The notes under the pieces were generated by a model. The model saw nothing but the letters and a program-made list of their open reading frames with translations, made no database searches and was not told where the DNA came from. A DNA stretch of 64,000 nucleotides, taken from NCBI GenBank assembly GCA_001938485.1, contig MQRK01176000.1, positions 11,350 to 75,349 of the forward strand, in the 5' to 3' direction. This document shows positions 1 through 64,000 of this stretch, piece after piece; the stretch's first letter is position 1, and each line of letters starts with the position of its first letter. Position numbers and translations under genes: made by a program. The stretch comes from Girardia tigrina. Taxonomy: Eukaryota.

Positions 1-116
1 GTATGAGACACTACACAATTACTCAATATTATGACATCATTGCCTAACCATTGACCTACTTTTTGCATTGTGCACAATCCGTTTTCTGAAATCCGCATTT
101 CATACTTGTACACCTA
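1..116 (-). mobile_element. Terminal part (TIR) of a mariner element, same family as 32292..33556
   Basis: 1..116 is nearly identical to 33440..33556 and ends in catttcatacttgtacacctaa followed by TA. Confidence 0.85.
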
Positions 117-269
117 ATAACTGAATTCTTTCACACGAGGGAGTAATATACAATAAGATATGAACGAATGCAGTAATGTAGTGGTCAATGTTTAATGTTG
201 TTTATTGTGCTTTTTGAAAATAGTGAAATATTTCCGATCGATGCAACAAACTCACATTGGACGTGTTAA

Positions 270-800
270 TTACGGTGTTACTAACATTGTTATAGTTGCG
301 ACTGATCTTAACGATTTACTCTCTTCAATTTCCATTGCTATTTCGACCTGTAATTCATCTAAAAGTGCTGCATTTTCCAGAATATCCACTTTATTCGCCA
401 ATCTCGTGACTTCAGCGGCGTATTCATCAATCGTGTTAAAATCAGACGATTGAATATTCTTTATTCTACGACACGCATCTTGACAAGTCATTCCATAAGC
501 CGCATCCATTACTCGAAACTCTTTCCAACGAAATCCTATGTTGCGTTTCAGACTAATTCATATATATGTTCAACTCACATCAACTAAATACAAACGGAAA
601 TAATAACGATATGTCTTTTACTAGCTGCATCTCCGCGGTCATCACAAATCGTTTCTTCCATAATTCACGCAAGGCCTCACCACTGAATTTCTCCACACAC
701 TCTAGAATTATTTTACAGCTCGTCATTGTCCGGATAGCTTGTAACATTTCGTAAATTAACAATAAAGAACGACGCACAACAAGGTTTATTTACTATCACA
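270..800 (-). pseudogene. Degenerate retrotransposon gag-like fragment
   Basis: Broken ORFs (ILECVEKFSGE..WKKRF; TIDEYAAEVTRLANK resembling gag 'V.EY..EL..LA'), preceded by a short TG..CA segment at ~740-800. Confidence 0.35.
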
Positions 801-1219
801 GTGGATCACACGTTTTTCGGATTATTGAATTATTAAAACAAATTATACTTCTTTTTTCATTTAATTATTTTTGTTAATAATTATCATGACCCTACAACTC
901 ATTATTCAATTGATTTTGTTCTTTATTCCGTTTACAGAGAGGATTATATTTATCTTTAATGTTTGAGATGGTACACCTATTACCCATGTATATTTGCAAA
1001 CAAGATGAGATCTCAAACCGAGAGGTATGAAAGGGAATTATTACTAAACATTTGACGAATTTTATAAAGTTGAGAAATAACATTTTTTTAAGTTTATCAT
1101 ATCAAGAATCACGTTTTTCAAAATTGATTATTTAAAATGCTGAATTAGGAGTTGATAAAATATTTAAGAAATATTTAACGAGTCAAATAATGGTAATATT
1201 AAAAATTTGAATTATGATA

Positions 1220-2538
1220 AGGTGTGTCCACTAAAAAAGTGCACAAGTTTTCAAACCATCATAACTTTTTAATTAGACCTTCGAATTGACGGAAATCTGA
1301 ACAAAGACTAGATCATAATAACAAAATAACTATTTTATTATATCAAACTATTAAGGCCATAAGAGTTAGCAAGCATTATTCTTTGTCTAAAATTTGCAAA
1401 TAATGTCCTAAAATATAAATTGTTAAACTGCTTTGCTTTAGTTTTGATTCTGCGAATCAANTGGTCTTCAGAATCGGCAGTCCAACCCTTTTCATACACC
1501 TTCTCCTTTAAATGAGGCCAAAACTTTTCAATTGGGCGTATTTGGGGAGCACAAGGTGGATTCGAATCTTTTTTGACAAATGTAATTTTGTTGTCCTCTA
1601 AGAACTTCAGACTTGCTGTGGCGTAGTGACAAGAAGCAAGATCTGGCCAGAAGATGAAGTGACCAGCTGGGTATTTCTCATTCAGATAAGGAAGCAAACG
1701 CTTAGTTAAGCACTCGGAGATATAAATATCCGAATTAGATGCTACAGATTTCCATTTTCTGATGTACAGGTTTGAAATGCCTCGTCTGGAAACAGTTGCC
1801 CAAACCAAAACTTTTACTGTGAATTTCTCTCGAAATTTAAGGCGAATATTATCAGGTACATCACCGAACTTCTTTTGGTCCACATAATAACCCGATGCCA
1901 TTGCTTTGGTGAGTGTAAAATACGACTCTTCCTCAAGTACAAATTCGGTTTGGTCTTTTCCACAACAATTTTAGCGAGATTTTGCAACCTGGCTTTCTAG
2001 CGAATAATCTGTGTCGGAGTAACCTTTGGGGCTTCTTTCCTCTTTAGAAACACTATGTTATTAGTCTTGAGCATCTTATGCACATAAGACTTTGAAACAT
2101 TTATTTCTCTACCTAACTTTCTCACACTTTGTCCAACAGTCAAAGTTGCACGCTGCAGAAGTCTCTTCCTTTTGTTTGACGTCATTTTAACAGGTTTCCT
2201 TTCACTTCCTACTTTTCTTTCAATGCTGCCGGTCTTCTCATAGCGTTGTATTATTGCATATATACCTCTTCTGGAAAAATGAATGCCAGTAAACTTTGTC
2301 ACAGTCTCACTTTTACTGTGCGTTTTTGAAAAAATTGATTATATCTTCATGTCGTTTTGAAATCATTATAATTATCTCTAAAATAAAACATATTAAACCA
2401 AAAATTTTAAATACCTGCTTTACTATTTCTAACCTATTAAAACAAATATTTAAATTCCAAATTTACGAAATTAAATAATATTACATTAAAAAGTTATGAT
2501 GGTTTTAAAACTTGTGCACTTTTTTAGTCGATACACCT
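1220..2538 (-). mobile_element. IS630-Tc1-mariner element, DD37E family, full length with disrupted transposase
   Basis: ~50-bp TIRs (aggtgtgtccactaaaaaagtgcacaagtttt / aaaacttgtgcacttttttagtcgatacacct) flanked by TA. ORFs 1997..2302 (HTH) and 1338..1901 carry WPD-x37-E (WPDLASCH...IRPIE). Confidence 0.9.
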
Positions 2539-2949
2539 TATAATGACATGACAATTCACGTTTATCATACTAAGGCTGCATAGTGTGACTTATAACGAAC
2601 CTGAATTGAGGTTTATTTTACCAGTTCTGCTCAATTCTCTGCTGCTGCGTTTGGTCACTTGTAATAATAGAAAATTATGGCGATTCAATATAATGTTCTG
2701 TGATAGTGACAAAAATTTGTAACTTTAGATTTTTTTTTAATGAATTATCTTTTGAGTAACTTTTCAGTTATTCCAATAAGTCTAGATCATTTAAATTTAG
2801 TATTATTTTCCAAATTTCAGTGTACATTTCTAAATCAGTTGCATAAAGAAATTTTAGGTTCTTGAATTATTTTAAAAATTATATATTTACTGACTTCTTT
2901 TAAAACTTTTTAATTATTTTTTTCGATTGTTTATTGAGCATTATTTCAG

Positions 2950-3374
2950 GTCTTCCGGGTTGCCGATTTTGTAGTCTTTTTCCTGAAATCGATTCTCAAT
3001 TTGGTAGTTTAGGAAACTTTTTTGACATTGATTTAGCCAATTATCCCGGTGGGTGGTCTGTTGATCCACCGTTTGTTAATAGTGTATTAGAGGATGCTTC
3101 AAAAAAAATATTAGAGGCTCTTGAAGCGGGTATAAAATCTCACTTTTTCTGTACATATCCTTTTTGGACAGATTGCAAGGGTTGGAAATTATTAAATGAA
3201 TCGCCATTTCTCGCAAAAGTTTATCATCGAAAAAGAGGTTGTCTTCTTCAAGATGCATACGGCAATATTATTCGTCCTCCCACCGGATATAGTCTATTTT
3301 GTCTAAGTTACACTTCAAATATCAATTTCGAATACTTAGATAAAATTGTTGACAATGTGAGTTTCTTAGAATAA
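2950..3374 (+). CDS. Terminal exon of a divergent PCIF1/CAPAM-like N6-adenosine methyltransferase
   Basis: FCSLFPEIDSQFGSLGNFFD...WSVDPPF...FFCTYPFW aligns with PCIF1 YCSAFPDTDGYFGSRG...FEANPPF...FIVFIPEW. Acceptor tttcag ends at 2949, the frame is open to TAA, and AATAAA overlaps the stop. Confidence 0.75.
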
Positions 3375-3817
3375 ATTTCATAAATATATATTATGCTTAT
3401 ATTTGGTCATAATTTTTTTAAATTTATGCTACTTTTAGCCTTTTGAAAATATAATTTTATTTGATGATCTATATATGATATCAAATCTTGGTTATTATCG
3501 TCATTATTATTACAATTTGTATATTAACTACATATTCTTTAACTAGTCCTCAAATGACGTGTTTCAAAATATTAATTGTGCATTCAGAAATTTAAATTCT
3601 CAATTTTACAAGATTATCATCACTGTACGAGTCACAAAATTTACTCTTAATAGTGCCAAACTTAAAAAAATAAAGAATTTAGTCATATTAACTGTTATAC
3701 CTTCCCCACTAAGACTTTTATCACTAGCCTGTCACCGAATTCTTTTCGATTGTATTATTACACATCAGTCAATGATATCAGTTATTAACATTATCAGTCC
3801 TGATAATTTCTTTATTA

Positions 3818-4560
3818 CGGTGACCAGAAAAAACACCACAGTGAAAAACACCATAATGGAAAAACATCACAAGTCTTGTTCTTTTTTTAAATTTTCGAAT
3901 TATTCTTCATTTAAAAAAAATTAGAAAAAAAATATTGATACCTACAACAGAATGTTTAATATTATGAAGACACTGCTTCCTACTTTTTCATCAAGAAAGA
4001 TTCTCGTTGATTTTGAGAAAGCGTGTATCTCAGCATCACTAATTGCCGTTCCGAGTACCGAAGTAAATGTATGCTATTTTCATCTTTGTCAGAGCCTCGT
4101 GAGAAAAATAAGAACTGTTGGGTTAAAAATTGAGTTTGAGACTGACATTGAAGTCAGGTTAAAATTAAAGTCGTTAGCTGCCTTGGCATTTGTGCCTCAA
4201 GATTATGTCAGAGAATTGTTTAGTATACTTGCAGCAACTTTTCCTGATGAAGAAAGTTATAATGGTATGGTAACTTACTTCTTCTCTACATATATTGAGG
4301 GTGCTACGGGAAGAAATCTTCAATTTCCTATCAGGATTTGGAACCAATATGAAGCTGCAACTGAAGAATCACCAAAGACAACAAACTGTTGTGAAGGTTT
4401 TCACAATTCACTTAATGCTGTTTTACACTGCAGCAATCCAAGTATCTGGTCTCTCTTTTCTGGGCATCAGATTGACATTACTAACAAGAAACTGATATTG
4501 ATAAAAGCTAGGGATGGTCAACCAGAAGTAAAGAAGAGAAAGTATGAGCTTTTAATAATT
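3818..4560 (+). mobile_element. MULE (Mutator-like) transposase remnant, C-terminal half
   Basis: ORF 3952..4650 has DFEKA, CYFHLCQ, LAFVP and TTNCCEGFHN. Repeated aaaaacaccac subterminal motifs at ~3820-3875. Confidence 0.85.
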
Positions 4561-5903
4561 AAAAACATATCTTTGCTTTTACTCTTTTCAAATTTTATTC
4601 ATTTTGTAATAAGGGAATCTGCCGTCTCTATGGTGTGTCAGGTAAAATAGTTGACTGAAAAAGGTGTATCAGTAATTTATTGGGTTCGGCAAATCATTTC
4701 GTTTTTTTGTATTAAAGTAAAAGACAAATTTTTATGACGAATAAATATTTTATTGAAATACATATTGACCATTGTGTTTCAATACCTTCTTCCATCTTCC
4801 TGGCAGTGACATGATTCCACGTTCATAAAATATTTATTCTTTGCTGCTGAAAAACTTTTCCAGGTGATTTATAACATCTTCATTTGATCCAAAAGTGTTA
4901 CCATCTAAATAATTTTTAGAGACCGGAACAAATGATAATCAGATGGTGCGAGGTCTGGAGAATATGGTTGGTGAGGTATGATGTTCATCCAAGCTGTAAA
5001 AGCTTTTGGCGAGTTACCAAACTTGTGTGAGGTCTGGCATTATCTTGGTGAAACACTACACCTTTTCTATTTATCAATTCTGGCCTTTTGTGTTTACGGG
5101 ACTCATTTAATTTGTCCAGCTGATAACAGTATACATCCGTATTGATCGTAGTTTTGTCCGGAAGAAGCTCATAAAATACGATTCCTTTGAAATCCCACAA
5201 AGCAGATAGCATCACTTTTTTTGATGAATGTCAGCTTTCGAAGTGCTTTGAGCAGGTTAATCTTTTTTACTCCAAGATCTCTTGCGTATCACATTATTGT
5301 AGACTACCCATTTCGCATCTCTAGTGACGATGCGCTTCCAAAATGGATCATTTTCTTGATGTTTGAGAAGTATATCGCAGATGTCTAAACGACAGCATAA
5401 ATTTCGTTCCGTAAGATTATGAGGAATCCATGTGTCGAGTTTTGATGTGAAACCTAGACACTTCAAATGATCATGGACGGTCGGATTAGATGAATGTAAT
5501 GTCTGGGCAATTTCGCGAGTTGTTATTTGCCGGGTTGAATCAATTAATGCCTTTATTATGTCTTAATCGGCCTCAATGGGCCTTCCGGAACGTGAAGAAT
5601 CTTCAACATCAAAATTTCCGGATCTAAATTTTTTAAACCAGTTTTGCCATACGCGTTCTGTCAACACATCTTCTCCATACACTTCGCATAATTTTCTTCT
5701 TGTTTGTACAGCATCTTTACCTTTTCGGAAGTAAAAAAGTAATACATGCCGTAAATGCTGATTCTTGCTGTCCATCTTTGATAGGTCAAAAATCAAATAT
5801 AAATGTTTTTAATTATTCCAAAATTTTCCAAATCTAACTTTGATTACCAACTGCTAAAATAAATAATATAGTCAATGATTATTAATATAAAAAATACATT
5901 TAA

Positions 5904-6583
5904 AACAAGTATTAATATTATTGATAAAAAAATTTTTTTATATAAACAACCACGTTTTTCAAGCATTACCATTGCACTAAAAAGAGGAAAATAATTTTTT
6001 TTCTAGACATGTGCGAAATTTTATACCTAACCAAAAACGTGGGGCGGATTTCTAAATTACTGCTATTAGTAACTGCCATTTCCTCTTTACTGCTTTTTAG
6101 TAACAATCTATCATTTCTATGCCTCACGTTTTTGGTTAGGTATAAAATTTCGCACATGTCTAGAAAAAAAATTATTTTCCTCTTTTTAGTGCATTGNNNN
6201 NNNNNNNNNNNNNNNNNNNNNNNNNNNNNNNNNNNNNNNNNNNNNNNTTTAGTTATCATTTAGGAATTCAAATCTTTCGATTGATTTCGAATAACAGAAA
6301 TGATAATAAAACCAAAATAACAAAGTTTTATTTTAATAAAAGCAAGTTTTCTTTCAAAATAATTTTTTTGTACGTATTAATTAATATTATTGATTTTTTT
6401 CATAAAGTTAAATTATAGCATATGCGGTTTATGTAGAGCCGTAAATGTTTTAAAATATTGTATTGTCATCGGAACCAAGCCTGTATAAAAAATTCAGCTC
6501 AATTGGATGACTGAAAGTGGTCGAAAAATCAATCGCAAGATTTGTTCCAGACAAGAAAGCAAGCTAATAAAAACGTGGTAAAA
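5904..6583 (-). mobile_element. Helentron-associated (DINE-1/HINE-like) non-autonomous element inserted in the mariner
   Basis: Subterminal inverted repeat ccacgtttt (~5950) / aaaacgtgg (~6570), minus-strand cttgtt end, core aaattcagctcaattggatg, inserted in an A/T run. Confidence 0.55.
5970..6196. mobile_element. Foldback MITE with ~75-bp near-perfect inverted arms
   Basis: tgcactaaaaagaggaaaataatttttttctagacatgtgcgaaattttatacctaaccaaaaacgtg and its reverse complement ending at 6196; the right end abuts an N gap. Confidence 0.75.
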
Positions 6584-8211
6584 AAACGAAAAGACTTTCC
6601 GAACAACAATAGTTTGATATCTTACCAAAGCTATTGATTTTCGTTTATCGTCCTCATAATTGAACTATGGTCTCTAAAAATCTGTTTCTTTGTTATTTTT
6701 TAAATACCTTTATTATTAACACATTTGGTCATTACGTTGTGAGATTAGTCACACAATTCCTATTGGCTAATCTAAGTTATTGTGCTTTATTTTAACATTA
6801 TTATTTTCAGTTTGACAAAACCAACACAGAAGATTTTTATTTATTAAATTTTCTGTAAAAATAATTTCAAACTGTACATCTTTAATTTTGGAAAAGGTTA
6901 TTGAAAATTAAAGTTTAATTATAACTTTATTGTGGGATGAAACATATTTATTTAAACGGAGGATTACTTTGCAAATTAATTTGGTGGCATTTTTTCTACT
7001 TTTCAACTTTTTTTATTAATTATCAATCTGTTAGACTTTTAAATGCTTTTTAATTATGTTTTAAAGTAAAATAGACAACCGATTTATCTAGTCTACGGAA
7101 ATAGTGTTCTTACTGAATTTTCGGACTTGCCTTATCAAAAGGTAACATCGCACTTTGGTATTAACTCAAATAGTTTTCTGAAAGGTTAAAAATACTCAGT
7201 TTCCTGTTTAGATGTTAGGAATGCATGCTTGAGTGATGTAGCACAGTTATCAATGAGTGCATACTTCTGCGAATAACTCAGTTGCAACATGATATGTTCC
7301 AAATAATAACATCTCCCAATAGAAAGTTATCATTGCAACTTGTAACTTTTAATGCACTGTAATATCCTGCGAAGATTTTAATCTTAGTAGCGGAATCTGC
7401 TCTCTTTGTGTTTACGTTTAAGAGAGTGGTGTATTCCGTTGCTTCAGCTGACATGAGACTGCTCCACTGCATAATTGTTTGTCAACGTACTTTGTTAAAG
7501 TATTAAATGCTTTCGATTTTTTTTAAAATGATAATTACATAACTTTAATTTAAAATTTTTAAAAATTAAAAATAATATTTCATGTTACTTAAATAAACAA
7601 TTTCGTAAAACATCACCATTTAATAAATATAAAAAGCGAATACCTGGGCTATTTTGTGTCGCTATCTTTTATAGAATCACCATGTTTTTATACATTTTTA
7701 TCATTATCAAAATTTGAATTGTCTCTAGAACAGCTCTTCACAAGACTTTTATCACTGAGATTAACATAAATGTGCTGTTAATATTTGATTTACACACTTT
7801 TTAGACACTTTCCTCAAATTTGTTATTTTTTAGTGGGTTAAAATGAAAGTTTATGTAAACAGCTAACACTAATATACTCTTTAGGTAAGAATTAGTTAAG
7901 TCATTCTTTAAGGTTAATATATGATTAAAGATAACAAGTAGTAAAATTTGTATTAACTCTAAAATGGTACTACGTTATTTTTAGGAGTAATTTCACTTGA
8001 AACAGTTAACTATGCGTTCCTAAATATGTTGAACGTTATATGTTTTTTGTACCGTAGCCATTGGGCCATGGGTGCTCTCAAATAGGCACAAAAATTATGG
8101 CTTGGGTTTGCATATGTTTGAGTGTCTCAGTAAGCAAGTAACCTGGTAGCGACTATCTCCTCTCCAGGTATGGATGGTCTCTAGCTCCAAGGAGCTCATC
8201 CGCCCTTTGGC

Positions 8212-8980
8212 CAGTGGTGGATTTAGCTATACGACCGCTCCCAACGACCCTGTTGGATTCTAAATGGCGCCCCCAAGATTACTTTTATAAATGTGTAGTT
8301 TTGTGTACAAAAATTAGCTGCATTATGATTAAGTTTCATCCTTAACACTGACACAAGTTCTGTGATGCAGAAGAACTAAATGGATTGGTTTGGTATGTAT
8401 TATTAACGTGTACACTGAAACATATTGCTGCTGATGCTTTGCTATTTGTAATATTACCATGTCGTGTTGTTAGACATAGATGATGCAGTAGTTTAGCAGG
8501 CATAATATTTAGATGAATGACGGTGAATGCAGAGACTTCGAGCAAAGAACCCAAAACGAGAGAGGCCCGACCGTAGAGGAGTCAGTCGGAGCCTTACAGT
8601 AAGCAATTTTGAATTTAACCGTAATCGTAAAAGTAGTTTATTTTCTTGTGTCAGTGTTAAGGATGAAACTTAATCATAATGCAGCTAATTCTTGTACACA
8701 AACTACATATTTATAAAAGTCATCTTGGGGGCGCCATTTAGAATCTTATTATTAAAAGTCGGTAATAATGACGGGTGAACAAAACTTCATTATTTTTAAT
8801 AGTTATTTATTTTTCGGTGCTGCCTACCGCTGGAACAAGACAGCGGGGAGCGTACAAATCGTGTATATTATAGTATTTACTCAATATTAAAATTAGTATG
8901 GCTAATACTACCTTTATCCTTTTTGGCGCCCCCTGAAAGTTTTCTCGCCCCCCACGCACCAAAATCTAAATCCGCCACTG
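8212..8980. mobile_element. Non-autonomous hAT element
   Basis: TIRs cagtggtggatttag / ctaaatccgccactg, 8-bp TSD cctttggc/cctttgac, internal ~100-bp inverted repeat (8256..8357 vs 8645..8746). Confidence 0.85.
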
Positions 8981-9018
8981 CCTTTGACAGATTTAGTTTT
9001 TCATCCTGACAGATGTCA

Positions 9019-10050
9019 ATTAGGGATATGACTTCGGAATAACATTTTAACGGTATACCAGCAAGAAAGGGCATTTTACTAGATAATCACAAAATTATAT
9101 ACAATTGTATTCAATTATAAAAAAATGTCACCCACCAAGTAGTCTAAAGATTTGTATTCTACCACATCATTACGGTCATAGTCAACTACAAATGCGCCTA
9201 TTCATCAAGCATCATTAGATAACAGGAAACGTAAACAAAGTTTTCTACTGAATGACAGAGAGGAGCAATGTCTTGTAAAACTCTTATTGACCTCTCAGCA
9301 CACAAATAACTACGGTGAGTTGTTATAGGGTAAGGAGTTTGACCAGTGTTTATCCAGGCAGCATAAGGCCTTTGGATAAGGAAGAACTGCATCAATTCCT
9401 ACAAGAAGGTTGTACTGGTCTGGACAGTACAATTGATCACTGAACCAAGCACCGAAAATAAATCTGCATACTTCTTCTGCATGTTCTCCCTCAGAAGTCA
9501 ACAATATGTAGGCTAACAAGGTAAATATTGCGTGTGAGTTCCAACGGGCATTACTGATGCCGGGCAGTGCACCAAAGTTAATGTTAGACATAATGTTGAA
9601 ATTTTGATAATGTTTAACCCTTAACGGGGCAGTTGTTAACATTTTGTTAACAACTGACGTTTAGAGTGCTGTAACTCTACTTTGAAAACTCTGAATCGAA
9701 AACCGTTTAAGGACGATGCCACTTTTTACCTTCGCACGGGCAACTTTGCTGATGGCACTAACTTAATCGCACTACATGTTGACTGCTGCGAACATTGTTT
9801 ACGCGCCTGAAAGGGAAACATTTGTGCCTCATAATCTTCATCATCATCATCCCCATCACCAATTTATAAAATAAAAGGTCAATTGGTTTCAATGGTAAAA
9901 TTTGAAAATTCTAAAAATGGTTTGGTGGGTGAACGTTTTTCAAGTAACTAGCATAATTTCGGTGTACTTATTTCTATTTCATAAAAGTTCACCCACTACT
10001 GCTATGCCAAATCATTTTTTCGCAATTTTTAAAAAAGTCATATGCTTAAT
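9019..10050 (-). mobile_element. Internally deleted hAT-related (hATm-like) DNA transposon
   Basis: Imperfect TIRs ttagggatatgactt / aagtcatatgcttaa. Transposase remnant PGISNARWNSHAIF...CAERSIRVLQD resembles the ARW..AIY / AER.VK family. Confidence 0.6.
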
Positions 10051-10569
10051 GTCCACACATACTCTTCACCTATGTTGCTCTGTGTGAGGGAGGCAGTTTA
10101 GTCGCCAACTATTCGGCCATGGGACAGATATTACAGGTTTACATAATACCTGTTGCAGACAGCTTGCCTGAACAGACCTGTGGTCAATTGTTGTAGAGTA
10201 CTAATAAAGTTGTATTGAATAACACATATATCTATAAGTCCACACACAGAGAGAACTCTGGGGGATTAAATACAACTTGGAGAGTTGGAATCACAATCCA
10301 GATTATGTGAACACGCTTTTTATAAATACTCAGATATGATAATAGTTGATATAGTAACAGTGGAATGCCAACTGTTTTTATAAGTAAGGAATTATTACAT
10401 ATAAATGAATATATAAACATGAGATATGGGTATTTTACAGCGTGCAATGTAGAAATAATAGAGATAATAGAAAAAGAAGGACTATAATATGAATAATTTT
10501 GTATTATATATAATTTTGGCACGCTTTTTATAAATAAACTATATTATAGTACGCTATAATCAGATTATT

Positions 10570-12440
10570 CATGGTCGAATAATTCGTCCAGTGCTTCTCA
10601 GTCAGCATCTGAGTCGATCTCACTTTCTGGTTTAGGATGTATGTCATCCAGGAGTGAGATCTCGGCAGAGTTTTCGGGCACAACCAGGGATTCTACCAGC
10701 TCGATGGGCTTCAAGTGTGAAATGTTGAGCTTGATGCTATCTCGATGGAATTGTCATTGTGCATTTGTCCAGCGAATATTTGGCAAAACACAATGGCGTG
10801 CGATGTGTAAAATTGTGTGACTGTGAAACCCTATGGTTCGTAGTGTGTCAGTGCTAATGCGTGGTCAGGTGCCCGGGGTTCTCACTGCTATTGTCAGGAC
10901 CTTTACTGTCCATTTTTGCATCACCCCTTTTATGTTATTTGCCAAATCCTTGTTATAGAATCTGTTGGCCTCGTCACTACGGTCGATGCATGTATCAGTT
11001 TGGTAGGGACATTCCACATCAACTAGAAGAATGGTAGAATTTCTAGGGAATTTCAAGACGATATCTGGTCGAAGCTTACTACCAGTAAACTGACAATCAG
11101 AATCCACTGTCACTTCAGCATCAGTGTGCATTCTGATTTGTGAGGCAAGGAAATAAACAATGGAGTTATGCCGATAGGTCCAAAAGATTTTAGAATTTTC
11201 GCAACAGACAAGGACATGTGATAGATTTTCTTGTTCAAGCTCACAACAACGACAGATTTCTTTAAACTTATCCTCTGGTATCGCAAGCACTGGAAGTGTA
11301 ACAGTGTTGCATTGATGGACAAGATACCATTCAGAGATTGTCAATTCACCCGAGTATATGACAGATTTGTTGATTCGGGGCTCAGAGATTGACTTGGAGA
11401 AGCGGCCAGCACTTCTTTGTCGAACAGTATGTCCAAGCATTTGGACTTCTCTCTTTATTGTTGAAAGAGATGATGTACGACGTGGAGTTGAAGCTCGATA
11501 TTCCTTGGTTGATATACAAAAAGACTTCACCATCAATCAATTTAAATTTAGTATTGAACATTTGTCTGGACGAAAGTTGAGACCGAGAGTGATTGCAATT
11601 TGTTGGGCCGCAAATGCAAGTTCAGTGGCTGAGGTTTTATCAATCGCCAGAATAATCAGGTCATCAGCATACACAAGACAACAAATTCTATGATTACCGA
11701 TCTTAATGTCACCACATAGAATTTGGTCCAGAAGAAGCAGCATAGGGTTGATGCTAATGTTAAAGAGGATCATGGACAATGGAAAACCTTGCCTTACTCC
11801 AATATTAATTGCAATGTCCTCTGTCTTTAATGGTCCACAGATTATTCGATGGTGGCAATCGTTATACAACTGTTTGATCAAGTTGCACGAAGGAATAGAA
11901 AGACCAATGTGAATAGAAATAATGTCGATAGAAATCGTGCCAAATGCGTCCTCAATGTCCATGAATAGAGCATGGATAGGTGTTTTAACCAAGTGGTTTT
12001 CATATTTATCCAGTATTGCTCGGATGAGGAGATTGTGCTCAGTGAACCGTCATGAGGGCAAAGACTCTTTGAGAAGGTGAATCAAGTTATTTTCTATACA
12101 CCAGTGATGAAGAACAGAAGCAAGGACAGATGTGAATAGTTTATATTGGCAGTCTAAGAGTGCAAGAGGTCTCCATGATGATACATTGTGGTAGTTGCTC
12201 TGTTTCATAGGTTTTGGGATTAGAAAGGTATCAAACTTTTTCCAATACTCAGTGATTACTCCTTCCGCAATAATTCGGTTAAAATGTTTAAGGTGGAGCG
12301 ACAGGTCCGGATCACAGTATATGATGTCATTTATATACAATATTAGATCGGCCAGGTGCACAATTCTGTTTTAAAACCTTGAAAGTTGCCAACGGCCGTT
12401 GCTTGCTTGATTTCTGAGATCGGACGAAATCCGGCTTACC
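10570..12440 (-). mobile_element. RLE-type non-LTR retrotransposon (NeSL/R4/R2-like), 5'-truncated and degenerate
   Basis: RT motifs WRPLALL, MDIEDAFGTI, GVRQG.PLS, YADD; CCHC CRCC..HVLVCC; RHNSIV; PDIV..DVECP endonuclease. Confidence 0.85.
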
Positions 12441-13290
12441 CAAATGCGGTCATTGTATACAACCAAAATTTATTATTTTCAATTATCATTATTATTAAGT
12501 TGACTTGCATTTTTTAACTTGTACCACAATAGCCCCGAAAACAGGAAGGGTTTAGATAAGACATGAAAAAGCAAAGACATGTCGGGAAATTAATTCGCTA
12601 TAATACGAATTTCTTGGAAGATATATGAAGCTCTGTTTGAGATTATCTTGATAGAATATAATAAAAGAGAAAATAATTTTCTATTTATCTTTGCTCGATA
12701 TGTAATTATTTTACAAATGTTTATTTTCTATATCCTATTTATATTTACTTTCAAATATATCAACTGATGAATTGTTGTATATCTTTTTACATTTTGATCA
12801 TGTTTGTTTTGCGATTTTTTAATATGAAAAATTTATTTCAGACAGAATATATTAAATAAAATTGACTTTGAAGAGAGATCTGAGTTTTGGTTTTGGAAGT
12901 TAGCAATTATTATAAAAATGCTTTTTCTTCTACTCAAAGTAATTTTGAATGATTTTGTTTAAAATTTTTAAAATATATTTGTATAGATTTATAATATTTG
13001 AAAAAAGAGCCAAAGATTTAAATATATCAAACTATTAAACTTATGTTTCTTGATGGTTCATCCACAGAAACCGATCTGTGTTGAATTACGTTTGCTTCTG
13101 AATTTGTGTTTTTCTTTTTGTACAAACATTTCAACAACTTGGCTATTTTTTTGATAAATCATTATATTTTTGAAGATTTGAAATATTTATATTTTCACGA
13201 ATATTTTCTTTGAAAAAACTTTAACTAAATGATAACAAAAATTAGTGTCGGATCTTCACAGATAACGTAATAATTATCATATGGTACTAC

Positions 13291-14408
13291 GGGTACAGGT
13301 CTTTTTGGCACCGAGTCATTTTTGCGCCGTTTATTTTGGCACTCTATTTTGGCGCAATTTTTATGGCTCCATATTTGGTGACGTATTTTTTAGCTGATAA
13401 TTTTAGTGATGTAACTTAGAGTGTTGAATTTTTTATATTTTATTTTTAAATAAGTTTAGATTAATAATAAATAATTTGAAATATATTTTTGTTTATGTCA
13501 ACCAAATTTATAATGGCTATAAAAATTTTTTTAATTGTTTATATATCTTATTTAAAAAAAAAGTTTAGACTAATAATTAATAATTTTTGTTTATGGTAAC
13601 TAAATTTGACATATTTTTAAGAATGTAACAACACACTCATTATGATTAAAGTTGTGATTTTGAATTTGGAGCTATTTTTGCAATGGAAGAATGTTTTCCA
13701 GGTGTTATAATTCAGGGTTGCTTTTTTCATTTAGCTCATAATGTACAGAAACAAGTAAAACGGATTGAATTGGAGAGTGAATATAATTCAAACCCTGAAT
13801 TTGCTTTGAAAGTTAAAATGGTGGTTGCATTATGTTTTGTACCTATTAATCATTTAAATAACTACATTAGTGCTCTGTCTGAAGATTTACCACAACAACT
13901 AAGTTCCTTGCTTTATTGGTTTGAAGATAATTATGTTGGGCGGTCAATGAGAAAAGGAAATGGCAGAAGAACTCTGCTTTTTCCACCTCCTATGTTGAAC
14001 CAATACGAAAGAACAATCGTAGAAATTGGTAGTACAAATAATTATGCAGAAGTAGCACACAGAAAAATATATGCAGAAATTGGTGTTTGTCATCCAATTT
14101 TATGGAAATTTATTGACTGTTTAAGAAAAATCCAAAAGAGCAGAGATTTATATTACGAACAATTAGTTTCTGGCAATGCCTCAAGGCATAAACTTCTTAA
14201 ATATTTAAAAGCAGATGAAAGAATTTTAAATATTGTTAAACGATTTGCTCAAACAGAACCATTGGATTACTTACGCGGTTTAGCACACATTTATGAAATG
14301 CATTAAGTTAATAAATTTATATATTCTTTACATTCTTTTTTTTTACTTTTTAAAATTATAATTTTTATTTTAAAAAATTCAGAACCAAAATATATTATAT
14401 ATATATAC

Positions 14409-14447
<39 letters not shown>

Positions 14448-14497
14448 NNNNNNNNNNNNNNNNNNNNNNNNNNNNNNNNNNNNNNNNNNNNNNNNNN

Positions 14498-14549
<52 letters not shown>

Positions 14550-14664
14550 ATATATATAATATTGAGTCTTGTGAACGCAAGTTTAGTATTTCGAAAATAT
14601 AATTTGATTAAAGCTTTTTTTATATAATTATTGGACATAATAAGTGCCAAAAAGACCTGCTCCG
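13291..14664 (+). mobile_element. MULE element with a transposase C-terminal fragment
   Basis: TIRs caggtctttttggcac / gtgccaaaaagacctg, TSD ggtactac/ggtactat, ORF 13683..14306 with GCFFHL and TNNYAE. Confidence 0.85.
14395..14557. repeat. (TA)n microsatellite spanning an N gap
   Basis: Direct observation. Confidence 0.9.
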
Positions 14665-14739
14665 GGTACTATAGGTGTTCTTTTTATGGTAATATTGTAT
14701 ATTAAGGGTCTCTTTAAAGACTAGTGACGAACCAAAAAA

Positions 14740-15670
14740 CGAATTTTAATAGATTTGCGAGTGTTTAGACTACAATAAAATACATTCATGATCAATTATT
14801 TGAAACGTGATCCTATTCTTAAAACAGTTAAAAGTTGTTTGGTTAATTTCGATATTGTGTATTTAACCAAATCGACGATATTTCGGCATTGATGATGATA
14901 TTTTTGATTTCGTGAATAATAATCCTTGAATTATCATTAAGGAAATTTTGGAGAATTAAATATTGGCACAGCTCGATTGTATTGTACTATGTCAAAAACT
15001 TGGATTCACTTAGACACTCGATACATTTATATCGCCAATTTTAACAAAATAAACCAAGCTGAACCATACTTCGACATCCGTTTTTCTTCGAGTACATCAT
15101 GACAAAGAATCTTTCTTAAGTTAAATCATGACAGAGAAGGAAAATTAGTTTTCTGTATCAACATCCAAAGAAATAGAATCAGTTGTTTCCTGTTTGGTGG
15201 GACAAAAAAGGAATATTTTTTGAACATCTTCCTCATATTGAACAATTGAAGTAGAATAGTATTGTAAACAACTCACAAAACTCAGTGCCAAAATTCAAGC
15301 TAAATGTTCACGCAATGGTAAAGATTTATTCTTGTGTCACGATAACACTAGACCCCATATCGCTCAAAAGACCCTGCGAAAAATAGAGCAAAAATTATAT
15401 ATCATGTAGCACCAACTGTATTCTATAGACCTTGGTCTTTATATTTTCATCTGTATTGCCACATACAGTATAATTTTAATGTCAAAGATGATAATTTTGG
15501 GGAACTGTCGGAAACTAACTTACTATTTTCTTTTAAAAAGAAACGTCGCAGTTGTTATGAAGAAGAAATCATAAAACTTTGAAATAATACATTGATAGAC
15601 ATTTTAATCAAAATGTTTTCCATTGAATTTTATATCAAATCGGACACGAACTCTTGCAAACATCGCATAC
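14740..15670 (+). mobile_element. Highly degenerate mariner transposase remnant
   Basis: Fragments VWWDKKGIFF and HDNTRPHIAQKT with many stops and indels. Confidence 0.6.
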
Positions 15671-16212
15671 TTAGCATTTAAACTCATGGTGACTTTATAA
15701 AAATCATTTTTCCAAAATTCCAACAATTTCAATATTTCGGGTTGAGTCACCTATTTATTTACAAAGGCTTGGTATCTTATATCATCACTTTTATCATTTT
15801 AAAAATTGAAGAGAGTTTGAGATTTTATGATATTCAAATTTATGTAAACTTTAATAAAATTATATTAAATTTTCTTTAAAATTATATTTTATTGAATAAT
15901 ATATCTTCAAAATATCTCTGTCTATTATCTTGGCAATCAGTAATGGTAAGGAGTATTAAATTGTCATAATAAAAGTATTTAGAAATCTTTTCTTGTCTAA
16001 GATTTATTTAATGCTTGCTAAGGACACTGAAATGCTTATTAATTTTAAACATTTTTTGAATCAAAACAAAAAGAAAATTTCTTATAAAATAATCATTTAT
16101 AAATTTTAAAAAATGAAAATGATTTCTATTCTTAATACTTTATTTTTATTTACTAGTTTTAAAACTAATTTTTAGTTTTAATTTTAAGTCGAATAAAAAA
16201 TGAATTGGTATA

Positions 16213-17441
16213 TAGTAGAACTCGGTTAATAGCACGGAGTTTCGTGGTACGAACTTTGGAAGCCAGGGTTTACAATGAGATGTGCTCGGTTACTGGAACA
16301 ACTCTGTTTATAGAACAGGTTATTCTATCATGACGCCTCCTTTGTACCAGATTAATAGTATAGTTGGTGGGTATGTTAAGATTAAGTGGATTAAGTGACT
16401 AGTGAATCATGGCATAACAAAGACAATTAGTAATGGTTTCCTTGGTAAAATAAAGAAACACTTGGATCTCCTGCTATTTTATAATGCTCAGTGGTTGAAT
16501 AAGCAAGACACATCCCAATTTGCATCACACTGTACTAATGGCGAGCAAACACAAGAGGAATGATTTGACTATAAAGCAGAAATATGAAATTCTTGAACAA
16601 TTTAGAAGCGGTAAAGCGATGAAAGACGTTGCAACCGAGTATGCCATCGATCGCAGCGTCGTGAGTAAAATCAAGTATAAAGAACAGGAAATTTTGCAAA
16701 AAGTTCAGTGGCAGCATCAGTCATTATCATCAACGTTTTTTGGAAAATTATATCATTGCCTTGGAGGCACAAAGTGAGTTTAGCTTTGATCTTTTAGATG
16801 TCATGAATCTGTTGAGATGAGCTTGGAATGAGGTTAAATCATCCACGATTTCCAATTGCTTTTCTCATGTTGCCTCCACACTGTCGTCTCTTGAGCATCA
16901 CGATCTAGGTAACGCTTCTACATATGAACATGAAGGAGAAAACGACTGGGAATGACTGCACATTTCTGGAATATCCTTTGATAATTACGTGGAAATTAAT
17001 TCAGAAATCACAACAGCCGAATTTACAGAGGAAGTCATTATCGATGAAATCCGAAGTAAAGTGAACGAGAATGAATATGAAGAAGACGAGCATATTATTG
17101 TTCTTACCTCAGTTCCTACCGCAATGGAAATAAATGGCTATTTGGCAAAAATATGTTTTTTTTTGCAGAGTCAAGAGAGCAATTCAGAAATACAAGAAAA
17201 CCAAATTGATGGTCTTAACGATTTTATCACAAAAATCTGCTTGATGAAAAAGAAAAAACAATTATTTCTGATTATTTTGTATAATTGAAATTTCATATTG
17301 TACTTCACTACATGTTGTTACACTTACTGTCTTTTATTATTGAAGTGGTATTCAAACAATCGTGCTCTGTTAATAGCGCTTCCCGGTTTATAGCACACTT
17401 TTTCCAGTCCGGAGGGTTGTACTATTAACCGAGTTCTACTC
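16213..17441 (+). mobile_element. pogo/Tigger element, internally deleted
   Basis: TIRs agtagaactcggttaatag / ctattaaccgagttctact with TA. N-terminal psq/CENP-B HTH (KRNDLTIKQKYEIL..VSKI) and a C-terminal AWNEVKSSTISNCF remnant. Confidence 0.85.
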
Positions 17442-18768
17442 TATTTATTCAATAAAATTTCTAAAAATATTGTTTTATGATGTGAGGTTTAGATCCTTTG
17501 CCCAAGATTTTGGACTGAATATATGACAACAGATAGTTAAATATATTTTTTATAATCTCGTCCATCTTAAGTGATATTTATTTTTACAGTAAAATAATTT
17601 TTCTATTACCATTTTCATTTACTCATTATATAGATTCTTTATGTGTTTTCGTTCCTAATCTTCATTTCCACTACCCATATCTACAAACTATATCTTTACC
17701 AAGCTATTGTTATGATACATGTTCTCTTTAATATTGCAACATCTTACCCGAGTGTGTCAAATAAATACACTGTTGCTGATATACTTATCTTAAATAATCG
17801 TGTCGCCTCCACTTTGTCACTGGATTTCTCTCGACTGTATGAGCCGCAATTCACTAATTATTAATTCATGTCTGGTCTTCATGAATTTTTTGGATTAAAA
17901 TTATTCTAGCATTACTCTGGCAAACACTATGTGAGTCGAACAGTGTCTGAAAAAGATATAAGTATATTCAGAATGTTTTATGATGTTTTTGTTTGTACTT
18001 AAAATACAAATATTTAGTACCAAATTTATTTGCAATATGAAAACATTTGTTTATTTAGTATTTTCTTATGCGATATTGTTTCATTTAAACAATTATTCTG
18101 ACATGAATTAACTTTCTTTAATAATAGTATTTTTCTCTTTAGCCCATTGTAAACATAAATTGCTTTTATAAGTTCATATGAATAATTATTAGGTACTTGA
18201 CTGACTCTCGCCGAAAGAAGTTTATTTATTGAACAAAATAAATATTTTAAACGTAAACATGGACTATAAATTATAAAACAACTTATTTGAATTAATGTAA
18301 TTTAACTTCTGCATAATATAATAGTTTGTTAACTAATTATGAATAGAAAATTCGTAAATTATTAAACAAAAATCATTGAGAAAATTTCAATTTTAAGAGA
18401 ATTCAGAAAAAAATCGTAATTAAGTGGGGGAGTTATATTGATGAACATTGAAAATATTAAAGGGGGATATACAATTGAAACCTAAACTTATGTAAACCAA
18501 ATTTAATGATTACTTAGGGAACAACACTCGCGTGAAGCGTTATACATAAGATCTTTGAATCCTGAAATTAACGTTCACACTCTACTTTACGACTTTGTCG
18601 GGAGTTTTTAAATGATGCACTTATGACTTTGTTATTACCTATTCACTAACAGCATTACATAAGTAATTTTTTAAAAAATATTTACTATGATAATAATGGT
18701 GCGAAATTAATTGACAAAATATTAACCCTTAAATGTATTATTTTTTTCATTCTTTTTATTAACTTACT

Positions 18769-18771
<3 letters not shown>

Positions 18772-18807
<36 letters not shown>

Positions 18808-18857
18808 NNNNNNNNNNNNNNNNNNNNNNNNNNNNNNNNNNNNNNNNNNNNNNNNNN

Positions 18858-18907
<50 letters not shown>
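18772..18907. repeat. (TA)n(TG)n microsatellite with N gap
   Basis: Direct observation. Confidence 0.9.
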
Positions 18908-20294
18908 ATCCATGGAATTTAGGAACCTGTTTTTGAAGGCTTTTTACTCAATCGATTATCTTCAATCTTTGTACACTTACTCATTCTCGATGATAATAAA
19001 TGATTATGTAAAAATTTGATCGAAAAAAACTTTTTAAGATCCCAAAATCGGAAAAAAACGGAAATTTTGGAGTTCCGAACAATATTAATTTCAAGATATC
19101 TACTAGTAGTTTATATTAATTTTAATGTTTTTTTAGTTAAAATTTTTTTAATTTTAAAAATTTTGGCAAAGTAGAGTTCAGTCTGCATAAAAAATGGATA
19201 TTAAAAATTTAATTTTTTGATTTACTAGTTTTTTTTCGAATTATTAAAATAAATTGAATATATTGCTCACCACAATAAAACGATATGTTGCCGCCAGTGT
19301 TCTCTCTAAGTTCTGCGCGCCTGTGCAATCACACAATTTTTAAACATAACGCACATGAAAAATTTTTGCGAGCACAAAAATTTATTTTGAAAAAAATAAA
19401 ATTGCATTGCACCTACATATGAATTCCATATAAAAAATTAATATGTAAAAAATTGAATCAAATGTACTTTCACATTTTAAAGTAAACTACGAATTAGAGT
19501 ATTTTTGAATTGGTAAAGATGTCTAAATATTTATAATTAGCAAGAAAGAATTAGTAAAGTAAACGCTTTAAGTAAAGAGTTCAACTTTCTATAAGTAGAT
19601 AGAAGATTTGGACGAATATGAATACTATTCTTGTTATTTTTTATTGCATACACTTTTTTAAAATTGCCGCACACAAGTGACAAAAGCTTGGAGGGAACAC
19701 TGGTTACCGCCAAAATTAATGTCAAATAGTTTCATGGATATGTGATATAGTGTCAGTGCTGATAAATGTGCATAAATGTTCTATAAAGCATACGTCTAGG
19801 TGTTTGAATTAAATTAAGCAAATCGGAAAATAAAGACAACTCTCAACAATTTTCAAGTAATATACATTTTAATTGACTCTAAGATTTTTTATTTGTTAAG
19901 TAAGTTATATTATGTATTTTGTTTGCTTATATATCTTTGTAAGGTAATTTTTGCGTGTACAATTTCTAATAGTGTATGCCGTTATACGTACAGTATGTTT
20001 CCGCAATATTGATACGATGTTAAATGCTTTTTAAGAGGCAAGTTTGGAACTTATTTGAATGAAAATTGGCACAAATATTCAAAATAAAGATCGTAATTAG
20101 ATGTTTTAGGCGTCATATTAGGTAACCTCAGAGGTCATCCTATGAGACCTTTTCTTAAAATCACTTTCCCATTGAAAATTTAAGTGGTTGAACACTATTG
20201 TTCCGCCCGACCCTCAGGTTGCCCCGAGAATCGGACGGAGGTAACAGGGTTGCACCGTGGTTTATTGGCGATTTGATTTTGCTGGACATATTTA

Positions 20295-20615
20295 TTGAGA
20301 GCCCTTACGAATCTTAGAGACGCGGTAATCGAACTGACTATTTGGTCGATCAATCGATTTCGGTTGGTATAAGTCGGCCGTTGGATATCGAGATTCCGGC
20401 GGCAAATATCGTAAATCGTTTCATTGTCCACCATAAAAGCACATTCCGTGTGTTCGAGAGTCGTCAAGATTGAATTATACGATTTAACGACCGCAGTAGT
20501 GAATTACGAAGCCCGATAAATTGTAAATTCGAGTTTCGATTTGATAAAGTCACAAAAGACCGAATGAATGACGCATTTCGGCTCCATAACTTGTTTGTAG
20601 AGCGAAGTAAATTGA
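20295..20615 (-). pseudogene. Alpha-tubulin pseudogene fragment
   Basis: KSKLEFTIY..*..TAVV.SYNSILT, then [51 protein letters not shown] matches the alpha-tubulin middle region. It has a stop, a deletion and truncation at both ends. Confidence 0.9.
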
Positions 20616-22999
20616 ACGGGTTTTATCATGAATTAGTTTTTTTAAATCTTATTAGAAATCCAAAATCCAAATTAGCATCAAAATTTCTATTCACAAAATC
20701 TCATGATTTACAAAAATCTTTCCAGAATAAGTTTTTTTGCTAAAAAATTCGATCAAAATCAACAAGAAATTCAAAACTCAACAAATTTTTCCAGAATAAT
20801 ATTTATTTTCAAATTTCCGATTGTTTTTTAATTAATTCAATTAAACAATCCCTTAAGTTCAAAAAAAGGTTTTGCAATAATAAGTCTTTTTACAAGAAAA
20901 ATAAAAAGGTTTTTTTACAAAATAAATGTTAAAAAAACTCTTTTTTTCTAAAATAATTATTATTTTTACATTCACAATTTTTTTACCCTAAATTAACATA
21001 AAACAATTTTTTTGCATCTATATAACCGTCATAATAAAATTTCAATGAAAACGATTGTAAATTTGACGATGGAAAAATTTCGGGTTTCTTTTTTCAATAA
21101 TTATTCGACTGGATTATGATTCCAATCGACCGATTTCAGATATCGATTTAATAAGGAGTTTTATTGTTTTATATAAGAACGATAACTATAGATAATGATA
21201 ATAATAAATTTAAAAATATAATAATTTAAATATTTGAATCCAGAACAACTATCTTGCATGAAATACGATTTGTTGAAATTCATTTCCAAAATTTGTTAAT
21301 AAAAGAAACTTTCTAACAGAAGATAATTAAATGAATTAAGGTCCACTAGTAGGTCCCATTTAATTATTCAATGAGAAACTTTATGTACCCGGTCAGATAA
21401 TCTTCTTTTTGATGTAGTCTAGTAGTGAACAATAATTGATCGATATTCACATAACTGATCAAATTATTGGCTGTTGACCGTTAAACAATTGTTGTTAGGA
21501 GTGATACGCACAAAATTAAGATATTTCTTTTCATAATATATCTTACTACAACATCAATGAGAGTCAGTATAATTAAGACATTTTCAATTTTACATTTGAA
21601 AATAAAAATTTAGAATTCAACAAAAAACAATATCGCATAAAAATCTCATAATAAATTTGACTTCTTTACTTCTGAAACATTCTGTATTTTAACTAATATT
21701 TTAACCTATTACTTTAAACTAGTCGTTGCAGTTGAAAAATTCTTATCAACATTTTATTCTGTATTCATTCCAGTATTACGTTTTTTGCATTTTTCTCAGT
21801 CATTCAAATGGTATCAAATCTTGCTTGCTAAAGCGATACCATCTTACTTATTTTTGAACTAGACAAATAGGATTAAAAATCAAACATAAATTAAGGTTTT
21901 ATTCTTCACTCTTAGGCTATATTTAACGTGTGTCCAAAACCGGTACGCTTGAGACCTTTGTCATTATCAAGAAGGAATATCTCTATGTAATGATTGAAAA
22001 TTCCAGGTATATACATTTGACCAAGATAATATTAGCTTTCATGACACTTATCAATTTAATTTATCGGTTTATCAATTTTTAAATGTGTATATTATCAAAG
22101 TGTTTTAAACATAACAATCTTACTTTCTCATTTATAACAATATTATGAATATTTACAGAACTCGTTTATAGAGATAATATATTATTTTACAGAAATTAAA
22201 AATAACAAAATGCATAATTCATAATTTATTATGTAAGTAATCCATACGTTTTTTGTTTTTATCATGAATGCCTTAGAATAATATGCTGTACGATCAACTC
22301 GATTTTACACTGTTTTTGAGAAATTATGTAAAATCATGATATGGATCAAATAATTCGTGCAACAAAGAACAGAAACTTTAACAGTTCTAAATAATTATCA
22401 TTTTGATTTTATTTTAATGATTACTTAGTCGCCAATACACTTGCCTTGGCCGTGTATTCTCGAAGGCCGTTGCCAATCGAACAATAATTCCTCTCGTTTG
22501 CCATCTAGAGATATTAAAATCGATAAATAAGCAGTTAGAAGTTACTAAAAACATTAAAAAACATTATCGTATTTATTGTGAAAACTCATTTAAATTTAAT
22601 TGATTGGTTTCCTTTCTAAAAATCCCCGTTAAATAGATGATATGATCTTATTAATGTAGATGCCACAGTTTTAATAAAATACGATTTGTACTAACACCGA
22701 TTTATTTTTATTAGAATAAAATTTTTGATCCAATTGAACTGTTATTATTTCTTAATTAGTTAATTTAAGACACCCGAGAATCATAATGTCATAAATTATA
22801 AATAAATTCGAGTTAAATTTATTATTTTACCACGCTGTGACTCACAGTCACATAATAAATTATAATGATTAGGGAAATGAGAATACTACAATCTACTTTG
22901 GAAAATATGGAACAGAATAAAAGAATGTACTGTATACTCAGAAACATCCGACTTAACATATTATATGAGGTATTCATAAGGTTATTCATAAGTTATCAC

Positions 23000-24150
23000 C
23001 AGGCAAGCACATTGATTCAGGAGTGGATGTATTTTCATTATTCTTCGATGATGAATTATCAAAGTTATTGGCAAATACACTAACATGGAAGGACAGAAAG
23101 TGGCACATGTTAATTAGAAAAAAACAGGCTTAATCGAAATAACAACTTTTATTGGCTTAAAACAATAAAGTATATGTGATATCAAAAAATATATTGGTTG
23201 ATTTGCGCCGCTATATCAGATTCGACGATAAAAGAACATGATCAGGTCGCAGAGTTCATGATTAGTTTGCGCAATTCCGACATGTTTTGGAAACACTCCA
23301 GAAAAATTTATTGAAACACTACATCATATTGGCCAACTTTCACGATAAATGAACAGCTAGTTCCGTATAGTGCAAGAGAATCATTTCCACAATACATACC
23401 TTCAAAGTCGGACAAGTACGGGATGAACTATTTTGGATATGCGATAGTTGTAACAGCTATTCTTTGAAAGGAATCCCATATCCTGAAAAAAGGCCATAAT
23501 CGAGCACAAAATGTATAACGGAGATGAGCTGCGGAATTGCATGCCATTTCACTAGAGTAACCGGAGTGTCACATTAGATTATTTTTTACGAGTTATGAAC
23601 TGGGCAAAATTTTACTTCAAATGAGGTTGAAGTCAATCGGAACTCTACGGAAGAACAAGAGATGCATTCTGCCAGCATTTTTACCTAACAGAGAGTGAGA
23701 AGTGGAAAGCAACATATTTGGCCTTAGAAAAACTACTATGTTGGTACGCTATGTATCAAAGCAAAGTAGTGCTATTCTTTATTATCACAGCACACCACGA
23801 TGCAGTAATTGATGTGAACAACAAAAACAAATCTCAAATCAACACGTTTTATCATACAAAAAGGTGGTTTGATGTGTTAGGTCAAATAGCCCATTCATTT
23901 TCTGTAAGAGGAAAAGCTAATAGGTGACCAATGACTCTATTTTATAATTTAGTTGACGTGCCTGTAATTGCAGTCAAAATCATTTTGTTGAACATCTATC
24001 CGAATTTGAATCGTTCGAGATCAGAACTGCGGCGTAAGTTGTTTTTTAAAAATTTGGTTCAGGGCATGGTTAGAACATATATACTAAGAGTCACATCGTG
24101 GTATTACTTGTTCCAAAAACACGTGAGACTGGTAGGGTTAATTAATAAAT
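23000..24150 (+). mobile_element. Degenerate piggyBac transposase
   Basis: INEQLVPY..FPQYIPSKSDKYG, GTLRKNKR, YHTKRWFDVLGQ..SVRGKANR*PMTLFYNLVD. Confidence 0.8.
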
Positions 24151-25926
24151 TTTCTTCTGTATTTAACAAACAATAAGTGTAATTTTATAAAATTTTGTTC
24201 TAAATTTGTTAAGTAACTATCAAAAAAAGAAAGAAGTAAGATAATCCATCACAATAAACAAAGTAGAAAAAATGTAAAAATTATTTACGAATTACACAAA
24301 CTACTGTAAAGTTCAAAATAAACTTTTTGTTTGAAAGGATCTTGGATTTAGTTATTTGGAGAAGCAATGTCAGGTGAATTTTTTGAAATAACGTACACCT
24401 ATGGGTTCAAGAATATCCTTGGAATTTTTAATAGACTTTCGAATTTTCAATGAAAATTCGGGAAATAGTTTGAGAAATCATGTAGGCAGTAATCTCCGGT
24501 TACGACTCCTCGCTGGACTAGGTGGTATCATTCAGTGACGTTTTCGTTAGGCGTGTCATCCGGTACACGATATACATAAAGATTAAATATAAAAATTTAC
24601 GAAACTTAGAAATAAATTAAATTTAAAATTCCTAAAATATTTACATTAGATAAAATTTGTTCTGAATATTAATGAAAAAAATGTGGTGGTACAAAAAAAG
24701 GAAGTTTCTACTTTTAATCACAATCTTTTTTATTAGAATTAGTTTCTTTGAAACAGTTTGTTTTTCGATGATTTATGACTCAATAGGAGCTTTTGAATTT
24801 TAATTAGGAGTCCGGTTCTTATTTTGGTCTTGATTTACTCCGGCTGCCGCTTTTATTATTTCGTAACGACAAGATTTTCTAATCTCATTCCTTAATTTTG
24901 TATTTTTAAAAAATAAATCTCTTATCAAAGAATCACGTTTTTTAACGAGGGTATTTTAATTAATCAACGAACTTAAGAATTAATTATAAGTCAAAAAATG
25001 CATAGTCCATACTGATAACAATTCGACAAAATGCACAATAACCATGAAACACCCTTCTCCTCCGCAGCAACAACAAATATCTTTACTCTCCGAGTTAAAT
25101 TTTACAATAACTTACCTTCCAGGTGAACAAGACACTGCTGCAGATTATATGTCTCGATCCGTGAGTAGTATCACTTTCAAACCTATTTTACAACATAAAG
25201 ACTCATATCTTTACCACGATCACTGGAAGACATAACGTTTTTTTTAAAATATCGTATATGACAAAGTTATAGCTTACGACGCCAGCGTATTAGGAACCAT
25301 ACGCCCTTATTAGGAAAAGACTAGTAAAAGGAATCTTTTGAATGTACGATTTACTCCACCATGGTAGTACCACCACTTGCAAACTTTTACATACAAGAAT
25401 AATATTGCCCCACATGTAGAACGAAATCGAGAAAATGGTCAGTTGATTGTACAAAATGCCAAAAATATAAAACGGAAAGAAAAATCACACCCCCATTCAG
25501 CCATTTTCCAACAATGTCTCGTTTAGCGACCGTACATTTATATTTATTAGGACCTCTCAAAAACGACCGCAGTTTTTAATATATTTTCATTTAATTTAAT
25601 TTAAATTAATTTAACAGCACTGTTCAGGTGATTTTATATCAAATATGAGACAAATCCTTACTTTTATGAGGATAGCTCCATATCTTAACTAAATAGCTTG
25701 TGCTTCTACCTTCACCACGTTACTGACGAAAAGTTGCACTCTCTTACAGAGTGAAACTAGGGGTTTTGATTGCTCGCTGTTACGCAGTGCCGTCTTGGTC
25801 AATTTCCTCTTTGGAAATGTATAGTAGATTGTGGCTGACATGCTTTACGCACATTTCTATATTTAACTTCGCTACTCTTGTTGCATATGTTTTTATTCCA
25901 TCGTCATTCCATCCAAAGGCGAGAAG

Positions 25927-27632
25927 GGTTATACCCGAAAACAGCGAATTACATAACAGCGAATCCCAAAACAGCAAATGAAATTTTTTATTTGAAAATG
26001 AGATTTTTGTCATTTAAATTGGAGAATATTTATATTAATAAGATATTTTTATGATATAATTTTTTTAATATATTTTATTAATAATATAATTTAAAGCTTG
26101 TTTTAATTTTCTATTTTTTCATAAGATTATTTTTAAGTTTTGCTTGTGAAAAAACTAAATGGAAATATTAACAACTCAAAAAGGTTCTGAAGCATGCAAT
26201 TATGGAGGATATTCCTACCGTGTAGATACAGTCACCTCAATTAGAAAAAATTGGCGATGTCGTACCATCGGTTGCAAAGGAAGACTTTGGTCAGATATTG
26301 ATAACTGTCATCCGATTGAAAAACAATGGCATTCCCATCCACCAGCACCAGAAATCGGTATCGTAAAGTCTACTATTTATAAGATGAAGCAACAGGCAAA
26401 AATAGAAACGCGCAGTATTCCGATTATACATTCTGATGCGGCAGCTGAAATTTCTGGTAATACTTCAGCTTCCGCTATATTTCCAGCTTTCAAATCTATA
26501 AACAACGTGTTGTATCGAGCACATCACGAGAAATTACCGGTTTTGTCTCAAAGTTTAAATGACATCAAAATACCTGATCAATTGACACAAACTATTTCAG
26601 ACCAATTATTCCTATTGTTTATCAATGAGGACAAATCAATTATATTATTTGGAACAATAAGTAATTTACAAATGTTATCCAGCAATAACCATTGGTTCAT
26701 GGACGGTACATTTCGGGTAGCACCTCCCTTTTATAAACAAATATTTACAATCCATGCTCTTCTCCAAAGTAAAGTACTTCCATTAATTTATTGTATTCTG
26801 ATAGATAAAAAAGGTGAAACATACACATCAGTTTTTCGTAAGATTCTGGATCATAATTTGATACTTTCACCAAATTTAATCACATTGGATTTCGAGAAAG
26901 GTTTAATAGTTGCGTTACAACAAGAGTTCCCGCAAAGTCGTCTACGTGGTTGTTATTTTCATTTCTGCCAAGCGGTATTTAGACAAGTTCAGAAATTAGG
27001 TTTTAGTGTCGATTATGGTAATAATGAAGAACTTAGAACGAAAATACGTATGCTTATGGCTTTGGCGTTTGTTCCTGAACAAATTGTTCAACAAATTTTC
27101 GACAATCTGAGGGACGAGGCACCGGTAAATATTAGACCTCAATTCCAGTACTTCCACCAGCAATGGTTTCAAAATATTAAAAAAGAAATGCGGAATATGT
27201 ATGGCATCAGACGGCGGACTAACAATGATGTTGAGGGGTGGCACAACCGCTTCAATAATTTAGTTGCTAAGCATCACCCCAATATTTATGATTTAATATC
27301 ATGTATAAGAAAGGAACAAGGATTTACAGAAACATTGATGTCACAAATTAATGCTGGGCAAGTTATTAACAAAAAAATAAAAAAGTATAATTCAATAAGT
27401 GAACGTATTTCAAAATTGCAACAGCGTTTTGATGATGGTGAAATCGGTGTGCAGGAGTTTATTCGTGGAATTTCTTTCAGTTTAAGCACACCAATTGCAT
27501 TGTGACAAAGTATTTAAAGTTGGAATTTCCTTAAAATAAAATTTTATATCTAATTGACTTTTTTTATACTTGGATAGTACATCGCTGTTTTGTAATTCGC
27601 GATTTTGTAATTCGCTGTTATGAGGATATGCC
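25927..27632 (+). mobile_element. Complete MULE element inserted in the LINE
   Basis: 8-bp TSD gcgagaag, GG..CC termini, repeated aacagcgaat / attcgctgtt subterminal motifs. Confidence 0.9.
26159..27505 (+). CDS. FLYWCH + MULE DDE transposase, 448 aa, open frame
   Basis: WRC..GCKG..HSHP (FLYWCH), MDGTF, LDFEKG, GCYFHFCQ, RTNNDVEGWH. Confidence 0.92.
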   Translation: MEILTTQKGSEACNYGGYSYRVDTVTSIRKNWRCRTIGCKGRLWSDIDNCHPIEKQWHSHPPAPEIGIVKSTIYKMKQQAKIETRSIPIIHSDAAAEISGNTSASAIFPAFKSINNVLYRAHHEKLPVLSQSLNDIKIPDQLTQTISDQLFLLFINEDKSIILFGTISNLQMLSSNNHWFMDGTFRVAPPFYKQIFTIHALLQSKVLPLIYCILIDKKGETYTSVFRKILDHNLILSPNLITLDFEKGLIVALQQEFPQSRLRGCYFHFCQAVFRQVQKLGFSVDYGNNEELRTKIRMLMALAFVPEQIVQQIFDNLRDEAPVNIRPQFQYFHQQWFQNIKKEMRNMYGIRRRTNNDVEGWHNRFNNLVAKHHPNIYDLISCIRKEQGFTETLMSQINAGQVINKKIKKYNSISERISKLQQRFDDGEIGVQEFIRGISFSLSTPIAL

Positions 27633-30212
27633 GCGAGAAGAAGGTCGTCGTTATCTTTGTGCCATCTTCCTAAACTTCCGATGACGAAGGGGAAGATCAT
27701 GATTTCGTTTTTGTTGTGACGTTCAATTAGGTCATTTGGACATCGAGGTAGTGAAAATAGGCTCTGTCGTAGGCATGGAGGAATTTTTTATCGACGTCCC
27801 ATTGGCTTTTTACTTCTATAATCCATGCGTTGACTCCAAGTTCGATGTACATGACTTTCCACTTCCCGTCTGCGAAAGTGTATCGTTTTTCGGTGTGTAC
27901 TGCATCTTCTCCGAGTCTTTTGTGTAGGAATTTTGCTAGATCATTTTTGATTTTTTAGTGTTTTGTTGTTCCAAAATCCATGGAGTAGTTGAATCTGTTA
28001 ATTATGTGTATAGGATTTTCTAGGTAATTTCCACATTTCCTGCACATTTTCGATCTTTCAGTGTAGAATAGGTGGCTTCGATACTTACATGAGAGGAGGC
28101 CTAATCTCGCTGTATGAATGAAGTACCAGTCTTCGAAGGTGATCCATACCCATTATGATTGTTTTGTTTAGATATTCATTGTTTATGCATATGTCGAAGG
28201 TTTCAGATAATCTTTTGCCTTGTAATAAAAGGTACTTGTGAGCTTGGTTTATATAATTGAATAAAATGGATGAGATTGTTGCTTAGTAAGAAGCATTGAC
28301 AAAGGTGATTTAGTTTCCGAAATGAATAGTTAGGTGGATTCTATTTTCTTCAGCGATCCAGTCGAGTTTAACATTAATGTTTAGTTTTTTCTTTAACATG
28401 GTTCTTGCGATTGTGAATTGGGACCATTGGCATGCTGCTTTGTCGTAGGGTTTAGGATCGTTACTGTTTAGATTAAGGATCATATTTGATATGTCATTGG
28501 GTAGATGGTGTTAGGAGTAGAAGTTACAGAGATTTGCGAAGGTTGCTTCTTTTAACTATGGGTCTTTAGAGTTAGCGAAGCGGTATATGTACATGATAGA
28601 TTGGACGGCATATTCATCAGCCATCTGAGTTGTTGTGTAGAAGAAAATGTCGCTAGTATTTTCTGGGAGTTTCATGAATTTTTGTACTTAACCTCTGATC
28701 TTGATGTCGAAAGTGGGTGCTTCACTTTTGTTGTTTGAGAAGTTGATCATTGCGATTTTGTTAGAACGAAGGTAAAAGGGTAGCTTAGTATGTATGATGC
28801 GTTTGTAAGCTGTGAATTTTCGATTAGGATATATTTCCATATATTTTCACAATGTTAGACCGAGCTTCAAGATGGCCAGAAACAGTTGCAGTGAAGAGCA
28901 TTGACAGTGAAATTACCTTTCCATATGAAACTGCTGCTTTGGAGCACTCAAACATATATTCACTGATCAAGGCAAGCAGTTCGCCTCAGAACTATTCAAA
29001 ACACTGGTCGAAAAATAAGGAGCTACTTGTATTCACACTTCTACGGATCACTCACAATCGAACGGATTAATCGAGCGTTTCCTCACATTCAAAACGTCGA
29101 TAAAAATCATAACAGACGGAAAAAGCCTTTGGGTTGACGAGATACATAAAGTCATTTTCGGATGGCGAAATACGTCAAACATGACTACCAAAATGTCACC
29201 GACACAAACTCTGTATGGTATATCTATACATTTTTTAACCGACTGGACAGATTCCAATTCGACACTTTCAGACAAGACTTTGCAAAGGAGATAAAACAAC
29301 ATTTGAACCAAAACATGGAGAACTATTGCACAATACCGAACAAATTTAAGATTTCTTCCCTACCAGCCTATACATAGCTAAATATGTTTGGTTAAAAAAT
29401 CAATCTGCACATGACTTTCAACCGACTTACACCGTACCATACCAGGTAATAGAATTAAAGTCACATTTTGTGTTTTGTTATTCTTATTTGTTCTTTTTAT
29501 TTTGTGGAAAATAGTTTTTGTAAAATGTATAAAGTTTGTTTTTTGCCTTTTGATTTTTTTATTAGATATTTGCGAAAAGTATTCGTGGTAGAATTCAAAT
29601 GTAATATTTTTTAATGTAAAATGATTATTTATCCTAAAAAAATTCGTAAAAAACGATATTGCTTTAACGTATCGAAAACCCTGAAAAATTTCGGACTGTC
29701 GCATTTTCTAAAAATGCTTATCTAAGAGGATATATTATTAAAAACACAATTATCTTAAATTAAACAATTGTTTAATTTTTAATTTGTTTAAATAAGGAGA
29801 TTAACAAGAATTAGAAAAATTTGAATTTTAATAAAATTTAGAACTGATTATAATAGTTTATAATAGAATTTTTGTGAAATCATTTATTTTGTACTGCCAG
29901 AGCCACCCAAACTATTATTGCATGCATCAAATGTAAACGATTAATATACATCCACTTATAGATTGTAAAGGCAAATTAAAGTTTGATAACTTGAAATTGC
30001 CTTTACAATGGAATAAATAAAAGTGATATACTTTTATAAATTTTATTTTAAAACAATAAACGGAAGGAGGTATAACGAAGTTAAACGAAACGATCAAGGT
30101 TTCGTTTATAAAAAGGAAACGTGATTATGGAGGGAGATATAAAAACGATTTAAACAGTTGATTAACTAGTAAAATAATAGTTCTTACTAGTGAGGTAAAC
30201 TAGAAAGGAGGC

Positions 30213-30441
30213 TATCGAATATTAGGTAGATAGGTTGTCGGAAGCTCTTCTTGTTCGTATAATGGATAGTTATCGAATATTAGATAGAGATGTTGTCGGA
30301 AGCTCTTCTTGTTCGTATAATGGATAGTTATCGAATATTAGATAGAGATGTTGTTGGAAGCTCTTCTTGTTCGTATAATGTAAAGTTATCGAATATTAGG
30401 TAGAGATGCTGTTGGAGGCTCTTCTTGTTCGTATAATGTAA
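30213..30441. repeat. Tandem repeat, 4 x 58 bp
   Basis: Unit tatcgaatattagatagagatgttgtcggaagctcttcttgttcgtataatggatagt starts at 30213, 30271, 30329 and 30387. Confidence 0.95.
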
Positions 30442-32291
30442 TAACTCTACAATGTAATCGTCTGTTGAGTATAATATTAGGATTTTGTTGTCGAAATTTC
30501 GTGGGATGTGATTAGACTGTTTCTTTTTTTTTAACGGATGTTGAATACCAATTGGTAAATAGTTAGAAGTTAATTCAAATTTTTAATCTTTTGATTTTTT
30601 TATCGAATTTTGAAATCGATATATTTTTTATATGTTTATATATATCGTAATATATAATCCTCCGCTCTACCGACAACAGTGATTTCGAGATTATTTCGAG
30701 TGAAATTTAGTGATGATGAGTGAGTTGAATGTTGACGGAAAGAACGCGAAAAATCGAACATTTTTCGGAAAAGACAAAAACAAAAAATCGACGAACTTAA
30801 AATAAAAAAAAATATATACGATATAAAAAAATTATTTTACATCAAAAATAAAAATGATTTAAATAAAATGATTTGAAATAAAGTACTGATAAAATTTAAT
30901 TACATCATTTTGAATTTTAATTAATAAACCTCTACATACATCATTAAGAAGCCGAATACAAGATTATACAGCTGGACAATATTAGACCACAATCAACCTA
31001 AAAGAGAGAGAAAAGATGTCACTTTCATCTTATTCACCTGATATTGAATTCTTGCTTTTTAAAACACTGTTTTCATCCAAAAAAATTTAAATCTACAAGA
31101 AGTCTTCAACGAGATTTTTAATCTTCTGATCAAAAGCCACCATTATTATTGTGAGGAATATTTTAAATTTGGTATGTTGAATTTTGTATGTTGAGTTTAG
31201 TATTTGGAAATGTGTTTCTCTCACCCAGATGGAAAATTGATATTTTGGATGTTCACGATGAATAATTATTCGATTATAATTTGCATTTTAAAGTACAGCA
31301 TAAGATATTTAAAAAAACTTTAAAAAAATATTAAATCGTTTCAAATTTTAATATTAAAAATTTAAATAAAGTAAATAGCTTTTAACTAAGTTTTAAATTA
31401 AATAAATGTTCTTTCTTTACATAACATCTTTTTTAAATAAAATTAATATGTAGATCAAATTATTACTAAAATTACAAAATTTGAACTTTAAAAATAAAAT
31501 CTGAAAATAATGAAAATTTGTTCGAATAATTGTTTATTAAAAACATTAACTAAAATTTATCAATTTAGAACGATGTCGAATTACGAAAGCTTTGCTGAGA
31601 GTTGTCCAAAAGACAATTCTGATTGTATTGAAAATAAAAGTTCGAAAACCCATGTTGGTATTCTTAATAATTATTATTTCTCAAATATAAAATTTTTAAG
31701 AAAAAATCAAAATTCAAAAACAAATTAAAATTATTAAAAGAAGTTAATTTATTTATAAAAGTTAATTCTTAAAACAATTTCTTTTTCTTGCGTGATTCTG
31801 GAATTTTCGTGATTGAAGATTTTTTTTGCATCTTTTCTTAGAGATCTGTAAATTGTGATTTGGTAAATAAAAATGTTTAATTGGGTTTCTGTGAATGTCA
31901 GTCTAATTTTTGTCTTAAATATTGCCAAAGCTGGAGTGGAAAGCAAATTGAAATGTGATGGTCAGTTTAAACTGAAACAAATTTAAAAGGTAATCATGAG
32001 GTTACTAAATCGGTAACAACACACACCGCGATTGCCAGTCCGTTATTCAGTCACTTCAATATTATCTTTCTACTGCCTGATAGCTCCATTGAAACATGGG
32101 ATTTATCTCTACCAGAATTCATTCTTAAGCAACTAACTTTTGAGATTATCAAAGATTCATTTAATATGGACAGATCGAAAACCTACTTAACTTATATTAA
32201 GTACCAGTTTCTATAGCAAAAGGACTTATAAAACCCCTCTGATCCGCGATTCCAGTATTAAAAAAGATTCAATAATGAAGTTTTTGTAATA

Positions 32292-33556
32292 TTAGGTGTA
32301 CAAGTATGAAATGTCGATTAAATTTTGAAAAGAAATACGTTAAAAACAAAAGAACGATAAAAAAAGCTTTATTCAAAATATGCTCCATTACTAATGATAC
32401 ATTTGTTTCATCTATATCTCAAATTGTGGATACCTCGCCAGTAAAAGTCTTCCTTTTTTCCATGAACCATTCATCGACCCATTTTTGCACATTTTCGTAA
32501 GAATCAAAGTGCTGCTGAGCGAGTGCGTGACCCATCGATGCAAACAAATGGTAATCTGAAGGAGCCAAGTCTGGTGAATAAGGCGCATGAGGTAAAACTT
32601 CCCAATTCATTTCCTCCAACATGGCGCGAACCGGTTTTGANNNNNNNNNNNNNNNNNNNNNNNNNNNNNNNNNNNNNNNNNNNNNNNNNNNNNNNNNNNN
32701 NNNNNNNNNNNNNNNNNNNNNNNNNNNNNNNNNNNNNNNNNNNNNNNNNNNNNNNNNNNNNNNNNNNNNNNNNNNNNNNNNNNNNNNNNNNNNNNNNNNN
32801 NNNNNNNNNNNNNNNNNNNNNNNNNNNNNNNNNNNNNNNNNNNNNNNNNNNNNNNNNNNNNNNNNNNNNNNNNNNNNNNNNNNNNNNNNNNNNNNNNNNN
32901 NNNNNNNNNNNNNNNNNNNNNNNNNNNNNNNNNNNNNNNNNNNNNNNNNNNNNNNNNNNNNNNNNNNNNNNNNNNNNNNNNNNNNNNNNNNNNNNNNNNN
33001 NNNNNNNNNNNNNNNNNNNNNNNNNNNNNNNNNNNNNNNNNNNNNNNNNNNNNNNNNNNNNNNNNNNNNNNNNNNNNNNNNNNNNNNNNNNNNNNNNNNN
33101 NNNNNNNNNNNNNNNNNNNNNNNNNNNNNNNNNNNNNNNNNNNNNNNNNNNNNNNNNNNNNNNNNNNNNNNNNNNNNNNNNNNNNNNNNNNNNNNNNNNN
33201 NNNNNNNNNNNNNNNNNNNNNNNNNNNNNNNNNNNNNNNNNNNNNNNNNNNNNNNNNNNNNNNNNNNNNNNNNNNNNNNNNNNNNNNNNNNNNNNNNNNN
33301 NNNNNNNNNNNNNNNNNNNNNNNNNNNNNNNNNNNNNNNNNNNNNNNNNNNNNNNNNNNNNNNNNNNNNNNNNNNNNNNNNNNNNNNNNNNNNNNNNNNN
33401 NNNNNNNNNNNNAAAACGCTTTATCAATTTATGAGTTACGTATGAGACACTACACAATTACTCAATATTATGACATCATTGCCTAACCATTGACCTACTT
33501 TTTGCATTGTGCACAATCCGTTTTCTGAAATATGCATTTCATACTTGTACACCTAA
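32292..33556 (-). mobile_element. Mariner element, interior mostly N gap
   Basis: TIRs ttaggtgtacaagtatgaaatg / catttcatacttgtacacctaa with TA; WEVLPHAPYSPDLAPSDYHLF. Confidence 0.9.
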
Positions 33557-35809
33557 TACAATGAACATTACCTCTGACAACCCTATATAAACATTCAGTG
33601 TTATTTAAGTATATTTTATTCACACGATATACTGAAAAAATATATCTACCTTGATAATGCTTCAGTGTATTTATACAATATTTCTGCCAAATAAATGACT
33701 GAAATTTAATTTATGTTTTAAATCGGAACATTCAACAATTCCTTAAAGACAAATTGCTGTGAAAAATAATTAATCTAAATTACTCTTGAAAAAAGTAATA
33801 ATTTTGACAGTCTATCAGAACAGTTACCATTCTTCAGATAGTATTTTAGTTAAATTCTATCAGACATTTTCTGACCATATCTGTCTACTTATACATTGAA
33901 AGTAGATCCATATTTAAATAATATTTAATTATATAAATAATACTAAATTATATTAAGCATTACATTTTAAGGAGAACACTTTTTGTATTAAACTGAACAG
34001 TGGAAGGGGGAAATGTTCACCCTCAATTAATCAAATAAGTTTATTGTTTGTTGTTCCGGTTTGAAATTTAAAATTTTTAAATAAGAATTTAAAATAAATT
34101 AATTAAAATAACATTTGTATTTATATATTTTTTTATTGTGATTCTGAAAATTATCGTGATTTAAGATTTTATTTAGAGTGCGTCATTGCATGGCTACGTT
34201 AATTTTTTAAAAAAAGTTTCCAAAAGTTTTTTTTTAATTAAAAAAAGAAAGTCATGTGCGTCGACCACAGAGATTTAGATCTTCAAATCGAACAATTGAA
34301 ACAATGTAACTTAATTTCCGCGAGTGTTTGCGGAAATACGGATTGGTCATCGTCTGAAGATACTGCACTGAGACGTTAGATGATATGAGTCTCTCGGATG
34401 TTATTGATATTCTGCGTTCTTCGTGATCTAGCGTGATAGAAGGATGTGTGATTTATTTTTGAACATAATCTTGAAATGATTTATCAGGCGTGGTCCTTTT
34501 CATAAGTTCAGATACAAATAAAATATATAAAAAGTTATAAAAAATATTATAAATTTTCTTTTGTTTGCAATAAATTTCACACAACCTTCTACTCTTTACA
34601 TCATTGAAAAAAATAAATCTCCGATCTTTTAAATGACAAATCCAGGTGTAAATTTTTCTTAAAAGGTGCAGTCTCCGCCTTACGGTTCCTCCAACTTGGA
34701 AAGAAATATGATTTTTTAGAAGATGGTTTATGATTGTACTTTATTTGACCTTACTTTACTTATGAAGGAGATTAATCAATCAAGAATATATTCAAATATA
34801 ATAATTATTTATTTATATTTAACAATAATATGTTTATTTTTTTAGAGACTTATTTAACAGAAATAATAAAAATAAATAAAACAGCCGTTTGTCGAGATTC
34901 AGGATTTAAGTGACAGAACATACAAGGAAGAATTGAGTTTCTAGACAAGTTTTGTAGATATTTTTATGTAAAATTAAACAAGTAAAGAAAATATTAAAAT
35001 AAAAAGATAAATAAATTAATATTTCAGTACTAAAAAACCTGTAGACTATTAATAGTAAAAATGGAACAATCATTGATTCTATTTGAACATCAAAATATTA
35101 ATAAGACAGAAAATGTTTATTAGGAAAAGAATATTTTAATGAATCTTGTGGAATCTGGAATATTCCCTGTCGATTATCTCATAGAAATTATGAGTCGAAT
35201 CTCTGACGAATGATACGAAATTGGAAAGTGATACGATTTACGGAGCGTAGGTCAAAGGAAACACTATATTGTAAATATAAGAGCAAGCCGCCTTTTAACT
35301 TCTCATGACGTAAAATATAAAGTTGAACTATATTTAGTTTTATCACTTTCCCCTTTATGCGAATAAATATTTGGATTATACAAAATAATATATACTTGTT
35401 AATGTTGTCAAATCAATGTCAAATTTTAACTATACAGTCGACTCTCGCTAATCCAAGCGTTTGGAACCAAAAAAATGTGTCCAGAAAAATATATATCTGT
35501 ACATTCAGGTTTTCTAAAGTTTTTAAAAACATTTATCAACATTATGTAATCCAATAAAATTCGATCATCTGCCCGAAACATGTTTCTTTCGGTCCCATAA
35601 TACACAAATGGTTTAGGGATAAAACATCGCGCGAAAAAACATCACAGGAAAAAATATCGCAGGTAAATTTTGTTACGGAAATTATAAAAATATTTAAAAT
35701 TTTTTTTGTAAATTGCTCAATAACCTTGCCTTACCCTAACCTAAATAACAAGTCATTTATAAATCCCAAGTTATTATTTTTGAGCATTAAAAAAATCATT
35801 TTTATCGTT

Positions 35810-36150
35810 TCGTTGGGAGTAATATTGCTGGACATATGAAGGGTTGTAAATCGGAGGTGAAAACAACTAATTTTAAAATATTGTGCAGTAATTTTAAAAA
35901 TTATTGGGAAAGAGTTACTTGTGAAGCATTATTGATTAAATCACTTAATCCGTCCATTAATGTACAAACAAGTCTCTCTTCCAATTTGTTGAAAATATTT
36001 AATTAGTTATTACCCAAGATGTTTGCATAATCATCAATTTGCTATATATAAGACAGCGAAATTGTTGTTAATTCAGCCTGAAGATGGTGGAAAATCCACC
36101 GAAAGATATTGCAATAAAATTTGATTTTAATGGCGTTCTTAATTATAAAA
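35810..36150 (+). mobile_element. Penelope-like element 3' end (GIY-YIG C-terminus plus pLTR)
   Basis: SNIAGHMKGCK..NFKILC..ERVTCEALLIKSLNPSINVQ..LKIFN*, followed by a hammerhead motif. Confidence 0.8.
36072..36114 (+). ncRNA. Minimal type I hammerhead ribozyme (Penelope-associated)
   Basis: CTGAAGA-T-GGTGGA aaa TCCACC-GAAA-gatatt: conserved core with perfect stem II, 70 nt after the PLE stop codon. Confidence 0.7.
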
Positions 36151-38388
36151 TTTTGCCATTATTTTTTAAATTTCTTATTAAAAACTCAAATATATATTCG
36201 AATAAAAGTGCTTCACATGTTACAAAATTAATGTAAAGCAAAAATTACTATATTTAAATATTATCACAGTTTTTGTGTTTCCTGTGATATTTTTTCTGGA
36301 TCCCTACACAAGTTAGGGTGAGTAGACTATATTAAGATCTATTTTCCAAAAAAGTTTAAATTAAGCTTGTCTAAAGTGCGCCTTATTGGACACATGTGGC
36401 TCGAAAACCTTTGAAATATGATGCAGTCACAAATTATGAAAAAAATTAAAAATACAAAGTTTTATTAAAAAAATCTTAAATCAATAAAAAAAATTCAAGC
36501 TGTTTTTCGATTACTTAAATTATTACGTGCTATCACTAAAGACGACTTTCAAAACTTTTTTAATGTGGATTTTTTATTTTTTTATTAAATCCTAACAATA
36601 GTTTGAAACTTTTTTTACAAATTTAAAATATGAATGTTAAATATATTTTTATCTTTTTTAAATTAATAAACTTTATTGCAAAAATAAGTTAATTTTCTTT
36701 TAAACTATATTGAGTTAATTTTTATTGCAGTTTATAGTTAAATATGTATGTGTGACCCATCAAATTTTTGGTTATAATGTGGCCCGAAGCGGTCATAGTT
36801 AAGACACCTATGGTTTAAATCAATAAGGAAAATAACTTTTAGAAAATTAAAGGGGAAAGTTTAATGCTGAAATATAAGTTTTAAATTTATATATTTAATT
36901 AGAGGCAAATATTTTAAAACATTATATTACCCGTGTTTTGATATTTCTTCCCAAACTGATTTCGAAAGATCATAAAGATATACATGAAGGTAAATTTTGT
37001 CTTATTTCATATAGTATTATTTGTTGATAAATTTATTGCGACATTTGTTTCATAACAACAAATCTTTCAACATTCTGTATGAGAAAACACGTCTTGATAA
37101 TACACTGATATGTTTGCCATAAGCGCTATCATAACGTTGCCGATGAAGACAACTAATGCAAACACATTCGAGCTAAAGCTAATGAACAAAATATTTGCTT
37201 TTGACAAATTTAATAAATTTGTTATAAATCTGAATAATATCTTCTAGTTGATAATTTCACAGCTCATTTATCTTCTGTGTAAGAAATGAGTGGTTAATTT
37301 GTTGAGCTCTTTTCCAATGATCATTTGGCAGCAATGGGCACCCCAAATGGAATGAGAATTCTCCTAATGGATTCTGTCTTGGTTAACGCTCGAGCGGTAA
37401 TCTATGTAACTGTATCAAGAATTACTCGTGTAAATTTGTGCATTTGCACGTCATGGTTTTATTTCCATTTCGTGGAAGATAAACCATCAATTGATTATCA
37501 GCCAACCTATTTTACTAATGGAAATTATATATTTTTCTCTGATCATGCTTGGTAATCTTTTCAGTAAATATACTGATGTATAATTTTCGTTGATATTCGT
37601 TTTAATCAGCAATTATAATTAAACATGACAAAACCTAAATCGATTCCATTTTAATATTAGTCGTTTTGTCATCAAATTTGGTTTTATCACGAAACATTTG
37701 AACAGTAGAAACAAATATTTGCATTCTTTTAGCTTATCTGGATAGTTCGACGGTCTTACCTTCAGTAGAGAATAGAAGTATCATAAATTTTTATACAGAC
37801 ATTTATCTTGCTTGATTGAATCTTTAATAACATTTATACATACATAAATGAACCCCATCGAATTATAACATCATTGAACAAATCGATGATGAATGTATTT
37901 GTGGTGCTCCTGTCAAACGACCGAAATTAAAGAAACGAACTTTTGTTTAAGTAAAGTAAACAAAAATATTTCAGACACAAATTAAAATTTTGTAATTATG
38001 ACGATGAAAATAAATGTTTTATGAAAAACACCGACTTATTATTTTTCCTTATCAATTTTTTATTGGTAATCGGATGAAATCGGTTGGGTCAGGTCAAACA
38101 TCACATCCTTCGACGAGATCATCCGCCACTTCGAGCGGATCCGGTAGTCACTGGGCCGGTAACGCGGAGCGAGAAATCGCAACGAACCGGATGGAGGACC
38201 GCTACTCAGTGGTGCACCGACCGGTATCGGTCGGGTCAGATCGAACTCTGGTCGGCACTGCATTGGTCATGACATTCTTTTATAATCATTATTCAACCAA
38301 AACCTAACAGTCACTGTCCATTTTGTAAAATCTGGCTTAACATTTTATAACTAATTTAATTATAGCACTTTTGAAAGTTAAATCATTG

Positions 38389-38422
38389 GACATGTTTCAC
38401 TGTTTTCCTACGTCATCATCAA
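38389..38422 (-). ncRNA. Degenerate minimal hammerhead at the 3' end of a Penelope remnant
   Basis: Minus strand reads tTGATGATgacgtaggaaaacagtGAAACATGTC; core C missing and stem II eroded. Confidence 0.45.
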
Positions 38423-38429
38423 TTATAAA

Positions 38430-39420
38430 TTAATACATATTAATTAAAATAAAAAAACAAATAATGGTAACTTTTATTTAATTAAAGATTTAGAGGAAAC
38501 TTTAAACTTTAGGTATCATTGAAACAATCTTTACACTACCTATTTTTTATAAATACTCTTCATACATACTCTGGACTATTTAGGATATTTAATCTTAATT
38601 ATCTGTTAGTAATTTTCAATGTTTTCTTCTTTTAAATCTTAATAAACTTGTGTCTATGTACTTGATTTGTCCATTGTTACCCTATTGTTGTACTCTATTT
38701 GCATTTTTGCATACATGGAGTTCCTTAAGCGTCCACTAAGAATATTCAAACAACGACCTCTTTGATTTAAAAATTGAAAACAAAATTCTTAACTTTATGA
38801 ACTAGGACTTTCATCATACCAACTTCATAATTTCCCTCACAAAAACTCTTGTTTCTGTTTCCTTTCTATATAATTCAGTTTGTATCTTTCATTTATTCTA
38901 GTAACAAGAATGCCAAAAAAAGAAAGTTTATCACTATCTTTCAGTTTTGTCGTAAATTTTAGATTAATATGAAGATTATTCATAAATTTTAAGAATGGTT
39001 CTTTGATGGATTAATTACTGAATACCGAAAAGATATCATCTACATATCACTTATAAAACACAGGTGCATCATCATATTTATCATTAAGGGTTACATTGAG
39101 GTATTGGATTTAAAATGAAATCTTCGAAGATTATTCATGATCTTAAATTCGATAGAAATCATTTGGCCCAATAGTGAATCAATGATCTGTGTGACACAAT
39201 AATGCTCAGTGTCAATCAATGATAGTACAGAGTGTAGTGAATGACCAACTTTATGCATTTTAGTTAGCCCATATCATTTACCGAGTTGTGAACCCTGGCA
39301 TGTCAACAGTTTTCTAAATTTCTGATCGATATTTCATTTTTAAGGTGATGTTTCCATTTATACTTCAATCAAGTTTCATTCTTCATTAGTAAAGCTTTAA
39401 TGTTTTTCTTCAATATTTAG
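38430..39420 (-). mobile_element. Degenerate Penelope-like element (RT remnants)
   Basis: GSQLGK*YGLTKMHK..L.SVLS and PVFYK*YVDDIF..FLKFMNNLHINLKFT. Confidence 0.8.
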
Positions 39421-41891
39421 GATTTTGGGGAGCTTGTAAATTTTTGAATTTTAAAAAAGTAACGCTTAAAATATTTTAAAGATATTTCATTAAAAAATTT
39501 TATAATTGTAAAGATTTAAAAAATACTTCACGAAACTAGATTTATATGATTGTTGTTGAAATACATTTTAAAATAAAACTATTAAAATAAGTTTTAAATT
39601 TATCTACATGTGTTAAACATAGAAAATTTTAGGACTAACATAAATTAAGCGACAAATTATATTGTACTTAATTTTTATTTGAATATAAAAAATTTAACGA
39701 TTAATAAAACAAAATGATATTATAATTTAATTTCATTTGATTTCAAAATTTTAGGATTAACGTAACTTAAAATCAGATTGTAATATAATATTATTTCATG
39801 AAGCAATAAAATTAAATATTGCAATTTAATACTTAAAATTAGGATTTAACGTTACGAAACGAAAATTGAATATATAAAATTTCATGTTTAATTATGAGTA
39901 AAAATTAAAGTAAATTTTACGTTAATAAAAAATTATAATAAATTGAAAATGGAAGACGTAATAAAATTTAAAACAAGCGTGTGACAAATAATAAAAATAA
40001 TTTTAGACTATAGACATCAATTTGTAAAATTAAAATTTATATCGATATTTATATTTAATATTTTTATTTATAACTGGTTTTTGCAAAATAAAAAAAACAT
40101 TGTTCCTCAGAAATTTGTTTAAAAAATAGTTAATTGTTAGAGAAATGTCACGGATTCTTTTATCGATCATGAACCTGACAATAATCATAACGCATATCAA
40201 AATGCAATAAATTTGATTGTTAATGAGTTAAGAAGTTATTTGAAAAACTAAATAAAGAAAGCCCTTCCCGGAAGGGTCGAGAACATTAAAAAAAACAAAA
40301 AAAAGATGAGATACGAATCGGATTATTACTAATCTCCAAATTTCAATAAATTTATTTCATCTTCATTAAAAAAGCTGTAGGATACACGGCCAGGAGTTCG
40401 TCCTTTTTATTTGTGTTTTATGTTATTTTATTTTTTTTATAATTTTTTATTTCTAATATTCAGTAAACCAAAAGCAAATGTCACAAAGTTAAGTCTAATG
40501 ATATTTTATTAAAAAATATTCACAATTTCAATTTATGTTTTAATATAAATAAAAAATTATATATACACATTTATAATATTTTAAAAATAAAATAATTTTT
40601 TTTCAAAATAATAAAAAAATAGTTTTGTTTTTATTTCAATTTCACATTTTGAAAAAAATTATAAAATGCCAAATTAGAAAAAAAATTAATTATTGAACAA
40701 AAAAATAAAAATTGAATATTATGAGTTCGACTATTGTTTAACGAGATGTTAATTACAACAAATTTTATTAACTGTTCATTTCTGCTATATAATGAAGTTG
40801 ATTAAATATTAATTTAATACTAATAAAAAAGATTTTTTTTTGGAAATTTCTTAAAAATTAACGAAAATTCTTTAAGTGAGTTTTACTGGAGCAGGGCTAG
40901 TATTGATTACACGGGAGACAAGATGATGGGGGGCTCGGTGTATTAGGAAATTAGGCCGCAGATTCAAGTCAGCTGGAAACGATGCTAAAGTTATTGGACT
41001 TGCATTTCTGTTAAAGAGAGGGAGACTAATGTTTCATGCTTCACTTGTTGCAGCTTTGAGTCTGCAGACAAATCTCTTACAGTTGTATTTCAGATCTCCT
41101 CAATGTGCAGTTTAATTGGCTATTATAAACATTTTGCTCGACGATTTCAGACAATGTTATGCACAGGATAAAGGGATGCTTGATCTGCACTTCCTGCTGA
41201 ACTCGCCAATTTGAATACTGGATGGATTTCATTTTTATACATTTCATTGATTTGGGTTTGTTAATGTTTCACAATCGATTGAATTAATTAAATTAATTAA
41301 TTATGAATTCATTGTAAACAAAGCCAACTTTTCTTTTTTTTCAGTTAAAAGAAACGAAAAAAAATCATTATTAATAAATTGATTATGTTTCTTTTTTTTA
41401 TGAAAGTTTCTTTGTGCTTTTCTTTCTTTTCTTTTCTTTTTTTTTGAACTTGGAATTCTGAAAAAAAACAAATGTTCTCTCTTATATCTTTAAGTCACAG
41501 AAAAAAATAAACCATAATTATAATCAACATTATTTTATAAAGTTTTCAATAATTATTTAATATAATATAGAAATTTGAAAAAAAACAGTTGTTTGGAAAA
41601 TTAACTCGGGAAACTTTCGATAAATTAATTAAATCACAAAATGAAAAATTGAATCATACAATAAATAGAGACAAAATAAAAATCAGATGGATAATAATAA
41701 ATAAGATAATATTGGTTTCGTTTTGACAGTTCCCTACTCTGAGGGTTTCAGGGAATTCAAAAATTGTGTCTAGATTATGTAAGATAGGAAGTTTGTTCAG
41801 TAGTAAATTTATCACTCCAACTGGTTTATGTTCAAATCATTAGCGTGCCGCCTCAGAGGCTTCCAAAAAATATTTTTTTAGTCTATGCGTA

Positions 41892-43063
41892 TTAGGGTGA
41901 GTCATAAGTTGTGGGGCACTCTTTCCAAAGTAATTATCTTTAATTACAACATGAATTGTCGAATCGATATTAATTGAATTTGTATATCGTAATAAAGCTC
42001 ATAAANNNNNNNNNNNNNNNNNNNNNNNNNNNNNNNNNNNNNNNNNNNNNNNNNNNNNNNNNNNNNNNNNNNNNNNNNNNNNNNNNNNNNNNNNNNNNNN
42101 NNNNNNNNNNNNNNNNNNNNNNNNNNNNNNNNNNNNNNNNNNNNNNNNNNNNNNNNNNNNNNNNNNNNNNNNNNNNNNNNNNNNNNNNNNNNNNNNNNNN
42201 NNNNNNNNNNNNNNNNNNNNNNNNNNNNNNNNNNNNNNNNNNNNNNNNNNNNNNNNNNNNNNNNNNNNNNNNNNNNNNNNNNNNNNNNNNNNNNNNNNNN
42301 NNNNNNNNNNNNNNNNNNNNNNNNNNNNNNNNNNNNNNNNNNNNNNNNNNNNNNNNNNNNNNNNNNNNNNNNNNNNNNNNNNNNNNNNNNNNNNNNNNNN
42401 NNNNNNNNNNNNNNNNNNNNNNNNNNNNNNNNNNNNNNNNNNNNNNNNNNNNNNNNNNNNNNNNNNNNNNNNNNNNNNNNNNNNNNNNNNNNNNNNNNNN
42501 NNNNNNNNNNNNNNNNNNNNNNNNNNNNNNNNNNNNNNNNNNNNNNNNNNNNNNNNNNNNNNNNNNNNNNNNNNNNNNNNNNNNNNNNNNNNNNNNNNNN
42601 NNNNNNNNNNNNNNNNNNNNNNNNNNNNNNNNNNNNNNNNNNNNNNNNNNNNNNNNNNNNNNNNNNNNNNNNNNNNNNNNNNNNNNNNNNNNNNNNNNNN
42701 NNNNNNNNNNNNNNNNNNNNNNNNNNNNNNNNNNNNNNNNNNNNNNNNNNNNNNNNNNNNNNNNNNNNNNNNNNNNNNNNNNNNNNNNNNNNNNNNNNNN
42801 NNNNNNNNNNNNNNNNNNNNNNNNNNNNNNNNNNNNNNNNNNNNNNNNNNNNNNGATAATGGGTGTCGAGAATTTTTTGCTTCTAAAGACAAAACATGGT
42901 ATGGACGCGGAATAGAACAACTTGCAGAACGTTGGGTACAATGTATTGAACATAATGGACTTTATTTCGAATCTTTATTGTGCGTTTTATGAATATTTTA
43001 ATTATTTTTATGAACATTTTAATTTTTAATAAAAAGTGCCCGACAACTTATGACTCACCCTAA
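41892..43063 (+). mobile_element. Mariner element, interior mostly N gap
   Basis: TIRs ttagggtgagtcataagttgt / acaacttatgactcaccctaa with TA; C-terminus FFASKDKTWYGRGIEQLAERWVQCIEHNGLYF. Confidence 0.88.
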
Positions 43064-43065
43064 TA

Positions 43066-43790
43066 CCCTGAAATCTCATTATAAGTCTTAAGCTTAGTAA
43101 AGAAAAAAGTTTCTTTACAGCTTGGTAGAGGCTCAGTAAAAAATAAAAGCTTAGTATCAAGTAGAGGCTTAGTAAAGAAATTAGAAAAAATAATTAAATT
43201 TTTTTATTTTAATATAAAAACTTAAATCTGATCTTTATCATCCTTTTCTTCATCACTTCCAAAGTTTCTCTCATCCGTTAAAATGTCAATGAGTTGGTCA
43301 CGAATTTCTTCATCATTAGTTTCCATGTCATCATCGTTATCATCTGGGTCTTCTTCGGAGATTTGATCAATTTCTTCTTCATCATCACCGTAGAATTTGA
43401 TTGTTGTCTTTTTGAAACCACTTGTAATTGTTAAAACTGGAGCTTCATTCCATGCTTCTGAAATCCATTTTGTAATTTCTTCTTATGATATATGCTTTAA
43501 ATTTACAGATTTTGTATAATTTTTGTAACCATTTATGAGCCAATTTTCTTGATCAATTTCTTCTTCATCATCCCCGTGGAATTTGATTGTTTAAAATTTA
43601 CTACATTGACTTGTAGTTTTTTAGTTAAACCTCCTGGAATCATAGCCATCAAAGTATCACTGCGATAAAGATTTTAGATAAAAATTGAGGTAGCGGCTTA
43701 GAAAAGAAATTAGAAAAATTATGATGACCGAAATTATTTACTAAGCCTCGGGCTTAGTAACTAGTAGAGGCTTATAACGAGATTTCAGGG
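43066..43790 (-). mobile_element. Non-autonomous pogo element, copy 1
   Basis: TIRs ccctgaaatctc.ttataag / cttataacgagatttcaggg with TA; near-identical to 48425..49218. Confidence 0.85.
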
Positions 43791-44159
43791 TACACTACTA
43801 AAATGTTATCTTTTGTCATAAAATTTGTATTCTTATAGCATTTCATTTTGGATTTAATTATTAATTTTGACAATGTTTAATAATAAAATAAGTACTTGAA
43901 AGTGGTATTTTAATTTAGTATTAATTTTTTTGATTTTGCGGAATTTTCAAATGAAGAAGCGTACATCTACATGTCGTAAAATAGATGCTTTTTTTCGAAG
44001 AAGTCAAAATTATCAATTGAGAAAGAACCATTTGAACTCATTGAAACAATTGCTAGCACTTCAAGTTCAAGTTTTATAATTCCTAGCCCCAGTAGCATGC
44101 ATACGGGTGGACCAGGGGGGCCGGGTACCCCCAAAACTAAATTGTATGCACGCTTCTGG

Positions 44160-44600
44160 TTCCAATTTAGTTTATTAGTATAAATACAATGGATGTCATG
44201 CCACATACACTGGAGAGACTTGTCGTCATCTCTATAGACGGATGCAGGAATATAATCGAAGGGAAAGCGATAGTAATATTGCTCAACATAGAAAGAACTG
44301 TTTGAAGAGTAAAACTGATGTAAGTAATTTTAAAATTTTTGTTCACAATTTAATAATTCCTGGGAGAGGGTGATGTGATAAATTAACATGATCATTGTTG
44401 GTCAAATCCTTTGATCCTAAAATCAATGTGCAAATACCATCTTCAACTTTATTGAAAACATTTTCATGATTTATAAATGACATAATGATTGCATAAACAT
44501 TGCTTGTATAAATAAATGCGAACATATAATTGGTAGTTTAGTCTGATGATGACGGAATTATTTACAAAACATTATAACGAACGTTTTATGACTTAAAAAT
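44160..44600 (+). mobile_element. Penelope-like GIY-YIG remnant with an eroded hammerhead
   Basis: SNLVY*YKYNGCHATYTGETCRHLYRRMQEY..SNIAQH..NFKI..LLVKSFDPKINVQ, then CTGATGAT at 44543. Confidence 0.8.
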
Positions 44601-45245
44601 AGTTGATTGTCATTTTTAAAATATAATCATTTGAAATTTCAAAAAATTACTTGATTTTAGTTTTCATTATCTTATTTTTTTTTAAAAATAATAATAAATA
44701 AAATAAATAATAATATTTTATTTTGAAAAAAAATAATATAACCAATAACAAATATTTAGGAAAAATGATTATTACTATTATTATATTTTAAGATTATAGT
44801 ATTTCTATTCTCAATTTGGTTTTCATGGAAACTGAATTCAGACGGGAATAAACTAAAACAAATTACGCAATTTGACTTTAGTTTATGTAATAAAGGATTT
44901 TAAGACCGATAAGTGTCGAAAAAAACACAAAATTTATTGCTGGAAAATACTCGGATCAAGTCAACACAATCTCCTGCTCTTGATAATCAATGTGAAGAAT
45001 GGAAAATAAATAAATAAATATATATGTATGAATATAAATCAACAATAATAGCAAATGTACAAAGTTAATTGAATATGCCTATATGCTCAAAGTCAGTGGC
45101 CCATTTTCTTTGAAGAAAATCTTTCCAATGAAACAGCCTTTAATTAGCTTTGATGTAGTTTCTATAAACAGTTTACTTCTTTAATGACAAATCAAGAATG
45201 AAGAAATCGTTAAAGAAATCCTATCTTGTTTGGGAATGCTATAAC

Positions 45246-45665
45246 TGTGTCCCGGTTTGTCGTAGCCTGCTACGTGGTTCTGCTACTGCTATTATTGTTT
45301 TCCCGTTAACACCGTGTGACTTTCAGAATTTTTGATTGACTCTATCGGAGCCAGCATGCGGTTCTGATACTGTAGTGGCGTGTGCGCGAGTCCACATGTA
45401 AACAATGCCAACACACCGGAACAGGTTAATCTAGCATCGCAGACTCCCTCAGACTCCGTCACGGACATGTGGATACACACTGCTCCAACTCTCACCCGGC
45501 GCTCGACTGACCGGGCATGTAAACTGCTATATAATTTACTTGCCATAATTGCATTCAATTAGCGATTGTTGGGATACCTCTTTCATCGCAACTCTCATTA
45601 TTTACGTGTGCTACAAGAACAATTAATAAAAGTCTCACCTTCATTAGCTCAGTCTATTAGAAACA
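45246..45665 (+). mobile_element. Probable solo LTR
   Basis: GC-richer block with TG..CA ends, TATA-like tatataa and AATAAA near the 3' end; TSD imperfect (taac/aaac). Confidence 0.45.
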
Positions 45666-46429
45666 AAACCAGTGAATTTCTTCTTAATCATTTCTGATGT
45701 ATGATGACAAAATCTAAATCTTTATAATAATTATTTATTCTTATTTTATTTATTTATATTTATTTTTCTACTTCTCAACAACATTAATTAAATCTAAGTT
45801 TTTTAATAAATTTAAATATTATAAATATTATTAATAAATAAATCAAATTTTATTTTCTTCTTGTCAAAATAAATAAATAATTTTTTTGTTAATCAATATT
45901 TTGTTTAAATTGCATTGTAAAGTAGCAACAAAAAACTTCACCGGAATATACGGATGAATCAATTAATGATTTTAAATATAAACAATTTTTGTTTCAATTT
46001 TCTATTATTTTAATTGATAATTTGTTTTTGTTGTTTTAATCAATCAACATTAAAATCTGATTTAATAAATTATTGATTTTAATTAATTGAAAATTGATTG
46101 ATATAAAAAATATTAATTTGATAATGTTTCTGTTTCTTAATGAATAATTCTTGACAGAGGGCGAAGAGGGTTGGAAATAAATTAGCATTTTTATTAATAT
46201 ATTTTCATTTATATTAGAATATTTTGTGTGTCATTTGTAGTCGTAGAAAAATATATAATACCCGAGGAGAAATAGAAAATTTTCCAGTAAGGAATTTTGG
46301 AGGGTTCTCTTTGGGTCCAGGTTGGTCATGCAGTTGTTAAACATTATATTAACATAAATCTTTTTTAAGAAAAAAATTCTCTTAATTAATAATATTAATC
46401 CTTATATTAGGATAAATAGTTGTCTTTAG

Positions 46430-46660
46430 TAAAAAGATCTGTAGAGAAAGATGGACATATAAAATGGCCAATTCGAGGATGATAACACTATGTCAACAAA
46501 GGGAAAGTTTAACAAGGAAAAAAGAGTATTTGTCAAGGTGGAAGTAAGAAATAAAGGAGAAAACCGATACGAAGAACCATACATAGTGGTGGGGAAAATA
46601 CATGATATATATTGCAGAAAAAGGACGGTAAGAAGTTCGATCAAAATATCGAAAAGGTAA
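46430..46660 (+). pseudogene. Gypsy integrase C-terminal fragment
   Basis: KFNKEKRVFVKVEVRNKGENRYEEPYIVV (GPY/F-type motif). Confidence 0.45.
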
Positions 46661-46808
46661 GAAAATTCTTTCAAAGTAGATTTAAATAAAATTAAAAATT
46701 AAATATAAAAAAAAGATTCCCAAATATTTTTTCATAATTTGTTTAAATAATTTTATGTGTATTACTAATAAATCTTTGAAAACAATTACTACTTTTACTT
46801 TTAAATAT

Positions 46809-48340
46809 TAGGCCGTCAAGAATGAAATTTGTAAAACTGAAGTACTTTTCTATTGATAATTTAGCAATACAAATATTTGTCATCAAAGTATGAACCATAT
46901 TATCGAAACTTTTGCCATTTGAGCAGCAGCTAGTTGAGGCTTTTTGAATAAAAATTTGGTTGGTGAGAATCTATAAATTTCTGGAAGGTCATTTTTACGG
47001 AATCTTCATAATTGAATTTTTTTGCAATCAAAAAGTTGTTCAAATTGAGGAAGAAATTATTGTCAGTTGTGGCTAGGTATGGTGAGTGTTAGGGATAGTA
47101 AGTCATCAGAAGGAAATTTGTGAATTAGAATGGAAATGCAAGATGAGATTATTTGCATAACATTGACGAGAATAGAAGAAACAAGAAATAAGAATAAATT
47201 AAATAAATTAAAATTTTAATAAGATAGAAAGTTAAATTTAATAATTAGATGAAGAATAAAATAATTAGTTAAATTAAAATTTATCATGAGAAATTAAATT
47301 TTATAAGTAAATCAAGAATAAATTAAAATTAGAATTTTCCGGTTTGACATTAACAAGTTTTAGAAAAAGATTGTTCCTAAAAAATTTATAATAAATTGAT
47401 TATAAAAGTTAATTATAATTAAAAAATTTACTAATGATAAAAGTAGGTGTTGTTTATTCGAATTAAATTTTAGTGACATTATTTTGAAAGTGTGGAATTT
47501 TTCTCTGTGATAAATTTTCAAGTTGTGGTAAATATATTTTGATATGGATTCTCGTGTTCTTGATGATGGAGTGCCCATCAATTCAAACAGTGAGTATGGA
47601 TGATGCAGAAGTTTCAAATCAAGTTCCTGTAGTTTTGTCTTAAATACAGTATCTTGTTTTGCATTGTTGTTGAAAAGGATGGGAGTCGACCTGTTTACTA
47701 AACACAAATGTTTTTCTTTGATTTTCTTCAATATTTCTTCCAATTGGTGTGGTAGACATTTGCAGTGATCGACTAACCAGGTTTAATGAAGTCATAATGG
47801 ATTACAACTGTGGAGGACCACCAAACACTCGCCATCAGCTTCTTTTGATGAATATTGTTCTTTCGACTGTGTTTTGGTGCTTCATTTGTGTCCACCCAGT
47901 TTGCTGAACGTTTGTGATTATCCTATTGAAGCCACTTTATATGACAAATGACGATTTCATTTAAAGAGTGATCACATTTATAACGAGAAAGCATCATCAA
48001 GCAAGCATCCAAATGCTTTTGTTTCTGTTTTTCATTCAACTCCTGTGGAATTCAATTACCCAACTTTTTCAATATACCAATTTGAGTCAAGTTATTCAAT
48101 ATTGTTTTCTCTATGTATCAGCAAACGTTAGAAATAAATCATGAATACTTTGTGATGGATTCGACTCAACAGTTACTTTCAGTTCGTCATTGTCTACCTG
48201 CTTTCCTGGGTGGCCCTGAGAGTCATTATTGATGTTAAAATTAACTTTCACAAATTTCCTGAATCAATTTCCTGCGATTGTCTGCTGCATAGTAGCATCG
48301 TATACTGATTAAATACTGATTATTAAAACAAGTTATCAAT
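46809..48340 (-). mobile_element. Degenerate mariner interrupted by a solo LTR
   Basis: MASVWWSS..IHYDFIKPG, LFNNNAKQ, and HHPYS|PYLATTD split by the insertion. Confidence 0.7.
47087..47589. mobile_element. Solo LTR (503 bp)
   Basis: TGTT...AACA termini with a perfect 5-bp TSD gtgag, inserted in the mariner PYSPD motif. Confidence 0.85.
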
Positions 48341-48424
48341 AATTTTAATTAATTTTTATTATTGTGTTCAATAGCCAACAAAAACTGAGCAACTAAGTGT
48401 TATGTCATTGTCAAATTACAACTA

Positions 48425-49218
48425 CCCTGAAATCTCGTTATAAGCCTTAGGCTTAGTAGAGAAAAAAAGTTTTATTCAGCTTGGTAGAGGCTCAGTAAAA
48501 AATAGAAGCTTAGTATCAAGTAGAGGCTTAGTAAAGTAATTAGAAAAATTAATTAAAATTTTTTTTTATTTTAATATAAAAACTTAAATCTGATCTTTAT
48601 CATCATTTTCTTTATCACTTCCAAAGTTTCTCTCATCCGTTAAAATGTCAATGAGTTGATCACGAATTTCTTCATCATTAGTTTCCATGTCATCATCGTT
48701 ATCATCTGGGTCTTCTTCAGAGACTTGATCAATTTCTTCTTCATCATCACCGTAGAATTTGATTGTTGTCTTTTTGAAACCACTTGTAATTGTTGAAACT
48801 GGAACTTCATTCCATGCTTCTGAAATCCATTTTGTAATTTCTTCGTATGATACACGCTTTAAATTTCCAGATTTTGTATAATTTTTGTAACCTAAGCAGG
48901 AGCCAATTTTCCCACCCGCTTCGAAGACGGGATTTGAACGATTTACTACACTGACTTGTAGTTTTTTAGTTAAACCTCCTGGAATCATAGCCATCAAAGT
49001 ATCACTGCGATAAAGATTTTAGATAAAAATTCAGGTAGCGGCTTAGTAAAAAAATTAGAAAAATTATGATGACCGAAATTATTTACTAAGCCTCGGGCTT
49101 AGTAACTAGTAGAGGCTTATAACGAGATTTCAGAAATTAGAAAAATTATGATGACCGAAATTATTTACTAAGCCTCGGGCTTAGTAACTAGTAAAGACTT
49201 AAAAACGAGAATTCAGTG
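48425..49218 (-). mobile_element. Non-autonomous pogo element, copy 2, with a duplicated terminal segment
   Basis: IPGGLTKKLQ..TKSGNLKR..WISEAWNEV..ITSGFKK; the last ~80 bp are tandemly duplicated. Confidence 0.85.
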
Positions 49219-52200
49219 TCTATGAATTTATTGTAATCATGTCTACAAATTTCATACTTGACAACTTAACCTAATAAACAAACAATCCAACTATATGAAC
49301 GCTATAATTATCATGTTACAACTACCTGTTGTCGAAGTAGAACAGTTTAGTTTCATTAAGTAGTGTTACGACCAGTAATACATGTTGTACCGACCGAATA
49401 GGTTATATCGGTGTCGCACAGAGGAACATAGACAAAATAATACTTAGGATTGAATAGGATTTACAATTTTATGAACTCGTCTGATCGATCTTAATCTATG
49501 AAAATTGATTTATTTGGTTGGCACCAGAGCAAACATCTCAATTTCATAATTCTGCGTAAAACTAAATTATTCCATTGAATCCATAAATGATAATGCTAAC
49601 CAATTTTAATCACAACAGTTAATCGTTATTCTCTTTCTTGTTCTCCATTTCTTCATTTCATTGTTCAAATTTTCTATTTTGTCTATTTCTTTTGTTTCAC
49701 TAAATTGGAAAAATATTTTCCCTTCAGCCAAAGTTATTTCTTTTAGTGCTAAGATCAAGAATGTTTTTGCTGCTCTTAGACATAGATTGGACTTGCATTA
49801 TCATATAATTAAAATAGTAATTTGCATTTAGATGGGGTCTACGAAATAATATTTCCAACAAACAATGTTATTAGGATATTTATTGATACAAATACTCAAC
49901 CAAGTGGATAATCAAACCGGAGGCCCACGAGTTCAATCAATGCGCTTGATATATCAGGAATTATTTAAAAAATGGGAAGTTGAATTGGTAGAATTTTGAC
50001 TATTTAGCAAACATAAATATATTAGGAAAGAGACCTCCCAGAATCCTATTTTTCAAGAGAGCATCACAATAATTATCCGAGAGTCGACTTTGGAATATTC
50101 GGTGTCAAAGAATTTATGTAATAATGAAATACGTATAAAACTTTCATTTTATTAAAATAGAAAAATGTTGCTTCATAATATTACAAATTGCCTTCCGTTC
50201 AAATTTATTAGATCATATTTTTATTTTAATTTATTATTTATATTTGCTATGTAAATTTAAAAATGAAAGATTGTGGTCAATTTTTAACCCTTAAGTCATA
50301 TCGGGGTCAGGTCAGAGATTTCAAAATAAAAAGAAGATAAACAATTAAACTAACTGTTAGAGTGAGATGTTTTCTTCAGAAAATAGGATAAAGAACCTTA
50401 GATGTTTACTCTTGCGTCTTCTCTATGCCTTATTTACAAATAAGAAGATTGGACAACTACCCTCTTGTAAACAAAAAGACATGATATAATTCAAACTACT
50501 TTTTACCATGAAAATGTGTTTCAGATATCATTACTTTATGTATAGACCGATGTGGTCCTTGAAAGGTTAAGTTATTTAACATATTAGCAAAATCATATTC
50601 ATGCTTCTTCATTTGTTTTATTTATATTATAAATGAAACTTTTCATGATTCATTTTCAGTTTATTCATACAGTAATATGGTAAGGTTCCATCTAGGTCCA
50701 TGATATCCCTCTGCGGAATTACTAGTATTGGATCATACTGTAAATTAAAAAGGACTTACTTTTTCTTTATATACGTCCTCTTTTCTATATAGAAAAATAT
50801 AGGTTAGTACTCAAAAATGAGTGACACACAGAACATTTTTTCTACGAAGAGCATATTCTACTGCAACTAGTATGTTATATTGAGATTTACCAATCAAATA
50901 GTGTTCAGTGTTATGAAAGCATCATTATTTTACAGTGAACATTTTGAAAAAATAAATCATATTTCCTTTTATTTTTCAATAACCCGTAAAAAACCTTTAT
51001 TCTAAGATAAAGACAAGTGTCTCGAATCACTAGGAAGGATATTAAATTATCTTTAGTTAATTACATGAATGTGTGATTCACAATTAACAAAGTCTTGATC
51101 GTCTAAGCTTTAATTAAAATTTTAAGCCTTGACTAACCTAGATCTACATCACAAACTAAGAAACTTGAATATATGTAAGTTTCCGAGAGGAAAATTGCGA
51201 AAAGAAAACCTTTTACCTTGAACGACCTTGAATGATCTTAAGCGAGCTTGAGTTTCTATATCGTTCTATATCCTGATTAACGAGACCTATCTAAAATATG
51301 TATTTTATCTGATCGTGAAAGCGTCTGGCAGCCATAAAGAGGTGTGATAAACATATACATACATACATATACGGACCAAACAAATACAATAGAGCATTTT
51401 TTTCATATGTGAAAATGAACTAAAAAGGTTGTTTTCAAAATAATCAAAATATTTTAAATATAAACTATATTTTTATAAATTACACGTGAATGACGAAAAT
51501 TTAAAAATCGTCAGAAAAACAATTCGAAATTGCGAATATAGTTAATCCTCTAATAATTCGAAAGTGATGAGACTGGGAGAATGAGAATTTTCGTCGGATC
51601 GTATGACAATGTTTCGGAACAAACGAAGATCTGGAACTTTCCATCGACGAATTTGAAAAGATTGTGTCGATCTGAGAAATCTTGGATATTCTGGGATGAA
51701 TGGCAGAAGAGGTCATAGTAAAATGTTTACGGATTCCTTAATTTCTTTTAAATTAATTATTATCAGTTATTTGATTTATTTATCTTCTTTTTATTTAGAA
51801 ATCTCTGAGAATTTGAAGTAAATATAATATAAAATAATAATTCTATAAAGAACAATATTTATATTAGAAAATGAATGTTTCAACGCACTTAAACAGAAGG
51901 ATAACAATTTTTTATACATTCTCATATAATAATAATTAAAATAGCAAAGTATATATTCTTTTCAAATAGAAGTGATATTGGTACTCCTTTGCCACTGAAC
52001 ATCATCTATGAGCAAAGATGCCAAATAAGCTGAACTAGATCAATTAATATGTAGCTTTAAACAAGTGACCGAGATATATGCATATTCCATACCGATTAAA
52101 ATTCCTCCACGAAATAAAAACATCAAGCCTCTCTTTTCTTAAAATACTGATTGTTCTTATCTTCGTTGCTTCTATTATTATATAAATTATAATCTCTTCC

Positions 52201-53180
52201 ACTCCTGCTGTTCTGCGCATCCAAACTGTGTACATCTTCTAGATTTTATTGACAATTGTTCTGAGATTGAACAAAAATAAATAATTTAATTAACAAAATA
52301 AAAAATCTTAAGCAAGAAAAACAACAACCATATACATAATCTACATAATATTAGTTTTCATATAAATAAAAGAGTGTAAAAAATAAGGATAAAAAATAAG
52401 AGTAAGAATATTAAGAAGACCACGTCAAACAACACCATGAACCAAATGATCATCTGCGAGACAGACAAAATAATTTGTTTTCCCTTTTTATAATGTTAGA
52501 AGTTGGGTCTTGTTCCTTTGAAGAAAAGTGTTTCTTACAAGTTCGATCATATTAATAATTTGATAAAGGATAACCATACTACCCTAACCCCAAAGTCACC
52601 GGAAACTTAATTTGTATCACTTTTTTAAATAAATGAGTATAAAATACGAACTGATTGCACGATTTGTATAAAATAACAATTTCTATATAATTTCAATCCA
52701 GTTTAATAATAAAAACTTGAAATCTCTCAATAATAAAAATTTATTTCAATCGGAAAACAATTTATATTGGTCCAAACGTAATTCTGGTTCATTATGGACA
52801 CTTATGTTAGACTAGAAACTCTTTAGATTCACAGAATTCTTCAATATTTCTTCTTCTCTGAGTACTTTATGAAGAACTTGTAGAATTTCAAGGACTTGCT
52901 TATTATATTCCAATAAAACGCAGAATACGAATAAGTTGTATTTTCATTAATTATATTTTATTTTACAATCAATATTATTTGGTTATTATTTTCCACAAAA
53001 TTGATAAAATCTTACTTTAAGAATCATTAAAAAAAGTTTGTATAGTTGAAGATCAACTTGTTAGACTTCCCGGGAATAAGAAGTCAAAAACGAACGGTTT
53101 TACTGGGATTCCCTTGGGGAAATACTTGAACCGTCTGTATTCATTAAGACTTCTAAATTCAAAATACTATTTTGATATAT

Positions 53181-53226
<46 letters not shown>

Positions 53227-53879
53227 TTTAATTTTTTAAATATGTCCACTTCAAATCTTCTTCAAGTTGGGAACAGTTGCCAGTTCCCCCTCTAGGACTC
53301 ATAAAAGACGCCCATTTATTTGAAGAATCAATGGAAACATGTCTTAAAAGCAATTTTCCTCAATCTGATTGAAGAGGAACATAGTTGATGGAGCGTTATT
53401 CGACGAGGAAATTATAAAGAAATTGTGATCAAAGAGAAACGAGATATAAAAAATTGCGCTAATGTCAAATTGTTTTTTAAATCGTTTGCATTTTTTATTT
53501 AACTCTCAAAACATGTTCCGATAGAAAACAGAAGAGCTACGAGAACGACGATGACGAAAGAGTGCTCAAAATAAACATTTGTTTTTTTTGTTTGAATATA
53601 AAACATATATTGAATCCATCAGTCTGATCGCTGGTTCACACATGATGAGTTCTTGTCTTCTTCTTAATTAGATTTCCTGTTATTTAATTGAACCTTTCTG
53701 CGGTAGCTCCTCGGCTCCATAGGGGATTACGGTACATTTTCATTATTCTTTTTAACAACATAATTTAAAAAGATAAAAATCATCTTTTGTTTTTTTGTTC
53801 ATTTTCTCTCCACATTTTTTTAATTTTTTAGAAAATTAAGTTTTAACTATTTTTTCTGATACCATTTTTATTTAATGTG

Positions 53880-54870
53880 TCCTTTATGGAGAATGCTGGC
53901 TTCGTTTAACAAGTTAGTGTCAATGTTAATGGAAAATTTGTATGTTGATGCAGATTAATGAGACACAAATTCGTACGTGGTCCTTTAAGTTGTCCAAAAC
54001 TAGAAAAGTATAAGTTTAGGGTTCCTTTCAGGTTTTTGACAGGTTTTCAATATTCTGCTTTCTAGTGTGCATTTTTAATAGACATTCTTTTTCAACCAGG
54101 TTTAAGGAGTCACACCAGCCCTCAAGGAAGGTGGTAGACACAAATTGTTATTGCAGAAATCGAATATTATGGTAGTACAAACGTTTCCGGGAATGCCTCA
54201 TAAAATATCTTACAAACACGACAAATGACAAACAAATGAACGTTAACTTTCAAAGTAAAGACATCATTTTCTATTGTTTAGACCAATCTCTTGTCAACTG
54301 TTTGATCTCATGGCGATACTATTTCTATAATTTTGAGCCAAAAACCTGGTTGTATCATATTTCAATTTTTATGAACTGATATCCTCTTGATAGGGAGCCA
54401 TCGACTAGAACAAATAATTGTCAGAAAGTGAGAGGTTCGAACTACATATTATGGCCAGTAGGGTATATATATATATACCCTACTGGCCATAATATTACAG
54501 GGTTTTAGAAAAACTATTATTTTGGTGAAATACAGATAAAAACTCGCATTTGGTGTTATAATATTTGCACAAAATAGTGGGTATACATTAATAAACAACA
54601 ATTAAAACTTAAAACCTTTAACATGTTAATATTTGTTGGACCACCTTTGGCAGCAATCACAGCCGCTAAGCGATTTGACATGGAATTCAGCAATGCCAGA
54701 TAATACTCATGTGTGATTTTGATGTACCATACTTCAGGGATTTTTTTTCAAATCGTTCCTAGATCTCGGTCACAAAACAGATACCTTCTTTTTAAGTATC
54801 GCCCAGCAGTTCTCTATAGGATTCAGGTCAGGTGAACTGCCAGGTCAGGGGCCAAGTACCTCCACCTGGT
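53880..54870 (-). mobile_element. Two adjacent Tc1 remnants joined at a (TA)n tract
   Basis: TIR ccctactggccataata on both sides of the (TA)n at ~54466-54477; PGSSPDLNPIENCW..SMSNRLAAVIAAKGGPT in the right copy. Confidence 0.75.
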
Positions 54871-54935
54871 TTTGTTGTAGCCATTGCTGCTGGGATTGCT
54901 TTTTTTTTGTTAAAGCTTTTTATAATAAATCGATT

Positions 54936-54974
54936 ACGGTACATGTTTCGGAATATTCTCCATCATCAGCTATT
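54936..54974 (-). ncRNA. Minimal type I hammerhead ribozyme in a probable solo Penelope pLTR
   Basis: Minus strand reads CTGATGA-T-GGAG aata TTCC-GAAAC-AT-GTA; intact core with palindromic ACATGT stem III, stem I weak. Confidence 0.7.
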
Positions 54975-56130
54975 TTTTATTATTTTAATGTTTCAATTGT
55001 ATAAGGTTATTTAAAAAGGTATAAAAATTTTATACATTTTATACATTTAAGATATTATTCGATAATAATGGCAAAATGTTAAAAAATATTAATGAAAGAT
55101 TTTACGACTTGAAACGGCTTTTCTTTGTACATAATATATATATATATATATATATAATTTTAGGGGGCGTAGGTAGGTTAAAAGAGGATACGAAACACTA
55201 TTTTAGAGATTTTAGGAATAACTTTCATTTTCCAAATAACAAATCCAGGAGTGTATTTGTAATGAGGATGGAACTACAATTCTCAAAAGGAAGTGGATTA
55301 GCAAGGAGACTTGTAAATTTTGTTACCACAATTTAAAAGTAATGAAGGAACAGAATTGCTTGTAAATATTTTCTTTAAAAATATTCTTTTTTTGATGTTT
55401 TGTGCAAATCTATATAACGAACAAATATATTTCTCTCAATTATTAAGTAATTAATAATTAATTAATTAATTAATTACACCCTGAAAAATTCAACGAAGAT
55501 AAAATTTATTAACGTTTTCTTTTTTTTAAGAAAAAAAATTTAATTAACAATTTCAATTAACATATTATTTTTGAATTGTGGGATAATTAGAATTACTTTT
55601 TATTTCCTTTTTATATTAGTTCAATGTGAATGTTTTGTTCCGTAATTCTCGAATTCTTTTCTGTCTTTAAATGAAAGTTTATTTAAAAAATGCGTACAGT
55701 TTCTCGAAAAGCAAATTTTTTTAACATAAAATAATTAATATTTTTAATTATTAAATCCTTTATTATTTCATATCTCTGGCCGGGAGTCGAGCTATAATAA
55801 CTTTTGTTACAAAGACGAAGGAAAGTATTAAGTATGACAATATTTTATAATATTATTATGTTATTGTATTTCACGATTTTATATTCCAACCGGTCTTTGA
55901 TATTTATTTTAAATGATTTATTAAGTTTTTCCTGTTTTTCATAATATTTATATGAATATAATGAAGTCATACCCCAAATTTTATAATGAAGGTTTTTTTG
56001 ATAATAAAATCCAGGGGAGATTTTTTAGTAAAATCTCCTCGATTTTCTTCTCTCCTTCAATTATTGTAATTTTAGTCTTCACATTTTTTTTACTTTTACT
56101 TAAAAAGGAACAGTATACTTCAATTTTTTT

Positions 56131-56434
56131 CTACCGTAGCTGTTGGGCCGTGGGTGCACTCAAATATGTACAAGGCTTAGGTTCGCATATTTTTGAGTGT
56201 CTCAGTAGGCAAGTAACCTGGTGCTGCCTATCTCCTCTCGAGGTATGGATGGCCGTTGGAGCTCATTCACCCTTCACTATGTTTTGTTTTTCATCCTGCT
56301 AGGTGTCCTCACACCCTCTTTACTCATTTTGTTCTGGGTGAGGGAGCCGGTTTAGTCGCCAACCATTCGACCATGAGACAGGTATTACAGGTTTACATGG
56401 TACCTGTAGCAGACAGCTTGCGCGACCTGACCTG
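56131..56434 (-). repeat. Intact copy of an unclassified ~300-bp structured SINE-like element
   Basis: TSD tacttca(a)ttttt, minus-strand A tail, homology to 8050..10181, multiple hairpins. Confidence 0.8.
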
Positions 56435-57826
56435 TACTTCATTTTTAGTAAATAAGAAAAGACTTCGATGCAGGGAAAAACATTCACAGATAAAATTTGA
56501 AAATTTTATGAAACCCACTTTAACTAAAATATTATAAAATATATTATTTTGAACTATTATTTATACACGTCGACTTTTTCATTTAACTAAATCGTCTTTG
56601 TCGCAAGGGGTTTGATAAAATATAATAAATTTTCGGAACTTTTCTCTATTAAGAACTTTTACTCAATTGCAAATTTAAAAATTATATTTTGAACACGAGT
56701 TTTTTTTGCTTGAATCACAAAATTATAGAACTGATATTAATCTGTATTTTTCTCGGTCTTCCTCGCATTAAGTTTGTTTTGCGCTATTAATTTTGTTATG
56801 TACGTTATTCTTTTCCTAGTGACCCCTTTAAAGTTCTTTTTCCTAAAAGAGCAATTGCTCGTTTATTGTTTTGGAAATACCTGACAGACTTTGAGTATAT
56901 TATATTCATACTAAATTGTCTTGATGTTTAAATAAAATGTTATTAAATCTTTAATCCATATGTTGATTAATTCAGGGAGACTTGACGGTTTACGGGAAAA
57001 TGGAATTTTCAAGTATCTAACAAAATAATTCGGAGATCTGCATCAGTACAGAATGACAGAACTTCCCATTGACACTGACATTTAATTCCGAAGAAACATG
57101 ATATAGCTAATATAAAACCAATTAACAGAATTAAGTGTTTTCCCCACAATGTTGAAACAGAAAAATTCTTTAATGAAGGTGTACTCAACATATAAACCTC
57201 GCCTTGGACAATTGATTTTAAGTTCAACCCTTCAATAATGGACACGACAAGTACAAAGGTTGATATTCTGGACATTATTGTAACTTCCGAGAGACACTGT
57301 TGACTAAAGATATCAAAGAAACATTCTTTAAAATATTTGTATATAATACTTGTAATACTTATTCATTAAAGTGTTTTTGTGCATAACCGGTAGTGATTAA
57401 AAATATCATTTACTTTTTTTAAAATATTTAATGAACATTAAATGTTTATAAACTGATTTATTAATAAGATGAAGTTGGACTAACCGGCAGAAGTTCGCTT
57501 TATGTATATTTCTTGATATAAAATGGAGAGGAACATTAGAGATTCTGAAGAGATTCAGAGTTTGAGAATCTTCTAGTTTTAATAAAAAATCTATTGCCTT
57601 TTTTCGTACTTTTAACAAATTGCCTTTTGAGATCTTCTTAGATCTATTCCAACTTATTCTTTTATTTTACTGGTCATTCTTAAAGGTCTAGGTTATACTC
57701 CGAGAAGCCAAATAAAGTTTCTTCTGAAATAAATAAATATTAATATTTGTTTAATTTAATTTTTAAATTTTGTTCAAATTGTAAACTGAAACCCATAAAG
57801 AAAGTGATCATTCAGATTATATATTA

Positions 57827-59094
57827 CTGGTTGTTCGGAAAGTCATTTTATTTTTTTAATGTATGTTTAAATGTATTTTTTTATATTAATAATCATTGGT
57901 CATATTATTTATTTTAGCAGTTGGTAATCAAGATTAGATTTGGAAAATTTTGGAATAATTAAAAACATTTATATTTGATTTTTGATCTATCAAATATGGA
58001 AAGCAAGAATCAACATTTACGGCATGTATTACTTTTTTACTTCCGAAAAGGTAAAAATGCTGCATAAGCAAGAAGAAAATTATGTGAAGTGTATGAAGAA
58101 GATGTGTTGACAGAACGCCAATGCCAAAACTGGTTTAAAAAATTTAGATCCGGAAATTTTGATGTTGAAGATTCTTCACGTTCCGGAAGGCCCATTGAGG
58201 CCGACTAAGACATAATAAAGACATTAATTGATTCAACCCGGCAAATAACAACTCACGAAATTGCCCACACATTACATTTATCTAATTCGACCGTCCATGA
58301 TCATTTGAAGCGCCTAGATTTTTACATCAAAACTCGACACATGGATTCCTCATAATCTTACGGAACGAAATTTATGCTATCGTTTAGACATCTGCGATAT
58401 GCTTCTCAAACATCAAGAAAATGATCCATTTTGGAAGCGCATCGTCACTGGAGATGAGAAATGGGTAGTCTACAATAATGTAAAACGCAAGAGATCTTGG
58501 AGTAAAAAAGATCAACCTGCTCAAAGCACTTCGAAAGCTGACATTCATTAAAAAAAGTGATGCTATCTGTTTGGTGGGATTTCAAAGGAATCGTATTTTA
58601 TGAGCTACTTCCGGACAAAACTACGATCAATTTGGACGTCTACTGTCATGAGCTGCACAAATTAAATGAGTCCCTTAAACACAAAAGGCTAGAATTGATC
58701 AATAGAAAAGGTGTAGTGTTTCACCAAGATAATGCCAGATCTCATACAAGTTTGGTAACTTGCCAAAAGCTTTTACAGCTTGGATGGAATATCATGCCTC
58801 ACTCACCATATTCTCCAGACCTCGCACCTTCTGATTATCATTTGTTCCGGTCTCTACAAAATTATTTTGATGGAAACACTTTTGGATCAAATGAAAATGT
58901 TAAAAATCACCTGGAAAGGTTTTTTAGCAGCAAAGAACACATTTTATGAACGTGGAATCATGCCACTGCCAGGAAGATGGAAGAAGGTATTGAACCACAA
59001 TGGTCAATATGTATTTCAATAAAATATTTATTCGTCACAAAAATTTGTCTTTTACTTTAATACAAAAAACGAAATTACTATCCGAACAACCCAA
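57827..59094 (+). mobile_element. Full-length mariner (DD34D), transposase 57996..59022 disrupted
   Basis: TIRs ggttgttcgga / tccgaacaacc with TA; VTGDEKW, HQDNARSH and YSPDLAPSD; stops and frameshifts. Confidence 0.92.
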
Positions 59095-59536
59095 TACAAA
59101 GACGTTTATTAAATCTTATACAAATACAAAAACTAAAAGTCAAATGGATCAATGGACCAAGAGATTCTATTAATGTCAATTTGGGTAACCGAGGATTAAC
59201 ATAATTAAACTTTGGCCATTGCTGTTTAACTTGTGTCAACCTTTTACTTTGAAAATCATTGAAATTAGTACCTAAAATAAATAAAACTAAATTCATTTAA
59301 CCAAAAAATCTATCCCAATGTTACGTCGTCTTTACATTAATCAAACTAATTTGAACTTCTAACATTTAAACGGATCCGATTTACTCTTTTCTTAAAATAA
59401 AATACTTTCATAAGATTGAACGAACCACTTTGTACGTTTGTTTATGATCGAGGATCTTTCTATAACTTGTGACTAAATAATTCTCGAATGTTGTAATAAT
59501 GCTTCACACACGGTTTTATTATATGGACAAATTTAA

Positions 59537-59680
59537 CCCTTCAGTATCCATGCTATTAAAGCCAACATAAATGTCAATGCTAAGTCCTCTTAGTATCCCA
59601 CTTAATTCGAGTAGTTTAATGATAAATTTGAATATATTGTCAAAGAAACATGAATTTATATTATATACATAATTGATATA

Positions 59681-59725
<45 letters not shown>

Positions 59726-60152
59726 GTGTGACGGTTGCAATGGGCGTGGCCAATTTTATAGTTCTAACTGTAACAGGTTTATGCTCCATAAAATGTCTTC
59801 AAACTAGCCAATGCCATATTTCATATTGAATAATAAAAAAATATTAATACTAATTAATGTTTAATTATTTCATTCATGACATTTACACAGAACAAATCGT
59901 TTTATATTATTTAATTTTGAAAAAATAATTAATAGTTTGAATTTTACCGGGTACAAAGTAAACCCTGTACCAGGCGACAAAGGTTAATTTGATAAACACT
60001 TGGTGACAATTCACAATATTCTGAGAAATAAAATACTTAAACATGTAACTAGAAATAGTTAGTAGCAATGTTACCAAAATGTACAAATAAACAAGTTATT
60101 ACAAAAATGTATTTCTGGGGTCCTTAAGAGATCCTGGATGGGCATTTAAGGG
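59537..60152. mobile_element. Possible piggyBac-type MITE
   Basis: TTAA-CCCTT...AAGGG-TTAA ends with imperfect TIR similarity. Confidence 0.4.
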
Positions 60153-61564
60153 TTAAACACATATCAAAAACATATCAAAGTTAATAAAATGTGATGTGTT
60201 AGGTTTCAGAGATTAGGTTTACAACTTTGTTTTTTGATTTACTAAAGACTTGAAATCAAGGATAGATTGTATTTTAAGTTTAATTTTGAATCGAATACCT
60301 TAATAAGATTTGAATGCATGGTTTCTTTCGATGGCTCTAGTTGATGATTTATGTTTGAAATGTAATTGAGCATACAAAAGTTTATTCTATGGCCTTTATG
60401 TGAACAATGTTTTTCATTTTCAGGCATATGTTTTTACATACAAGTACCTCCGTTTGCACAGTTAATGCAATGTATATCAATCATCAACCTTTCCTTCCAC
60501 TATACGTATTATGTTCTTGATTCATGCAAGAGATTGTTGCAATACTGAGCACCGTGTGTGGTTATTAACTTTTTATTGAATATTTGTTCTCTGTAAAATC
60601 GAATAAAGTAAATTGCGGCTGTGGACTTTTAACTCAACTATTGAAGGGTCTTCAGTGTGAAAATAGAGTTCAAATCTTCAACTTGTATATCTCTGAAACA
60701 CGAATTAATCCCTCCCCGAAATAGTTCCTCTGAAATAGTTTACAAATAAAACATTTCGTTTATTTATTTATTTTATTTTTTATTTCGTTATTTCGTTTAA
60801 TTTTTCCTAATATGTCGAATTATTCGCTGCCTCCTATATTTTTCGGAAAAACTTTGCTAAAAATGATCTCTCATGGACGATCAATTCGAGTTTAAGAGTA
60901 TTCGCAAAATCATTTGAAAAAAAACTATACATAATCTTTTATAAAATAAGAACAAGAAAATGCCGAAAAATTAAAAAAGTATAACTTTGAATTTGAAAAA
61001 GAATGAGATGCTCTAATTAAATTTATTTTTTTATATTTTTTAATATATATTTTTAGTCATTTAAAGATTTTCAAGCGGGAAATTCGTAAAAATGTTTTGT
61101 CGGTTAGTTTGATTTGGCGGCTTGTTGACTTTTCGATAAAAGAAAATAAAAATTAATTGTTGGATTATTTACATAAAATTATGATTGTAATTTTTTAATT
61201 ATTAATTCAAGAAAATTGAAAATTTAAAAATTCAAATATTAAGAATAAATTATTAAAATTTCTTTTAAAAATTATTTTCCAAAAATATTTTTTTTATAAT
61301 TTTCCAAATCTTTTTTTTGTAAAATAAACCCAAAACAAATGAAATAATTATTTATATTATTTATTTTTTTTAAATTAAATTGTAAAAAATTTATTAAATA
61401 TAAATAATTTTCAAATATATTTTTGTTTATAAAGAACACTTTCAAAAGTATTTTTAATTATTAAAATTAACAATTTTTATTAATAAATCAGCGTTGAATG
61501 GAATAATTATATATTATTGAATCAAAAAAACACTGTACAATTAGTATTTATTTTGGTTCTTTAG

Positions 61565-63031
61565 TCAACTCATCACGTAACTCGGTATGGATAATATTTT
61601 TGAACTGGGATTTTGGGATGTATTGTGATCTAGGGGGGCCGAAGAATCACTGGGAGAGTGATTTGAATCTGAATTTGATAAGTTTCTCAATAATTTCCAA
61701 CTATCATTTTCTGATAAGCAGGATTTTTGTTTTCTTAGGCAAGTTTCCGAGGAGGAAATAATAAAATTTGGTGATGATATCGAAACGTTTGAATGATGAT
61801 TTGGAGATAGGGCGGCTAATGATCGAAAGGAATTCAGATCATGTCTTTTATCATGATGAGTTGAAGTGTTGGGATTCTTCTTGTAAGGATTCACTGCTGG
61901 TAAATGACTTTTGTCAAAGTGTCGACCGAGATCCCATTTCCATTTATAAGTGAGACCACAAATTATACATTGATGTGGACGTTCTTTGGAATGAACCATA
62001 ATATGTTTCTGAAGTTCAGTTGGCCATTTGGCGAAATATTCACAATGAGGGCACTGATATCCGGTGGTTTCGATTTCCCCTTGCTTTACGACAGCTTCTA
62101 ATTCCTGAAATACGAATTATTAATAAATAATTTAAGTGTATAATAATCTTGATTACTTGCATACAAATCTCTTCTACTGCGTGTGATTTCCACGATTTTG
62201 CTAACTCTAGCTCTTTTATCAAACATAATTCGTGTTCATTTAAAAAATGAGTATTCAAATCTATTAAGGATGCAAAGGATGTTGAGCATTGAAGACAACT
62301 TGTGACAGGTTGCTTTCCTCCTCCACTGGTTCTTCTCGATGACTTGGATCCGGTTATACTATTAAGCATTCTTGATGTCTTATTTTTATAGTTGTTTATT
62401 GAGGTTTTCGAAAGAGTTGGTGATATAATATTACTCGGTGGTGAGGAATTGTTTCCGGTTCTTTCATACATCGAATGAAGAACATTAAGATGATGATGAT
62501 TTTGTAATAAAGGCGGAAGAAATGCAGGATATCCATTATGATTATTTGGAAAATTTTCGAATGGGTTTTGAAATGGAAATCTTCGAGTACCTTCAACTTT
62601 GGTGAACATTTGCATAGCTAAATCAAAATGTAAAGGGGTTTTTAATTTCTTGGTCGATAAATCTACGGGTGTTTCTTGGTCTTTTTTCTCATCATTTGAT
62701 CGTTGATTTAAAATAGTTCGAGCTACATAAAGGTTGAGATTCATTAAATTCGCCAATGAAGAATAAAAATTTGAAAACCCATTTCTTCTGGCTAGTAAAT
62801 GGAACGCCAGATCTATTGGTGGTAGAACTGTTGGAAAGGAAAGAGACCAATTTGAAGATTGTTGTAAGAATTTCTAGAACAAACAAAAAACAATCAAATA
62901 GTAAAAATTACCTTTCGTTTGAAGTATGAAAAAACAGAAAACAATGAAATAAAAGTTACTTTATTCTGTTGAAACGAATAGCTTTTAATTTTCGGGTCGC
63001 TAGCTTCAAACTTGAAAGGACTGTATTGCAT
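61565..63031 (-). CDS. zfp-1: Flatworm ZFP-1-family C2H2 zinc-finger transcription factor; exons 63031..62960, 62873..62157 and 62104..61565 (~442 aa)
   Basis: Isolated finger CLQC..H..H, ~40-aa linker, then tandem fingers CPHCEYFAKWPTELQKHIMVH-SKERPH-QCIICGLTYKWKWDLGRHFDKSH. A 52-nt phase-0 GT-AG intron (62156..62105) joins the two ORFs in frame. PVDLS motif present. The zfp-1 versus zfp-1-1 subgroup and the first coding exon are less certain. Confidence 0.8.
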
Positions 63032-63450
63032 GGCGATGTCAACTGAGCTCTAATGGGGAAACAACGATTATTTTGTTTTTAAAGAGACACTTTCATTCAA
63101 AACCAAAACGAAAACTCGTTTCAATCTTTGTTTTCAATGTTAGAAGAATGGAGAAAAGAGAAGATTAAGAGTAATTATAGGAGGAAAAATAATCGAAAAC
63201 TAATTTCAATTTCAGAAAGTCTGTTTTATTCTCCTGAATCAGAAAAATCAAATAGAAAAAAAAATAAATGAAGAAATAATTAATTGAAAGAAACTTTTAT
63301 CAAACCCACAAAAGTCTAATTATTGACTGCAAATGAGTTTCCCTCAACAGGAAATATACATACTAACGAAGATTGTTTGATACAATTTACAACAGGAAAC
63401 GAGAGAAATGAAAAACGACTTCAAGTCAAAGACATTTCAATGAGATATAC

Positions 63451-63630
63451 CTTTTTAGTTTGGGGTTGTTACCAATTAATAAAGGGATAATGCTTCCGTT
63501 CTTGTGCTGAGGTTGCGAAAGTTAATTTGTTGAAATTAATGTGTTGCTTTCTCCTAGCGCAGTTATCCACTACAGAATTTCAGATTCGTAATGAGAATTT
63601 GCTCAAATCACCAGGTCGCTTTTATATACC
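63451..63630 (-). promoter_or_regulatory. Candidate core promoter and non-coding first exon of the zinc-finger gene
   Basis: Minus-strand TATATAAAAG at 63628..63619, TCATT Inr-like motif at ~63592, ATG-free segment ending in donor AAG|GTATAT at 63451/63450, TE-free GC-richer region upstream. Confidence 0.5.
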
Positions 63631-64000
63631 GATCACTTCTCTGACGATAATGGCTCGCAATTCTCTTTACTCTGCTGATGCAGCAATGCTGTGATTTGTC
63701 GAAGCAGTCCCCGTTCACCTGACTGGCAAGAGCAGAGCAGAACGTCCCAACCAAACCCGCGAAATTTCAGCAGTAGCGTATATTGGATAATCGTCCTGAC
63801 ACTTTGCTTTTAATAGTCAGTGTGTTCTTATCCTCCTGCTGACTGTCGTTTGTATGTAGCATATTTTGTGGATAATCGAATATGGACTGGGGAAAGAGAT
63901 GTAGCCAGCATCAGTGTATGCGACTTCCCAACGAAAGAATACGACGATTCTTCACTAATTCGTTGAGGGGTTCAAAAAAATTTTGTTTTTTTATTTATTT

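Follow-up and report, generated by a model that had tools for sequence, protein, structure and literature searches.

The 64,000-nt window of Girardia tigrina DNA analysed here carries, at 2950..3356 (+), an exon of a gene related to the methyltransferase PCIF1/CAPAM. With moderate confidence, we read it as exon 3 of a spliced and intact gene whose WW-less product belongs to a family other than animal PCIF1, likely derived from a giant virus, and predicted to act as a SAM-dependent N6-adenine methyltransferase at the 5' ends of mRNA. We discuss the structure of the gene, the selection acting on it, its predicted fold, its paralogues, and its viral-type relatives, and we weigh the explanations that compete for its origin and its activity.

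Background

To our knowledge, no m6Am writer other than PCIF1 has been described, and PCIF1 is regarded as a single, conserved enzyme. In the accessible part of PMC4738411, PCIF1 is traced to the last eukaryotic ancestor, and methyltransferase domains of DIRS1 retrotransposons are placed in the PCIF1 clade as likely inactive members. CAPAM clamps the cap between its two domains, and its WW domain takes no part in catalysis; the same source, in the text available, gives D/N-P-P-F/W/Y as the catalytic consensus, names DPPF as the motif used by ZCCHC4, and describes the helical domain of CAPAM as blocking internal substrates (PMC8287941). The cap contacts of human CAPAM are R235, E558, and W588, according to the accessible portion of PMC13290413. 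One PCIF1 copy is reported in Kaumoebavirus (KLCC10_0094), and the available text of that paper states that no homologue occurs in other viruses (PMC7909422).

In the open literature on PCIF1 in planarians, Macrostomum, and giant viruses, NCLDV, or Nucleocytoviricota (including the accessible parts of PMC7824862, PMC9546926, and PMC10544176), we found no description of a flatworm PCIF1 family; subscription journals lie outside this scope, and the supplements of PMC4738411 could list such proteins. The main text of PMC9627665 mentions neither PCIF nor CAPAM. The flatworm family, its expansion, and its origin thus appear to be new; the PCIF1-domain call itself is already in databases.

Gene structure and splicing

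The gene has four exons, whose joined frame encodes 361 amino acids (aa) without a stop, in register with the paralogues described below; all three introns are GT-AG. Exons 1 and 2 lie left of the window on contig C176000 (+). Exon 1, placed by the exact match of a loose contig end, has its ATG at 3162 and ends at 3173; exon 2, at 8235-8883, encodes the helical core and the E-G-F-A-S-P-I-N motif, and its frame ends in YEGFASPINSRFL ahead of a GT donor that makes a GT..AG joint with exon 3. An upstream exon of the form E.F[AS]SP.N had been expected left of position 1, and this is where it was found. Intron 2 measures 5,415 nt in the assembly, including a 2 kb gap, and its 3' part occupies 1..2949 (+), filled with Tc1-like and retrotransposon debris. 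Exon 3 (407 nt) encodes the C-terminal half of the methyltransferase domain. Its acceptor, ATTATTTCAG followed by G, lies at 2949/2950; the frame is open from 2952, and exon 3 is entered in phase 1, frame 1, read from 2950, being closed. A GTGAGT donor at 3357 closes the exon in phase 0. Intron 3 (3357..12841, +, 9,485 nt, GTGAGT ... TTTCAG) contains MULE, mariner, and reverse-transcriptase fragments, so that decayed transposons do surround the exon on both sides, as had been noticed. Exon 4 (12842..13343, +) supplies the last codons, TEYIK and a stop (12842-12859), followed by the 3' untranslated region; its end at 13343 is an estimate from approximately 500 nt of contig past exon 3, not a mapped end.

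This structure revises the first-pass annotation, which described an intact 141-codon exon with an acceptor and a polyA signal. The acceptor, the open frame, and the motifs stand; the exon stops at 3356, and both the stop at 3372-3374 and the putative polyA signal fall inside intron 3. The shortened C-terminus noted at the time is in part a missed exon, namely exon 4.

The evidence for splicing consists of assembled contigs of public runs, mostly tagged "RNA, a guess", which inform on joints and not on level or transcript ends; joints were examined in 7 of the 19 listed runs. The joint of exon 2 to exon 3 (L012 3384->8800, GT..AG) is present in three of four runs of a first set, and in a second set, contigs of all four runs start at 2950, and their loose ends correspond to the end of exon 2. 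Overall, six of seven different runs contain this junction; the seventh, X7, covers part of exon 3 and has no joint. Contigs of four runs (X15, X16, X8, and X6) break at 3356 and go on, at 12842, into sequence that is unique within the window, which rules out exon 3 as a terminal exon. Read-through of the donor at 3357 was seen in one contig only (160 nt, depth 2.3). Upstream, run contigs extend into exon 1 with its ATG at contig position 3162. Exons 2 and 3 have one exact genome match each, so the joints are unlikely to derive from a processed DNA copy; the gene is single copy. The proposal of an intron-bearing, spliced gene is therefore borne out by GT-AG joints in these contigs. In run X16, one contig spans intron 1 sequence upstream of exon 2 (L012:2500-2735), pointing to an alternative 5' end or a retained intron that would use the second ATG.

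Exon 3 is under purifying selection. Compared with run X8, 11 synonymous and 7 non-synonymous changes were counted among the 18 of 23 differences listed (pN/pS 0.17, p 0.0002). The signal is weak against runs X6/X16 (4 synonymous and 5 non-synonymous, 9 of 10 differences listed, p 0.10), and run X13 differs by 2 synonymous and 1 non-synonymous change. The codons of DPPF and the following V-N are unchanged in all four runs.

Elsewhere in the window, a MULE transposase frame of 448 codons is open at 26159-27505 (+), and a C2H2 zinc-finger gene, the closest host gene observed, is represented by two frames at 61565-62873 (-).

Domain architecture, motifs, and predicted fold

Exon 3 alone matches Pfam PF12237 with an E-value of 7.5e-16 (58.6 bits, curated cut-off 31.1). 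This family is named PCIF1_WW and is the methyltransferase region, the WW domain proper being PF00397. By sequence, its match to CAPAM structures is weak (E 0.002). The 361-aa protein combines the PCIF1/CAPAM helical core with the methyltransferase domain and contains FASPIN, DPPF, and FCSLFPEIDSQFGSLG. This last, cofactor-side motif (2967..3014, +) aligns to QYCSAFPDTDGYFGSRG of CAPAM. Motif IV (DPPF at 3063-3074, matching human N553-F556) is followed by V-N, the whole spanning 3063..3080 (+), with N at the position of the cap contact E558. The Trp that matches the cap contact W588 is conserved (3165..3167, +). Whether the recovered upstream exons would reveal a WW domain had been asked; none was detected in a scan of exon 2, and the 361-aa protein starts 24 residues ahead of the first helix.

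An AlphaFold2 model of the Macrostomum relative P0004 (pLDDT 90.1) superimposes on human CAPAM residues 196-668 with Z 27.4 and rmsd 3.3 over 324 residues, the next family reaching Z 9.7. It also matches proteins of Pithovirus, CroV, BsV, TetV-1, Hokovirus, and salmon gill poxvirus. For a model of exon 2 of the gene itself, zebrafish CAPAM is the top match among 48,161 chains (Z 10.0, rmsd 5.2, 198 residues), a modest match taken alone. The fold of the 361-aa protein is thus predicted from the models of P0004 and of its own exon 2. In the BFVD, an uncharacterised salmon gill poxvirus protein, A0A0H4XWM9, matches the compact PCIF1 fold (E 2e-8).

The cap contacts R235, E558, and W588 correspond to H, N, and W in this copy. 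R235 is kept in 13 of the 14 family rows that cover the site, this copy alone having lost it. E558N is common to 9 of 19 family rows, and viral relatives themselves show wide variation at this position (E in 124 of 206 metagenome rows). The first-pass annotation took the D of DPPF, in place of N, for a viral or protist trait. It is not a viral signature: N occupies the position in 36 of 38 IMG/VR rows, 187 of 206 metagenome rows, and 16 of 19 flatworm-family rows, and DPPF is private to this copy. Other paralogues have NTCF, SPPF, or GPPF at motif IV. Compact WW-less PCIF1 proteins occur in protists too, and we therefore do not use the compact helical domain as a viral mark.

A flatworm family beside canonical PCIF1

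The same genome contains a separate, multi-exon canonical PCIF1 with NPPF, as expected if the gene studied here is a second, atypical PCIF1-like gene. Protein P0240 (687 aa), 97% identical to an exon of the canonical gene, carries the WW domain and sits with animal PCIF1 in the tree. In the canonical gene, FASP...YCSAF lies within one exon and the breaks fall elsewhere; intron 2 is therefore not common to the two genes.

A search of the genome with exon 3 gave 35 matches among 47 candidates. In the 33 loci fetched, none of the 32 alignments spanning the intron 2 site is interrupted there, and merging identical contigs by eye left 22 loci, six pairs of which, at 86-95% nucleotide identity, may be alleles. 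These counts suggest about 16-22 further paralogues that lack intron 2 of this gene. Six of their frames are free of stops over nearly full length and one more is open to the end of its contig, the rest having stops, shifts, or partial length; dN/dS is 0.17-0.50 in the non-saturated paralogue pairs, 18 out of 66. Inspection of open reading frames (ORFs) and blastn revealed neither viral genes nor a common element in the flanks. A mobile element shared by the paralogues was rejected as a candidate, as likeness among the 33 loci did not extend past the coding region except between nearly identical duplicate contigs.

Several paralogues have features of their own. Three intact ones (L013:4100-5332, L016:5165-6337, and L017:4613-5746) have a changed motif IV, NTCF twice and SPPF once, and are possibly inactive or redirected. 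Two paralogues at L018 (1-726 and 3926-4867) face each other approximately 3.2 kb apart, a sign of local duplication. In those at L014:4008-5519 and L015:4405-6036, the N-terminal region is interrupted by long inserts of low complexity or of repeat sequence. GC3 is 0.54-0.69 in 9 of 11 paralogue frames (L013-L026), 0.56 in exon 2 (L012:2736-3384), 0.22 in exon 3 (2950-3356), and 0.16-0.34 in three canonical PCIF1 exons.

Relatives in Macrostomum, viruses, and metagenomes

The best matches of a paralogue (84 of 1769 candidates) were the unnamed P0003, proteins of Macrostomum lignano, P0005 (JGI), and then unnamed metagenome proteins; P0003 and P0005 are counted as family members by likeness. 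P0116, P0187, and P0200 are Macrostomum proteins, and databases already annotate the Macrostomum proteins as PCIF1-domain proteins. P0116 (PAA56815.1) is 1,283 aa long and contains three near-identical tandem copies of the domain, either real or an artefact of assembly or annotation. A library search returned 3986 matches, of which the best 150 are listed. Among the matches listed, the best outside flatworms are of viral type, not animal; neither another named animal nor a parasitic flatworm appears in these lists (84 of 1769; best 150 of 3986), a weak negative. Mitochondrial-type stretches of the genome, read by eye, have AAA at conserved Asn and ATA at Ile positions, in keeping with NCBI table 9; together with Macrostomum as the closest named relative, this supports a flatworm host.

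A profile search of viral contigs recovered 42 loci, many on giant-virus MAG contigs; P0004 alone, used against viral contigs, gave no match. Neighbours of the viral loci (33 ORFs at 5 loci) include genes for RNA polymerase, topoisomerase II, and DNA ligase. Among 28 viral-type relatives, picked partly for length, fusions were found to FtsJ (6), cap guanine-N2 methyltransferase (2, P0088 and P0239), poly(A) polymerase (2), XRN (1), and RNA polymerase subunits (2); the partners of relatives thus include a cap 2'-O methyltransferase. P0130 is fused to FtsJ, and P0144, from the sister group, to an RNA polymerase N subunit. The closest proteins outside the flatworms are the unnamed P0144, P0014, P0154, and P0221; a search for their source contigs found none, the best hits reaching 34-39% identity. 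Atlas neighbours of P0014 are 70-88% viral; of the three best Atlas clusters for P0004, one is 70% eukaryotic, chiefly from green algae (Chlorophyta). One family member (L095:7755-8732) sits amid bacterial-type genes, including fumarase and a TonB receptor, on a 297 kb metagenome contig.

Phylogeny and origin of the family

Three trees were built: FastTree with 295 of 297 rows, IQ-TREE with 65 chosen rows and 185 columns, and a quick tree with 47 rows and 311 columns, which left out 17 rows for run time or partial length and one without the anchor motif. All three recover a single clade of the flatworm and Macrostomum family (support 98; 100/99; 100, respectively), and the best tree of each puts it amid viral and metagenome sequences and keeps cellular PCIF1 separate. 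In the IQ-TREE analysis, a branch with 100/98 support splits the family from all 17 cellular PCIF1 proteins, with 10 IMG/VR and 18 metagenome rows on the family side and five viral rows on the cellular side of this unrooted tree. The terminal branch of this copy is long (0.91). A one-to-one orthology with Macrostomum P0004 is supported at 93/83 on 185 columns and unresolved on 311; for this reason we do not claim it.

An approximately unbiased (AU) test rejects a clade of the family with animal PCIF1 (p 0.0008), and the family therefore appears not to descend from it. A clade with all cellular PCIF1 gives p 0.076 on 185 columns and p 0.097 on the 311 columns of the quick tree. The spacer from FASP to FCS offers a second character. 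It is 10 residues in 17 of 19 family rows (2 not scored) and 5 in 119 of 120 cellular rows (1 not scored); it is at least 10 in 12 of 38 IMG/VR rows (4 have 5, 22 not scored) and in 152 of 206 metagenome rows (18 shorter, 36 not scored). The 5-residue insertion is thus absent from all 119 scored cellular rows, oomycete, ichthyosporean, and green-algal proteins included, a set biased to canonical spacers since it was fetched with the canonical exon as query.

Trees, AU test, and spacer agree with the earlier suggestion that the gene is closer to giant-virus-type proteins than to animal PCIF1. The accompanying claim of horizontal acquisition holds in part: descent from animal PCIF1 is rejected, and the choice between a virus and an unsampled cellular donor is left to the p values of 0.076 and 0.097. 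A giant-virus origin is likely and not proven, because a position as sister to all cellular PCIF1 is unrejected (p 0.08-0.10). The presence of the family in Macrostomum makes the acquisition old. Taken together, the outcomes that had been named beforehand as contrary (a place as the sole metazoan orthologue; a lack of splicing or of an upstream exon; a lack of purifying selection) did not come up.

A search of the genome for an NCLDV capsid gave no match, but the control likewise matched nowhere, so the result shows little. Weak matches to the A32 packaging ATPase family at 18 places, such as C71555:1074-1646, probably reflect Maverick/Polinton elements.

Predicted function and alternative explanations

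We envisage a single acquisition from a nucleocytoplasmic large DNA virus that predates the split of Macrostomum and this lineage, followed by intron gain in this copy and by repeated duplication that would have yielded copies without these introns. The CAPAM fold, the cap contacts, and the viral-type fusion partners lead us to infer a 5'-end adenine methyltransferase that works without RNA polymerase II recruitment. As in CAPAM, the cap would be clamped between the methyltransferase domain and a shortened helical domain, with W588 kept, and DPPF would position the N6 of adenine for methyl transfer from SAM, D serving this role in METTL3 and ZCCHC4. Without a WW domain, the enzyme may work independently of polymerase II recruitment, as viral enzymes must. 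With R235 lost and E558N, this copy may bind caps poorly; the two changes likely alter or loosen cap recognition relative to m7G, hinting at an altered cap preference. The product is thus a predicted 5'-end adenine methyltransferase, probably with a changed cap preference.

A bolder version, which we consider improbable, holds that a domesticated giant-virus enzyme, expanded in flatworms, forms a second, polymerase-independent system of 5'-end marking that reads caps other than m7G. Trans-splicing occurs in flatworms, and the spliced leaders carry a trimethylguanosine cap, which would be an example of such a substrate. The fusions of P0088 and P0239 to cap guanine-N2 methyltransferase suggest that the lineage may already work on hypermethylated caps.

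This copy could instead be a weak or redirected paralogue that binds RNA or methylates internal RNA adenines, small RNA, or DNA, which we judge somewhat unlikely. R235H, N553D, and E558N fall at sites conserved in relatives, the terminal branch is long, other paralogues carry NTCF, SPPF, or GPPF, and the accessible text of PMC4738411 considers DIRS1 members of the clade likely inactive. Yet the cofactor-side motifs and W588 are intact, position 558 varies in viral relatives as well, and PMC8287941, in the part available, includes DPPF in the catalytic consensus as the motif of ZCCHC4 and has the CAPAM helical domain block internal substrates. Rather unlikely, too, is a donor other than a virus for the same gene with the same likely activity: a cellular microbe (an alga or protist taken as food or kept as a symbiont) or an ancient eukaryotic paralogue lost in other animals. 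Such a donor accords with the AU values for a cellular-sister clade, the compact PCIF1 of protists, the mostly chlorophyte Atlas cluster, and the lack of names for the nearest relatives. It is opposed by the best trees of three analyses, which nest the family among viral-type rows, by the insertion missing from every scored cellular row, by the fusions of P0144 and P0130, which resemble those of viral-type proteins, by the viral Atlas neighbours of P0014, and by the lack of another named animal among the matches listed.

Two further readings concern the host genome itself. Both PCIF1 genes lie in one genome and long branches can attract, so one might suspect a rapidly evolving duplicate, or a retrocopy, of the canonical PCIF1 in the same animal; the AU test (p 0.0008), the insertion pattern, the unshared intron 2, and the viral-type character of the best listed matches outside flatworms make it very improbable. 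Contamination, a pseudogene, or a recent endogenous virus fragment is scarcely credible. Most paralogues are intronless at the tested site, rich in GC3, and often broken, but this gene has three GT-AG introns filled with host transposons, is spliced in runs labelled as several organisms, and is under purifying selection, and the paralogues have flanks free of viral genes or a common element and dN/dS of 0.17-0.50 in the pairs noted above. We thus retain the reading of a spliced family member of likely giant-virus descent, predicted to act at mRNA 5' ends.

Comparison with known systems

Vertebrate PCIF1/CAPAM (PDB 6IRV-6IS0, PF12237) has the same arrangement of a helical and a Rossmann methyltransferase domain (P0004, Z 27.4) and the same F[AS]SP.N, FCS.F.D.D..FGS.G, xPPF, and W588 motifs. 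The flatworm family differs in lacking the WW domain, in the 5-residue insertion, in its multiple copies beside a canonical gene, and in a helical domain approximately 115 residues shorter (median distance from RW to RY 124 versus 240); this copy also has DPPF, R235H, and E558N.

The PCIF1-like proteins of NCLDV (Pithovirus, Cafeteria roenbergensis virus, Bodo saltans virus, Tetraselmis virus 1, Hokovirus, and, by fold, salmon gill poxvirus) are likewise compact and WW-less, of similar length, with a QW motif, a longer FASP-FCS spacer in most scored rows, and a place in the same phylogenetic neighbourhood. The flatworm family is, in contrast, nuclear, spliced, and expanded in the host, without fusions to RNA-processing domains; the activity of the viral proteins is itself only predicted. 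The DIRS1 domains, as presented in the accessible part of PMC4738411, are also multi-copy PCIF1-clade domains in animal genomes; they are embedded in polyproteins and described as inactive, whereas the flatworm genes are stand-alone ORFs with a helical domain, mostly NPPF, and no common flanking element.

Implications

The family would constitute a second PCIF1-type family, separate by descent, extending from Macrostomum to this lineage and grown to many copies. If true, this would add to the rare instances in which an animal has taken over an RNA-modifying enzyme of giant-virus origin, and it would indicate that giant viruses met early flatworms. These animals are tractable by RNAi, which makes it testable what a giant-virus-type PCIF1 methylates, and whether the 5' ends of their mRNAs bear a mark that canonical PCIF1 does not write.
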